A stretch of DNA of 64,000 nt, from NCBI RefSeq assembly GCF_009914755.1, contig NC_060939.1, one strand, 5' to 3'. The stretch's first letter is position 1. Each line of letters starts with the position of its first letter. The notes below the pieces were generated by a model. That model saw only the letters and a list, made by a program, of their open reading frames with translations, did not search any database and had not been told where the DNA came from. Positions 1-64,000 of the stretch are shown here, one piece after another. This stretch comes from the human T2T-CHM13v2.0 reference genome, Homo sapiens. The translations under genes were made by a program, and so were the position numbers.

Positions 1-1440
1 ATTACCATATTATAACATGTTGACATAGAGGCAGATACACAGTTATAGATCCCTATATAGAATTGCCAAAATTATCTCCCTGTTAGTAAACATTTACTCT
101 AAGCCTCAGTTATATCTGGGATTTCAATGTACCCTAAGGAATATTTGTAACACAAAAGCATGCAACACTACTAGGTCATAAAGATAGTCTTTCCAAACAA
201 ATGTTAACACTAATAAATGCTAAATAGTTATAATGCCCGCTTAGAGTTTGGAAGAGTTTGAGACCATTTGGATTTTACAGATCTCTAAGAAACCGTCCAA
301 GGAAAATTAAATTACTGTCGTCTTTTTTATCTCAATAAATTCTCTCCTAGCAAAGAAAAAACGTTATTCCAAAATATGTAGTAGTCTCCACGCTGCTGCA
401 TTCAAGGTGACGATAATTATTCTCACAGAGAGCTGAGCAGTGCGGGATGACTGGAAGACCTCACCAAGGACTTTATTTGTGGAGATTTGGAAAGTCTCTT
501 TATTATGATCCTCATACTTGTCTACCCCTCCCCCATGTTAATGTATCTTCTGTGTTGCTTCCTGCACGAAATCACCAGCAGTGGTGTCTGAGCGATGGTG
601 AGGTAGCCGGGGACATAGCCCGCTCTGCCTGCGTTTGCTGTTGAGACTGGGACACCACGTGGATGTGAAGCCACCGCGTATTTTCTTTGAATCGCCCCCT
701 CACTCCAAAAGCTGGGGGTTTGCTGTGATTCTCAGCCATGAACAGAGACATCCAGGTTGGGTGATGATGAGGTCGTCACAAGGTGAACAGGATGTAAGAA
801 AGGAGCCCTGAAGTGTCTCCAAGGTTTTTGGCCCAACGGGGGAATGTGTTACAGCCTGTTTTCCTCCCCTGAAAATTGCGACATGAATATTAGGTAGATG
901 CTTACAAAACATCAAAGAAAGGTTGAAAATTGTCTGCAAAACCAATTTTACTAAATATGTGTGCTTATATCGTTTATTGAGAAAGAATATTAAGCTCTGG
1001 CAAAAAAAGAACCTCAGTGCAGAGAAAATAGGCATAACAAATTTTAATAACTGTTTTCCTGATTACAGAGTAATTAATGATCATTGTAGAAAATTTATAA
1101 AACAGAGAAAAGTATGAAGAAAAATCAAGATCAATGCCAATTTTACTACCTTGAGATAACTGCTGTTTTATAAAAAATTATATATATTTATCCTTTCTAT
1201 TTTTGCATTATCATAAATAATAAAGTTCTCTATGAAATGAGCACTTACTTTATGCTAACATTCTGCTAAGTGCTTTAGACACATTATCTTAGTTTATTCT
1301 CACTAAAACCTGTGAATTAAGTATTATTATTGTTCCCATTTAACATCAAGGAACTAAAACAGACCAAGATCACACAAATAGCAAAAGATAAAGATGAGTT
1401 CTGAGCCCCGATAGGTGTGATCTCAGAATCAACTCTAAAC

Positions 1441-1751
1441 CAGAACTACTCAAGTGTGGTCCAGGGACCAGTGCTGATCTATGAACTGTATATTACTGGT
1501 CAATGCTGAGATAAGTATAGGAATCCAGGACAAGCATTTAGATGCCTTTGTGGCAACTTCACATTGTGATGTGCATAATCACTGACTCTTATTGATGAAG
1601 GGTCTGGGGGCACACAACTTGCATGGCTGGCGAGGGGCACCTAGTGTGAACTGAATACCATTCAGATAGTAGGACACTCACTCTGAAATCAATTGGAGAT
1701 TTAAGAAGAAACAAATTCGGTCCTTTGCCACAAATAGTTTCCAAAGCATTG
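1441..1751. mobile_element. hAT-Charlie-type DNA transposon fossil inserted into a MIR (~1235-1770)
   Basis: Termini CAGAACTACTCAA...TTTCCAAAGCATTG with perfect 8-bp TSD CTCTAAAC at 1433-1440 and 1752-1759. Confidence 0.8.
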
Positions 1752-2842
1752 CTCTAAACCATTATATTGCCTCCCTGGAGTGAAAACAAAGAAATCAACG
1801 TAGCCGAGTAAGATGCTAAGAAATAGGAAGATGCAGTGTTATGAAGCTCAGCTTCAGAAAGAGCTTTGTTGCCCACAAACTCTGTCATTAATGGTGAGTG
1901 ACTTTTGGCGAGTCCTTGCTCCACCCAAGCATAAGACAGGGCCGGTGAGGACTTGCCTGCAGAGCTGAAGATGGGAGAGAAAAATCCTATGATGGGCTTC
2001 TCCATTCTTACTGTGGCAGATGCTACCGGCTGTCCCCACCCCCCTCCATCTTTCCCTCCCTTCTTCCAAAACTGAGTCTTAGCTGAGCACACAGAAGCCC
2101 AGAATAAGGATTTGTTCCCCGCATCCCTTGCAGCTGGCGGGGGGACACAGGACAGGGTCCAGACAGAGGGGTGTAAATGGGAGCATCTCTGGAGGTGTCA
2201 GGAACTTTCCTCTTTCTTCCTTATTATCTCTGCTTCTATTCTATTGCTTGGAACCTGGATTTGATGGAAGAAGAGGAAAGAGTCTCACCTTGGAGATGGT
2301 GGAAAGGAAGCTGGAAGGATCAGAATCCCTAAGGACTTCGCAGACTAACCACAGCAAAACCAGTGCTGGCTGCCTGCTGGACGACTGGCACATGAAGAAG
2401 AAATAAACTTCTGTTTCGAATAAGTCACTAGCATTTTGGGTTTATTGTCCCTTGTAGCCAAATCCAATCCAAACTAGTATACTCATGCAGCCAAATTGGT
2501 CTCTTGATCACCCCCCCGCTCCCAGTTTTCCCTAGTCTGCTCTGACAAATCTGATCTGAGGACTGGGAAGAGAGGATGTATAACCACACAGATGGCATTT
2601 GAGGCAGGGGAGAAGTGGAAGAGGATTCCCAAAGGGACATTTTACAAGAAACTGACTTGGCACCAAGAGTCTCCTTCCTCTGTCCAGTGTTTGGTGCCAA
2701 CATCCCAGCGGGTCGACATCCTGGCAAACGCTGCCATGTCTTTGGGGACTATGCCGCTTCGAGTTTACTTTAGAAACAGTATTTCACCTGGCATGCTCAC
2801 AAAGGCATTGTGACTTTGGCGACCTCCTGTTGCCACTGGTCC

Positions 2843-3140
2843 CTAGTTTTGTGCTGGAGGTGGCTCATGCTGGCTCTTCAATACAGTCATTATTAAAAAT
2901 GGAAATATATCAACTTGAAGTTCAATAAATTATATCAAAAACAAAGGCAATAAATACTCAGAACTCATCACTTCCTAATTTCATTTTCCACCCTTGACCA
3001 TGATCTATGTTCTTGAAGTTATCTTGTTTCTTGTATGAATATGGTGGGAATACTGTGTCATGCTGGGCGGTTCACATCTTTTCCTAACTCTGCCTTCAGC
3101 AACGTGACGATGATGGTTTGAAATTGACCATGATGGGAAC
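2843..3140. mobile_element. MER63-like DNA transposon fragment
   Basis: AATAAATTATATCAAAAACAAAGGCAATAAATACTCAGAACTCATCACTTCCTAAT matches remembered MER63 consensus. Confidence 0.65.
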
Positions 3141-5918
3141 AGGTATTGACTGGGGTTCTTTCCTCCTAGATAATGTGGGGCCAGAGAGGAATAAAAGTCC
3201 CTATCCCTTCGGAGTTTCCAATCTCACTGAAGTATCACAAACATGAAATAAAATATTATGTATGAAGGAGAACTAGAACTGAACTCAGCTAGGAGGCAGG
3301 AGAGCTAGAATCTGTTCTCAGCTCTGAAACAAGTGGTGGGACTGTGGGCAAGTCTCTTGGTCTCTCATCACAGCGTTTTTCATCTAGAAAATCCCATTGG
3401 ACTCCAAGCTCCACCAGGGGAGCAGCTGCGTTTACCCCATTTGCTGCTACATCCCAGCCCTCCAGCATAATTCCAGACATGTAAGAGGCAATGAAGCAAT
3501 GCTTGTCAAGTAAATGAATGAGTGGGAAAGCACCATCTCCACCAACCCTTCCAGCTCTGAGAATGTGGAGGTCCATGATCCAAACTAAGGTTAAGAGAAG
3601 TGGCACAAGACTGAGAGCCAGGGATGGTCAACACGGGCCAGTTTCCTCAGATGCCTACAAGGAAGGGGCCATGCTGGACTCTGGGCAAAGGTGGGCAAGC
3701 CAAGAAGTTGGGCAAGCCAGGAAGTCTGACTGAGATCACAGTGATCATTCCTCGAAGCCCTGGTGAGAATCGTGAGCGGACATTCCTTTTAGTTCTTCTC
3801 TGTTGTCTGGTACCTGACTTCATGCTTTGGTTCAATACTGCCTTGAATGCCAGCTGAAGAGTTTGTTAAACTCCCAGCAAAACAAACAAACAAACAAAAA
3901 AACATTGAACCATCCCCCTGCCCACTACCACTTCCAGCTCGCTGTGGAGCTCATTCTCACACCCCTCCCAAGATCTCTTGCTGATAGTCTCGGAAATATT
4001 TACAGCAATCGCCTGAGTACATTTCTTTTCTTTCCTTGGCTAAACTATAATTTTGCTATTTAAAAAAAGTTACAAAAGGAATGCAAATGTGCCCGTTAAC
4101 TTTTCCATATTCTTACCACTCTGAGTCTGATTTTAAAGCGGAAAACGTTGCATTTGTGAGAATACTCAAATTTAATGTAAATTTCTCAAGATAAGGCAAA
4201 TTCTCTCATTTATTAGCAGTGCAGAAACACAATAGCCAATGAATGTATCCCGACTATGATACTCTACCTGTTGACATCACCCTCCCATCCTACCCAGTCC
4301 CAACACACATACAGTTCCCCCTTCAGAGATGATGAAAAAGCAAGACCATTACCACTTTGTAGTTATTTCACATTCTAAATTGCTCTTGGAGCGAGTTCAA
4401 AGGTGTTAGGTCAGAATTTTGAATGCGATTGTTATTATTTATTCTTAAGGTTTTTTTAAGTCTGAATTGATTGAAATAACTTGTTTTTTCCATGTGGAAA
4501 GATGAAAACAGAGATTTATTACTATAGTCTCACAAATGATGAAGGGTGTGCAGTGAGTGAAGATAGATTTGTTCCCAGAATCCTCACATGCCAGAACTAA
4601 GGGCACATAGTCAGAATTAAAGAAGATGCCTGTTTACAAATCTATTTAGAATTGCCCCACGTGCGGAAGAGGATATTGGCCATCCCACAGTCCCACATGT
4701 TGCTGGGTCAGGGTAGGAAATCAGCTTCTTTGAGCCTCAGTTTCCTCAAATGTAAAAGGGAGATAATGATATCTATATGAAAGGATTGCCAGGATTAAAT
4801 CAGAGAAATAGCCCAGGCCAGCGCCTTGAACTTGTGTGCACTCCCAAATGTTAGCTCCATTCCCCCTTGCTCCCTCCCCCGTCCGACTTGCCCCCATTTC
4901 CAGCCAGTCACTTGGACAAGTTATTATCAATACAGACCTTACTACTCCCAAGAAGTCGCTCAGGTGAAGATTCTGCATAGCTGGGGTGGAGAGGGGGAGT
5001 TTAGCCCTATGTGTAAATGGTAGATACAGTTTTAGAGTTTCCACGAATTCAGGCTTTGGGTGGTTCCCCATTCTCCAGGTTGCAGCTAGAAGGACAAACA
5101 TGCCCTCAGCCAGTGTCAGACACAAGGAAGGGGTGTCCATGTGTGACCCTGTTGGGCTCCTTTGAGCTTCTGAAAAGCCTCTTGGCCCTCTGTCCCTCAT
5201 TACTACAAACTGCCCAGGGCCTTACCAGTTGCCTGAATAGCTTATATACTCAATTAATTTGAGTTAAAATGTTAATGGGTGGTAATGGCCTTTAATTTGC
5301 CACCACTTCCTCATTTTAACCCAAACATTCAATGACTTAGTCTACAGAAGTGATGGCTGTAGGACCTTCGGGCTTCTTGGAAAATCCAAGGCAGGAAAAG
5401 AGACTTGCTTAAACAGAGGGGTAAGCAGGAGGGGAGGGGTCAGGGTGGCCAAGCCAAGCACATGCCCATGTGGCAGTTCACATCACCAGTCTGACATTCT
5501 CCGCCAATCTCATCAGTCTTCCTCTTTCCAGATTCCAGGAACAAACTCATTTTGCAGAGGCAGCAACGGGTGGTGTATGTACACAATCACTTGTTAAAGG
5601 AGCTGGCCCAACGAGACCCAAACCTAAGTGATCACAGATAGCAGGTATTCTATAGTCAACGATCACACGGGTCCCCCATCACCCTCCAAGAAAAATCCCA
5701 CTTCAGTGACTCTCATTGCAAGGACAGCGTCTATGTGAGGAAGCTAGCTCTACTTCCGAGCAGGTATACTTGAGAGATATTGCTCTGTGGGTCTGATTAC
5801 AGGGATCTCTCTATATGGAATCGAACCATTCAACAAAAGCTTCCACTGTTTCCTGTCCACTCATATGACTCTGGTCTGGTGGGTGCAAAGAAGGAAGACT
5901 GAGCCTGGGATGAGAACA

Positions 5919-6004
5919 TGGGCCACCTAACAGGAAACGGAAATAGATTCTGCTGTAATCGTGGGTCACCTAACAGGAAATGGAAATAGACTCTGTTGTA
6001 ATTG
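5919..6004 (+). repeat. 43-bp tandem duplication (2 copies)
   Basis: TGGGCCACCTAACAGGAAACGGAAATAGATTCTGCTGTAATCG / TGGGTCACCTAACAGGAAATGGAAATAGACTCTGTTGTAATTG. Confidence 0.92.
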
Positions 6005-8347
6005 TGCTTGCAGCAATGAGGTTGACCCGACCTGGTGAATTTAGTACCACGGCAACACTTCCATGATGTTCTGCATGGTAAGAGTGCAGTAGGTAGAGAA
6101 GCAGAGAAGCAGAGAACAGAGGAGAGAAAGGTCAGTTTCTTCTTGCTCTTTTGGGGGATCTTATTAATCAATTATAAGTGAGCCAGGAGACCTTAGGTCT
6201 ACTGCAGCTCAAATCCCCTATCATAATTAGACACCTGAATGTCTGTCTCCCTTGTGAACAGTGAGCCACTAGAGGGCAGGAAACCCGAGGTGTCTCTCTC
6301 CACTTGGTGTCTCTAGCTCCTAGCACAGAGCCTGGTACAAGGTAGGTTAAATATTGCTGCACGTTGGAGTGAGTGGAGGAGCGATTCAAATACAGAGCAG
6401 CATACCAGGCGCATCCTGTACTTTCCTCTCCCTATTCAGGTATCCCAACCATTCCCTTCAGAAAAACAAGGCAAAATGATGACAAAAACCTCTCCACACC
6501 TCCTAAACCACCCTTCAAGCAAGAAAAAGGGAAAGATTTTGGCATTTTGAAAACTTGAAATAAGGATGGTTAGACCCCGTGCCAGCCACACTGATGGGAA
6601 ACTCTCCTTTGACGTCTCATCCCTGCCTCTAACAGACAGGGAGAGTGACGTCCAACATTGTTCTCAACATCAGAAAAACCTCACCCCAAGAAAAATACAT
6701 GGTATTTTCGAAGTGCTTACTGTAAAAGGAGCAGGGTGCGCTGACTTCGCCAAGGAATGGGAAGGAAATGAAGCGCTGAGGTGGGAATTAGTACACGCTT
6801 CCTCTGGGGAAAAGACATCTGCTCCTGGCACTCCTCAAAGGAGGTGATGCAGAGCTCTCCCTTGACGCTGTGCTGCTTCCCTAATCCATTCTCCAGGCTG
6901 GGTGATGGGACCTCTTCCTGCAGGGGAGAGCCTGCCCTGGCTCCCAGGGTCAACAAGGGCAGCAGCCCCCGGCTTGGAAGCCTCCCTCCTGCCCCTCCTT
7001 ACACACGAAGGGGCAGAAGGGCTCTGGGCACAAGCAGTACTTTGGTAGAAAATCAGAAGGCCCTCTTACATCCCCGGGGGCGCCATGAAGGGACTTGGCT
7101 GCTGCCAGCCCCTCGCCAAACTCCTCTGAGTGGTCCAGGGGATAAGGCCGACACGCCCCTCCCATTCACTGGGGTGTGGTTTCCAGCACTTAGGACATTC
7201 CATGTAGCTTCTCCAACAGGACTCCTCCTCCCCACACTCAAACCCAAAGGACCCTTTCATAAACCAGATGATCATTTCTGGAAAGTTACATTTCTTAATT
7301 TCAGGAATTGTTCCAATTCGTGCAAAGAAAATAAAAGGTAATTATCTAATTCCAGTAAAACTTAATGGGGCCCTTCCCACCCCTGGCTAATGGTTGGTGT
7401 GAAATGTAATTTGACTTAAACTGTCTAAGGCTGTGAAAGTGTACAATATTCGGAAGGGTGGGGGGCATTACCCCTTGTGGGAGCCATATTTTTCTAGAAG
7501 GCATTTTGATCAAGACAGGCCTCCCGCGGTTATTGATCTTAGGGTCATTGAGAGTCCAAGAACTGGGGAGATGAAGGCCACCCGGCGTCAGCACCGCGAG
7601 GGCGGACGGAAGGCGGGCGCTGAGTCTCCCATTGGGGTTCTAGCCGAGGGTTCCAGCCAGGATTGCGTGATCTGGGGGCAGCTCGGAGAGCTCTCCCGAC
7701 CCAGTATCGGGTCTATAAATGGAGATAAAGATCAGCACCTGGAGGGAGTGGTTTCTCGAGGGCTGAGAGCCTCGCCCACAAACTGTAGTCAGCATCTTCA
7801 CTGAAGTTGGCCTGTCTTGGATATTTCTTCTCTCCTCCCCTTCCCCCACCTCCCCTCCTAATTCATCAACTGCTGAAACATCTGCCTGGCTGAAACCGCC
7901 TTCTCGCCGCGCGCTGGGGGCTGTCCCCAGGTGTTGGTCTTTGTGTCGAGAAAACTTTGCGAGGAGGCGAGGGAGCTGGACAAAGAGCGGGCGAGGGAGG
8001 GCGTTTGCCAGCCTGAGGGGTGCGCCGGGCGGTGCGCGCACTTCCCTGGGCTCAGCTCCGTACCCGGTCGCTCGCGGTGGCCAGAGCCCAGTCTCTCTAG
8101 GCCAGGAGTGGCGTCCGGCTGCATCCCCGCGCCCTCGGGAGCTGAATAAAGCCAGGCGGGAGAAGCAAAGGCTAGCGCCTGGACGCTGGAGTTGGTGGGA
8201 GGAGGCGAGCAGAGGCGCGGAGCAAAGCTGTCAAACTGCGCGCGGAGCCGGGCGCGGGGCGGGGGAAGGGAGAGGAGGGAGGGAGGGGCAGGCGGGAGCC
8301 GGGAGGGAGCGAGCGGGCTCGCCGCGCCTGAGCAACCCCTGCCTGTC

Positions 8348-8378
8348 GCTGCCGCTGCCGCTGCCGCTGCCGCCGCCG
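8348..8378 (+). repeat. (GCTGCC)4(GCC)2 GC-rich microsatellite in the 5' leader region
   Basis: gctgccgctgccgctgccgctgccgccgccg read directly. Confidence 0.9.
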
Positions 8379-8513
8379 GCCCGGACTCGTCCGGAGCGCA
8401 GGGTGTCTGCCCAGCTGCGCGCGGCGCGCGGAGGCTCCGGCGTCCGCCGCTGCGCCCTCCGGCCCCTGCTCCTCGCGCCGGCCCGCTTGGGTCCTGGCGG
8501 GCGCGAACCCACC

Positions 8514-8611
8514 ATGCAGCTGCAGTTCCGGAGCTGGATGCTGGCCGCGCTCACGCTGCTCGTGGTCTTCCTCATCTTCGCAGACATCTCAGAGATCGAA
8601 GAAGAAATCGG
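8514..8611 (+). CDS. ST8SIA2: ST8SIA2 coding exon 1 (aa 1-33): cytoplasmic tail and type II signal-anchor
   Basis: CCCACCATG start context; translates MQLQFRSWMLAALTLLVVFLIFADISEIEEEIG, the recognised N-terminus of ST8Sia II; donor GG|GTAAAT at 8612; 98 nt, ends in phase 2. Confidence 0.98.
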
Positions 8612-10712
8612 GTAAATAGCTGCTCCCAGGCCCGTGCCACGAGCCCTGGCGGGATCTCTCCCTCCTTCTGTACTCTCCACCCTCCGACCCCCTTTGTGTG
8701 CGCCGCGCCCCGCTGTAGCTCCGCTGGAGAGATGGGGACGGTTTGGCAGAAGGTGGCGGCGACAGGGGCCCGGGACGGTTTGGGGAGAGGAGGGTGGGGG
8801 CGCGGCTGCTGTGGGGTGTCCCCGGGCGGGGTTCACGGGAAGCCCCCAGCTGGCCCGCGTCGGGAAGCGGACTCGCCCACCCTGCCCCCCTGCCTGGCGT
8901 GTCCAAGCGCAGTGTCGCCGGGGTCGAGGGAGGGCGCCGGGGAGTGTCTCGGGCGGGCGGAGGGGCCGAGAGTGGAGGGAGGCAGGAGTTTCTTTGTCTC
9001 CAGCACGGCCGCTTTCTCGCCTTGGCAAAGTGGGCAGGGGGCGCGCAGGGATCTCTGAGCTGGGGGAGGGGTTCCTCGGGCCGGAGCGGAGGGCGGGGTT
9101 CTGCATGGGCTACTGGGAAGCGGAATGTCCCCTGCACACACAGACAGGCACACGCGCCTCCCGCCGGCCCGGGAGCCCGGCGTAGGAGCTGGCACCACTA
9201 GAGAAGGGCTCGCATAGCTGGACTGAGACCCCCCGCCCTCGCCTGGCTTTGGACGTTCAGCCAAGCCACGGCAACCCCGGCGACCCTGGGTTCCTGTGCG
9301 CTCGCAGCGCGGAGACGGAGACATTTCGGGAAAGTCTGTACCGCCGCCCGGTGGGCTTCTGGGCCCTCAGGCGGGCGATCTGGCGCTTTTTTTCTCCCGA
9401 CCTCGCCAGAGGTAGGGTGGGACCGCGAGCCCGGATCCTCCCGGCTCCGGACTTCCTGGAGTGCGCACTTGAGGCGCGGGACGCACCGGCTGTGTGTCCC
9501 AGGGGCTGAGACTCGCGCCCCGCCCCGCAGCCTTCGGCTCGCCGGGCCGGGCCCCTCTCCGGAACCTCCAAAGGGCGGTAGACGACAGGTGGGGAGGCAG
9601 CCGGGGTTCTGAGGAGGCCCGAGGAGAGCTTCCTGGCCCTGGGCAAGGGGAAGGTGAGGTCTCAAAGAGGGCAGAAGGTCTCTTCTTCTGTGGGATTTGT
9701 GCTCTGCCAGGCGCTCTTCTCGAGTCCCGCGCCGCGTGCGCCCCTCCTTTGTCCCATTTGTTACTTCATTTGTTATCTGTGCTAGTTGAGGGTCCGCCAC
9801 ACTGTCAGTCCCTCAAATGGGAGATGCCAGTCCTGGGCCCAGGCGGGATGCCGAGGCCCCAAGGACAAAAACTTGTGACAAGTGCCGCTTCCTGCTCTCA
9901 TTTTCTCCCTGCCCCTGCCCATCTCCCTGGAATTCCTTCTGTGAACTCCGCTGGGCTTCCAGAACCCCTCTCCCTGCCTCTTTCTCCTCTCATTCTCGGT
10001 TTCCCCAAGAGCTCTGAAAACTTTCACAAATGCTGCGCAGTTAATACACAACGTGCCACCAATTCCCACGCAGAGATAAACATGCTACTTTTCATAGCTG
10101 CTCGCCTCAGAAACGTGGATTGGAAAGGAAATCGGGCAAGTCACGTCTTGGGGTAATGGAAGATGCGGTGAGGAGGGCCTTCCTCTAGGCTCTCCGGCTT
10201 CTGATTCCGGATGTGGGCACTGCCCGGCTCAGATCACTTGCTGACCTTTGCCCATGTGAGAGGGAAGGCCCGGCGCTGCCCATTGTCCTGTTATAAAAAC
10301 ATAAGTGCTGTGCTTATCCAGGCACCCCTAGGTCAGCCATTCACTGAATTCTTACCAAATACCTTCCACATGCTGGGAACTTTTAATTTTTAAAATGCAA
10401 TCAGGAGATCACTTTGCACATAATGTTGCACTTTCTTGCCAAATGCACGGTGAAGCCTACGCTCCCCACATCAGGTTGTTCCCATATATGTACGCACCCC
10501 GGGGACTTGTCTCACTTGAGTGCTCCCTGCTTCTTTTTATCCTGTCTCTGCTGGGCCAATCCTAGGAAAAAACGGTCAAACAAGTACGATGTGTCACCTC
10601 CTGTGGCATCTTCCTTCCCTCTCTTGCCTCTCGTCCCAGGCTGACCACTGGCTTGACCAGTCCTGACCAGGCCTAAGACACCCTCTCTCCCAGGCTGATG
10701 TAGCTGCCTTAG

Positions 10713-11249
<537 letters not shown>

Positions 11250-12299
11250 TAACACTAAATTCATTCTTGGAATTACCCCAACTTTGGGCAGCTGGGCTCA
11301 GTGCCCAATAAGAGCCTTGGCACAGTGGCCAGTGAGGGGCATCAAGAGGGCTCCGCCTTCCTCACCATATGCCTTCCTGGAGACCTCGAATCATACTCAG
11401 GCACAAGAGGCTTTTGCACCAGCCCTGCCCCTCCATCCCCAACTCACTCCGGACCTGTGCTAGGGAGGATTACAGATGATCTGCGCGTGTCGGCCCCTGG
11501 GAGAAAGCGATGGCTCTGTAAAAGGATGGCTGTTTCTGGAAAGTAATGAACAGTGGGACCCTGTGATCTGTTGGAAGGAAGGAAAGATAGAAGGAACCTC
11601 TTTTGGGGGTAACTTTTTCAAGGATTAAGGAATTTTAAAAAGTGAAAGAAGAAAGTGAATTACATGTGTATTATCTGGAGGGATAAAACTGAGATTTACT
11701 TTTCTGAAGCTTTTGATTCTCTTTTTTTTATAAAATGAGGCTTTTAATGTGGTGGTCTCAGAGGTCCTGTCCTGCCTGAAAAGTTATACATCATGAATTG
11801 AGGGGCAGGGCTTTCTTTGAGGGGAGTTTTCTGAGACACACATCTCTTTTCCTTAGTGATTATTTTCCAAAGTTCCATTTCTGACTCTCTTGCTCTCATT
11901 GAGCTGGAGCTGACTAAGAAAACAAAATGTAGAAAGATAAGTTCTCTGCAAAGCACCTAGAGAGTCCTGCCTGGTAGCCAAGGAGTGAATTCAAATTCTA
12001 AGTCAGAAATTGGGTGGGGCTTTGGTAAAATAGGCCCTGATCAATTCATGCACACTCCCAAGTTTTAGATCCAATTCGACCAAGTTGTAAGCTAAAATCT
12101 TCTGATTGTTTCTTGGCCCTTAATCTTGAGTGTAACTTCCACTAGGGGATTGTGAGGCGTAGCTGTCTTGCCCATCATGGTGTCCATGGAACTGGGCACA
12201 CAAGGCATTCAATAAACATCTGTTGGATAAATATTTTCCTGAGTCTGGCACAGTGATGGGCACACACAGCATCCTTGGGCAAAGTTGAAACTCAGAGCT

Positions 12300-12616
12300 G
12301 GCCGGGAACGGTGGCTCACGCCTGTAATCCCAACACTTTGGGAGGCCGAGGCAGGTAGATCACCTGAGGTCAGGAGTTTGAGACCAGACTGGCCAACATG
12401 GTGAAACTCCATCTCTACTAAAAGTACAAAAATTAGCCAGGCATGGTGGCGGGTGCCTGTAATACCAGCTACTCGGGAGGCTGAGGCAGGAGAATGGCTT
12501 GAAACCTGGGAGGAAGAGGTTGCAGTGAGCCAAGATCACGCCATTGCACTCCAGCCTGGGCGACAGAGCGAGACTCCATCTCAAAAAAAGAAAAAAGAAA
12601 AGAAAAAGAAAGAAAG
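12300..12616 (+). mobile_element. AluS
   Basis: GGCCGGGAACGGTGGCTCACGCC... dimer with A-rich tail; TSD-like GAAACTCA. Confidence 0.95.
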
Positions 12617-15600
12617 AAACTCACTGAGCCTTGGGACAAGAAGAGAGCATAGGGCTCTCCCTGTAGAAACCTTTCCTTTTTATCAGCTAGGGTGAATTTG
12701 ACACTGAGAAATAACATCACTAATCTGAGATCACAGCCTGGCTGGTTAAGGGCAGAGCAGGCTTGCACAGGTCTCCTCTTTTGTAACCCAATGTCCTAAT
12801 CCTCATATTAGTTCCTCTACCCATAAAGGAATTACAGAAATCTTGTTAAAGAGAAGTTGAGTGACTAGTAAAGATAACAATAGCAATTATGACAACGGTG
12901 AAGATGATGATCACGGTTAGCATTTACTGAGTGCTTCCTAAGAGCTAAGAGCTACTCCAAGTGCTTTATAGATGTTAACACATTCCAGCCTCATGGCAAT
13001 CCAGTGGTCACCTGCCAGTGGCACTGTTTGTAGAGCTCTGTGAGCCAGATGCTAGGCTAACTGCTTTGAAACACATTTGCTGGATCCTCACCAGAACCCT
13101 CTAAGGTAGGTACCATTTCTATCCCCATTTATTGATGAAGAAACCGAGGCCTGGAGAGGTTGTATACCCTGCTGATAAACTTGTGATAAAGCAGCTCTGT
13201 GGAAGGCCGAAACCCATGCATGCTCTTGACCATTGTGCTAGACTGCCCTGTCCTCTGAGTTATTTTTTTTACCCTGAGCTAATAATGTTAACGAATATAT
13301 CTGAAGACCAACTCATCCCCAGTGGTTCTTCTAAAGGCCCAGAGTTTTCCTGAGAGCCTGGTCTGGCCTTAGTAGTTTCTCCATCAGTCATTTAGAAAGA
13401 CAGAAGGTGAATGAGGAGGACCAGAGGAGGACTCTGAGCACATCTCCCCAAAATGTCCCTCTAGTCCAGCTAAGTTCAGTGCCATGCTGGAGGACAGAAT
13501 GGCATTAACCCCAACCTGTTACACAAGGTCACCTGCCATAGGTATGAGCATTCCAGACTCTGAGGTGGAGCCTGGGGCTAAAGTGACAGGAGGAAGGAAA
13601 GCTCCTATTCCATTGCAAACCTGATTCTGATGTCAATCAAAAGGGCCTGCCTCGATACTACGTGCTGTATATTTGGGCATCTAGGTGTCCGGAGCAGGGG
13701 AGATAGTAAAGATATTTAACAACTGCTCCCTCTCCAGCACCAACCTGTTAGAATGGACATCTGACCCATCAGAACTGATGCCATCCAGTACACCACGGCC
13801 AGGGGTCCTAGTGCACCTCAGCCAAACACCAGGCCCTGTCTGGGAAAACACTAGACAAGGAGAGGCTAGCTCTGATCATCAGCCATGACGAGATCTGTGA
13901 GCAGGCAGCAACTACTGCCAACAGCCAAGAGTGAGGTGAGGTGAATCGTTTAGTGGACGAGTGCACGTGGATGGGAAAGAAAATGACCTTGAGCAGTTGC
14001 AGTCCAGGCACTCTGTAAGAAGTACACGTTTGCTCAACACGATGCATTTTTTTTTAAAAAAGCCCATTCTTCTCCCTAGTACTGGTGTACTTCACTGAAG
14101 TATAAGCATGATTGGAAGATAAAATAGGAGAGAAAGATCTGGTTTTAACTCACTTGCTCCAAGTCCTTATTGCCAACTGTTCCAAACATCACATTTAAAT
14201 TGTAAATAGATACCATCTTAGAAACCAATTCACCACTCAGAGCCTCTTTCCCCCTGTAAGGCAGGGTTGCTAGGTTTTAAACATGTTTTAGGTTTTACAA
14301 ATTGGAAATGTTGTAGATTGCAAATTATAAATACTTCTTCGAGAGGGGATTCTAGAAAGGCTCCCATTGCTTTTAGCAGGGCATACAAAGCAACACATCA
14401 TCTGGTCTTTTGCCTCTGTCTGTAGCCGGCCTGGGCTCCAGCCATTTTTGTATTGCTTACAGGTTCCCCAAAATGTCCTAGGATTTCATACCTCTGTGCC
14501 TTTGCACATCCCGCTCCTGCTCTGTGGAATGCCCTCCTTGCACACACACCATCCTTCCTGCTGTTGCTCTGCTCCTCCCAGGCCCTTCCTTTCTCTCACT
14601 GCTCTGTCTTCTTCCAGGCTAAGATCTGGTATCTCCTAGACCCCGTCCCCTTCCGAGACATCTGCATTGGTTGCCCCTCCTGTGTGCACCCTAGCACCCC
14701 ATCATGCAGCACCCCATGGACATGCATTTCACAATTATATTTTATTTATCCTTTATCTCCAGCCCCTGGTGATACGTATATGGTTTAGTAAATGAAGCCT
14801 ATTAAATATTTTTTGAAGGAACAAACTCTGACCGAGGATATGCCAAAAATAAGCATTCAGCCTCTCTGCTCCCAAAAGTACATACTATTCTAACAACAAT
14901 TAAACACCCTCTGCTTGATCTGGAAGCCCCCTGCTTTTCCTGTGTATCTAGCGTGGAGGGTGCATCCCAGTGAAGAGCACAGTCTGGCTATGACGTTATT
15001 CACCATTGCGGAATGTTTGGGGCCAATGGAAATAAAAGCTGCTTTCTAATTTGTAAAAGCAGAGGACCCAGTGGTGTTTGCCCCCTGCCAGTTTAGGTAA
15101 AAACCAAAGATCTAGAGCCCAGATGCCAAGCCTCTGCCGGCTGTTGGTTCTCCAGAGAGCCCTTTCCAGCCCTCCACTGCCCACGGTGCTGCTGAGGCTG
15201 CCCCCTCCTGCCTGGAAGGACAGCCGGCCCCGTCTACCTTAATCCCCTTCAGGGCTTCCATAGTGGCGTTGAGAGCAGACCAGGAACGCAGGGCCAGCTG
15301 TTTCCGTGCAAGGGCTGGTCCCCAGGTAGGATGCTGGAAACTGAGTGTTAGAGACGTTGACAGTAAGAAATGTGAGGTCAGGTCGGGATGTGTCATCTCA
15401 AAGATTTTCCTCATGAAGCACCTTCTAGTGGTGTTTTTATTTGAAAACACTGGTCAAACCAGTGAATCCTCATGACGGGTCAAGACTTGGGGCAGCTGTG
15501 TGGATCCTAGATAAGGTCCGGAGCCTCATCTCTCTCAGCTGTCTCAAGCAGAGATGAGTTAGAGACAGTTGGGAGGATACAGTGGAAACGGCCGGGGGAG

Positions 15601-16779
15601 GGACAGGAACATGAAAGCCACCAGCTGGGTGAGTCAGGTGGCTATCTCCTGCCAGGGCGTGGGGACAAGCTCATCTTCCGGAGAGGCACTGTGGGGTGAG
15701 ACACCGTCGCCTGTGGCCGGCCGGCTGACCGCCCCTGGGCTTGCTTACCATCTCTCCAGAGCCAAGGCTGGTCCTTAAGCGTTGAGATTAGTCACTCTCT
15801 TGGGTGGCATCTGGGCTGGTTTTAAATTCTCTTTAGTCTCCTGCAATTTATCACCCAGCTAGGAAGCTGCCCGGTGTCCTAACGGGACCTGTGTGTCCCA
15901 TGTTTTCTCAGCTTTGGCTGTCACTGACTTCGCGACGATGGCAAGGAGGAAACGGCTCCAACTGGGGAGAGCAGCGGCCCCGACACGACATGTGTCTGTA
16001 TTACACGTTGGCAGTCGAGGTTCCTCCTGACACTTTCAAGCACTTGGGATCCCAATTCACTCCCCTGGGAAATCCAGCATCCCGCCTCGCTGTGTGGGTG
16101 TGCCTTTGACTTCCCAAACTGCTCTGCAAGCATGAAGCTCTCAGCTCTGTCCAAGGGTTTCCCAGTGCCTTTTTTTTTTATTATTGAAGGAATGCGGAGG
16201 GACTCAGCTTTGCTTCCTGGACCTTTTTTAAGGTTCAGGGAAACAATTCCTCCTCCTCCTCCTCCAGCTTCTTAGTTGATGGCCAAAGGATGAAAGAACC
16301 CCTAGGTCAGTGGTTCCCAAATAGTGAGCCACAGAGGAGTGGTGATCTGAAAGGAGCCAGAAAAAAAAAAAAAGTGCAATGTAGCCATGATTATTAATAG
16401 TTTCAAGTTGCCAGCTGCCATTGCCTGAAAAGAACTCTTCTATATTCTGAGATAATGTTCCTTTTTCCTTTGGGATACTAAGATGTCCTTTCTTTTATGA
16501 AAGGGAGTGATGGTAGCTATGAAATTCTCCCTTGGCTGAAGAGGGTGGTAACCTCATGAGTCCCCACCCCCAGTGTTTTGGAAATACTATGGGTCCTTGA
16601 AATCTGATTGTCTGGGGTCTGGATCCACAAGGTATTCTGAAAAGCTCATTTCAGGAAGTAGCCTCACTCCTCACATATTTTCTTCCCCATGGAGGCTGAT
16701 GCCAGCAGAGAATAACAACAAAGTCATATTTTGTCTGTGTCTGCTGGGGTCCAAATGATTTTCTAAACACTTTAGCTGT

Positions 16780-16930
16780 ATTCACACCTGTAATCCTCCC
16801 AACAGTCTGAGGAGGTCTATGTTATTATTATCTCCCTTTTACAGATTAGTGAACTGAGGCCCAGAGCAGTTAAATAACACAGCTAGTAAGGTGCAGAGCT
16901 GGGATTCAAACCCAGGCTCCCAGGAACAAG
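16780..16930. mobile_element. MIR (representative copy; similar MIR cores at ~4725, 13050, 17590, 18740, 45740, 46180, 54600, 56200, 57290, 58480, 59730)
   Basis: MIR core TTTTACAGATTAGTGAACTGAGGCCCAGAG...GAGCTGGGATTCAAACCCAGG. Confidence 0.7.
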
Positions 16931-17297
16931 GATAATTCTCCAAAAAACGATGTCTTAAATGACATCCAGTGGGGAAGAGATGCGTGCTTGTATTTTCAAG
17001 GAATAAGCCTTGGAAACACAAAGGTCTGTGGGAGAGAGAACCCTGGGATGTAGCGATGCTGAAGGAGACTTAGGGGATAGCATGTTGGAGCCCAGGCCAT
17101 AATGGGACATGGCAGCCAAAAGATCAGTACAATTTAGGGTTGCCAGTTCCAAAACACCTTAATGCGGAATGACGGCCAGGGGCACACCGCTCCGCCTCTG
17201 CCTCCCCACATTTCCTCTCCTCTCACACCAGCTTCCCCGCACGGAGTCTCATCAGAATGGCTCCGGAGCATGGCATTTGTTTGACCATCTCATTACC

Positions 17298-17322
17298 AGA
17301 GAGAGAGAGAGAGAGAGAGAGA
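17298..17322 (+). repeat. (AG)n microsatellite
   Basis: about 12 AG units read directly. Confidence 0.95.
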
Positions 17323-18989
17323 CACACTGAGAGAGAAGAGAAAAACAACACAAATGATCAAGGCCTGGAGGAATTTTCTTCTAGGGGAAGACAGAAGAGT
17401 TGGTGCTGTCAGCTTCCCCAGGTCAGTGGAGCCTGACAAGGAAGGGAAGGAGGGAGGGAGTGAGTGACGGAGGGAGGGAGCCCTTCGGGGAGGGGCCAGG
17501 CTTAATGCAAGGAGATACCACATCCCAAGGAGCCCCCTTTCCTACGGTAACCACATTCTGCTGAGAGCTCACATGTATCACCTCACTCAACCTTCCCAAG
17601 CACCCTGTTAGTCCATTTGCAGATGAGGAAATGGAGACTCAGAGAGGTCTCGGGACTTGCTAAGGTCACACAGCTAGTAAACATGGAGCTGGGATTCCAC
17701 CCAGGTTTGCCTGACTCCATGGTCCATCTGGTCTTAGCCACTTTTTTATACTGAGGTTACCTGGCTGCTCACCCCCATTCCTCATGCCTCCTGCCCTGGG
17801 CCTCCTACACTTTATCCCGTTTTCTGTACCATGCAGAGAGTTTGCACAAAGATGCTGGAAACTTTTGAGACGATAGAATAGACTCATCATGTCAGATAGC
17901 TTCGCGAACACAATGGCATCTGTCACCATCGGGCACAACACTTCAGCGGAGGCTCTGGAAGAGGCAGACATACCTGGACTCTACCTGGGGAGGTGTGAGC
18001 ACTTGTTATTGAGCTTCCCCAGTTCTAATTTTGAAAATCGGCTGCACGCGGAGGAGTGATACCCAGGGTTAATTCACGCCTTCTTGGTAACTGCCAGAGT
18101 AGCTTAATAATGAAGGCGGGAGGCATAAGATGTCTGGAGAAAGTGAATTAGTAAATTGATAGGGCAGGTGACTTTAGTTTGCTATTTTCCTACAAGCAGT
18201 AAAGGCCGTCCTACTGCATCTCTTGAGGTTCCCACAATTTGGGATTTGACTTTAGGTGGACTCAGGATGATGCCCAAATTGTATGCTAATCAAAACATTT
18301 AGTTCCCAGGAGAAGCAAAGAGAAGGGCAAGAGAGAAACTCCCCGTGGTGTTCTGTCTTGGCCCGGGCAGGGAGCCTCTTAGGCCGGCTGGACACAAAGG
18401 CAGCAACGTGCTGACAGACGGCATCCCAAAGAAAGACCTGTGATGGCCCAGCCTTGGTAGTAAAGCCAGTTAAGGCTCCACAGGCCCTTCCCCAACCTGC
18501 CAGAACTGCCCACCATACCATAGCTCTAACCTCCAGCAGAATGCCAGAATGGCTCACTTAGGTATTCATCATACATCTCTCCCTGCTGCCAACCTGGGGC
18601 CTTACGTTTATCTGTAAGGACTGACAAGTTCTTGCCAGAGCTGGATTCATGGCATATAATTCAGGACATTGGGCCAGACCTTTGGAGCAACTGAGAGCTA
18701 CTCTTGGAAGATTAAGGCTCCAGTCTTCAGTGGAACACTTATTACCTGTGTGAGTTCAGGCAAATGACCTCACCTTTCTGAGTCTCAGTTTCCTAATCTG
18801 TATAATGGGGTTAATGATACCCAACTTACAGTGTTCTGAGGATTAAATAAAACACAAATGGTGGGAATGTAAAATGGTACAGCTACTATGGAAAACAGTA
18901 TGACGGTTCCTCAAAAAATTTAACGTAGAATTACCATATGGTCCAGCAATTCCACTTCTGGGTGTATATTCAAAAGAATTGAAAGCAGG

Positions 18990-19300
18990 GGCCAGGTGTG
19001 GTGGCTCACACCTGTAATCTCAACACTTTGGGAGGCCGAGGTGGGTGGATCACCTGAGGTCAGGAGTTTGAGACCAGCCTGGCCAACGTGGTGAAACCCT
19101 GTCTTTACTAAAAATACAAAAAAAAAAAAAAAAAATTAGCTGGGTGTAGTGCTGCATGCCTGTAGTCCCAGCTACTCGGAGGCTGAGACAGGAGAATAGG
19201 TTGAACCCGGGAGGCGGAGGTTGCAGTGAGCCTAGATCATGCCACTGCACTCCAGCCTGGGTGACAGAGCAAGACTCCATCTCAAAAAAAAAAAAAAAAA
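18990..19300 (+). mobile_element. AluS inside L1
   Basis: Full dimer; TSD AATTGAAAGCAGGG / AATTGGAAACAGGG. Confidence 0.95.
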
Positions 19301-19428
19301 ATTGGAAACAGGGACTCAAACAGATATTTGTACACCCATGTTCATAGTAACCTTATTCACGGTAGCTAAAAGGTGGAAGCAACCCAGGTATCCGTCAATG
19401 AGTGAATGGATAAACAAAATATGGTAGA

Positions 19429-19561
19429 TGCTGGGCGTGGTGGCTCACCCCTGTAATCCCAGCTCTTAGGGAGGCACAGGCAGGAGGATAGCTTGAGCCC
19501 AGGAGTTTGGACATGCCTGGGCAATATAGCAAGACCCTGTTCTTAAAAATTTTTTTAAAAA
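19429..19561 (+). pseudogene. BC200 (BCYRN1)-type Alu-monomer retrocopy
   Basis: Carries BC200-diagnostic positions rather than FLAM-C: CCCAGCTCTTAGGGAGGC, GGATAGCTTGAGCCC, TGCCTGGGCAATATAGC, CCCTGTTCT; short A/T tail; interrupts L1 sequence with partial TSD (GGTAGA/GGTATA). Confidence 0.75.
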
Positions 19562-20649
19562 GGTATATCCATACAATGGAATATTATTCAATCTTAAAAA
19601 GGAAGGAAATTCTGACACAAGCTATAAGATGGGTGAACTTTGAGAACATTATGCTGAGTGGAATAAGCCAGTGGCCAAAGCACAAATACTGTATGGTTCT
19701 ACGTACATGAGGCATCTGGAATGGTCAAATTGATGGAGACAGAAAGTAGAATGGCGGTTGCCAGGGTCTGGGGAAGGAGAAGGGGAATTTGTTTAATGGG
19801 TAAAAAGTTTCAGTTTTGCAAGAGGAAAAGAGTTCAGCAGACGGATGGTAATGATAGCTGCAGAATAATATGAATGTCTTAATGCTACTGAACCGAACAC
19901 TTAAAAATAGCTAAGATGGTAAATTGCATGTTATGTGTATTTTCCCACAATTGAAACACACACGCGCGCAAGCAGCCAGAAGAGTGCCTGGCAGGTGCTC
20001 GGGACACACTGACTTTATTTTAAGAGCACAGTTGTGATTTTCAACAAAGCAACATCAATGTGGGTATTACTTAATTTTAAAAATAATACAGGACCAAAAA
20101 GCAGATACAGGGGAAATGGAGGGAGAAAAGGGGGGAGGTGTGGCTATAGACACAGAATTAGAAAAATACAAATCATCACTTTGTTGTATGTTTGGATACA
20201 CAAGCTGGAGGTGGCCCAAATACCCAACATCTGGGATTTAGGATTGTGGAAAGTGCAAGCATACTTTTGTGTGGCCACTCTGAATTCTTGTTGGCTGCCC
20301 TGCCCATCTAAGTTTAGTGGAGGGGCCCATAAGGTTTTGCCAAAGCCTAAGTTGCAAGGAGGGCCCAGAGTGATGGGGGAGAGAGGCCAAGACAGTCCAG
20401 ACCCCCTCCCTCCCAGACGCAGCTTCCAGAAGTCCCTTTCTTTATCACCTGCCTACGGGTGGCCTCTAAACTGTTTCTGGCTCAAGGGTGAACCTGAAAA
20501 GAAAAGAGTCCGAGATACTGATCCCAAGATTTGGCTCCTGCTGAGCTGGGAAGAGGTAGGGCACAGCTGTCTCTTCCCTTTTAGGCTCTCTATAATACCA
20601 CAGGAAGGAGCAAGTGAGGTGGATTCCAGGAGGCTTGAGATGCCAAAGC

Positions 20650-21000
20650 CAGTTCTCAGACTTGAGAGAGCATCACAATCACCTCGAGGATTTGTTAAAA
20701 ACAGAACGCTGGACACCTCCTGGAGTTTCTGTTTCCACAGGCCTGGGGCAGGGCCTGAGAATTTGCATCTCTAACAGGTTCCAGGTGATGCTGACACTGC
20801 TGGCCCATTTCAGGACCACACTTTGAGAACCAGTGAGCTAGAGCCTTGTCACTCGGTGTGGTCCTCAGACCAGCAACATGGACATCATCTGGATGTTTGG
20901 TAGAAATGTAGTGTCTCAGGCCCTCCTCCAAACCCTAGACCTGCCGAATCTGAATCCGCTCAGTAACAAGCCCCCAGGTGAAGTGTATGCACACTTTGCT
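20650..21000. mobile_element. Two adjacent MER5-family DNA elements
   Basis: GGGCCTGAGAATTTGCATCTCTAACAGGTTCCAGGTGATGCTGA...GACCACACTTTGAGAACCA, followed by a second MER5-like copy. Confidence 0.75.
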
Positions 21001-21163
21001 GGGGGAATGATTGGTTTCCCTGCCTTCTGCAGAGCGCCTGCCCTAAGCAGTGACCTTGGCCCATCACACCAGGGGTAGCCTGTCAGTGTAGCTCCACTGC
21101 CCATCACAGAGTCAGCCTAGAGGGACCTCCAAATGGATATCAGAAAAATGAATAATGATTCTT

Positions 21164-21483
<320 letters not shown>

Positions 21484-23081
21484 AGAAAAATGAATAATGA
21501 TTCTTATTACAGCCACTGGTTGGATTCCTGAGTGTATGCCAGGAGCTTTTTATACATTGTTTCACACATTTATTATAAAACCCCTGCAACACCCATTTTA
21601 CGGACAAGTAAACTGAGACTCAGATAGAGTGACTGCTTAGGAAACAGAAAAAGAACTTAAACTGTGTGGCGATCTAGCTGGCTGTTTTCCAAGGTGCCAG
21701 GGGTTTAGCCTTTAGCCATTAGCATATTTCTCTTCCTTTGTCCTCCCAAATGAGGCCTGAGGCATAAGATGAGGAGAGCAGAGATCTTAACCGAGGGTTG
21801 AAGTGATTTATTACATAAGTCCAAGGAGGATACAGTGTGTCCAGAAACAGGCTTGACCCGGTGCTGGAGCACTTGAAGGAAATTTCTAGAGAAACTGGAC
21901 AGCAAAGCGCTCATCAGCTGTGTCATTAAGCCCTCCAATGAGCTTGGCTGGGATGCGATCTTTCACACAGCACAGGGCCCCACTTCACAGTTGGCGTATG
22001 CAGTCACAGTTCCCTAGAGTTCTGGGGGTTCCTGAGTGGATCTGGTGGCCTGCCCAGCCTGCGGTCCAGTTCCAAACTGCACTCTCAGTTATAAAAAGCA
22101 GGAGAATGGAGAGGGAAGGCCTCTAGGGGTGATGGAAGGCAAGTCTAGGGGAGCCTTTTAAAACCAATCTGCTCTTCCAGATAAAGAAAGTCTCCAAGCA
22201 GGCTGGAAGCCAAGAATTTAATTGTATTTATTTTTGCTATTACCTTCTATTTAGGGCAAGGGATATTGGTATTCTATCTATGGTAGTGGTATAAAGATTC
22301 CTTTTGTGATAAATTCATTTAAGTTTTTAAGTGAGTCAATTTAAAGGAAAGTATTAAGTCAGTAAAGTCTAGTTAGCAAAACGCATGAAGGTAGACCCGG
22401 AAAATGTTTGAAGTTTATGCAATGACATCCCAGCCTTTCTTCTCCCCGATAGTCATTATCTGCCCTGGATGGCAGCAAACTCATGACTACTCCTTGCAAA
22501 ACTTCTCTCCAGAGTGACTGAGTTAATCCTTCAGAAAGTACCTACTTACAGAAACCATTTATAACTGTGTCTGGAAATGGCCCAGCACACAACAAAAGAA
22601 TCCTTGAATAAAACAACCTTATGAATGATTCAAACAGTGTCCAACAACCCTCCTCCAAGAGAGGGTGGTCCCACCGAGAGGGGAGGATGCCTTAGGCCCA
22701 AGAAGACCTTTCACCCCTGCAACACCACTAGATTAGACCCTCATCTCACCATCCTCTGAAGCTCCCTACCTCTCTCTGGCACATCTCCCCACACCATGTT
22801 TGTTGCATGGTTTCTTGCCTGCTTGTTAGCTTGTAGCTCCTTGAAGGCTAGGACCGTTTCAGATGTGTGCCCCGTTGTACTTCCAGCTCCTGCTACAGTG
22901 CCTGGTGGAAAGTAGGTGCTCTTTTGGAGAAAGAAGGGAAGGAAGGAGGGAAGGGATGAAGGGGAGGGAGTAAGTTCCTTGAGGGAGGCTGAGATAGGCC
23001 CCAGTTACTGATATTCTAGGATCACTTACATATTTCTCTCTATGGCCAAAGGAGAAAAAAATGTGGTAGGGGCTATATTAG

Positions 23082-23456
<375 letters not shown>

Positions 23457-26400
23457 TGAGTACCGTCTTATTTAGAGAAGACACCCACTTTCATTTTTGC
23501 CCCTCATTTCATGAGGAAAGACCAGCCCACAGTTTAAGTAAGTATTCCTAACAGGCGAATCCGCAGTTCTATATGGGCTCTGAGGTCTCGTGCACAGAAG
23601 CCAAAGGACTGGAGGGATGTGACCAGATTTGGGAATCAGGCAAGCTGGCTCCAGGCAGGCTGAGATCAAGCTGATAACAAGGAGATTAATGAGGGCCTGC
23701 AACCTCCTCAGTCTTGTATTAGGGAGGAGGGTTTTCAAATCAATGCTGGTCTGGCTGGCTTAATGGTACCTAATCTTACCTTTTGAAGCTCACGCATTTG
23801 GGAGTTGAGATCAATTGAGATAAAATAAAGTAAAATGTGTTGACTTTGGGATTTGTGGTCTTCATCAGAGTCCCATTGTGTAGTGTTGTTTTTATTTTCT
23901 GTCTTGGAAATAGGCAGAGATTAGCTGCCGGAGAGGGTTGTTCTGTCTGGACTAGGTGGTCTATTTACTTTTGTTCTGCTTTTTTTCATTTTCCGCTCGA
24001 TGATTCTTCATGAGGGAAGGGCCCATTTCTTTCCTGTTCATTTCTGTATAGCGAGTGCATGACACCTGGTACATACTCAGTAACTATTTCTCAAATGCAG
24101 CATTGCAGCATCACCAGCACAGACTGTGTGCCACGAGCCACCCTGCTGGAAAAGCCAATCTGCTCCTGATTAGGTGCAAAAACAGCAGCCTTATAAGGCA
24201 CTCACAGTGCCCCTGGAAAAAGGCGTCAGGACGGTTTCCTGGTACCTGGTTTCTGTGATGGTTACCATGAGCTTTGTGCAGTCATTGCAAAGCTGTGTGT
24301 GAGCAAAGTGCATCCGATCCATTTTACAGGTGCTTACAAGCCCTGTGCTGAGTGCTGGCGACTGAAAAGATGAGTACAGCATAGGGAAGGTGCTCATGGA
24401 GTTTGTGATCTGGTGGGGGAGCGAGTTGTGTAATGACGAGGAATGTGTCTGGAGGTGAGAGTTTCGGGGTCTGGGCTTTGGTTGTGGATTTGCCACCACC
24501 AGGCCATTGCCCTAAGGGCAGGCCCTAACATCTTTGGGCCTCAGTTTTCGCATTTATAAAAAGTGGACTCAATGGACCTACAGGTCTTCACTTGCTCTAG
24601 AGCAACAAAACTGGAGAGCTGTCTCAAGGAGTTTTCCTGTGCAGTGGAGTTCAGCCTCACTGGAAATAGCAAATCCATTTGCTGCTACACCCCTAAATTC
24701 CTTGCCCTGAAATTTTAGAGCAGGGCAATAAATAGGTGTTGGTCTATTTTCACCTACCACCTGCTCTACATTAAAAAGAAAAGAAAGCTGCTATATGGCA
24801 AGAGGAAGACAAGCTAATATACTGGGTATCTGCTCTTTGCCAGGCACTGCATTTGACATTTTCACATCTCAATGGAACGTCCTGATAAACTTGCAGGACG
24901 GGGAGCAACAGCATCGTCACTGCTGCACCCTTCAGTCCACTTAGAGGACCATTGCGTCACAGCAGGATTGGTGTTCCCGTCAAATGACATCCTGTATACC
25001 GAGTTTTAGAAAAGCACATGAGTGCACGTAACGGGATGTAGAAAAGCTATTTTCAAGCATAGTTAAATGTGGTGATTTTGGAAGCCTTCTTCACTTAACT
25101 ATGAGGAAAATTCATTATCACCAACAAACATCTTATGAGAGTAGTATATCAGCCTAATTGCCATCCCTGACCTCCCATGGTGAGCTGACGTGTAATAAAA
25201 ACAAAAATAACAATAGCGTGCTCATAGTACTGCTGATTCCTACCGTAGGAGCTCCAAAGAGGGGGTTCCCTACCAAGGACTAGGGATGAGAGAAGGCAGG
25301 ATTTGGGGACTTGAAGGAAGAGCCCAAGGACTTGAGCTGGAAAAAGAATGACATTGGTGACCTAGATGGAGAGAATGGCCAGGACCAAGAAAGTTTCCCA
25401 TGTGCAAGGAGGAGCTGTTCTCACATTTGTGACGCGGCTGCCACAGACTCTGGCAGTGCCTAGAGGTGGAGGAAAGTAGGGGAGGACAGAGGGCTTGGAG
25501 CCAGGCTGTCAAGGGCTGAAGAACTCAGACTTGATTCTTTAAGGGTTTCTTTGGTTTAACATGGGGTCCGGAGACCTCTAAAGAATCTGTGATGGGGTTC
25601 AGATCCACGAACCCCTTGAAATTGTAGGCATTTTTCTGAGCAGATGGTTCAAACATTTCAAAGGATTCCCAAAGGGACCCACAAAAGCTTAAGAGGAGCC
25701 GCTGTGGACAGTTGGGACCCTTGAAGTGCTTTGACCAAAGGTATGTGCAGACGATGCATCAGTTGCTTGGAGGGGGCAGGTGCCGGGAAGACCACCCATG
25801 GGAGTAGCATTGAGGGTCGGGCGGGGGTGTTGAAAAGGAAGAGGGAGTTAGGAAGCCATGGTTATGAAGAAGAAATGACAGCTCTGCAGCACTCTCGGGA
25901 CAGTCAGTAACAGCTGCATGAACAACTGAGCCCACTGTGGGTGCAGGACATCAGAGGGGAAGCTGTGTGTTATGGTCCTATAGTGAGTTTGGTTTTAAAC
26001 ATGATCATTTTAAGAGGCTGAGTTTATCTATGTGGAAATGAAGACAATTTAAAAATTATTAAGCCACCACTTACTGGAGCAACTAGGGGATAAGAGGGCA
26101 GCAGAACCACCCCTCTTTCATTTTATAGGTACAGCCACTGAGGCCCTGAGATAGGAAGTGACTTGTCCACAGTCACCTCAATGGTGGGCAGCTGGGGACC
26201 AATTCGTAAGAGAATAACAGGAGAGAAGTTAGGCTGGAGGTCAGGCTAGATCTGAAGCCCTCTGGGGGAGATGGCAGTTGAAGCTCTTAGTGTAGATAAA
26301 ATCTCTAAAGTAGAAAAGACCCCAGAATTAAGCTTGGGTCTTTGCTCTGATTTAGAGAATTGGAAACAGAAACCAAGGTAGCAAAGGCCATGCAGAAGGG

Positions 26401-27014
26401 CAGTGAGGGAAGTACGAGGCAACCAAGAGGAAGAAGCAAGGCAAGACAGGCAGGTGCTCCCGGTGGGAGGGTCCTTACAGACGAGGGCCTCAGGCCAGGT
26501 TGTCGGCAGATCCCCAGTGGCATTTGAGAGATACCTCCTTCCTTGGAATTGTGGGGTGAAGCGAGATTCCAAAGAGAGGTCTCTGATAAAGGGGCCAGAG
26601 AGGGCATACTGGCCTTGCCGGAGGTGTGAAAAGGAAGGAGAAGTGGGTGAGGGGTGGAGGCAGGCAGGAGAATAATATTTTAAAAATAAAAGAGTGCATC
26701 TGTAAAAATAACTAAAGAAATGAGAGGAGGGAAGGAAGGGGGGAGAGGTTCAATGATAGGGTCACAGTCAGGTGAAAATGAGACCAAATGGCAGAGGTGG
26801 GGAGGGGAAGAGGAGGGATGAAGGTTCAGAGGAGAGATGAAGGGGTGAGCAGGGCCTGGAAACATGGTAAATTTTAAAGGAGGGAAGATTGGGATCCTCT
26901 AACCCATTAGGCTCTTCTTGCCTTTCAAGTTGTGGCCCATGCAGACCTCTCTGCCTGATATTCTTCCCACAGCCCTTTGCAAGGCTGGTTCCCCATCTTC
27001 CTTCAGAGTTCTGA

Positions 27015-27461
<447 letters not shown>

Positions 27462-30400
27462 TAGCTCTGTTCCTTTGCTGGCTGGTGGGGGGTGTAGGGT
27501 GGGGAGGGGGGTGAGTGTGCGTTTGTTTCATGTCCCCAAATTTCTATTTTAAGCACCTTCAAACTGGAGACAATTTGTCTCCATTCCCACTGCAACCATA
27601 GAGCCCTGCTCAGTGCCCGTTGCAGAGTAGGTGCTCCATGATGCTCGAAAAAGAAAGGCATGTTAATTGAAACAAAGAGAAGGGAAGGTAGAACTCAGCC
27701 ATAACCTATCCTCCTCTCAGAAAACTTTTAATCAGAACAGTAATTACATTAAAATGAAAATAGCATCTGCCAGCTGTTGATATGTTTTCATTACCTTTTT
27801 TACTCTTCACAGTTCACCCTTCTGAAGGAGTGAGGAAACTCAGTCTGAATATTCTGCGAGTTAAGGTGGAGCTAGGGACCATACCGAAGACTGTGTTCTC
27901 ATTTGCCACCTCATTTTATTTTTATAGTGTTGTATCAAAGAGGTATGTTTGTCAAGAAAACAGGGAAGCCATGTCCCATTTCCCTCCTCCTCCCGGCCAG
28001 TGGGTGGGTAGTTTCCGCGCATCCTCACTGCACACTTACTGAAGTACTGCCCTATTCCAGATGTGTCCCGGGAAGCCCTTTGTGTGCCAGGGTGCTTGAC
28101 ACGTGCATGTGATCTGCCTAGGACAAAAGGGTTAAATCTCCTGTCCACTTGTCAGGCCCCTGCGGTCATGTGGAGAAGTCAGCAGGGAAGAATTCTCTCT
28201 GCCTTTGGATTCTTCTAATCCCTAGAGAGCGGCAGACAATCCCTTTTCACTCCGGCCCTCTTTCTTGCAGTTTTCTATAAGAAATTGATGGCAGGAGTGT
28301 GGGGAGAGGGTGAGGCTCTGAGGCAGCCCCCGGTGTGATGCCCTCAATGACACCTTCAGCCATTGCCCTCAGGGCACCGTCTATAGGCACCAGCCCAGAC
28401 CCTGGGGGCTAATAGGCTGTGACTTTCATGTCCCCTCCAGGCCCAGCCCAAAGTGGGAGTCTGTGCTGATACTCAGGGCAATGGGAAAAGCAAAGAGGAA
28501 AGGACCCATTGATTCTTCTTTGTACCTCTCTTCTGTGGGTGTTCAGAACACAAGCCAGCCTCCCCGCCTTCTGCACAGCCTGAACGTCCTGATGGAATCT
28601 GCTGGAAATATTCAAAGCACAGGCCCAGAACTGCCAAGAAGGAAGGCATAGGAATAAAATCACAGGGGACAACCCCAGGTCCCTGCACACACTCCCCTTG
28701 CCCTGACCTGGCTTCGTACCTCTGCCTCTCGGATCTGACTGGGTGAAGCTCTGGCGTCTGTCTGGAGTCAGGTGTAGTGACCCAGGTACATTGGCTGCTT
28801 GGCCCTGTCCTCTGGCTTCCCTTGTCAGTTTGTTCCTGTGAGACTACATTCCAGTTTTGACTCATCTCAGGTTCTGACAAGCCCCTACCCCAACCTCACC
28901 TTTGCACCTACTCCCCAATTTGGAGACAATCTGTCAGACAGAGGTGTATTCAAATCCCGCCTAGAGCTCCCTCCTCACTGTCAATCTTGGCATGCGATGC
29001 TTAACATCTCTAAGTCAATTGGAGGAAGAAAAATGCCGAACTCATAGGGTTGGGACAGGGATGAAAAGAGTAAATCCACAGCAGGGACTGCCATGTGGCA
29101 AGGGCCCAGGCAGCATTAACTCTGGTAATGATTACTCTTCTCAACATCCATCCATCCGAGCAAGGTTCTTCTCATGCTTGCATCCAGTCACCTGATTCTA
29201 GCATCAAGCTGGTCACATCCCTGGGGCCACCATCCTCTCTATGACCCGTCACCACCCCACCCGTACCCACCACAAGCTATCGTGGCATTAGTTGGACGCA
29301 GCCATTTCCCATGCCCTAAATCAACATGGCTGGAGTTAATTTCTTCCACCCTGAACACATATTTGGGCTTTCCCCTAGCCAATCAGGAAGTGGCTCACAG
29401 GGAGGACCCAAGAGGCAGAACCTCTCCTCCGCCCCCTTTCCTCCCCAGAGCCCTGGGCTCCTAAAAGAGCATGGCTGGGAAAAGTGGGGACGGAGGTCAT
29501 GGCTGATGCCTGAAGACACCTGGGGCTGTTACCCTTCCAGAGGCCAGGGCTGGCTTCCTCTTCCTATTCTATCTGTTGGTCCTCAGCAAGCCCAGGAAGC
29601 AGCCTCATCAAGTGTCTTAGGAAGCATAGAACTCCTGAATTTCCTTCTCCTAAGCTTTTGTTTCTGAACATTACAGGGAGAAAATGACCATGCCCCTGGG
29701 TGTTCCTCCTACTGCTTCTGCTTGATTTTATCAATAAGGATCTGGTCAGCTGAGACTGAGAAGAGGCAAGAAACTAGCACCTCTGCCATTTCCTTAGGGC
29801 CTGCAGTCCTAATGTACCTGGCACGGGAGGGGTTTCTGAGTCAGGGAAGTTTGTGGAGAAAGTGACATGAGCTGAATTTTGCTAATTGATAGGACGAGTC
29901 TAGGGATCTTAAACCCAAATGCCTTTAGGGTCCAGGCAAGTCACAGATATAAGTGATGACGCTCAGTGTAAGACAGTAGGGAGTAGTGTGGGCTGTAGAA
30001 AAATGTAGCATATACACCCCCCACCCCGCCCCCACAACAAGAGGACACAGATACTTCCCAACTCCAGCAATGACTATGGTTCACTGTTACCAGATCTTCT
30101 GACTGTTTAGAAGGAGCCAGAAATGAGGATATTTTATAACGACTAGTCTCTTGAGTTTTAAACAGTAGCCTCTGATTTTAAAAAGGTCGAACATGCAAGC
30201 CCCTGAACACATGTTTAGGCTAGATATGACCCAGGGCTGGCAGTGTATAAACTCTGAAGTCAGCAAATGAAAAATAGAACAAGGGATTCCAGAGAGAGGG
30301 CACGATATTTAAAGACACAGGCTTGTGAACTGAGTCACGCATTCCAGAAACTGCCCCTTGGTAGGAGGTGGATGTGTGGAAAAGAAGATGAGGCTGAAGG

Positions 30401-32007
30401 GGCAGTTCAGAAAGGGTCTCTGTGCCATGCTAAGGGATCTGAACCTCATTCTGAAAGCTGCAGGGGTCGGTAAGAGAGACTGAAGAGTTTAAAGGAGAGA
30501 GAGGCATGTGGCACACTGCATTTCGGAAAGCTGTGTCTGTGTAGGGAGGGCTGGCAGATCAGCAGTCTCTGCACATCGCAGATAAGACGGAGGCACAGGA
30601 GAGATTCATGGCAGAGGGATGAGGGCACTGGCACTCACCCTCAGGTGGACGAGCTCAAATCTGGAGGCTGGGGGACACTTGAAGGGGGGGTGGGGGTGTG
30701 GTGAGGGAGAGTGGGGAGTGTGGACATCACCCTGGTTCTGAATGAACTAGGGGTGGCTGCCATTCCCTGAGAGGACACCGGGAGAGACAGGTGGAAGGGG
30801 TGGAGGTGGGTGGGAGGTGTGTGGAGGCAGCCAGGTTGTGCTGTGACTGGAGCCGGGAGTGAGGTGTCCAGAGGCAGATCAGACACCGAGGGACAATGGA
30901 AGCAGGGTTTGGAAAACCGGCGCGTGCAAAGGGCACACTCACACCAACCCCAGCATCCTGAGGGGCTGGGAAAGAGAAGGTCAAAGAAAACCCGGAGAAA
31001 GTGTTGCCAGAGGATGAAGGAGGCGGGAAGTCTATGGCCTAAGGGGTACTTCAGGGTCATGCTCAGGTCACTGACAGAGCAGAGAGAACGTGCCGTTGGA
31101 CCCGCTCCAGGAGACATGGGGACATACTGCAAGGGTCTCCCTGCCAGGGTCCCGTCGGGATTCAGTCCTGCACAGCCCCGTGGATTGTGGGCAGGCCTTG
31201 CCCACCTCCTGGCCATGTGATCTTCGGATGTGCCTCTTGTGCTGAAGAAAAAAAAATGCACATGTCCACTCCCCAGCAGGCCCCGCTCTGAACGGGCCCC
31301 CAGCACTCCATCCATGAAAGCTGCAGGGGCAACAGCAGGTGCCTGTTCTACCACGCTAGCACGCTCCACTTTCTCTCCTCCACTGATTCTTATTTCTCCC
31401 TAATGGACTGCACTCTTCAAAACCAACTTACCCAAGGACAGCTTTTCCAAGGGGACTTGTCAAACTCCACAGGCAGCAACTGGTTTGTTCCTTTCCAAAG
31501 GGCAGTAGCCATCACCTTCAACAATACTGCAACTAACATCCACCTCTGTCCAGTCCTTCTTATTTTAATCCTACAGCAGGAACCCCAATTGACAGAGGAG
31601 GACATCAAAACTGAGAGAGGTCTAGGGCTGCAAAACTAGAACCCATCAGGAACCAGAACTCCAGTCCCCTCTGCCGGTGGTCCCATCCATCCTCCTTCCG
31701 TCTGACACCAAGGCTTCCTGAGTGGTAACCACCATGGCTGCTGGAGCAGAGGAAGTGGCCGTTGCCTTAGAACCAGGCAGGTGGGGAAGGGGACACATCA
31801 AATACCCAGAAGAAAAGTGACTTCAAAGTCCTCCCCAAATTGAGTGCCCTCCAGAAATTCTCTCACGAAGAGGCTGCAGCTGACATTCACAGGGATGTTG
31901 TGTCTGAATGCGGGTACATCAGGAAGGGAACAAAAGAGAGGGAAGAAAGCCTGGTTGAAGGCAGGGGTCTTTCAAGTCCCCTCGAGGCAGACTCAAGAGC
32001 AAAGCAT

Positions 32008-32144
32008 GGCACACTGGATGGGCGTTCTGCTTCTCTTTAAAGAGCATGGATTTATCCATACCATGTGACATGAATGAAATGAGGAGTTTTCAGGGCTGCC
32101 AACCTCTTGGTTAAGGTTCTGTGTAGTATATTTCTCCTACAATA
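32008..32144 (+). ncRNA. Box H/ACA scaRNA of the U109/SCARNA18 family (intronic paralog or retrocopy)
   Basis: Hairpin-H-hairpin-ACA architecture: H box ACATGA 32068-32073; ACA 32139-32141; stems CACA/TGTG, TGGAT/ATCCA, AGGAG/CTCCT, AACCT/AGGTT. The 3' half GGAGTTTTCAGGGCTGCCAACCT...AAGGTT...TAGTATATTTCTCC closely matches my recollection of SCARNA18 (U109). Confidence 0.85.
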
Positions 32145-32626
32145 GAAAAGGAAAAATGACATCTGAGGTTAACAATGTATCTGCAGTGCAAGGCCCAGTG
32201 ACTGTCAATAATGGACGCTGAATAACTAAGCAATGGTGGATTGCATGAATTTTCATATAAAACTGCTCCTATACATCGCTTTGAGTGTCTGGGTCACGCC
32301 TTATCCTTATAGTGTAATGTGAGCGGAGAGTCTAGCTTGAATATTTTCCCACTTAGCTAACTTGCCATCTCACAACTATTTGCTGAGTAACCCTTGCTTC
32401 CTCTTAATTCTCTGGGGCCTCCTCGACATATATTTAGGCAGGAGGTGAAGGGCAGGACTCAGGGGGCCACTTTCTGCAGGCATAGGAGGTTGGGCTTCAT
32501 GCAGACCACAATCAAATCCTTGCTCTGCTGCTTTGCTTGCTGGGTGGCCCTGGGCAAATCACTTAACCTTTTTGAGCCTGGGTGTCCTATTTCCAAAACC
32601 AAGTCAGAAATAAGAAAGTTACTATG

Positions 32627-32936
<310 letters not shown>

Positions 32937-34301
32937 GGCTTCGGTAGAGTGCCTGGCACATGGAGGGGCTCAAGGGAATGAAGTTCTTAATATTTTTAAT
33001 TGATGTCTTGGAATCTGCATCCATGTCTAAGGAAGAGACAGGCAAGAGAATTTTTGTCCTGTCTGGGACAAGAATGATCATTTGGGATGGTGGAGGCATC
33101 ACTCTTACAGAGTGAACTTTGATTGAGGGGGAGAGAAGCTGTTTAGTTTGAAAATATATATGTATATATTCAAACGGTATAGAAAAACTGTAGAAAGTAA
33201 TGCTGAACAAAATCTTGTTGGGTGTAAATACAGAGAAAAATCACAATTTTTAATTGTGGCACCTCTGCCAGGGGAACAGTAGGATCAAGGAGGAATTTTA
33301 TGCCATTTTAAATGAAGTCGTAAAGTGTTGTGAGGGGATGACGTAAAATAAAGGATTTTCTGGGCCAGAAGGCTCTTAAAGATGCCCTGGGGACTCTAAC
33401 CCATCCCTTCATTTGGGATCCTTTGTCATGTCTCTTAGCCGCAGCATGTTTCCTCCAGGGGGTGCCCAAGGGGACATTTGCCTCCCCACTCCCAGAGAGA
33501 AGGTCTCTCCGGGGCCACGTGTGAGCCAGGCAGAAGGTGGGAACCAGACCCAGGGAGCCCCAGTTCACCTCTCCAGGAAGGAGGGAGTGGCCACCCTCAT
33601 CCAACACCGATGCGGTTCCAGCCATCTGGGGGCTGAAGAATGTCATTGCAAGGTGGCCATATCAGAGCTCTCTTGGTACAGGGACAGGAACACAAACCAG
33701 GCAGGCTCAGAAGAAGCAGGGGGTGGAGTGAGGAAACAGAGACAACTAGTGTAGACGGACCTGAGAAAGTTTGCAAAGAGCTGGCGAGAGAGAAATCGCT
33801 GAGGGGAATATGGACTTCTCTGAATCCTGTTTTCTACAGGAGAGGGTCATCTTCGGTGATTTGGGCTCATCTCTCCATTGAGTGGTCCTCTCTAGAACAC
33901 ACTGGGTGTGCGGGAAATACACCCTCCCACAGCAACGCAGAGATGAGCAGGACCCGCATCCTGTGCCTGGCCATGGTCTGGGGACGGGGTGCTGAAGCCG
34001 AACGCATAGAGATAATGGTGGCTGAATATAGGGGGCACCCTTCTGCAGGTATGTCCAGGACGCCGAGGCAGGGTGAGAGGCCCAGGCTCGTTGTATAGTA
34101 GGGAGCTCCAAAATTGGGATGGGGGAACCAGCAAAGGCTCTATAGCCATGAGCACCATAGAGAAGTAGTCCTCTCTGCCCACAACTTTTCACTAGGTCCA
34201 GTTCAACCAACAGCATACATATATGTATTGCCCTGGGTTTTAATTGCTTTGGTTTCTGGGATTTTGAGTGTTAAGGATTTCAGAATGCAGCATTATCTTA
34301 G

Positions 34302-34617
<316 letters not shown>

Positions 34618-35808
34618 AGAAGTCTGTATTTTAAAGGCTGTCTCCTTTATAAGATGGGTGCAGATCAGAGGACGAGTCCTGCTTCAGTTGGTAGTCCCTG
34701 TTTATGAATCCTTTCTGGTTGGCGTTTCTGTTCACTTGGATGATAAGTTATATTGTCCCCCCGCCGGTTATAGGTGACCCACAGTTTCATTATGAGAAAG
34801 AGGAAGGATCAGGAACGATTGCAGTGAGAAATGCTTGGCATCCAGGTGACTTGTTTACTTGCATTTTGATGTGCAGATGCCTCTAAGTACCTTTATGTAA
34901 AGACTAGGGAAATTGGCTGGAACATAATGAAAGCCCAAAGTTCTCAGGGATGTTTTCTGAAGTTGAGCAAAGGAGAGAGCCAAGGGTGAGCTGGTACCTT
35001 TTTGTACACCAATAAAAGCTGATTAACAAGCAAAAGTTTGCTGGAATCGAAGCAAAAAGATAAATCCAATCAAGCTAATATTTAAATTGAAGGCAGAAGG
35101 GATGGCAAGAAAAGAACTGAGCAGTCAATAAGGAGAGCTCAGGAGTCATCATAAAAAGAGAGACACCCAAAATTCTCCCCATTGGCCCCTGCAACACCCT
35201 CAGACGCCCAATACCAGAGATGGCAACTGTCATGGAAACAACACTATCAAGGCTGAAACCAGCATAGGTCTCCAGAGCTGCTGTGCCCAGCGGTGTCTCA
35301 GTATCTATGAGGTTCAAGAGCTTCAGTACAAGGCTAAGACTTGCTGTATAGGAAAAGTATCTCAAAGGCTGTTGAGCACCTCAATAAAGCTATTCCGCCC
35401 GTCTTGGTGAGCAAGAAGCTGTGTGTGTGAAATTGGGGGACAGTAACAAACTGGAAGAAGGCATGAATTTAAATCTAACTGGGAACACATCTAAATTGGG
35501 TGCAAAGACCTTACTAGAAGTGCTGCTTGCTGTCTGTGATGTTGAAGCTGCTGCAAGGAGCCACCTATACTGTCACAATGGGTCCTGGCTGGCAATCCAA
35601 AAGTATCTAGCCAATGCCAGCTTTCAGCAAGGTCCATGGTAGTTTTCACAGTGGTAATGGGCCGGCAGTGCAGGAGTTCATGGTTCTCCCTGCTAGAACC
35701 GTAACCTCAGGAAAGCCGTGCTTTACCAGAAGGATGTCATCAGGCAGAAATATGGCAAAGATTCCTCCTAGTGAGGACAAGGGGTGTTTTGCTTTTCACA
35801 TCGTAGAG

Positions 35809-36590
35809 CAGGAATTAGCAAATATTGGCTCACAGGTGAAATCCAGCCAGCTCCTTGTTATTACATGGCTTGTCCTCCAGCCAAAAATAGAAAAATTCAA
35901 AAGAAGAATAACATCAGTATCAAATGATTTACAATAAATCAAACACTGTTCTTACTCTTTGCATTCATTAGCTCATGTGATCTTTACAATGAACCCATGA
36001 AGTAGATACTATTACTCTATAGATGAGAAAACAGATGGAAGCTTCTAGATAGGTTAAGTAATACTCAAAGATCATACAGATAATGATTTGTTCAGCTATA
36101 ATTACAGACCCAGCGAGTGTTAGCTCCGAGCTTACTCTCTTAACGTGCTTCCTTGTATGAAAAGTTCCCCAGTGCTTTAAAGGTAGAAGGTAAGTTCCTA
36201 AAGAGAGATTCAGGTATCACATTCTGGTGTGTTCACAAGAGGGAAGATAACAGTGTCTCAGAGAACCAAGGAAAGGCTTTGTAGAAGAACGAGGCTACCT
36301 TTCCGTCATGATGGCTGGAATAATAACTTTGAATCCTAATTAAGCAAAATCATGTGCCCTCCCCCACAAAATTACATTATTCTCATTACCAGGCCTAGTG
36401 AAGTTTTTTATGACAAAAACGTGGTCTCAATTATGACTATAGCTTAAATTTTGTCAATAAATTATTGGTAGAAACTTATTTTCTCTCTTGTTACTTAAGT
36501 ACCTGCATAGTACCATCTGTTTTTCCTCTTGTCCCATACAGCCTAAAATATTTACATTTGGCCTCTTTGGAAAAAGTTTGCTGACTCATA
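35809..36590. mobile_element. MER58-type hAT-Charlie DNA element (782 bp) with internal MIR-like segment (~35950-36145), inserted in the enolase pseudogene
   Basis: Ends CAGGAATTAGCAAAT ... GCCTAAAATATTTAC..AAAAAGTTTGCTGACTCATA resemble MER58 termini; 8-bp TSD TCGTAGAG (35801-35808) / TCCTAGAG (36591-36598). Confidence 0.8.
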
Positions 36591-37454
36591 TCCTAGAGAA
36601 TACAGAACACTGGAGCTGCTATGGAATGTGATTAGAAAGCCTGACTGTATTATAAGTAGTGAATGGCATGGACAATAGCCTCTAGTTCTTACAGTTCAGG
36701 AAATATGACCTTGATGTTCAAGCCTCCAGATGTCCTTAGCAGTTACATCACTTCTGACCAGCTGGTAGGCAGGTACAAGTCCTTCATCAAGGACTACTCA
36801 GTGGTGTCTACTGAAGATGCCTTGGACCAGGATGACCGAGAAACTTGGCAGAAGCTCTCTGCTAGTGCAGGTTATATCCATGTGACAGGGAATCATCTCC
36901 CTGTGCCCAGCCGGAAAGGAACTACCAAGACTACAGACAAGGACTCGGGCAACTGCCTCCTACTCAAGGTGAATCAGACAGACCCCATGATGGAATCTCT
37001 TCAGGAGTGCAAAGTGGCCCAGGCCGAAGGATAGGGCGCTATTTCCCACTGTGTTGGGGTGACTGAAGATTCTTGCATTGCCAAACTCATGGTGAGGATC
37101 TGTACTAGGTCAACCAAGGCTGCGGCCCCTTGCCCATCTAAGCACTTGGCCAAGTACAGCCACCTCCTCAGGTGGAAAAGAAGATGGGTAGCACCTTTGG
37201 TTGTTCTGCAGACAACAAATTCAAAAAGCTCCTAGCCAAGTAAGTTCTGGGGCAGGCGAGTGCCTGAGCCAGTCAAGCACTTGTCAGCTGGTGGGACCTC
37301 TACTGCTATTCTAATCATCTGTGCTCAAGACTCTAGACACTACCACTTTGGAGGGGTCTTTCCTTGCTCATCTCTGTGATGTTCTGCCTCCTTAGAACTG
37401 CCGTATCAACTTCTGCATCAAATGCCACATCTTCTGATACGTGCTGTGTGTCAG

Positions 37455-38335
37455 ATGAGACCTTGAAAACATATGCTAAGTGACAGAAGCCAGACACAAA
37501 AGAACAAATAGTGTGTGGTTCTACTTACATAAAATAGCTAAAATAGGCAAATTCATAAAGATAGGAAGTAGATAGTAGTTATGGGGAAAAGATGTAAAGA
37601 GGGAGAGTTTTTGCCCAAAGAGTGCAGAGTTTCTCTTTAGATGATGCAAAAGTTCTGGAGACAGATGATGCTTGCACATTATGAATGTATTTAACACCAC
37701 CCAACTGTACACTTAAAAATGGTTAAGATGGGCCAGGCGCAGTGGCTCATGTAATCCCAGGTACTCAGGAGGCTGAGACAGGAGAATCACTTAAACCTGG
37801 GAAGTGGAGGGTGCAGTGAGCTGAGATCACGCCCCTATACTCCAGCCTGGGCTATGGAGCAAGACTCCATCTTAAAAACAAATGGTTAAGATGTTGTCTT
37901 AGTCCATTTTGTTTTGCTATGACAGAGTATCACAGGCTAGGCAACTTAGACAGAACAAATTTATTTCTCATAGTTCCGGAGGCTGAGAAGTCCAAGAGCA
38001 AGGCACCAGCAGGGCAGGGCCCAGTCTCTTTGCTTGCAAGATGGCACGGTGAGCACTGCCTCCTCCAAAGGGGAGGACCACTGTGTCCTCACGTGACAGA
38101 ATGGCAGAAAAAAGTGAACCCACTCCCAAAAGTCCTCTTTATAGTGGCATTAACCCATTCATATGGGCAGAGCCCTTAGACCTAAACACCTGCCATTAGG
38201 CCCCACCTCCTAACACTGTTGCATTGGAGGTTAATTTTCCTATTCGACCATAAATTTTGAAGGGAACGAAACATTCAAGCATAGCAGATGGTAAATTTCA
38301 TGTTATACGTATTTTACCACGATTTTAAAAATTGG
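37455..38335 (+). mobile_element. Nested repeats: L1M 3' end interrupted by a monomer-length Alu (37731-37879) and an MST-type MaLR LTR (37895-38286)
   Basis: L1M 3'UTR motifs (CTTGAAAACATATGCTAAGTGA; AAAATGGTTAAGATGGTAAATTT); Alu flanked by TSD AAATGGTTAAGATG; LTR TGTCTTAGTCCATTTTG...CATAGCA with 5-bp TSD GATGT/GATGG. Confidence 0.8.
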
Positions 38336-38772
38336 GATTCAGGGGAAGAATTCTTAAAAGCCTTCGACCACTGTTGACAGCCCTGGTTGTAGTCATGTGA
38401 CTGACCCCAAGTCATCCTGTTCCTCACTTTTCTCCTGTCCATGTGTCCTTGGAGTTTGTTCCTGGGCTGTCAACAGGCATAAACCTCAGTGGCTTTAATG
38501 TGCAAATTGAAAAAAAGCATTCATTAGTCTCCCAAAAATGTGAAGGAAGAACCATCTGCAAATTCATGAATTGTGCTTTAGTTTCATCTTCTATTCTCAA
38601 GACTAATCACCTGTTTAAGTTGGCTCTAGACTCTTAATTAAAATTGTCAGCTCCTGAAAGTTCATTCTGAGCCTGACTCTCCCATGAGAAACTGTAAACG
38701 TGGGAAATTCTAACACAGCTAGGAGATTCCAACATACTGGACCTTACCTTACCTATAAATAACTGGGCTTGG

Positions 38773-38860
38773 TGCATATATCAAAATATCATGATGTACC
38801 CCATAAATATACACAGTTACGAATTTTCAATTAAAAAATTATTAAAAATGAAATAAAATA
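38773..38860 (+). mobile_element. Very short L1 3'-end fragment
   Basis: TATCAAAATATCATGATGTACCCCATAAATATACAC plus A-rich tail; TSD AAATAACTGGGCTTGG / AAACAATTGGGCTTGG. Confidence 0.7.
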
Positions 38861-39070
38861 AACAATTGGGCTTGGATGAAGAGGCTAAGCAAAAATGCAG
38901 TTTTCAGGTTTTGCTACTTGCTTTTCACTAGAATAGATCCAGCTGTGTGTGGTGTGATTTTGTTTTACATTTTTTTAACATACCATTTTTATTTACTATC
39001 ATCGTTTACTGTGTACATTCTACTAGGAGAGAATATAATGTCCATAGTGTGAAAAAAAGTTTGACATTCT

Positions 39071-39329
39071 TTTTTTTTTTTTTTGAGACAGAGTCTTGCT
39101 CTGTCACCCAGGCTGGAGTGCAGTGGCAATCTCAGCTCACTGCAACCTCTGCCTCCTGGGTTCCAGTGATTCTCCTGCCTCAGCCTCTTGAGTAGCTGGG
39201 ACTACAGGCGCACGCCATCACACCTGGCTAATTTTTGTATTTTTAGTACAGATGGGATTCCACCATGTTGGCCAGGCTGGTCTCAAACTCCTGACCTCAG
39301 GTGATCCACCCGCCTCAGCCTCCCAAAGT
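39071..39329 (-). mobile_element. 5'-truncated AluS
   Basis: Reverse Alu lacking its first ~35 nt; TSD TTGACATTCT. Confidence 0.93.
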
Positions 39330-39951
39330 AAAAATTGACATTCTAAAATGTAGACCTTTAAAGTCGTCAACCTCTACCCTTACAATGGTTGAGAATATTG
39401 CAGCAGGGTCAAATGGACAGTTGTTATTACTAGTATTATACCTTATTCTATAGAGTTCTTTATAGTGTGCAAAAAGTATCCCCATATGTTTTCTCATTTG
39501 GATGATCTAAGCATCTCTGTTTCTACAATTTATCTTTAGCAAATGTTTCTTACCCGATCATCTTCTATCAATCAACCAGGCAGGTATCAGCAGTTCCCCA
39601 TCGCAAGGAATATAAGCTTATTTTAATAACATTTGAGGCAAAACCTAATTAGAAAAAACAAATCCCTCATCAATTCCTGTGATTTATTCTAGAGCCAAAC
39701 ATCTGCAGCCCAGTTTCTTTGAATGATGGTCTTCCCTGTTCTATGAACAACTGAGAGGTGAAGCAGTGTCTTGTACAAGTGTAAATAATGTGCAGGAACA
39801 CAGCACATAAACTGCAGGGACGACTTCAGAAGAAAACCCCCACTTAACTCTTGAAGCCTGATTTGCTTCACTGAGTCCCAATGGGGCAAAGCACTGTGCA
39901 AGGCTAAGAAAGTGAACAAGACAGGCTTCTATTCTGTTTTACTGTAGGTTC

Positions 39952-40465
39952 TGTTATTATTTAGGTATGTCAAGGCCAACAGATGAAGCAATGACTGCCA
40001 CGAAGAAGATAGTTTGTTATACTCACATCACGGGGCTCTACACAAGGAGATACTGGGGTTGGTCTGGAGGCAGGAGGAGGGGGAAACTGGTAAGAGCCTT
40101 TATTGTGGTTTGCACAGGAAAGAATGGGCACGGTGGGGCCAGAGCGGGTCTAGGATTGGCTAGTTTGAGTAACTTCAGCAGGTTCTGCAGGGTGGGAGCT
40201 GTCGCTAGTTGCATGGTACCTAGCCTAGGGTACTTAGGGTAGGGGAATACCTGGCCCTACAACAGGGCAGGGGAATACTGGCCCCCAGTAAATGAGACAG
40301 TAGGGGTGTGGATTCAAGATTGCAATTTGACAGGAGCGTTCCCAGGAAGAGTCGTTTGCTGTCTCTAGAAATCAGCTAACCCTGAGAGGGGCAGTTTCTC
40401 CAGCGTCAGAAAAGCCCCAGATGTCAAAGCATTGGAATACAGAAAATAAAAGACATGGTTAACAC
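39952..40465 (-). mobile_element. ERVL-class solo LTR (MER74/MER76-like)
   Basis: ...CCAGATGTCAAAGCATTGGAATACAGAAAATAAAAGACATGGTTAACAC end and CTTTATTGTGG (reverse polyA signal) resemble remembered consensus; subfamily uncertain. Confidence 0.55.
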
Positions 40466-41054
40466 GCCCCCTCGAGGACTTACACTTTATTGTGGCCCGC
40501 AGGAGGAAGCCGAACCTGGCACACAAATCCCCAGGCCTTGGTCTCTTTGACTGTATGAGGAGGAGTTCGAATTGTGTAAATGACAAGATTTTGTAAAGCC
40601 TCCCATCTGTGATTCCATGAAGTAATTAAATATGAGAAGAAGGTGGCAAATGCTATAATAGAATTGAGTGCTTTGGGAAAAAAGGAAATGGCAGCTGAGA
40701 ATTGAAAATTGGGATGGTTTGGAAGGGAGGCACCGATGCTGGGTTAGGGGGTTTGCATGGAAAGATGATGTGGATGGGCGGGCTGGTGGAACCGGGGGTG
40801 AGGCATGGGGGACTCCTCTTCTGAGAGGCACCAGGCAGAAAACAAGAGTTCACCGGCAAAGAAATATCTCCACCAAAATATCGAGTGCCGAGGTTGAGAA
40901 CCCCTGAGTTTGAGTAAGAACTGGCATGGAAAAGTGCATGGATTTGTAGTATCCCAAATCAGCGAGATTTGAGTTCTCCAGGACCTGGCTGGAAGCAGGA
41001 AAAGAGAAAGGCTGGAGCCAGCTATTTCAAGGCATTTGGTCTCCTCCAAGCCTG

Positions 41055-41714
<660 letters not shown>

Positions 41715-42135
41715 GCAAAGATTAATGCATCCCTACTGTCTCTTAAGCTATACTCCATGAGCACGGGGACTATATATATCTAGCTTGGCCAAAGCCTGAA
41801 ATATAATATTACTCAAAATATTTTTGTTGAATGAATAAGAAAAAAATAACTTAGATATATTGGTATCCTCATCCAGAGCCACCTTAGATTTCATGAAAGA
41901 AACTGGGTTTGGGTTTGTTGAGGTTTGCTTTTAGTACAAGCCAAATTTTGGATTTTTATAAAGTTAAATCTGTCGACATTTTTTTTTGTAATTTCTTCTT
42001 TTTCTTCTAAATTTAAAAAGTCCCTCCCATACACTCCTCAGCCCTCATCAAAGATTTGATGAATATCCTCTTCCCTGTTCTTACCAGTTTCTTGTGGGTT
42101 TCTTTCTTCAAATATTCAACTGTTTTGGCCAGGCT

Positions 42136-42445
42136 GGCTGGGTGCAGTAGCTCCTCCCTGTAATCCCAGCACTTTGGGAGGCCGAGGTGGGCAGATCACC
42201 TGAAGCCGAGAGTTTGAGATTAGCCTGATCAACATGGCAAAACCCTGTCTCTACTAAAAATACAAAAATTACCTGGGCGTAATGGCAGGTGCCTGTAATC
42301 CCAGCTATTTGGAGGCTGAGGCACGAGAATCACTTGAACCCAGGAGGCGGAGTTTGCAGTGATGCACAATCACGCCACTGCACTCCAGCCTGGGCAATGA
42401 AGGGAGACTCGGTCTCAAAAAAACAAACAAACAAACAAACAAAAA
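42136..42445 (+). mobile_element. AluS
   Basis: Dimer with (AAAC)n tail. Confidence 0.93.
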
Positions 42446-44103
42446 TTAACTGTTTCATTCTGTCTTTCTCAGAGGGTGGTGCAGGTACTCCTGGTACTCG
42501 TCGTGATAATGTAAGATTATCTTAGGAATTCTATTGATAAATATTCTTGTGTTAATGGTAGTGTAGGGTTTTTTTAAATAACTTTGTAATCAAGACATGA
42601 AACCTGATTTCACAGAGGATATTGCTTAGGGTAAGGGTAAGTTTTTAAAGATGGGTCTGTTTTAAAATTTAAGTGGATAATAGTGTGTGCAGTTGATAAA
42701 TATGAAAAACTGGTGATAGGGATCTGAAAATTACTAAAGTTTGGGAAACATTTGTTAAATCCGTGATGTTTTTTCTGTCTAGAGTAAGGTGACACTCAAC
42801 TGTTTTTCTCCCAACTCAACCACCAGATCATTAACCAACTATTCCAAACTATTTATAGAATTAACTCTGCTTGACTTAATGTCTGGCCAAGCAGGTCTCC
42901 CCTCTCCCCAAGGAGGGCTGATTTTGAGGGTTAGGGTCCAGCTGGTGGCATGTGAGCAGACAGTGACCCACGGGCCATAGCACATCCAGCAATGCCCTTG
43001 GGACCCAACCCAGGGGAATGTGGGTTACAGGACAGGAGCTGACCCGACATTCCCGGACCCCAACATGGAAGTACAAGAACACTGTTATCCCAAGGAGATA
43101 TTTCCAAGGGGAAATGGGGAGGGACAAAAATAAATATTAGGCATCAAATTAAAATGAGAAGACCCAACGTTACTCTTTGTAATTGAGAACTAGATTTGTA
43201 GTGATGAAATCTGGAACCTTAAGGGAGAACTAAAGTGAGACACTGGGTAGGTCATAATACCCTTTCTGTTGTCTAATTATCTGCCTATGAAATGGGTAAA
43301 TATAGCCTGTTGCCAAATAATGTTGAAAAGACAATTTATCTGGAAAAGACATGTACATATAAGCATGCACACACATGTGTGTGCACATACAATGTGATAT
43401 ATACAAGTATGTGAATCCTAAGGAAATCAGATACAAAATCCAGACTTAAAACCAGTGTGTGGATAGGCAATAACTCCCCCCGCAGTGTTCTCATTTAATG
43501 ACAAGATTCCTTTCAATACACAGCTTCCCCAGTGATTTTCATTATTTATTTGGAGTCTGCCAACACCTTGACTGAAAGGCTAAATGGAACTTTAAAAACT
43601 GAGAAAAGCACCCAGTACCTCCCCACACCGCATACCCCATCATTTTTTAATTAATAAAAATAATGAATCTCACATACAACTTTTCTAAAACATGCAGGGC
43701 AAAAAGTCGGGGGTACTCGAGGCACATGTATTTATCCATCCACCAACCTAACGTGTCAGTGAAGCGGGATGAAACCGTGTGGCCAGACAGAATGGGATTT
43801 GGCAGAACCGAATAGAGTGTAGGGCTGGAAAGGGCCTTAGAGTGCTTTTACTTCAAAAGCCTATCCTACAGAGGAAGAAACAAGGGATCTCATGACTCAC
43901 ATACACCCTTCTCACTTCCCAGTAGAGTGACACCACTTAATACTATTTCTTTTGCCACCAAAGAGCAAATTATGATCACATTTGAATGGAGGCACTGTTG
44001 AGTTAACCTTGCTGCCTCTGTTGAATTTCTGGTGTCTCAAAGTTGGAGAGAATGCAATGGACAACAGCTCACTACATGTGAGTGAAAGCAAGAGAAGACA
44101 GCC

Positions 44104-44145
44104 AGCAGGTGCTGAGTCATGCTAGAGCAGATGCTGAGTCATGTT
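44104..44145. promoter_or_regulatory. Tandem E-box plus ARE/MARE (TGCTGAGTCAT x2), 22-bp period
   Basis: AGCAGGTGCTGAGTCATGCT and AGCAGATGCTGAGTCATGTT read directly; function inferred. Confidence 0.55.
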
Positions 44146-44482
44146 GAATTATGCTATCCTGTGGGATTCACCAGGGGAGACTAATCCCCAGGGAGTTTAT
44201 TTGCCGTCTTAAATGAGGGACTCAAGTGAGAACCTGGCTACTTACTAATTGGAACAATATTCAAGTGGGGAGAGGGGCAGGGGAGGATCCAGGAGGTCCA
44301 CACCCTATAAAATGTTTGGGCTGTGTCTGGGGCCAGGACTTTGCCCATTCTGCAGAGTCCAGAATGAGGTCTCTTCCACCCTCTGTAGTTTTCCAGGTGG
44401 GCTATGGGATCTCCTGGCAATTGAAGAGGGCTTTGCAAAGATGAGCTGGGTTTATAAATAATGCATTTCCTTTGTCTTGCAG

Positions 44483-44545
44483 GAATTCGGGAGGCAGAGG
44501 TACAATCAGATCAGCTGTGAACAGCTTACATAGCAAATCTAATAG
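44483..44545 (+). CDS. ST8SIA2: ST8SIA2 exon 2 (63 nt, stem region)
   Basis: Acceptor TTTCCTTTGTCTTGCAG|; encodes (G)NSGGRGTIRSAVNSLHSKSN(R); donor AG|GTTTGT; joins exons 1 and 3 in frame. Too short to appear in the ORF track. Confidence 0.96.
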
Positions 44546-47283
44546 GTTTGTAAATTAGATTTTGTGTTCATTTGTTTTTGCTGTAAGGCAGCTATTAATC
44601 TGCTTCTCTTCTTTGCTGGATGGTGCCCTTCTTACTTAGCAAATAGATCTGTTTCGTTTCACTTTGGCTTTGCATTTCCCTAATCACTTTTGGGGGGAGC
44701 TGTCAATGGAAGATCACATGAAATGGCCCAAGGTCTAGAGGCTGCAGAGATGGAAAATGCAGATGGGTAAGAGTCACTTTCTGGAAAACAGCCCACCCAC
44801 TTTGTAATGCCTGGGACACCAATGAGCTTACTCAAACTTGCATGTTTGCTGAGCAATGGAGACCCTGAAGGGAACCAGCATTTTCACTCAATTTCATTGT
44901 GGTAAATGGCTCGTCCAGGAGGTTAAGATGGAAAATAAAGCATTCGGGAACTTTGCTGAGACCTCTTAAAATATTTAGGGAGTCAACACAGTAATGTTAA
45001 CCCTGATTATTGAACGTACGCTCCAAATTCTGAAAGAGTGTTTCTACTTCATGTAATGGTGCAGAACAGTCATTGCCAGGGGACAGCTTGATGCAGGACA
45101 GCGTGCAAACCCAGGCTTGCCCCTGGCTGTGGCTACACCATGCTTCTGAGTCCCCATTCTCCATCAATGACAAGTGCCCCATAGCTATGGCCTGTAGTCT
45201 TATAAGCTTGAGCTTAAGGAGCGGTGGAAGGAAGTGCCAAGTTATATGATGTAAACAAAGGCTACTACTCAAAATCAGGGCCTTGTTTTTCTTTCTAAAT
45301 ATCCTATTTTGGTCATTGTGGGAATAAGAGGTCCATATGATGCAGAGGATTGTCTATTATTTGCCCTTCCATATTTTTTTAGATCTCTTTTCTGTATGAG
45401 ACCTGTGAAGTACATCTGTCCCTGACCCTGCATGACTGACTCGAGAAACTGTTCCCTCTGTCCCTGACATCATTGCTTCTAGCTCTCTAATGACCTCTTA
45501 GCCACCTTGGAGCTATGAATGAAGCCCGTGTTATGCCAGGTGAAATGTGAATATGGCAGAAAGAAAGAAGGCCATGTGCTCCTAAGTCTCTCTCTGTTCT
45601 ATTATGAAATGATGCCCCATTTCGGAGAAAGAAGATCCTGCCCCTGAAGCCCAAGTCCTCATGGTAGCTTGAGGGGCCACAGTCTCATATGAATCAAGTA
45701 TGAGAAGTGGAAAAAAACAGTCCTGGGAGCCAGGCAGCCCTGGCCTCAGCCCCAGTGTTTGTTAGCCAGGACCTTAGGCAAGTGATTTTACCCCTCTGAG
45801 CCTTGGCTTCCCCATTTAATTAGAATAATACTGCAGTGTATTCTTTGAGGAGTGTTTAAGGATTAGAACCACCAAATGTAAGAATCTATCTAACCCAACA
45901 CCTGATATGTTAAAGGTACTTATTTGATGCTTGTTACTACTACTGTGGATATATCTGTGGCATGAAAAGAAGGTCACTGGGAGTGAAGTTCAGGAGTCGG
46001 GAGGTGAAGCAACTTAAGCCTGAAATGTACCTCTAGTGTCATTTTGGAAATGGGGGAGGGGACTGGAAACAGGAGAACACATTCATTGAAAAGGAATATC
46101 TCAACTCACCAATCCAACGTGTTTGTGCAGCACACAGCATGTAAAACCTGTGAACCGAGGTGGACCCTGGAGTTTTCTAATCCACCCCCTTTATTTTACA
46201 GATAAGAAGGCAGAGTCTAGAAATCTGAAGTGACTTTTCCAAGTCCCCCAGGTAGACTGCAACTGAGCCAGGGTTAAAATCCCTTAAGACCATGATGGGC
46301 TATGCAGGATGCCATCCAAATTCACCCTGGAAAGTGGAGAGAGAAATGGAATTTTACCATTACCCACACCAGCATTTATCTCTCTCCCTTTCCAGCCTTT
46401 GCCATCTTGTGTCCAGGAGAAGTCTGGAAACCTTTCCTGGAGGTTTCCAAGCAGGTCTCCTCTCCAGGCATCCACGGGAGAATTCCTCTGCAGCTCCTTC
46501 TTTCCTGAGCCTAGTGCCATCCAGTGTGCCCCCGTCTCTGAGAAGCATCACCCTAGACTGAACCCACCTTAAGCCATGAGACACCAGAGCCCAGTCACTG
46601 ATTTCTGATGAGTACATCAGCTAGCCTCTTAGTGCGATGACTCCTCATCACCAACATTAAAGCATTTCTGTTGTGCGTGCCTACTGAGGTAGGCTTCAAC
46701 AAAGCTGGGGTGAAGCCGCTAATTCTGTGTCGCTGAGGTCAGTGCCCCTGCCTGTGTTCTGCATAGAAGTTGGTGGTATCAAAAGGATGCAGCAATGCCA
46801 GCTCCTGCTAGAGCCTCATGAGGTGGCAGCCAGTGGGGCATGCCAGAAACATCGGTGCTCCTTTGAAAATTCCAGAACCTCACGAGATGGATATCTGTCT
46901 CTTCTACACCTTGTTTCTATAAATGGGCAATCTGTGGCTCAGAGAAGTAAAGCTATCGACCCACAGTCACACAGCTTATGAAATCTTTCCACTGTACCCA
47001 ATGCGTCTTGCATGAAAACAGTAAAAATTCCAAAGGGTTAGGTCTTGTGTACCCTCTCGGAAGCTCCCTTAAGCCTGCATGCTAGGAAGAGTTCCTCTGC
47101 CTTACTCAAAACTCGTCAATTCTCTATCCTCTGCGAAGTTACAGATATTTGAATTCAAGAGAAGTGATATCAGCCAGAAGGAGTCAGAAATATTGAGGAA
47201 TGGAGGTGGGTGCATGAAGGGAATGTGTGAGACAACATGCACCCCTAAACGAAGTCCTTCTCTACCTGCAAAAGTCAAACTAG

Positions 47284-47611
<328 letters not shown>

Positions 47612-48685
47612 TCACTAACAGGATTTCATCTTTTTTAACTTGGCTGTTTCAAGATAAATGGAGAGGACACAGATGTTTGGTTTGAACTCTTTAAAGCTTC
47701 AGAATGTGTCATCACAAATCCACTTATTCTAACTGGGAGAATCTGCTGTCAGCACAGACAAAAAGAACTTTGGATGTGACCCACATATATCTGTGTGCAT
47801 CCGGCAGCAAGGCGGCTAACTCTTACACTGCCTTTAAAGATAGAATTGTAACCTAGTTTATAGAAACCTACTAGCATAGATTTCAAGCCTCTGAATTCAA
47901 GCCAGTCCTATAATACCTGGTGTTCCTGAGTCAGATGGAAAGGGGGTGTTTACCCAGAATCGTGATCCACCCAGGGAGTATAAAGCCAGCCAGTTCTTTC
48001 ATTCACTCCAGGCTCCCCCGGGATCGATTTCAACCTAAATTCAACAATACTTATTTATTGAGCACCCGCTATGTTAGACCATTAGGGAATATAAAATGAA
48101 TGTGGGAGATCCCTTGCGTACAGTCTCCTATGAGGGACAGACACAGCACAGATGACTGTGTAACAAGGTCCATGTTTCAAGGAGCATATCTCAGAATTAC
48201 CCTCAAGAGAGTGATGGGGCTGCCAGGGAGGAGGGTGAAGCCACAGGCTACAATGACATTGTCCTGGTATGAGTTCTTGTTTTCTCTTTTAAGTTTGTAA
48301 GCCCATCATTTGATACTTTGTTGCTCATATACCTGCTCCTTGTAGAGTTTCTTATCAATAGCTTGAATAAGAAATATTCTGACACTCTTCTGACAGTGAC
48401 TGCCAGGTTTTACCAGGAAAAAAAAAATCACTAGGGGCAGGGGAAGAAGAATAAGTTTATCACCCTCCTTCCTGTCTCCAACAATGTATGTAGGTTATAC
48501 CTTAGGGACAGAGTTTCTGCATTACTGGAAGATAAATAGACTTCCTTCTCTTCTCAGGTAATAACTGCAATTTTGCTCTTCTGGAGAAGTTTACATTCAA
48601 GCCCGTGCAAAAACAAAACTATTAGACTTGTCGTCGGCTTGCTAACACATCATGTCTACCCTCTTTCTTTTTTTTTCCCTTCCAG

Positions 48686-48814
48686 AGCTGAAGTTGTAAT
48701 AAACGGCTCCTCATCACCAGCTGTTGTTGACAGAAGTAATGAAAGCATCAAGCACAACATCCAGCCAGCCTCGTCCAAATGGAGACATAACCAGACGCTC
48801 TCTCTGAGGATCAG
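48686..48814 (+). CDS. ST8SIA2: ST8SIA2 exon 3 (129 nt)
   Basis: Long polypyrimidine tract ending TTCCAG|; AEVVINGSSSPAVVDRSNESIKHNIQPASSKWRHNQTLSLRI with N-glycosylation sequons NGS, NES, NQT; donor AG|GTACTG. Confidence 0.97.
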
Positions 48815-50273
48815 GTACTGGTAATTACCTACAGGACAAGAGGTAGACTTGGTCTTGAGCATACACGGGCAAATTGCTGCTCTTCGTCATCTAAAGAAGT
48901 CAGGATAGAAATAAAATGTTTACCTCCCACTGAGGCAGGTTTCATCTGTAAGTGATCAATCGGAAATAAAAACCCGAGACAAGCCTAGCGGCCCAGCCTG
49001 TGTATGTGGCGACTGGGGCCAGGCGGTGGCAGGAACACCCGCTGAGGTTCTGGGCTTAGAAGCAGCAAACCTTGAGTCTCGGGTCAGCAGCAGAGGGAAT
49101 CTGGGCAGTGGAGGCCACAGGTGGCTGCTTCTTCCCAGGCATAAAGAGTCCTTACTTGTTGGGGTCTGCCTGGGAGTCACATCCCCTTTCAGTGACAGTC
49201 CTCCAGTTTGTTCCTGGAGAGCTGCTCCCTCCCTCAGCCCTTGGGCTTGTATAGGCTGCTCCTCCCTAACAACGTGAAAATGAAAACCTAGAGCCATAGG
49301 GGCATCCGGAGAACCCAGGAACTGACATGACACCCGACCAGAAAGCAGAGGTCTGTTAACCAGAGAGCAGCTCTCGTCCTGATCTGTGCAGAGTGATGTT
49401 TTCAGAGCACTGCAGCCATCATCGGGTAGTGGCAATGGGGAACCGTAGAGAAGGAATTACAACTTCGGCATTTTGGACACTTAGCTTAGATATAGCCATG
49501 ATTGACCCAGCAAATATTTGTAAGTATAATCCAACTATTCAGTTCCAGGCATCGTGCTGGGGCCCCAGGAGTGCTAGCATGAATCAGACATGCTAGCTGG
49601 GGACATGAATATAAGCAAAGACAAGACAGCGTGGTATGACATACACATGAGGTGGTGCTGCATCTTACACATAGATGGAAATAAACAGGCCATACTGAGC
49701 AAAGAGTCATTCATTTTGTAAGAGGACTAAGAAGACTGGCCAGGAAAGGCTGGCCAGGAGCAGTGGGTTTTGAAGGATAATTAGGAGTTCACCAAGCTGC
49801 TTCCCACATGCACAGAGTCTGTGATCTGGTGCTTGTGGACAGTGCTGCAGGAGCAGGAAGCAGGAGGCAAGGAATAGGGGGGTAAGGTTGGGACGATAGG
49901 CAGGACCAGACGGGGAATGATTGATGACCATCCCAGGCCATACCATGGGGAGAGAGGAGAGCAGCCATCAGCAATGTCACCACGCAGAGCAGGGAACTGC
50001 CCCCTCCACAAGGCTCACTGTCAAAATGGAAATGCCTCTGCACCCTAGTTCTTGAAGCTTAGTTTTGGGACCTGTGCAGGGCTGGGGAATTGAAAGGCAT
50101 GAGCTCTGGGGACCTAGCAGCTGAGAAACCATCTGAAGTAGCTGACTCCCTGCCACCCTGCACTCCTTACTTACCGCCTCTTCAGAGGCCTCCTGGTGGC
50201 CCTCCATCCCCCTCACGAAGCCCTAACAACCGCCCCCTTTGATCAGGGACACCGTGGAGTCAGCAACCCCAAC

Positions 50274-50690
50274 TGCATTAGCTCCCTAGGGCTGCTGTAA
50301 CAAATTACCAACAACGCGGCGGCGGCCTAAAACAACAGAAATGTATTCTTGCACCGCTCTGGATGCCACAATTCTGAGCACCCCCTTGCAGGCTCCAAGG
50401 GAGAACCCATCCTCTCGCCGCTTCCAGCCTCTGGTGGCCGCAGAACTCCAACCCCTGCCTCCATCTTCACGTGGCCCTCTCCTCTGTGCTTCTATCTTCT
50501 CTTCTGTCTCCTATAAGGACACCTGTCATTGTATTTAGGGCCCACCCGGGTAATCCAGGATCTAATCTCCAGATCCTTAAGTTAATTACATCCGCAAAGA
50601 TGTTCTTTTGACATGTGGTCACATTCACAGGTTCCAGGGGTTAGGAGGTGGACATATATTTTAGAGGGGGTCACCATTCTCCCCACTACA
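50274..50690. mobile_element. MLT1-type MaLR LTR
   Basis: TGCATTAGCTCCCTAGGGCTGCTGTAACAAATTACCA...TAAAACAACAGAAATGTATTCT...TCACATTCACAGGTTCCAGGGGTTAGGA. Confidence 0.8.
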
Positions 50691-52787
50691 CCACCGTGAA
50701 TGAAATCCTCCTGCCAGTATGAGCTACCCATGGTCCCCAATGTCCCTTTCTCCAACCATTGGATAGAGAAATAGCTCCCCCACCCCTTGTGAAGACGAGA
50801 CTGTGTCCTTCATAAAGACCCTGCAAACACAGTCCCTTCAGCAGCAACAATGTACCTTTACCCAGAGGGAAAAAGAATTTCCTCCAGCTTCAATTAATCA
50901 CCAAGATTATTCATAATAAAAGATTCTGCAAGTGATTTGGAATGATGTTTAATAATTGATGGTAATTTCTCCTAATTAGTTAGAAATTAATTCACTCACA
51001 GAGGTGTTTATTTATGGGCTTTCTAGGGGCTCTCTTTGTTTTTAAATGCTTTGGGGTAAGTAATTGCAAAGGTTTCAGCAATTTCCCAACTATATTAGTT
51101 TGTCAAGTCATATAATCCTTGGTAAAGCACAGTAAATAAAAACAGTGCCTCTGTTTTCCATCAACAGATACGAATTATTCTACAAGGGTGGTTTCCCCTA
51201 CATGATAGCAAGAGAGGCAGGTCATCAATAAGGAAAGACAATGGATGAGACGCGCCGAGCTTACCAAGTGTTCTAGCTGCCCCCTGGCTGCCCCGGAGGC
51301 TCTTGAACCTGGACACACATTAAAGTCACCCGGGGAGCTTTTGAGAGCAATGCTGAGAACTGGGCCACTCTCAGAATCAAGATTTCTCACATGTCAGCCT
51401 GGAAATTTGAAATACTTAAAGGTTCCCCAAGTGACTGAATGTGCAGCCTACTGGAACGTACCATAGGTTGTGAACATCTCAAATCCAGCAGGCTTTCAGG
51501 CCTCAGTGTTACTATCTGCGAGATGGGACAGCCATCCTGCAGCGTCTAACATTTGCAAAGTGCATGAAAATTCTGCACCTCCAGGACTCTGAAAACAAAG
51601 AACAGCATCTTTGTATCTGTTCTAGATAGGAATTTGCAGCAGAATATGAAATTAATTTCAGCTTATCTAGGTACTCAATTCCTTTCTCTTTATGACTGGA
51701 ATCATTTCTTAAAATCTCAGGTGATTTAAACAGTTCTTTAAGTAAAACTCCCAGCTAGGATTTTCAGGTTCCTTGGCAGAAGGCTGTGTGTTTCAGGTAA
51801 AGCTTTTCTGGCAAGGCTAAGAGGACACCCATCCCTTTCCTGACCCCACTCCATCCTTTCTTTGTGCTTTGCTAGATGATTCGATTCGAGAACTTTCTCT
51901 AAATCAAAGCTACCCCAGAGCCTAGAGAGCTGTGCTTCGTTCTGAAACAATGCAAAGGAGCCCTTCTCCGTGGAACTGGGAGGGGTCCATGTTTACAATC
52001 CCCCCATAAACACTAGAGAGCAACTAGAGGGGGCAGCAAGGGGACGTGCTCCAGCTTGCAGGATGGCAGGCCACCCTCTCGGTGTCTCAAAGGCAGAAAG
52101 TGTCCATACACGTCACAGTATCCATCCCCCCAGAAAGCCCCTTTGCAATGTGCCCAGAGAAACCTTCCGTGAAAGAAAATGGGCCGGTAAGGAGTGAGAG
52201 GCGCCTGTCATCTGGCTTTCTGCTCCTAGACAAATTTATTATCCTTTTTTCAAAATCTAGGAAGTGTGAGAGTAGCAGAGAAACTTAGATTTTATACCTA
52301 GCCATTCATTTTCATCCCCGTCAGAGGATGGCCCTAAATCCCCCTAAGACAGTGAGGGTAATGTAAGCTCACCAAATGTCTGGGTGTGCCCCAGACTGGG
52401 GGGCTTTCAGGGACATGGGGCTTTCAGTGCCCGAGCCAGGCAGTCCTGGGGAAACTGGGGTGGTGGGCCACCCTTCCTTCTGGGGCCCGCTGTGAGGAGC
52501 TCACTCCAGCCCTAATGGAGTGATTCCACAGGGCAGTTTTCACCTAGCAAAGGAAGAGGGTGTCACCCTGGCAACCCCCATATTGGCCACCACCATAGTT
52601 GCTTCTGGGCCACTTCTGGCCATCCCTGCCTGGAACCTGTTCTCGAGGGCATCTGAACTCTCATCATACTCTGCGTGTTTGCTGGGCTGCAGCCACCGTG
52701 CAGGGCGACCCTGGATAGGAAAAGCTGGGCTGGCAAAGGGCAGCTGGCACCCTGGAGAATTTCCTCACGCATGTTTGGTTTTCACAG

Positions 52788-53045
52788 GAAGCAGATTTTA
52801 AAGTTCTTGGATGCTGAAAAGGACATTTCTGTCCTAAAGGGAACCCTGAAGCCTGGAGATATTATTCATTACATCTTCGATCGAGACAGCACCATGAATG
52901 TGTCCCAGAACCTCTACGAGCTCCTCCCCAGGACTTCGCCACTGAAGAATAAGCACTTTGGGACTTGTGCCATCGTGGGCAACTCGGGGGTCTTGCTGAA
53001 CAGCGGCTGTGGGCAGGAGATTGACGCCCACAGCTTCGTCATCAG
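52788..53045 (+). CDS. ST8SIA2: ST8SIA2 exon 4 (258 nt), first part of sialylmotif L
   Basis: Acceptor TTTTCACAG|; [12 protein letters not shown]...[31 protein letters not shown](R), the GT29 sialylmotif L; donor AG|GTAACA. Confidence 0.98.
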
Positions 53046-53159
53046 GTAACATGCCCCAGCAGGCACTCTGGGGCCAGAGCGGCGGGCAGGCTGTGTTTCA
53101 GTGGAGCATTGCCAGCTGTCCCAAGAGACTGAAACAAGAGGCCCTGGTGGAGTTAGCCC

Positions 53160-53575
53160 CTGCTCTCAACCATGACTGCTCATCAGAATCACTTGGGGAG
53201 CTTCGCCTCCAATGTCCAGAATGTACCTCAAACCAATTAAATCAATGGAGGAGAGGGGAAGAGAGGCGTGGCAGGGGTGCAGGCAACCCAGGGAGCCCAG
53301 TTCATTCTGATTTACAGCCAAGGTTGAGAATCACTGATCCACAGCAAAGATGGGCAGATGCTGGCCTGCAGCCTAAAGTTTGGTTGGAACACAGCCATGC
53401 CACCCGTTTTCATATCATTGATGGCTGTTGTCTCACTACAAGGAGAGTGGAGTCACTGGGCACGGTTAAGTCATTGGGTGAAATTGCAGAGTCAGAACAG
53501 AGAGATCATATCACCTGCAAAGCCAAAAATGTCATTATCTGGCGCTTTATAGAAAAAGTTTGCTGATCCCCTGAG
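53160..53575. mobile_element. MER5-like element followed by MER58A
   Basis: CAGAATCACTTGGGGAGCTT...CCAAGGTTGAGAATCACTG; GGAACACAGCCATGCC...ATCTGGCGCTTTATAGAAAAAGTTTGCTGATCCCCTG. Confidence 0.7.
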
Positions 53576-56009
53576 GTAGAGCCTGGTACAAAAGGTTGGT
53601 AAGAAAATCTCCTGGGCTGGCCAGTTGTTGGTTCAAGTTTGCAAAACTCTTGTAAGTATCTTGGGAGGGGGTGCCCTACTAGTGACTTTATTACCCTGTT
53701 CTCAAAATCTGGGAAGTGCGGAGTAACAGAGAAACTTGAATTTTGTACCTGACTATAATTTTCTCTAAAATATCAGCTCTCATTTTCCAGTTGCCTGGGA
53801 CATTTGCACACAAGGTTGCCCATGGCCCTGCCACCTGACCCCCAACCCACTGCAGTCATGGAAACAAGGCTTTGCTGTCTCCAGGTCAAAATTAGGGCAC
53901 GCGGAGCCTCGAGTTTCATTCCAGCCGGCTCCCCAGCCCTGGCAGAACCGCAAACGTTCTCATATTTCTGTGGGGACCAACTCGAGGCAAAGACAGCCTT
54001 GTCCTGGGGCTTTGGGAAGCCGCCCTATTGTAGAGTTCCCTAAACCTTGGGACATGGGAAGAAACCGTGTCTTTACTCTTGCATCCTCTGGGATTGAAAC
54101 GCTACCACAGCCTGGCAGCCAGAGTTTTGTCATCCTCTGCCAGGTCTGTCTGGGCCTGGCATATCCAACAGCTCAGTCCCTGTTTTTCAAAGCCCTTTAG
54201 CCTAAAGACTGGTGGAGGGAGGGTGAGGGGAGGGGAAAGGAAGAAGGAAGAGTGGCTGGTCTGTCTGCTTGGAAGCCAGAGAAGGAGTGACGGGTGGGTG
54301 TTAAAGGTGAGTGTGTGGGGGCCAAGGCCTCCTCCCAAGGGGTCGGATCCTCTCCAGGAGTGCCCAGCAGTATCCGGGGGAGGCGGGGGGGTGGCTGTCT
54401 GACCTAAAGCCACACATGTAAGCCATGCCTCTTCCATTGTCACAAGTCATGAGTCCCCACAGTGAGCTTTACACATCCCATGAAGTCCTGACCCAGGAAT
54501 TTTGAGAGGCAGATTTTGGCCACAGTTTCCTTTTGGGACCCTTTCACATAGTCAGCAGCGCACAGTCCAAAGCTGTGCCTTGGCTCTGCTACCCATTTGT
54601 CACATGACTTGGAGTGTATCTCTCTGCCTTTCTGGGCCTCAGTTTTATCATCTGTAAAACGGGCTGGGTGGACTGGCTGGCCTTGAGGTTCTTTCATTAT
54701 GAATACAGTCTGTACTCCAGCCCAGTGCTTCTCAGACTTTACCATGGACAGGAGTCACCTGGGCCTATTGACATGCAGAGTTTTGGGGTCTAGGGTACAG
54801 CCGGCAACTCAGCATTTCTAACAAGCACCCCAGGGGACGCCACTGCTGGTGTGTGACTGCACGTGGACAGGTGCAGCCGGGGTGTGCTCTGCCTCACTCC
54901 TGGGAGTCACGTCCACACCCATCCGCACATACTTGGAAAATATGGGTCAAAAATGCCAAGGAGCAAGTTACTTCAAAAAGTGCAGTTGTTCTTTGTCCCT
55001 TAGGCCTATGTCCATGGCTCTGAAACTCCCACGTGTCTCTGGGGTGGACCTGAGGGGTGTTTTAGGACAAGATTATGCAGCCCCACTGGGTACAGACTTA
55101 CGTTTGACATCAGGGATACGATACCCAGCAGTGGCACTAGCTCCTCCACCCCACTGGGACTATTCCTCTGGGTTCTTCCCATCTAGGAGTTTATTCCGTG
55201 CCCTGCACTTGGTAATATCCTACAGGCCAAAGCCCCACACTAACAGTAAAGAGAGCATGATGTTGCAAGCATTAAATGAGACGGCATATGTGAATACGCC
55301 TGGGATGGTTTCTCCCACACAACAGGGACACTAAGTGTTAATTCCCCATGGACTCTGTCTCCACTCCACCCACCTCACCCCCAGGTGGTGAGCTCCTCCA
55401 GAGCACAGTGGCTGTGTCCATCTCTGGGCCTCCCGTACAAGGCTGTGCCAGGCCAGAGGAGGGCCTCCATGTGGCTTTACTAGAATGGCAGACGCTGTGA
55501 AGCTCCTGATGGAGGTTTCTGTCTCTGCCAATCCAAGTCTTCAATCCATTCACCCTACCTCCTCTGTGGGAGAAACACAAAGACACGCAAGACCTCACCC
55601 CCTCTCAGAAAACTCTGTGTGGGGAACACAAGCTTGTAAGTCCTGGTGGGACACATGGCACGCAAAATGCAACTATCTTGCAAAACCTAGTGCCTCCTAG
55701 GGAGTCCAAGGCAGGCTTCCGGCAGAAGCGGCATTGGAGTGTGGCTTGCCTTTGACCAGTAAAAGTGGTGAGGAGGAGGAAACAGCATGAAGAGGGGTGT
55801 GGAAGCAAGAAGGCAGATGCATGGATCCGGCAGGGCACTGCTCGAGCAAGCGTCAGCTGCACAAAGTGCTGCTGGGAATGTCTGAGGGGCTGGGCCCAGG
55901 AGAGCCCCACGATCCTGCAGTGCCAGGCTGAGGACACTGTGTCTATCTGGGATCGTGTGTGCAGAGTATAAGTTCCCAGATGTTTGGGGAACAGAACTTC
56001 ACTGTGCAT

Positions 56010-56010
<1 letters not shown>

Positions 56011-56045
<35 letters not shown>
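56011..56045 (+). repeat. (CA)n microsatellite
   Basis: about 17 CA units read directly. Confidence 0.95.
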
Positions 56046-56049
<4 letters not shown>

Positions 56050-59000
56050 TTCTTCCATAGGGAGAATCTGATGAACAAATGCCCTTCCATGGATAAACCA
56101 CATCATCATCACTGTTATCCCTTACCATTTTTTGGCCACTTTGAACGTACCAGGTGCTATTCTATGTACTTCATGTTTATTAACTTATTTAATTATCACA
56201 ACTATTCTGTATGGAGCACTCTGTTTTTATCCTGGCTTTGCAGTGAGGAAATTGAGGCAGAGAGAGGCAAATGCCACACAGCTAGTGAGGGCTGGAGCCA
56301 GGCAGTGGACCAGGTAGTTGGCCTCCAGAGCCTGCCCAAGCTGCCTCTCTCACCCTGCAGAGTACTCTTCAATGTGTACCTGTAGGTGTGGTGGTTTCTG
56401 GAAGGGAGTGACTCCTCTCCTGCCCGGAGCCAAGCCCATTCAGAAGTCACTTTGGGAGGCCTGGCCTACTGTTGGACAAAAGAGAGCCTAGATCAGATTG
56501 AACCCCTTCCTAACGCCTCCTTCTCAACTAAATGAAGCAATTCACATCTGGTGGGGAAGGAAGACATCTAGACAGTCCACTTAGGGCAGAGCTCCCCCAA
56601 CCCAGCATCCTCACTGAGGCACAGTCATTGGAAAAGCTTGGACTTCACAGCCCATCCCTGCCTGCCTCTTCTTGTGTCTCTGCAGGTAAGGTATGGAGCC
56701 CTTACTGTGAGCCGAGTCCTATACTGAATGAGGGCTGGGGCCTGCCTGCAAGGAGCTCACAGCCCCTGTTCCCATTACCCACAGCATCTTCCAGGAGGTG
56801 GCATCCCAGACTGGCCAACATTGCAGTTGGGAGTATATTTCCTGCTTCACCCCTCGTGAGCCGCCAGGGTCAGGTGCCACATCCCCTTCATTCTCCTTGC
56901 CTCTTTCACAGCCCCTCCTGCCCCATGGTTGATCCCAATCCATCTGAACTGCATGGAGTCCACTTGGCCCTGCTCTCAGGACCCAGAGCTTGGCCTAGAA
57001 TTGGCCCCAGGACCCTCAGGAAGGCCTTGGAAGCCTGGCTCAGCCGGGTTTCAAGGCAATAAAAGTAACTGAGACCTGAGCAGCCCCACACTGGCTGATG
57101 TGCTGCAGTGACACCTCAGTCTCTGAGGCCTGTGGCAAGGGCTCCTGAAGGTGAATTGACCCAGGGCAATCCTATCTGCTTACAATGTTTAGCCACAGTC
57201 AAAGATAGCAAGGCCTAGGGGCAGGGATGGGAAGACGCGATATTTTAGGGGGTTCAGTCTGAAATCACAAACAGGCTCTTTGAGTCAAATATACCTGATC
57301 TTGACTCCTGGTGGTTCCCTTTCTAGCTCTGGGCCTTTGAGCAAGTTGATTCTCACACACTGGGCCTCCATTTCCTCCTGTGTGACAGGAGGGTGATTAA
57401 AACTGGGTCACAAAAAAAAAGAGCTGACCTATGTTAAAGGACCAGTCAGTGCCTGGCACACACCAGGGGCTCAAAAAATATTAGTTTTCTTTCTGATTAA
57501 CCCACTTTTTCTCCCCAGTTGTTGAAAAAGGAAAGTCCTTGCTTAAAGGGAGGATAAATGGTACGTTCCTGGATTTCTTCGTTTGATGATGACCTGTGAT
57601 CCCTTGTCTTCATGTCTCCAGCCTCTATTTTTACACTCTTAACTGGATTTCTCAGACTTATTTTCACTGGTCAAAGGGCTTTTCCACCATTAAATCCTCT
57701 GTGCCAGACAGCAGCCAGACCTCCCCTGCAGTGCCCTCTGCTGCCATCCCAGTCCTAGGCACAGGCAGGAAACCCAGGTGTGCACACCCAGGCCGGGTCT
57801 CCCACAAGGAAGTCATCAGGTTAAATAGCAGAGGCTGCTCACCCAGGCAGCCTGATTGTCAGCATGAGTTTGCAGTGGCCTCTTAGTTTGCCCTCCAGTA
57901 CCCAAATCCATCCCCTCCAATCCATACTGCAACTTCATCTCATTGCTTTCTAATCGTGGCCAAAAATTCTAAACCGTCCCTGTCACTCTCCTGCTCCAGA
58001 ACCCTCAGTGGCTCCCTATTGCCCCCAGAACCAAGTCCCTGGCACACAGGTCCTTTGATATCTCACTCTGCTTGCCTCCCCAAGCCCATCTCCTCCACAC
58101 AATATGCTCCAGTCGGACCAGATCACTTGCCTTTCCCTAAACACCCATGCTGTTTCTCACCTCTCTGCCCTTGGATGCCTTTCTTGTGCCTACAGTGCTC
58201 TAGCATGGTATTCCTAACCTGCTTGGCTATAACACTACCTGAAGAGAAAGAGCTTGTGAAAAATAGGTATCGAAGCTTAGGCTCACCTGCTGAATCAGAA
58301 TCTCCAGCCGAGGAACCCGGGAGTCTATATTTTTAACGAGCGCCTGGGGTGATTCTTCTGACTTGGCAAACTGGAGAAGCACTCTTTTCGTGTACCTTGT
58401 CCACTAACAGACTTCTGCTTAGTGGTCACCACCTCAGGGAAGTCCACCTGACACTCCTCCTTCCCATAAGAGCGATGACAACAGTTAGCATTTATCAAGC
58501 TCTTATTATATCCAGTAGTGTTCTAAGTACTGGGCATATAGCAATTCTTTTAATCCTTGGGAGGGATGCTGTTGTGATCTCTATCAAAGCTAAAGTAATG
58601 GAAGGTCTCAGGAAGCACAGAGAGGTTGAGCAAGTTTCCCAGACTCACACAGGTAGAAAGTGTCCAAGCCAGTTTAGAGCCTGGGAGTCTGCCTTCAGAT
58701 CCCTCACTCTGTCACCTAATGGGCCAGATCACTCTTGGCAACAGCATCATCATCTTGTGGACTGAGGACTGGCTTACTTGCTTCTTTCCTCCTCTCCTAG
58801 ATCCTGAACTCCAGAAGACAGGCATTTACATCCACAGGGTCTAGCAAAGTTCTAGGTACACGATATGAGCTCAGTAAACCTTTGTGGCAGAAAAAGGAGG
58901 AGAAAGGATGATGGGAGGGGCCTGTGAGTGTGGAGAGATGCCCTGGGTCTTTGTTTGGGGATGAGAAAGAAGCAAGGAGAGGCAAAGGATGGGATCGAGT

Positions 59001-59060
59001 TAAACAGAGGAAGGGGTCTCAGCTTTCCCAAAAGGATCATGTTGCCTTTTTCTCCGGCAG

Positions 59061-59354
59061 GTGCAACCTGGCCCCAGTACAGGAGTATGCCCGGGATGTG
59101 GGGCTCAAGACAGACCTGGTAACCATGAACCCCTCGGTCATCCAGCGGGCCTTTGAGGACTTGGTCAATGCCACGTGGCGGGAGAAGCTGCTGCAACGGC
59201 TGCACAGCCTCAATGGCAGCATCCTGTGGATCCCTGCCTTCATGGCCCGGGGCGGCAAGGAGCGTGTTGAGTGGGTCAACGAGCTTATCCTGAAGCACCA
59301 CGTCAACGTGCGCACTGCATACCCCTCGCTGCGCCTGCTGCACGCCGTTCGCGG
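59061..59354 (+). CDS. ST8SIA2: ST8SIA2 exon 5 (294 nt), end of sialylmotif L and basic polysialyltransferase domain region; gene continues beyond the window
   Basis: Acceptor TTTTTCTCCGGCAG|; [27 protein letters not shown]...[20 protein letters not shown](G); donor GG|GTGAGC. No exon encoding YWLTNKVHIKRPTTG was seen in the remaining 4.6 kb. Confidence 0.98.
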
Positions 59355-60434
59355 GTGAGCGGCCTCCCTACAGGCCAGTAGGACCGTCACTAAGTGTGGG
59401 AGATTCTTGGTAGGCAGTATCCCTTTCCCAGGTGCATTTCCATCCCAGCTCCACCACTCATTTGCTGGATGGCCTCAGCAAGTCACCTGGCCTTTCTGAG
59501 CCTCCATTCCTTGAGAGATGAGGGGGTTTGGCAAGTGGGTTTCATCTGGCATGCCAATTTTGACCAATGGGTAGTGCCTGCCTAGAGAACTGAGTTGAGA
59601 ATGATCTTGGGGGTGGGGCTGTCTTGAGGCTCAATGGGAACAGACGCCATGAACATGGGAGGAGAGATGGTGGCTGGCAAGTCACATACCATCCCAGGTG
59701 TGTGATTTTCAAGAAAATCAGGATCAGATGCACTTGACTTCAAGTAATTCACCTTAATCTCTTTAAACTTTAGTTGCCTCTTCAGGGAAATATGAGTGGG
59801 AATGGTAACATTGGAGGATGTGAAGACTAAATGAGATAATGTATGTGAAATGCCTAGTAAAATTGCGGTAGAAACATTTAATGTTATCATCAATCATCGC
59901 TATCTTTATGTCTCAGTGCAATATTCTCTAACTCTGCAGAGCACATCTTACTGATTGGGCTGAGATCTTCAAAGGAGCGTCTCTTAGGATATGTTTTTGT
60001 CCACAAGGTCTTCTCTCTAAGATGGAGGGGAACTTTACCTAGGCAATATGAAAGAGATAGGGAGAGTTAAAGCAATGGAATCCACTCTCTTTAAGAAGAG
60101 TTTTGATGTAACTAATTAGGTAAGGATTTTCCTGGTTAGGCCTGGATCTCTAATTCCAGGAAAGAGATTCCAAGAATTAAGGAAAACAAATAGGAAATGT
60201 TGAGGAGGGTCTGAACTATTCCTATCAAGAAGTCCATGTCAACCTGGATGGCATTCTTAAACAGCCCCAGCCAAACAAGTAGTAGTTCCCAATCTCCTCC
60301 TTGTTTCCTCCCATTCATGTGACCTGGCATAGATCTCCCTGGCACTTGGATCAGTAAATTGGCTAGGAATTTACTAGTGCCCATGATAGCAGCCACAAGA
60401 AAAATAGTTTAATATTAATCATTCATTCACTCTC

Positions 60435-60940
60435 TTCCAGTTATCTATTGCAGTAAAAATCATCTCATAACTTAGTGGCTTAAAAAAACAACAACATCCA
60501 TTTTATATTGTTTACAATTTCTGTTGGCTAAGAATCTGAGAAGGGCTCACCTGGATGGTTCTTAGGTCAGGTGCAGTCAGACTGGCTAGAAGTAAAACAG
60601 TGGGGGGCTGAAGCAGCTGGGGTTGACCATGCGTCTCTCTCTCTTTATGTTATATTAGGGTTTCTCTAAATGATCTCTCCGCATGGGCTAGATTGGGCTT
60701 CCTCACAGCATAGTAGCCTTAGAGTGGTCAGACGTGTACATGGTGGCCCAGGCTCTAGCACAAGTGGCCCAGAGACCAAGGCAGAAGCTGCATCACATTT
60801 TTAGACCACATAGTGTCACTTCTATTATCATCTACTAGTCATCTAGTCATTAAATTAGCTTAGAATCAAGGGGAGTAGACATAGATCCTGCCTCTCAATG
60901 GGAAAGTGCCAATTTGTGTACATGTTTTAAAACTTACACA
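60435..60940. mobile_element. MLT1-type MaLR LTR
   Basis: CAGTTATCTATTGC...ACTTAGTGGCTTAAAA...GGGCTTCCTCACAGCAT...GGCAGAAGCTGCA. Confidence 0.7.
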
Positions 60941-61850
60941 CATTCATTCTGCATATATTTATTGAGTGCTTACTATGCGCTAGGCTCTGTTCTATACACT
61001 AAGACACAGTAGTGAATAAAATAAAGATCTCAGATCTCATTAACAATTAAGTTTTCTTATAGGGAAAGATAAATTACAGGTAAACAAATAAATAAGATAC
61101 TTTTAAATGGTGCTATCAGGAAACTCTTCTCTAGAAAGAAGTTGGTTTGAGCTAAGTCTCAAGGGACAAAACAGCACCAGCCATGTGCAGATCTGGGGTA
61201 GGAACCTTCCAGGTGGAGGGAACCTTAAGTGCAAAGGCCTTGAGGTAGGAGGGTGTGTTCAAGGTTCAACCAAGAGACAAATGTGGTTGAAACAGAGTGA
61301 GCAAGGAGAAAGGGGAAGGAGATGATGTTGGTGAGAGAGGCAGGTGCCAGAATGCACATATGTTTGTGGGCCATGGTAAAGAGTTTGGGTTTGATTCTAA
61401 GTTTGAGGGGCAGTGAAGGAGGTGAGGGAGAAGACCTGAGTTGTGTCTTTAAAAGATCCCTCCAGCAAGAATGAAAGCTGGAATATTTGTTGGGAAGCTG
61501 CTGCAATAGCTCTGGCAGAAAATAATGATGGCTTAGACTAGGATTATGGCATGGGATATCTAAGAGTTGGTCAGATTTGCTATAAAATTTTGAGGTAAAG
61601 GCAGCAGGATTTGCCGGTGGATTCTATTTAAGGACCATAATGGGGGAGAGAAAGAGAAAAATCCAGGATGACTCTTAGAATTAGAGTTTGAGCAAACAAG
61701 CCCAAGCAAACAAGCACAATGTGGCAGTGCCATAGTCTGTGATAGCAGAGCTTAGAGAAGCCCATGCATGTTTGGGGGCATTGTGGAAGGGAGTTCTTTC
61801 TTGAGCATACGAAGTGTGAGATGCCTGTTACAAATGTATATCCTACCACA
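60940..61850. mobile_element. L2 fragment
   Basis: CATTCATTC...TTTATTGAGTGCTTACTATG; TGCAAAGGCCTTGAGGTAGGA; GTGTGAGATGCCTGTT. Confidence 0.7.
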
Positions 61851-63439
61851 CTCCTGACCTCCCAGCTTGGGGTCAGGCCCTATACCCAATTGCCCATCCA
61901 ACCACATGGCAGATCACCAGGGATGTGAGGGAGCCCAGTGTACAGACTCCCCACTGACTGAGGGGCATCAGGATGCTCTTCACTGGGGACTTAGCATAAC
62001 TCAGTGTGACCCTGGGAAGCCCTCTGAGCCACCCACAAAGGATTCTTGTCCTCATGGTGACTGTGGTCACCCAAGCCTGTGACCAACACTGGTCTCATTA
62101 AGATGGGTATCAACAGGGAAAACCCATTGCCCCCAAGAAAGCCCGAGAGAGACATTCGATAAGGAGCAGCCACATGTGTGTCTGATGGAGCCAGAATGAT
62201 CCCCATATGGACACGGGGCTCAATGGGGCTACATACTTTATCCTAGAGGTTGGTCTCTCAGGACCATGTTTTCACTTCATCCCTGTCAGAGTAGGTCTGC
62301 AGTGGCAACCCTCATCTCGTGGACTGTTTAAATATTAAATATCGTTCCTTCCTAGAAGGAGGAAACTCTTGAGATGGTTCTGGAGTCCTTGGGGATAAGA
62401 GGAGAAACACTGCCCTTTGTTAAGGAGAGAAAATGTCCCTTGAATGGGGAATGGGCAACCACCTGGAAGAAACTGATGCAGCCAGATCTATTTCCAGCTA
62501 TAACTGACTCACTTTCATCTGTCAAAACAGCATTAAGCACCAGTAATAAGCCCTTTAAACAAACAGGCTGTTCATCCTGAGACTGCAACATCTTCAGCTG
62601 CAGGACCACCCCAGGAGGAAATACTGCAGGAGATTAGCCTCTTCTTTTAGCAGGGGGAGAAGAAGGGGAAAAGGAGGCTTGGAATGGAATTCTGCCAATG
62701 ATCCTCTCCCTCCGTGGGGCCATTGGACTCTGCAGGGTGCTGGGTCTAATAGGACACCAATGAAAAGTTAGGGAGCATGTTCATTAGCCCTTGCCTTGGT
62801 GGGACCTTACCTGGTGTTCACTGCAAGTGGAGGAATGGGCTGGGGAGGGATGCAGTACAAAGTCACACGAGAAAAGACCAAGGGATTGTAGAGAGGAAGG
62901 CTGAGGAGGAATCCGGCCAAGAGGCACTGTGGCCTAGCATCAAAACCATGGGCTTTGGCAGTAGCGACACCTCCAAAGGGTCCAGACCCCAGCTCCGTGA
63001 CTGGCTTGGTTGTATCACCTGCCTTCCCCCAGAGCCCCGCAGAAGACACATGTAATTAATCAATCGTGCCTACTGTGATTGTGGCAGCTGCCACCTGCCA
63101 CTTGGAGAGCTACAATGTGGGAAAGACATAAGACTTGTCCTATGGACTCAAGAGTTCCAGAGGCTGGAGCCACAAGGAGGAGAGTGCAATAGGCTGAATT
63201 TAAGACAGGACTCTGTAGTAGTCAGAGCAGTGGACTAAGTTAAACCAGTCACTCATGAGTTCTTCACCTTGAAGTCCCAATAATGGACTGCAGTTTGCAA
63301 AATAATCTTGTTTCCTTATGTTAAGATGTGTTACCCAATAAACCCCCTGTTTATAGGGTATGTGGGGGGGGGTGTGAATGAACTTTTATTGTGATAAAAT
63401 ATACATAACATAAAATTTATGATTTTAATGATTTTTTTC

Positions 63440-63990
63440 TTTTTCAACTTTTATTTTAGATTCAGGGGGTACCTCTGCAAGTTTGTTACCTGGGTATATT
63501 GCATGATGCTGAGGTTTGTGATACAAACGATCCCACCACCCAGGCACTAAACTTAGTACCCAACAGTTTTTCAACCCTTTCCCCATTCCCTTCTTCTCCA
63601 GTGTCTACTGTTGCCATCTTTATGTCCATGAATACCCAATGTTTAGCTCCCACTTATAAGTGAGAACATGTGGCATTTGGTTTTCTATTCCTGTGTTAAT
63701 TCACTTAGGATTACGGCCTCTAGTTATTAGATCATCAGGGACAGTTACTTGTGAATGGGTATTGTTTATACACCATGCGTCCATGATGTATTCCATGGTG
63801 TATATGTACCACATTTTCTTTATCCAATCCACCACTGCTGGGCACCTAGTTTGATTCCATGTCCTTGCTATTGTGAATAGTGCTGCTATGAACATGCCAG
63901 TGCATGTGTCTTTTGGTAGAATGATTTGTTTTCTTTTGGATACTCATCCAGTAATGGGATTGCTGGGTGGAATAGTAGTTCTACTTTCCT
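63440..63990 (-). mobile_element. Primate L1P 3' UTR (antisense to gene)
   Basis: TTTCAACTTTTATTTTAGATTCAGGGGGTAC; TTTAGCTCCCACTTATAAGTGAGAACATG; GTATTCCATGGTGTATATGTACCACATTTTCTTTATCCA. Confidence 0.9.
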
Positions 63991-64000
63991 TGCAAAATCT

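What the first reader, a model, noticed from the sequence alone, without database searches (positions are those of the whole stretch)
32008..32144. Intact U109/SCARNA18-family H/ACA guide RNA hidden in ST8SIA2 intron 1, with a preserved U1 snRNA-targeting pocket
Seen: two foldable hairpins, a hinge H box (ACATGA) and a terminal ACA, in the same orientation as the host gene. In the 3' hairpin, CAGG (32091-32094) and AGTAT (32125-32129) pair with U1 snRNA 5'-AUACU[U6 A7]CCUG-3' on either side of U6. The pocket sits 14 nt from the ACA box, the canonical H/ACA geometry. Established: U109/SCARNA18 is the predicted guide for U1 psi6, which lies in the segment that pairs with 5' splice sites. Inference: this is a retroposed copy (A-rich tract follows at 32145-32156) that could be processed from the intron. 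A U1-modifying guide would then be coupled to the developmentally restricted neural expression of ST8SIA2.
Basis: partly seen in the sequence, partly recalled or inferred. Interest (0 to 1): 0.85.

Follow-up and report, generated by a model that had tools for sequence, protein, structure and literature searches.

The report
Decayed U109 scaRNA retrocopy in ST8SIA2
This is a real but old and worn copy of the U109/SCARNA18 guide RNA, already annotated as a pseudogene; it keeps the short U1-matching motifs but has lost most of what a working copy needs, so it is ordinary.

Summary
The element is real. Window 32002-32144 (+) matches Rfam snoU109 at 69.6 bits (cut-off 43, E 1e-10). It lies in sense in ST8SIA2 intron 1. 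The U1 pairing holds against a U1 gene taken from the same genome.

It is neither hidden nor intact. RefSeq already lists exactly this span as pseudogene LOC124903615 (hub annotation). Among 7 genomic snoU109 hits it ranks sixth. Its 5' hairpin scores 15.0 bits against 70.4 for the chr5 gene. The loop AG that I take for the CAB box reads GG. Two upper-stem pairs are broken and neither is compensated. The predicted fold ties up CAGG: P(unpaired) is 0.087, against 0.94 and 0.93 in the two conserved copies.

Keeping 9 guide bases at about 16% divergence is expected by chance about one time in five. No target-site duplication is detectable.

Best reading: an ancient, neutrally decaying U109 retrocopy (confidence 0.85). 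Expression could not be tested with these tools.

The parts
32002..32144 (+). Whole U109/SCARNA18-like H/ACA element, the same span as RefSeq pseudogene LOC124903615
   Evidence: RF01233 at 69.6 bits, gathering score 43, model positions 1-134 of 134. Sixth of 7 genomic hits.
32004..32067 (+). 5' hairpin, strongly degenerate. The lower stem GCAUGG/CCAUGU is kept. Insertions lie in the 5' pocket strand and the upper stem is altered.
   Evidence: The 5' half scores 15.0 bits, E 1.9, against 70.4 for chr5. Identity to chr5 is 77% with 20 gap columns. The lowest-energy fold is a nearly continuous stem with no open pocket.
32068..32073 (+). H box ACAUGA (fits ANANNA) in a lengthened hinge
   Evidence: Aligned to the consensus H box. 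The hinge carries a 4-nt insertion relative to the model.
32083..32086 (+). Lower stem of the 3' hairpin, 5' strand (GGAG). It pairs with CUCC at 32134-32137.
   Evidence: Rfam structure line. These bases are also paired in the lowest-energy fold.
32087..32094 (+). 5' strand of the 3' pocket, UUUUCAGG. Its last 5 nt, UCAGG, are complementary to U1 nt 8-12.
   Evidence: 4 Watson-Crick pairs plus 1 G-U. Predicted to be paired within the RNA itself: P(CAGG unpaired) 0.087.
32095..32124 (+). Upper stem and terminal loop of the 3' hairpin, damaged. Two pairs are broken (C.A and C.C). The loop reads UUGGUU where the conserved copies read CUAGUA and ACAGUA.
   Evidence: Mismatch marks (v). Alignment. 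Energies.
32125..32129 (+). 3' strand guide element AGUAU, complementary to U1 nt 1-5
   Evidence: 5 of 5 pairs. It is followed by 14 nt up to ACA, counting from 32125.
32139..32141 (+). ACA box, followed by 3 nt (AUA)
32145..32156 (+). A-rich tract GAAAAGGAAAAA (9 A in 12 nt), possibly a decayed poly(A) tail
   Evidence: All 7 copies, the chr5 gene included, are followed by A-rich sequence. No target-site duplication was found.

Best explanation
This is an ancient, neutrally decaying retrocopy of the U109 (SCARNA18) H/ACA scaRNA. It landed in sense orientation in what is now ST8SIA2 intron 1. It is transcribed passively as part of the pre-mRNA intron and most likely degraded with it. It does not assemble into a stable Cajal-body H/ACA RNP and does not contribute to U1 psi6. 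The match of its guide bases to U1 is inherited from the parent and has survived by chance, not by selection.

Shown here: family identity, rank among the paralogues, which elements are kept and which are damaged, and the predicted misfold.

Inferred: retroposition as the origin, old age, and lack of processing and function.
For: 1. Family identity: RF01233 at 69.6 bits against a cut-off of 43.
2. Rank: sixth of 7 genomic hits. The scores are chr5 159.1, chr1 155.9, chr18 139.9, chr2 101.2, chr7 90.5, this copy 69.6 and chr16 56.5.
3. Half-model scores: 15.0 and 52.7 bits here, against 70.4 and 83.4 for the chr5 gene.
4. Divergence from chr5: the 5' domain has 51 matches, 15 mismatches and 20 gap columns. 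The 3' domain has 52 matches, 10 mismatches and 1 gap column.
5. Longest branch in the tree of the 6 full-length copies: 0.33+0.12, against 0.16-0.17 for chr2 and chr7 and 0.079 for chr18.
6. Both substitutions at paired upper-stem positions break the pair (U-A to C.A, C-G to C.C). Neither is compensated.
7. The canonical fold of the 3' hairpin is -7.2 kcal/mol. An alternative at -15.0 sequesters CAGG. P(CAGG unpaired) is 0.087 here, against 0.943 for chr5 and 0.934 for chr1. The same alternative helix appears in the full-length lowest-energy and centroid folds.
8. The only AG in the 3' terminal loop of chr5 and chr1 reads GG here. A3G4 of the CAB box are the crucial bases for Cajal-body localisation (PMC2172171, passages).
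9. Chance survival of 9 guide bases at about 0.83-0.84 identity per site is about 0.2 (my arithmetic).
10. RefSeq calls the locus a pseudogene (hub annotation). U109 retroposons are documented (PMC1687206; PMC1802619).
Against: - The H box, the ACA box, the lower stem GGAG/CUCC, all 9 guide bases and the 14-nt spacing are intact. The sequence alone therefore does not exclude a minimal H/ACA RNP.
- The 3' domain is less diverged than the 5' domain (84% against 77%, 1 against 20 gap columns). That could reflect some past constraint.
- The element is in sense orientation in an expressed intron.
- Thermodynamic folds ignore dyskerin, Nop10 and Nhp2, which can impose the canonical fold.
- My placing of the U109 CAB box at the 3'-loop AG is an inference from position and conservation. 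I did not see a published annotation of it.
- The retroposition hallmarks are weak: no target-site duplication and only a 12-nt A-rich tract.
- No expression, CLIP or cross-species data could be consulted.
Confidence: 0.85

Rival explanations
1. One reading: a working intron-encoded H/ACA guide. It would be processed from ST8SIA2 pre-mRNA and direct dyskerin to U1 U6, coupling U1 psi6 supply to neural ST8SIA2 expression.
For: - The H and ACA boxes, the lower stem, 5+5 bp of guide complementarity to U1 around U6-A7, and the 14-nt spacing are all present.
- Sense orientation in an intron (hub annotation).
- U109 is the listed guide for U1 psi6 (PMC7960923).
Against: - The 5' hairpin is barely recognisable: 15.0 bits, E 1.9.
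- The upper stem next to the pocket is weakened by two uncompensated mismatches, and the pocket is predicted closed.
- The 3'-loop AG is lost, so Cajal-body targeting is doubtful (PMC2172171).
- Two conserved full-scoring copies (chr5, chr1) already exist. Weber argues that selection maintains those two.
- Survival of the guide bases is within chance expectation.
- RefSeq labels the locus a pseudogene.
Confidence: 0.06
2. A stable but non-canonical H/ACA RNP. The element would accumulate at a low level in ST8SIA2-expressing cells. Lacking a CAB signal, it would sit in nucleoli or nucleoplasm as an orphan RNA with no target or a different one.
For: [quoted passage not shown]
- scaRNAs with altered CAB boxes relocate to nucleoli rather than disappear (PMC2172171).
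Against: - Neither hairpin shows an open pocket in the predicted folds.
- Overall fold stability is not better than shuffles: z -1.52.
- There is no expression evidence.
- No paper mentions the locus: searches for 'LOC124903615' and for 'snoU109' together with 'ST8SIA2' each returned 0 papers.
Confidence: 0.06
3. Not a retrocopy but a DNA-level duplicate, arising by segmental duplication or gene conversion from another U109 locus.
For: - No target-site duplication is detectable.
- Weber 2006 notes that some distant U109-type copies spread by segmental duplication.
Against: - A 361-nt query spanning the element and its flanks matched elsewhere in the genome only within and just beyond (up to 12 nt past) the snoRNA-homologous part, on chr5 and chr1. 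No flanking homology was found at that sensitivity.
- An A-rich tract follows the 3' end directly.
- Loss of a recognisable target-site duplication is expected at this divergence.
Confidence: 0.03

Closest known systems
SCARNA18 (U109) and its conserved second copy U109B
   Same: - Same Rfam family, RF01233.
- Same hairpin-hinge-hairpin-tail layout, with the H box and ACA box at homologous positions.
- Identical guide bases (U)CAGG and AGUAU, the same lower stem GGAG/CUCC, and the same 14-nt spacing to ACA.
   Different: - 69.6 bits, against 159.1 and 155.9.
- The 5' hairpin has several indels and scores 15.0 bits against 70.4.
- The hinge is lengthened.
- Two upper-stem pairs are broken.
- The loop AG reads GG.
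- The pocket is predicted closed: 0.087 against 0.94 and 0.93.

That the chr5 hit is SCARNA18 and the chr1 hit is U109B in UCHL5 is my inference. It rests on score rank, on chromosome (PMC1802619 table; PMC1687206) and on recall. No tool here named the genes.
snoRNA/scaRNA retroposons (snoRTs, Type 1) of Weber 2006; H/ACA retrogenes of Luo and Li 2007
   Same: - A dispersed, intronic, sense-oriented copy of an H/ACA RNA followed by an A-rich tract.
- U109 is a named 'relatively successful' source.
- Sister copies on chr18 and chr2 show clear target-site duplications: 10 of 10 and 14 of 15 by eye.
   Different: - No target-site duplication is detectable here: 479 of 500 shuffles reach the observed best match.
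- The tail is short and interrupted.
- This copy is more diverged than the four U109-related sequences in the Luo and Li table (U109b-e on chr1, 18, 16 and 2). That table lists neither this chr15 copy nor the chr7 copy.
- Weber's Figure S1 and the supplements could not be seen, so they may list it.

Membership tests
Rfam RF01233 snoU109 (sequence and structure family) | Covariance-model score at or above the curated gathering score (43 bits) | tested here: met
   69.6 bits, E 1e-10, full model 1-134. The genome-wide E is 3.5e-8.
Functional box H/ACA guide RNA | H box (ANANNA) in the hinge, and ACA 3 nt from the 3' end | tested here: met
   ACAUGA at 32068-32073. ACA at 32139-32141, followed by AUA. 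The real 3' end of any RNA is unknown.
Functional box H/ACA guide RNA | Two hairpins, each with lower stem, open pseudouridylation pocket and upper stem | tested here: not met
   - 3' hairpin: the canonical fold is -7.2 kcal/mol and an alternative is -15.0. P(CAGG unpaired) is 0.087, against 0.94 and 0.93 in chr5 and chr1.
- 5' hairpin: it folds as a nearly continuous stem.
- This is a thermodynamic prediction only. Proteins could remodel the fold.
U1 psi6 guide (U109 function) | Bipartite complementarity flanking U1 U6-A7, with the pocket 14-16 nt from ACA | tested here: met
   AGUAU pairs with U1 1-5 (5 of 5 pairs). UCAGG pairs with U1 8-12 (5 pairs, one a G-U). The spacing is 14 nt. The U1 sequence came from L011.
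H/ACA scaRNA (Cajal-body class) | CAB box (consensus UGAG, A3G4 crucial) in the terminal loops | tested here: not met
   - The 3' loop reads UUGGUU, where chr5 has CUAGUA and chr1 has ACAGUA.
- The CAB rule comes from PMC2172171.
- Caveat: assigning the U109 CAB box to this AG is my inference. An AG remains near the 5' loop (AAAGAG), and its status is unclear.
Functional SCARNA18 paralogue | Purifying selection, shown by compensated stem changes or cross-species conservation | tested here: not met
   - 2 of 2 substitutions at paired upper-stem positions break the pair, and 0 are compensatory.
- This copy has the longest branch among the 6 full-length copies.
- Cross-species conservation could not be tested. 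No mammalian genomes are held here.
Functional SCARNA18 paralogue | Accumulation as a discrete RNA bound by dyskerin | not testable with these tools
   No expression or CLIP data are available here. Searches for 'LOC124903615' and for 'snoU109' together with 'ST8SIA2' each found 0 papers.
Type-1 snoRNA retroposon (snoRT) | snoRNA sequence at a non-parental locus, a 3' poly(A) tail, and flanking target-site duplications | tested here: inconclusive
   - Non-parental locus with unique flanks.
- The A-rich tract has 9 A in 12 nt.
- No target-site duplication: best local match 5.5, shuffle mean 6.8, and 479 of 500 shuffles reach the observed value.

The most novel reading that the evidence does not exclude
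Despite its decay, the copy is excised from ST8SIA2 intron 1 in developing neurons as a stable H/ACA RNP without a CAB box. Its inherited pocket would then add a tissue-restricted supply of U1 psi6 guide activity outside Cajal bodies, or would act on another RNA carrying a U1-like 5' motif.
Probability: 0.04. Interest if true: 0.6.

Novelty: already known. Interest (0 to 1): 0.12.

Why it matters
As it stands, little. This is one more decayed member of a documented family of U109 scaRNA retrocopies, and the reference annotation already flags it as a pseudogene.

If it were processed and active, it would be a tissue-restricted source of a guide for a pseudouridine in the U1 segment that reads 5' splice sites. 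That would be of interest for neural splicing. The damage to the 5' hairpin, the upper stem and the loop motif makes this unlikely.

The practical lesson is that preserved guide bases in an H/ACA pseudogene are weak evidence of function. Nine bases survive by chance about one time in five at this divergence.

Tried and rejected
- Folding significance. The full element folds at -40.6 kcal/mol but z is only -1.52, with 16 of 200 shuffles as good. Foldability adds nothing beyond the model hit.
- Target-site duplication. None was found above chance within about 75-90 nt on either side.
- Flank homology to parental loci. A 361-nt query matched only chr5 (73% over 131 nt) and chr1 (77% over 83 nt), within and just beyond (up to 12 nt past) the snoRNA part. 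No evidence for a longer Type-2 or Type-3 retroposon or for a segmental duplication.
- Parent assignment by tree. Only the chr1+chr18 pair has support (86/82). The position of the chr15 copy is unresolved. By eye it shares ATTTCTCC and GT(A/T)AAGG states with chr5 rather than chr1, which is a weak hint of chr5-lineage origin.
- Literature on the locus. Searches for 'LOC124903615' and for 'snoU109' together with 'ST8SIA2' each found 0 papers. 'SCARNA18' with 'U1 snRNA' and 'pseudouridylation' also found 0 papers.
- PMC8178906 and PMC6298559 held nothing on U109.
- Dating by primate or mammalian synteny was impossible, because no other eukaryote genome is held.

Full report
**What is there.** Window 32002-32144 on the + strand matches the Rfam model snoU109 (RF01233) over its whole length. 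The score is 69.6 bits against a gathering score of 43, with E 1e-10 in a 2.2-kb scan. The hub annotation shows that RefSeq lists exactly this span as pseudogene LOC124903615, found by cmsearch. It lies inside ST8SIA2 intron 1 and on the same strand. So the element is real and is a member of the U109 sequence family, but it is not hidden.

All are where it said:
- CAGG at 32091-32094 and AGTAT at 32125-32129.
- ACATGA at 32068-32073, aligned to the consensus H box.
- ACA at 32139-32141, followed by three bases.
- 14 nt (32125-32138) between the last upper-stem pair of the Rfam structure and ACA.
- GAAAAGGAAAAA at 32145-32156.

I took the U1 5' end from a U1 gene of the same genome (RF00003 hit L011). 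AGUAU pairs with U1 nt 1-5. UCAGG pairs with nt 8-12, one pair being a G-U. U6 and A7 are left free. The review PMC7960923 (Table 1 and the U1 section) lists U109 as the guide for human U1 psi6, citing Gu et al. 2005, which I did not see.

**Place among its relatives.** The model finds 7 hits in the genome at E of 0.001 or better:

| Copy | Bits |
|---|---|
| chr5 | 159.1 |
| chr1 | 155.9 |
| chr18 | 139.9 |
| chr2 | 101.2 |
| chr7 | 90.5 |
| chr15 (this copy) | 69.6 |
| chr16 | 56.5 |

- The search scores only the best candidates, so 7 is a lower bound.
- I take the chr5 hit to be SCARNA18 and the chr1 hit to be U109B in UCHL5. This rests on rank, on the chromosomes given in PMC1802619 (table passage) and PMC1687206, and on recall. 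No tool named them.
- Weber 2006 (PMC1687206, passages) describes U109 as a relatively successful retroposon source. [quoted passage not shown]
- The Luo and Li table lists four U109-related sequences, on chr1, 18, 16 and 2. It lists neither the chr15 nor the chr7 copy, presumably because these are too diverged for their megaBLAST search.

**How intact it is.**
- Scoring the halves separately gives 15.0 bits (E 1.9, not significant alone) for the 5' half and 52.7 bits for the 3' half. The chr5 gene gives 70.4 and 83.4.
- Against chr5, the 5' domain has 51 matches, 15 mismatches and 20 gap columns. The 3' domain has 52 matches, 10 mismatches and 1 gap column.
- In a maximum-likelihood tree of the six full-length copies, this copy has the longest branch: 0.33+0.12 changes per column, against 0.16-0.17 for chr2 and chr7 and 0.079 for chr18. 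I left chr16 out because its 5' half is Alu-derived. Only chr1+chr18 is supported (86/82).
- In the 3' upper stem, both substitutions at paired positions break the pair, giving C.A and C.C. Neither is compensated (mismatch marks).
- The 3' terminal loop reads UUGGUU, where the two conserved copies read CUAGUA and ACAGUA. Its only AG is therefore lost. The CAB box (consensus UGAG, A3G4 crucial) sits in the terminal loops of H/ACA scaRNAs, and altering it sends them to nucleoli (PMC2172171, passages). That this AG is the U109 CAB box is my inference.

**Folding.**
- The chr5 and chr1 3' hairpins fold by minimum free energy into the textbook H/ACA shape, with an open pocket.
- The window copy does not. 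The changes from GGUUGAG to GGUUCUG let CAGGGCU pair with GGUUCUG, giving -15.0 kcal/mol against -7.2 for the canonical fold.
- The ensemble probability that CAGG is unpaired is 0.087 here. It is 0.943 for chr5, 0.934 for chr1 and 0.895 for chr18.
- The same alternative helix appears in the full-length lowest-energy and centroid structures.
- The whole-element fold is not better than shuffles: z -1.52, with 16 of 200 as good.
- These are thermodynamic predictions. H/ACA proteins could impose the canonical fold.

**Is the preserved pocket more than chance?** At about 83-84% per-site identity in the 3' domain, nine specified bases all survive with probability of about 0.2. That figure is my arithmetic. 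I compared the five lower-scoring copies (by eye; the chr7 3'-strand row is a misplaced regex match and was not used):
- chr15 keeps 9 of 9 guide bases.
- chr7 keeps 8 of 9, the one change being a C-to-U that still gives a wobble pair.
- chr18, chr2 and chr16 each have one or two changes in AGUAU.

This spread is what neutral decay predicts.

**Origin and age.**
- The flanks are unique. A 361-nt query found only the chr5 and chr1 snoRNA regions elsewhere in the genome.
- An A-rich tract follows the 3' end, as it does in all seven copies.
- No target-site duplication is detectable: 479 of 500 shuffles reach the observed best match. The chr18 and chr2 copies show clear ones (by eye).
- Retroposition is therefore the likeliest origin, by analogy with the family, but it is not proven for this copy.
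- The divergence is about 15-20% plus many indels, and this copy has the longest branch in the family. That points to an insertion many tens of millions of years old, probably not primate-specific. This is a rough inference, and no other mammalian genome could be consulted.

**Verdict.** This is an old, decaying U109 retrocopy, already annotated as a pseudogene. It keeps the short inherited guide and box motifs. It has lost a recognisable 5' hairpin, a sound upper stem, the loop AG and a predicted open pocket. The proposed coupling of U1 modification to ST8SIA2 expression has no support here and cannot be excluded without expression data. I give it about 4-6%.

**Papers: what I saw.**
- PMC1687206: passages.
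- PMC1802619: passages, including part of the table.
- PMC7960923: passages, including Table 1.
- PMC2172171: abstract and passages.
- bioRxiv 10.1101/807008: one methods passage showing that GENCODE v19 carries a 'snoU109' family.
- PMC8178906 and PMC6298559: nothing relevant.
- Gu et al. 2005 and Richard et al. 2003: not seen, cited through the papers above.

Noticed in passing
L007:1501-1632 (- strand; chr16 copy): Only the 3' hairpin of U109 is left. The 5' part of the hit is the end of an Alu with a 12-A run. The first 8 nt downstream of the element equal the first 8 nt downstream of the chr5 gene. This copy therefore seems to derive from a 3'-extended chr5 precursor, and was either truncated by the Alu or fused to it.
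   Followed up: partly
L003:1501-1635 (+; chr18 copy): A clean 10-of-10 target-site duplication flanks it. It shares chr1 (U109B) character states and groups with chr1 in the tree (86/82). It looks like a retrocopy of U109B rather than of the chr5 gene. Its ACA reads AUA and its guide AGUAU reads AGCAU.
   Followed up: partly
L005:1501-1644 (+; chr7 copy): A 90.5-bit U109 copy with an insertion of about 8 nt in the 5' hairpin. Like the chr15 copy, it is absent from the Luo and Li 2007 table of U109-related sequences. It keeps AGUAU and ACA, and has UAGG in place of CAGG.
   Followed up: no
L001:1501-1572 (- strand; chr5 gene, 3' half): The 3' half of the chr5 gene gives a weak, sub-threshold hit to the Drosophila PsiU1-6 scaRNA model RF02665 (16.9 bits, E 0.062). 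This fits a shared U1 psi6 guide function but is not significant.
   Followed up: no
window 32628-32919 (+): An Alu element, seen as two sub-threshold Metazoa_SRP hits (32.7 and 43.0 bits) and mir-1268/mir-3135-like hits. It coincides with the NCBI-masked stretch 32623-32966.
   Followed up: no
literature (PMC1802619 against PMC1687206): The two 2006 papers disagree on direction. Luo and Li count the U109 gene itself among snoRNAs 'encoded by retrogenes', whereas Weber treats U109B in UCHL5 as the retroposon of U109.
   Followed up: no
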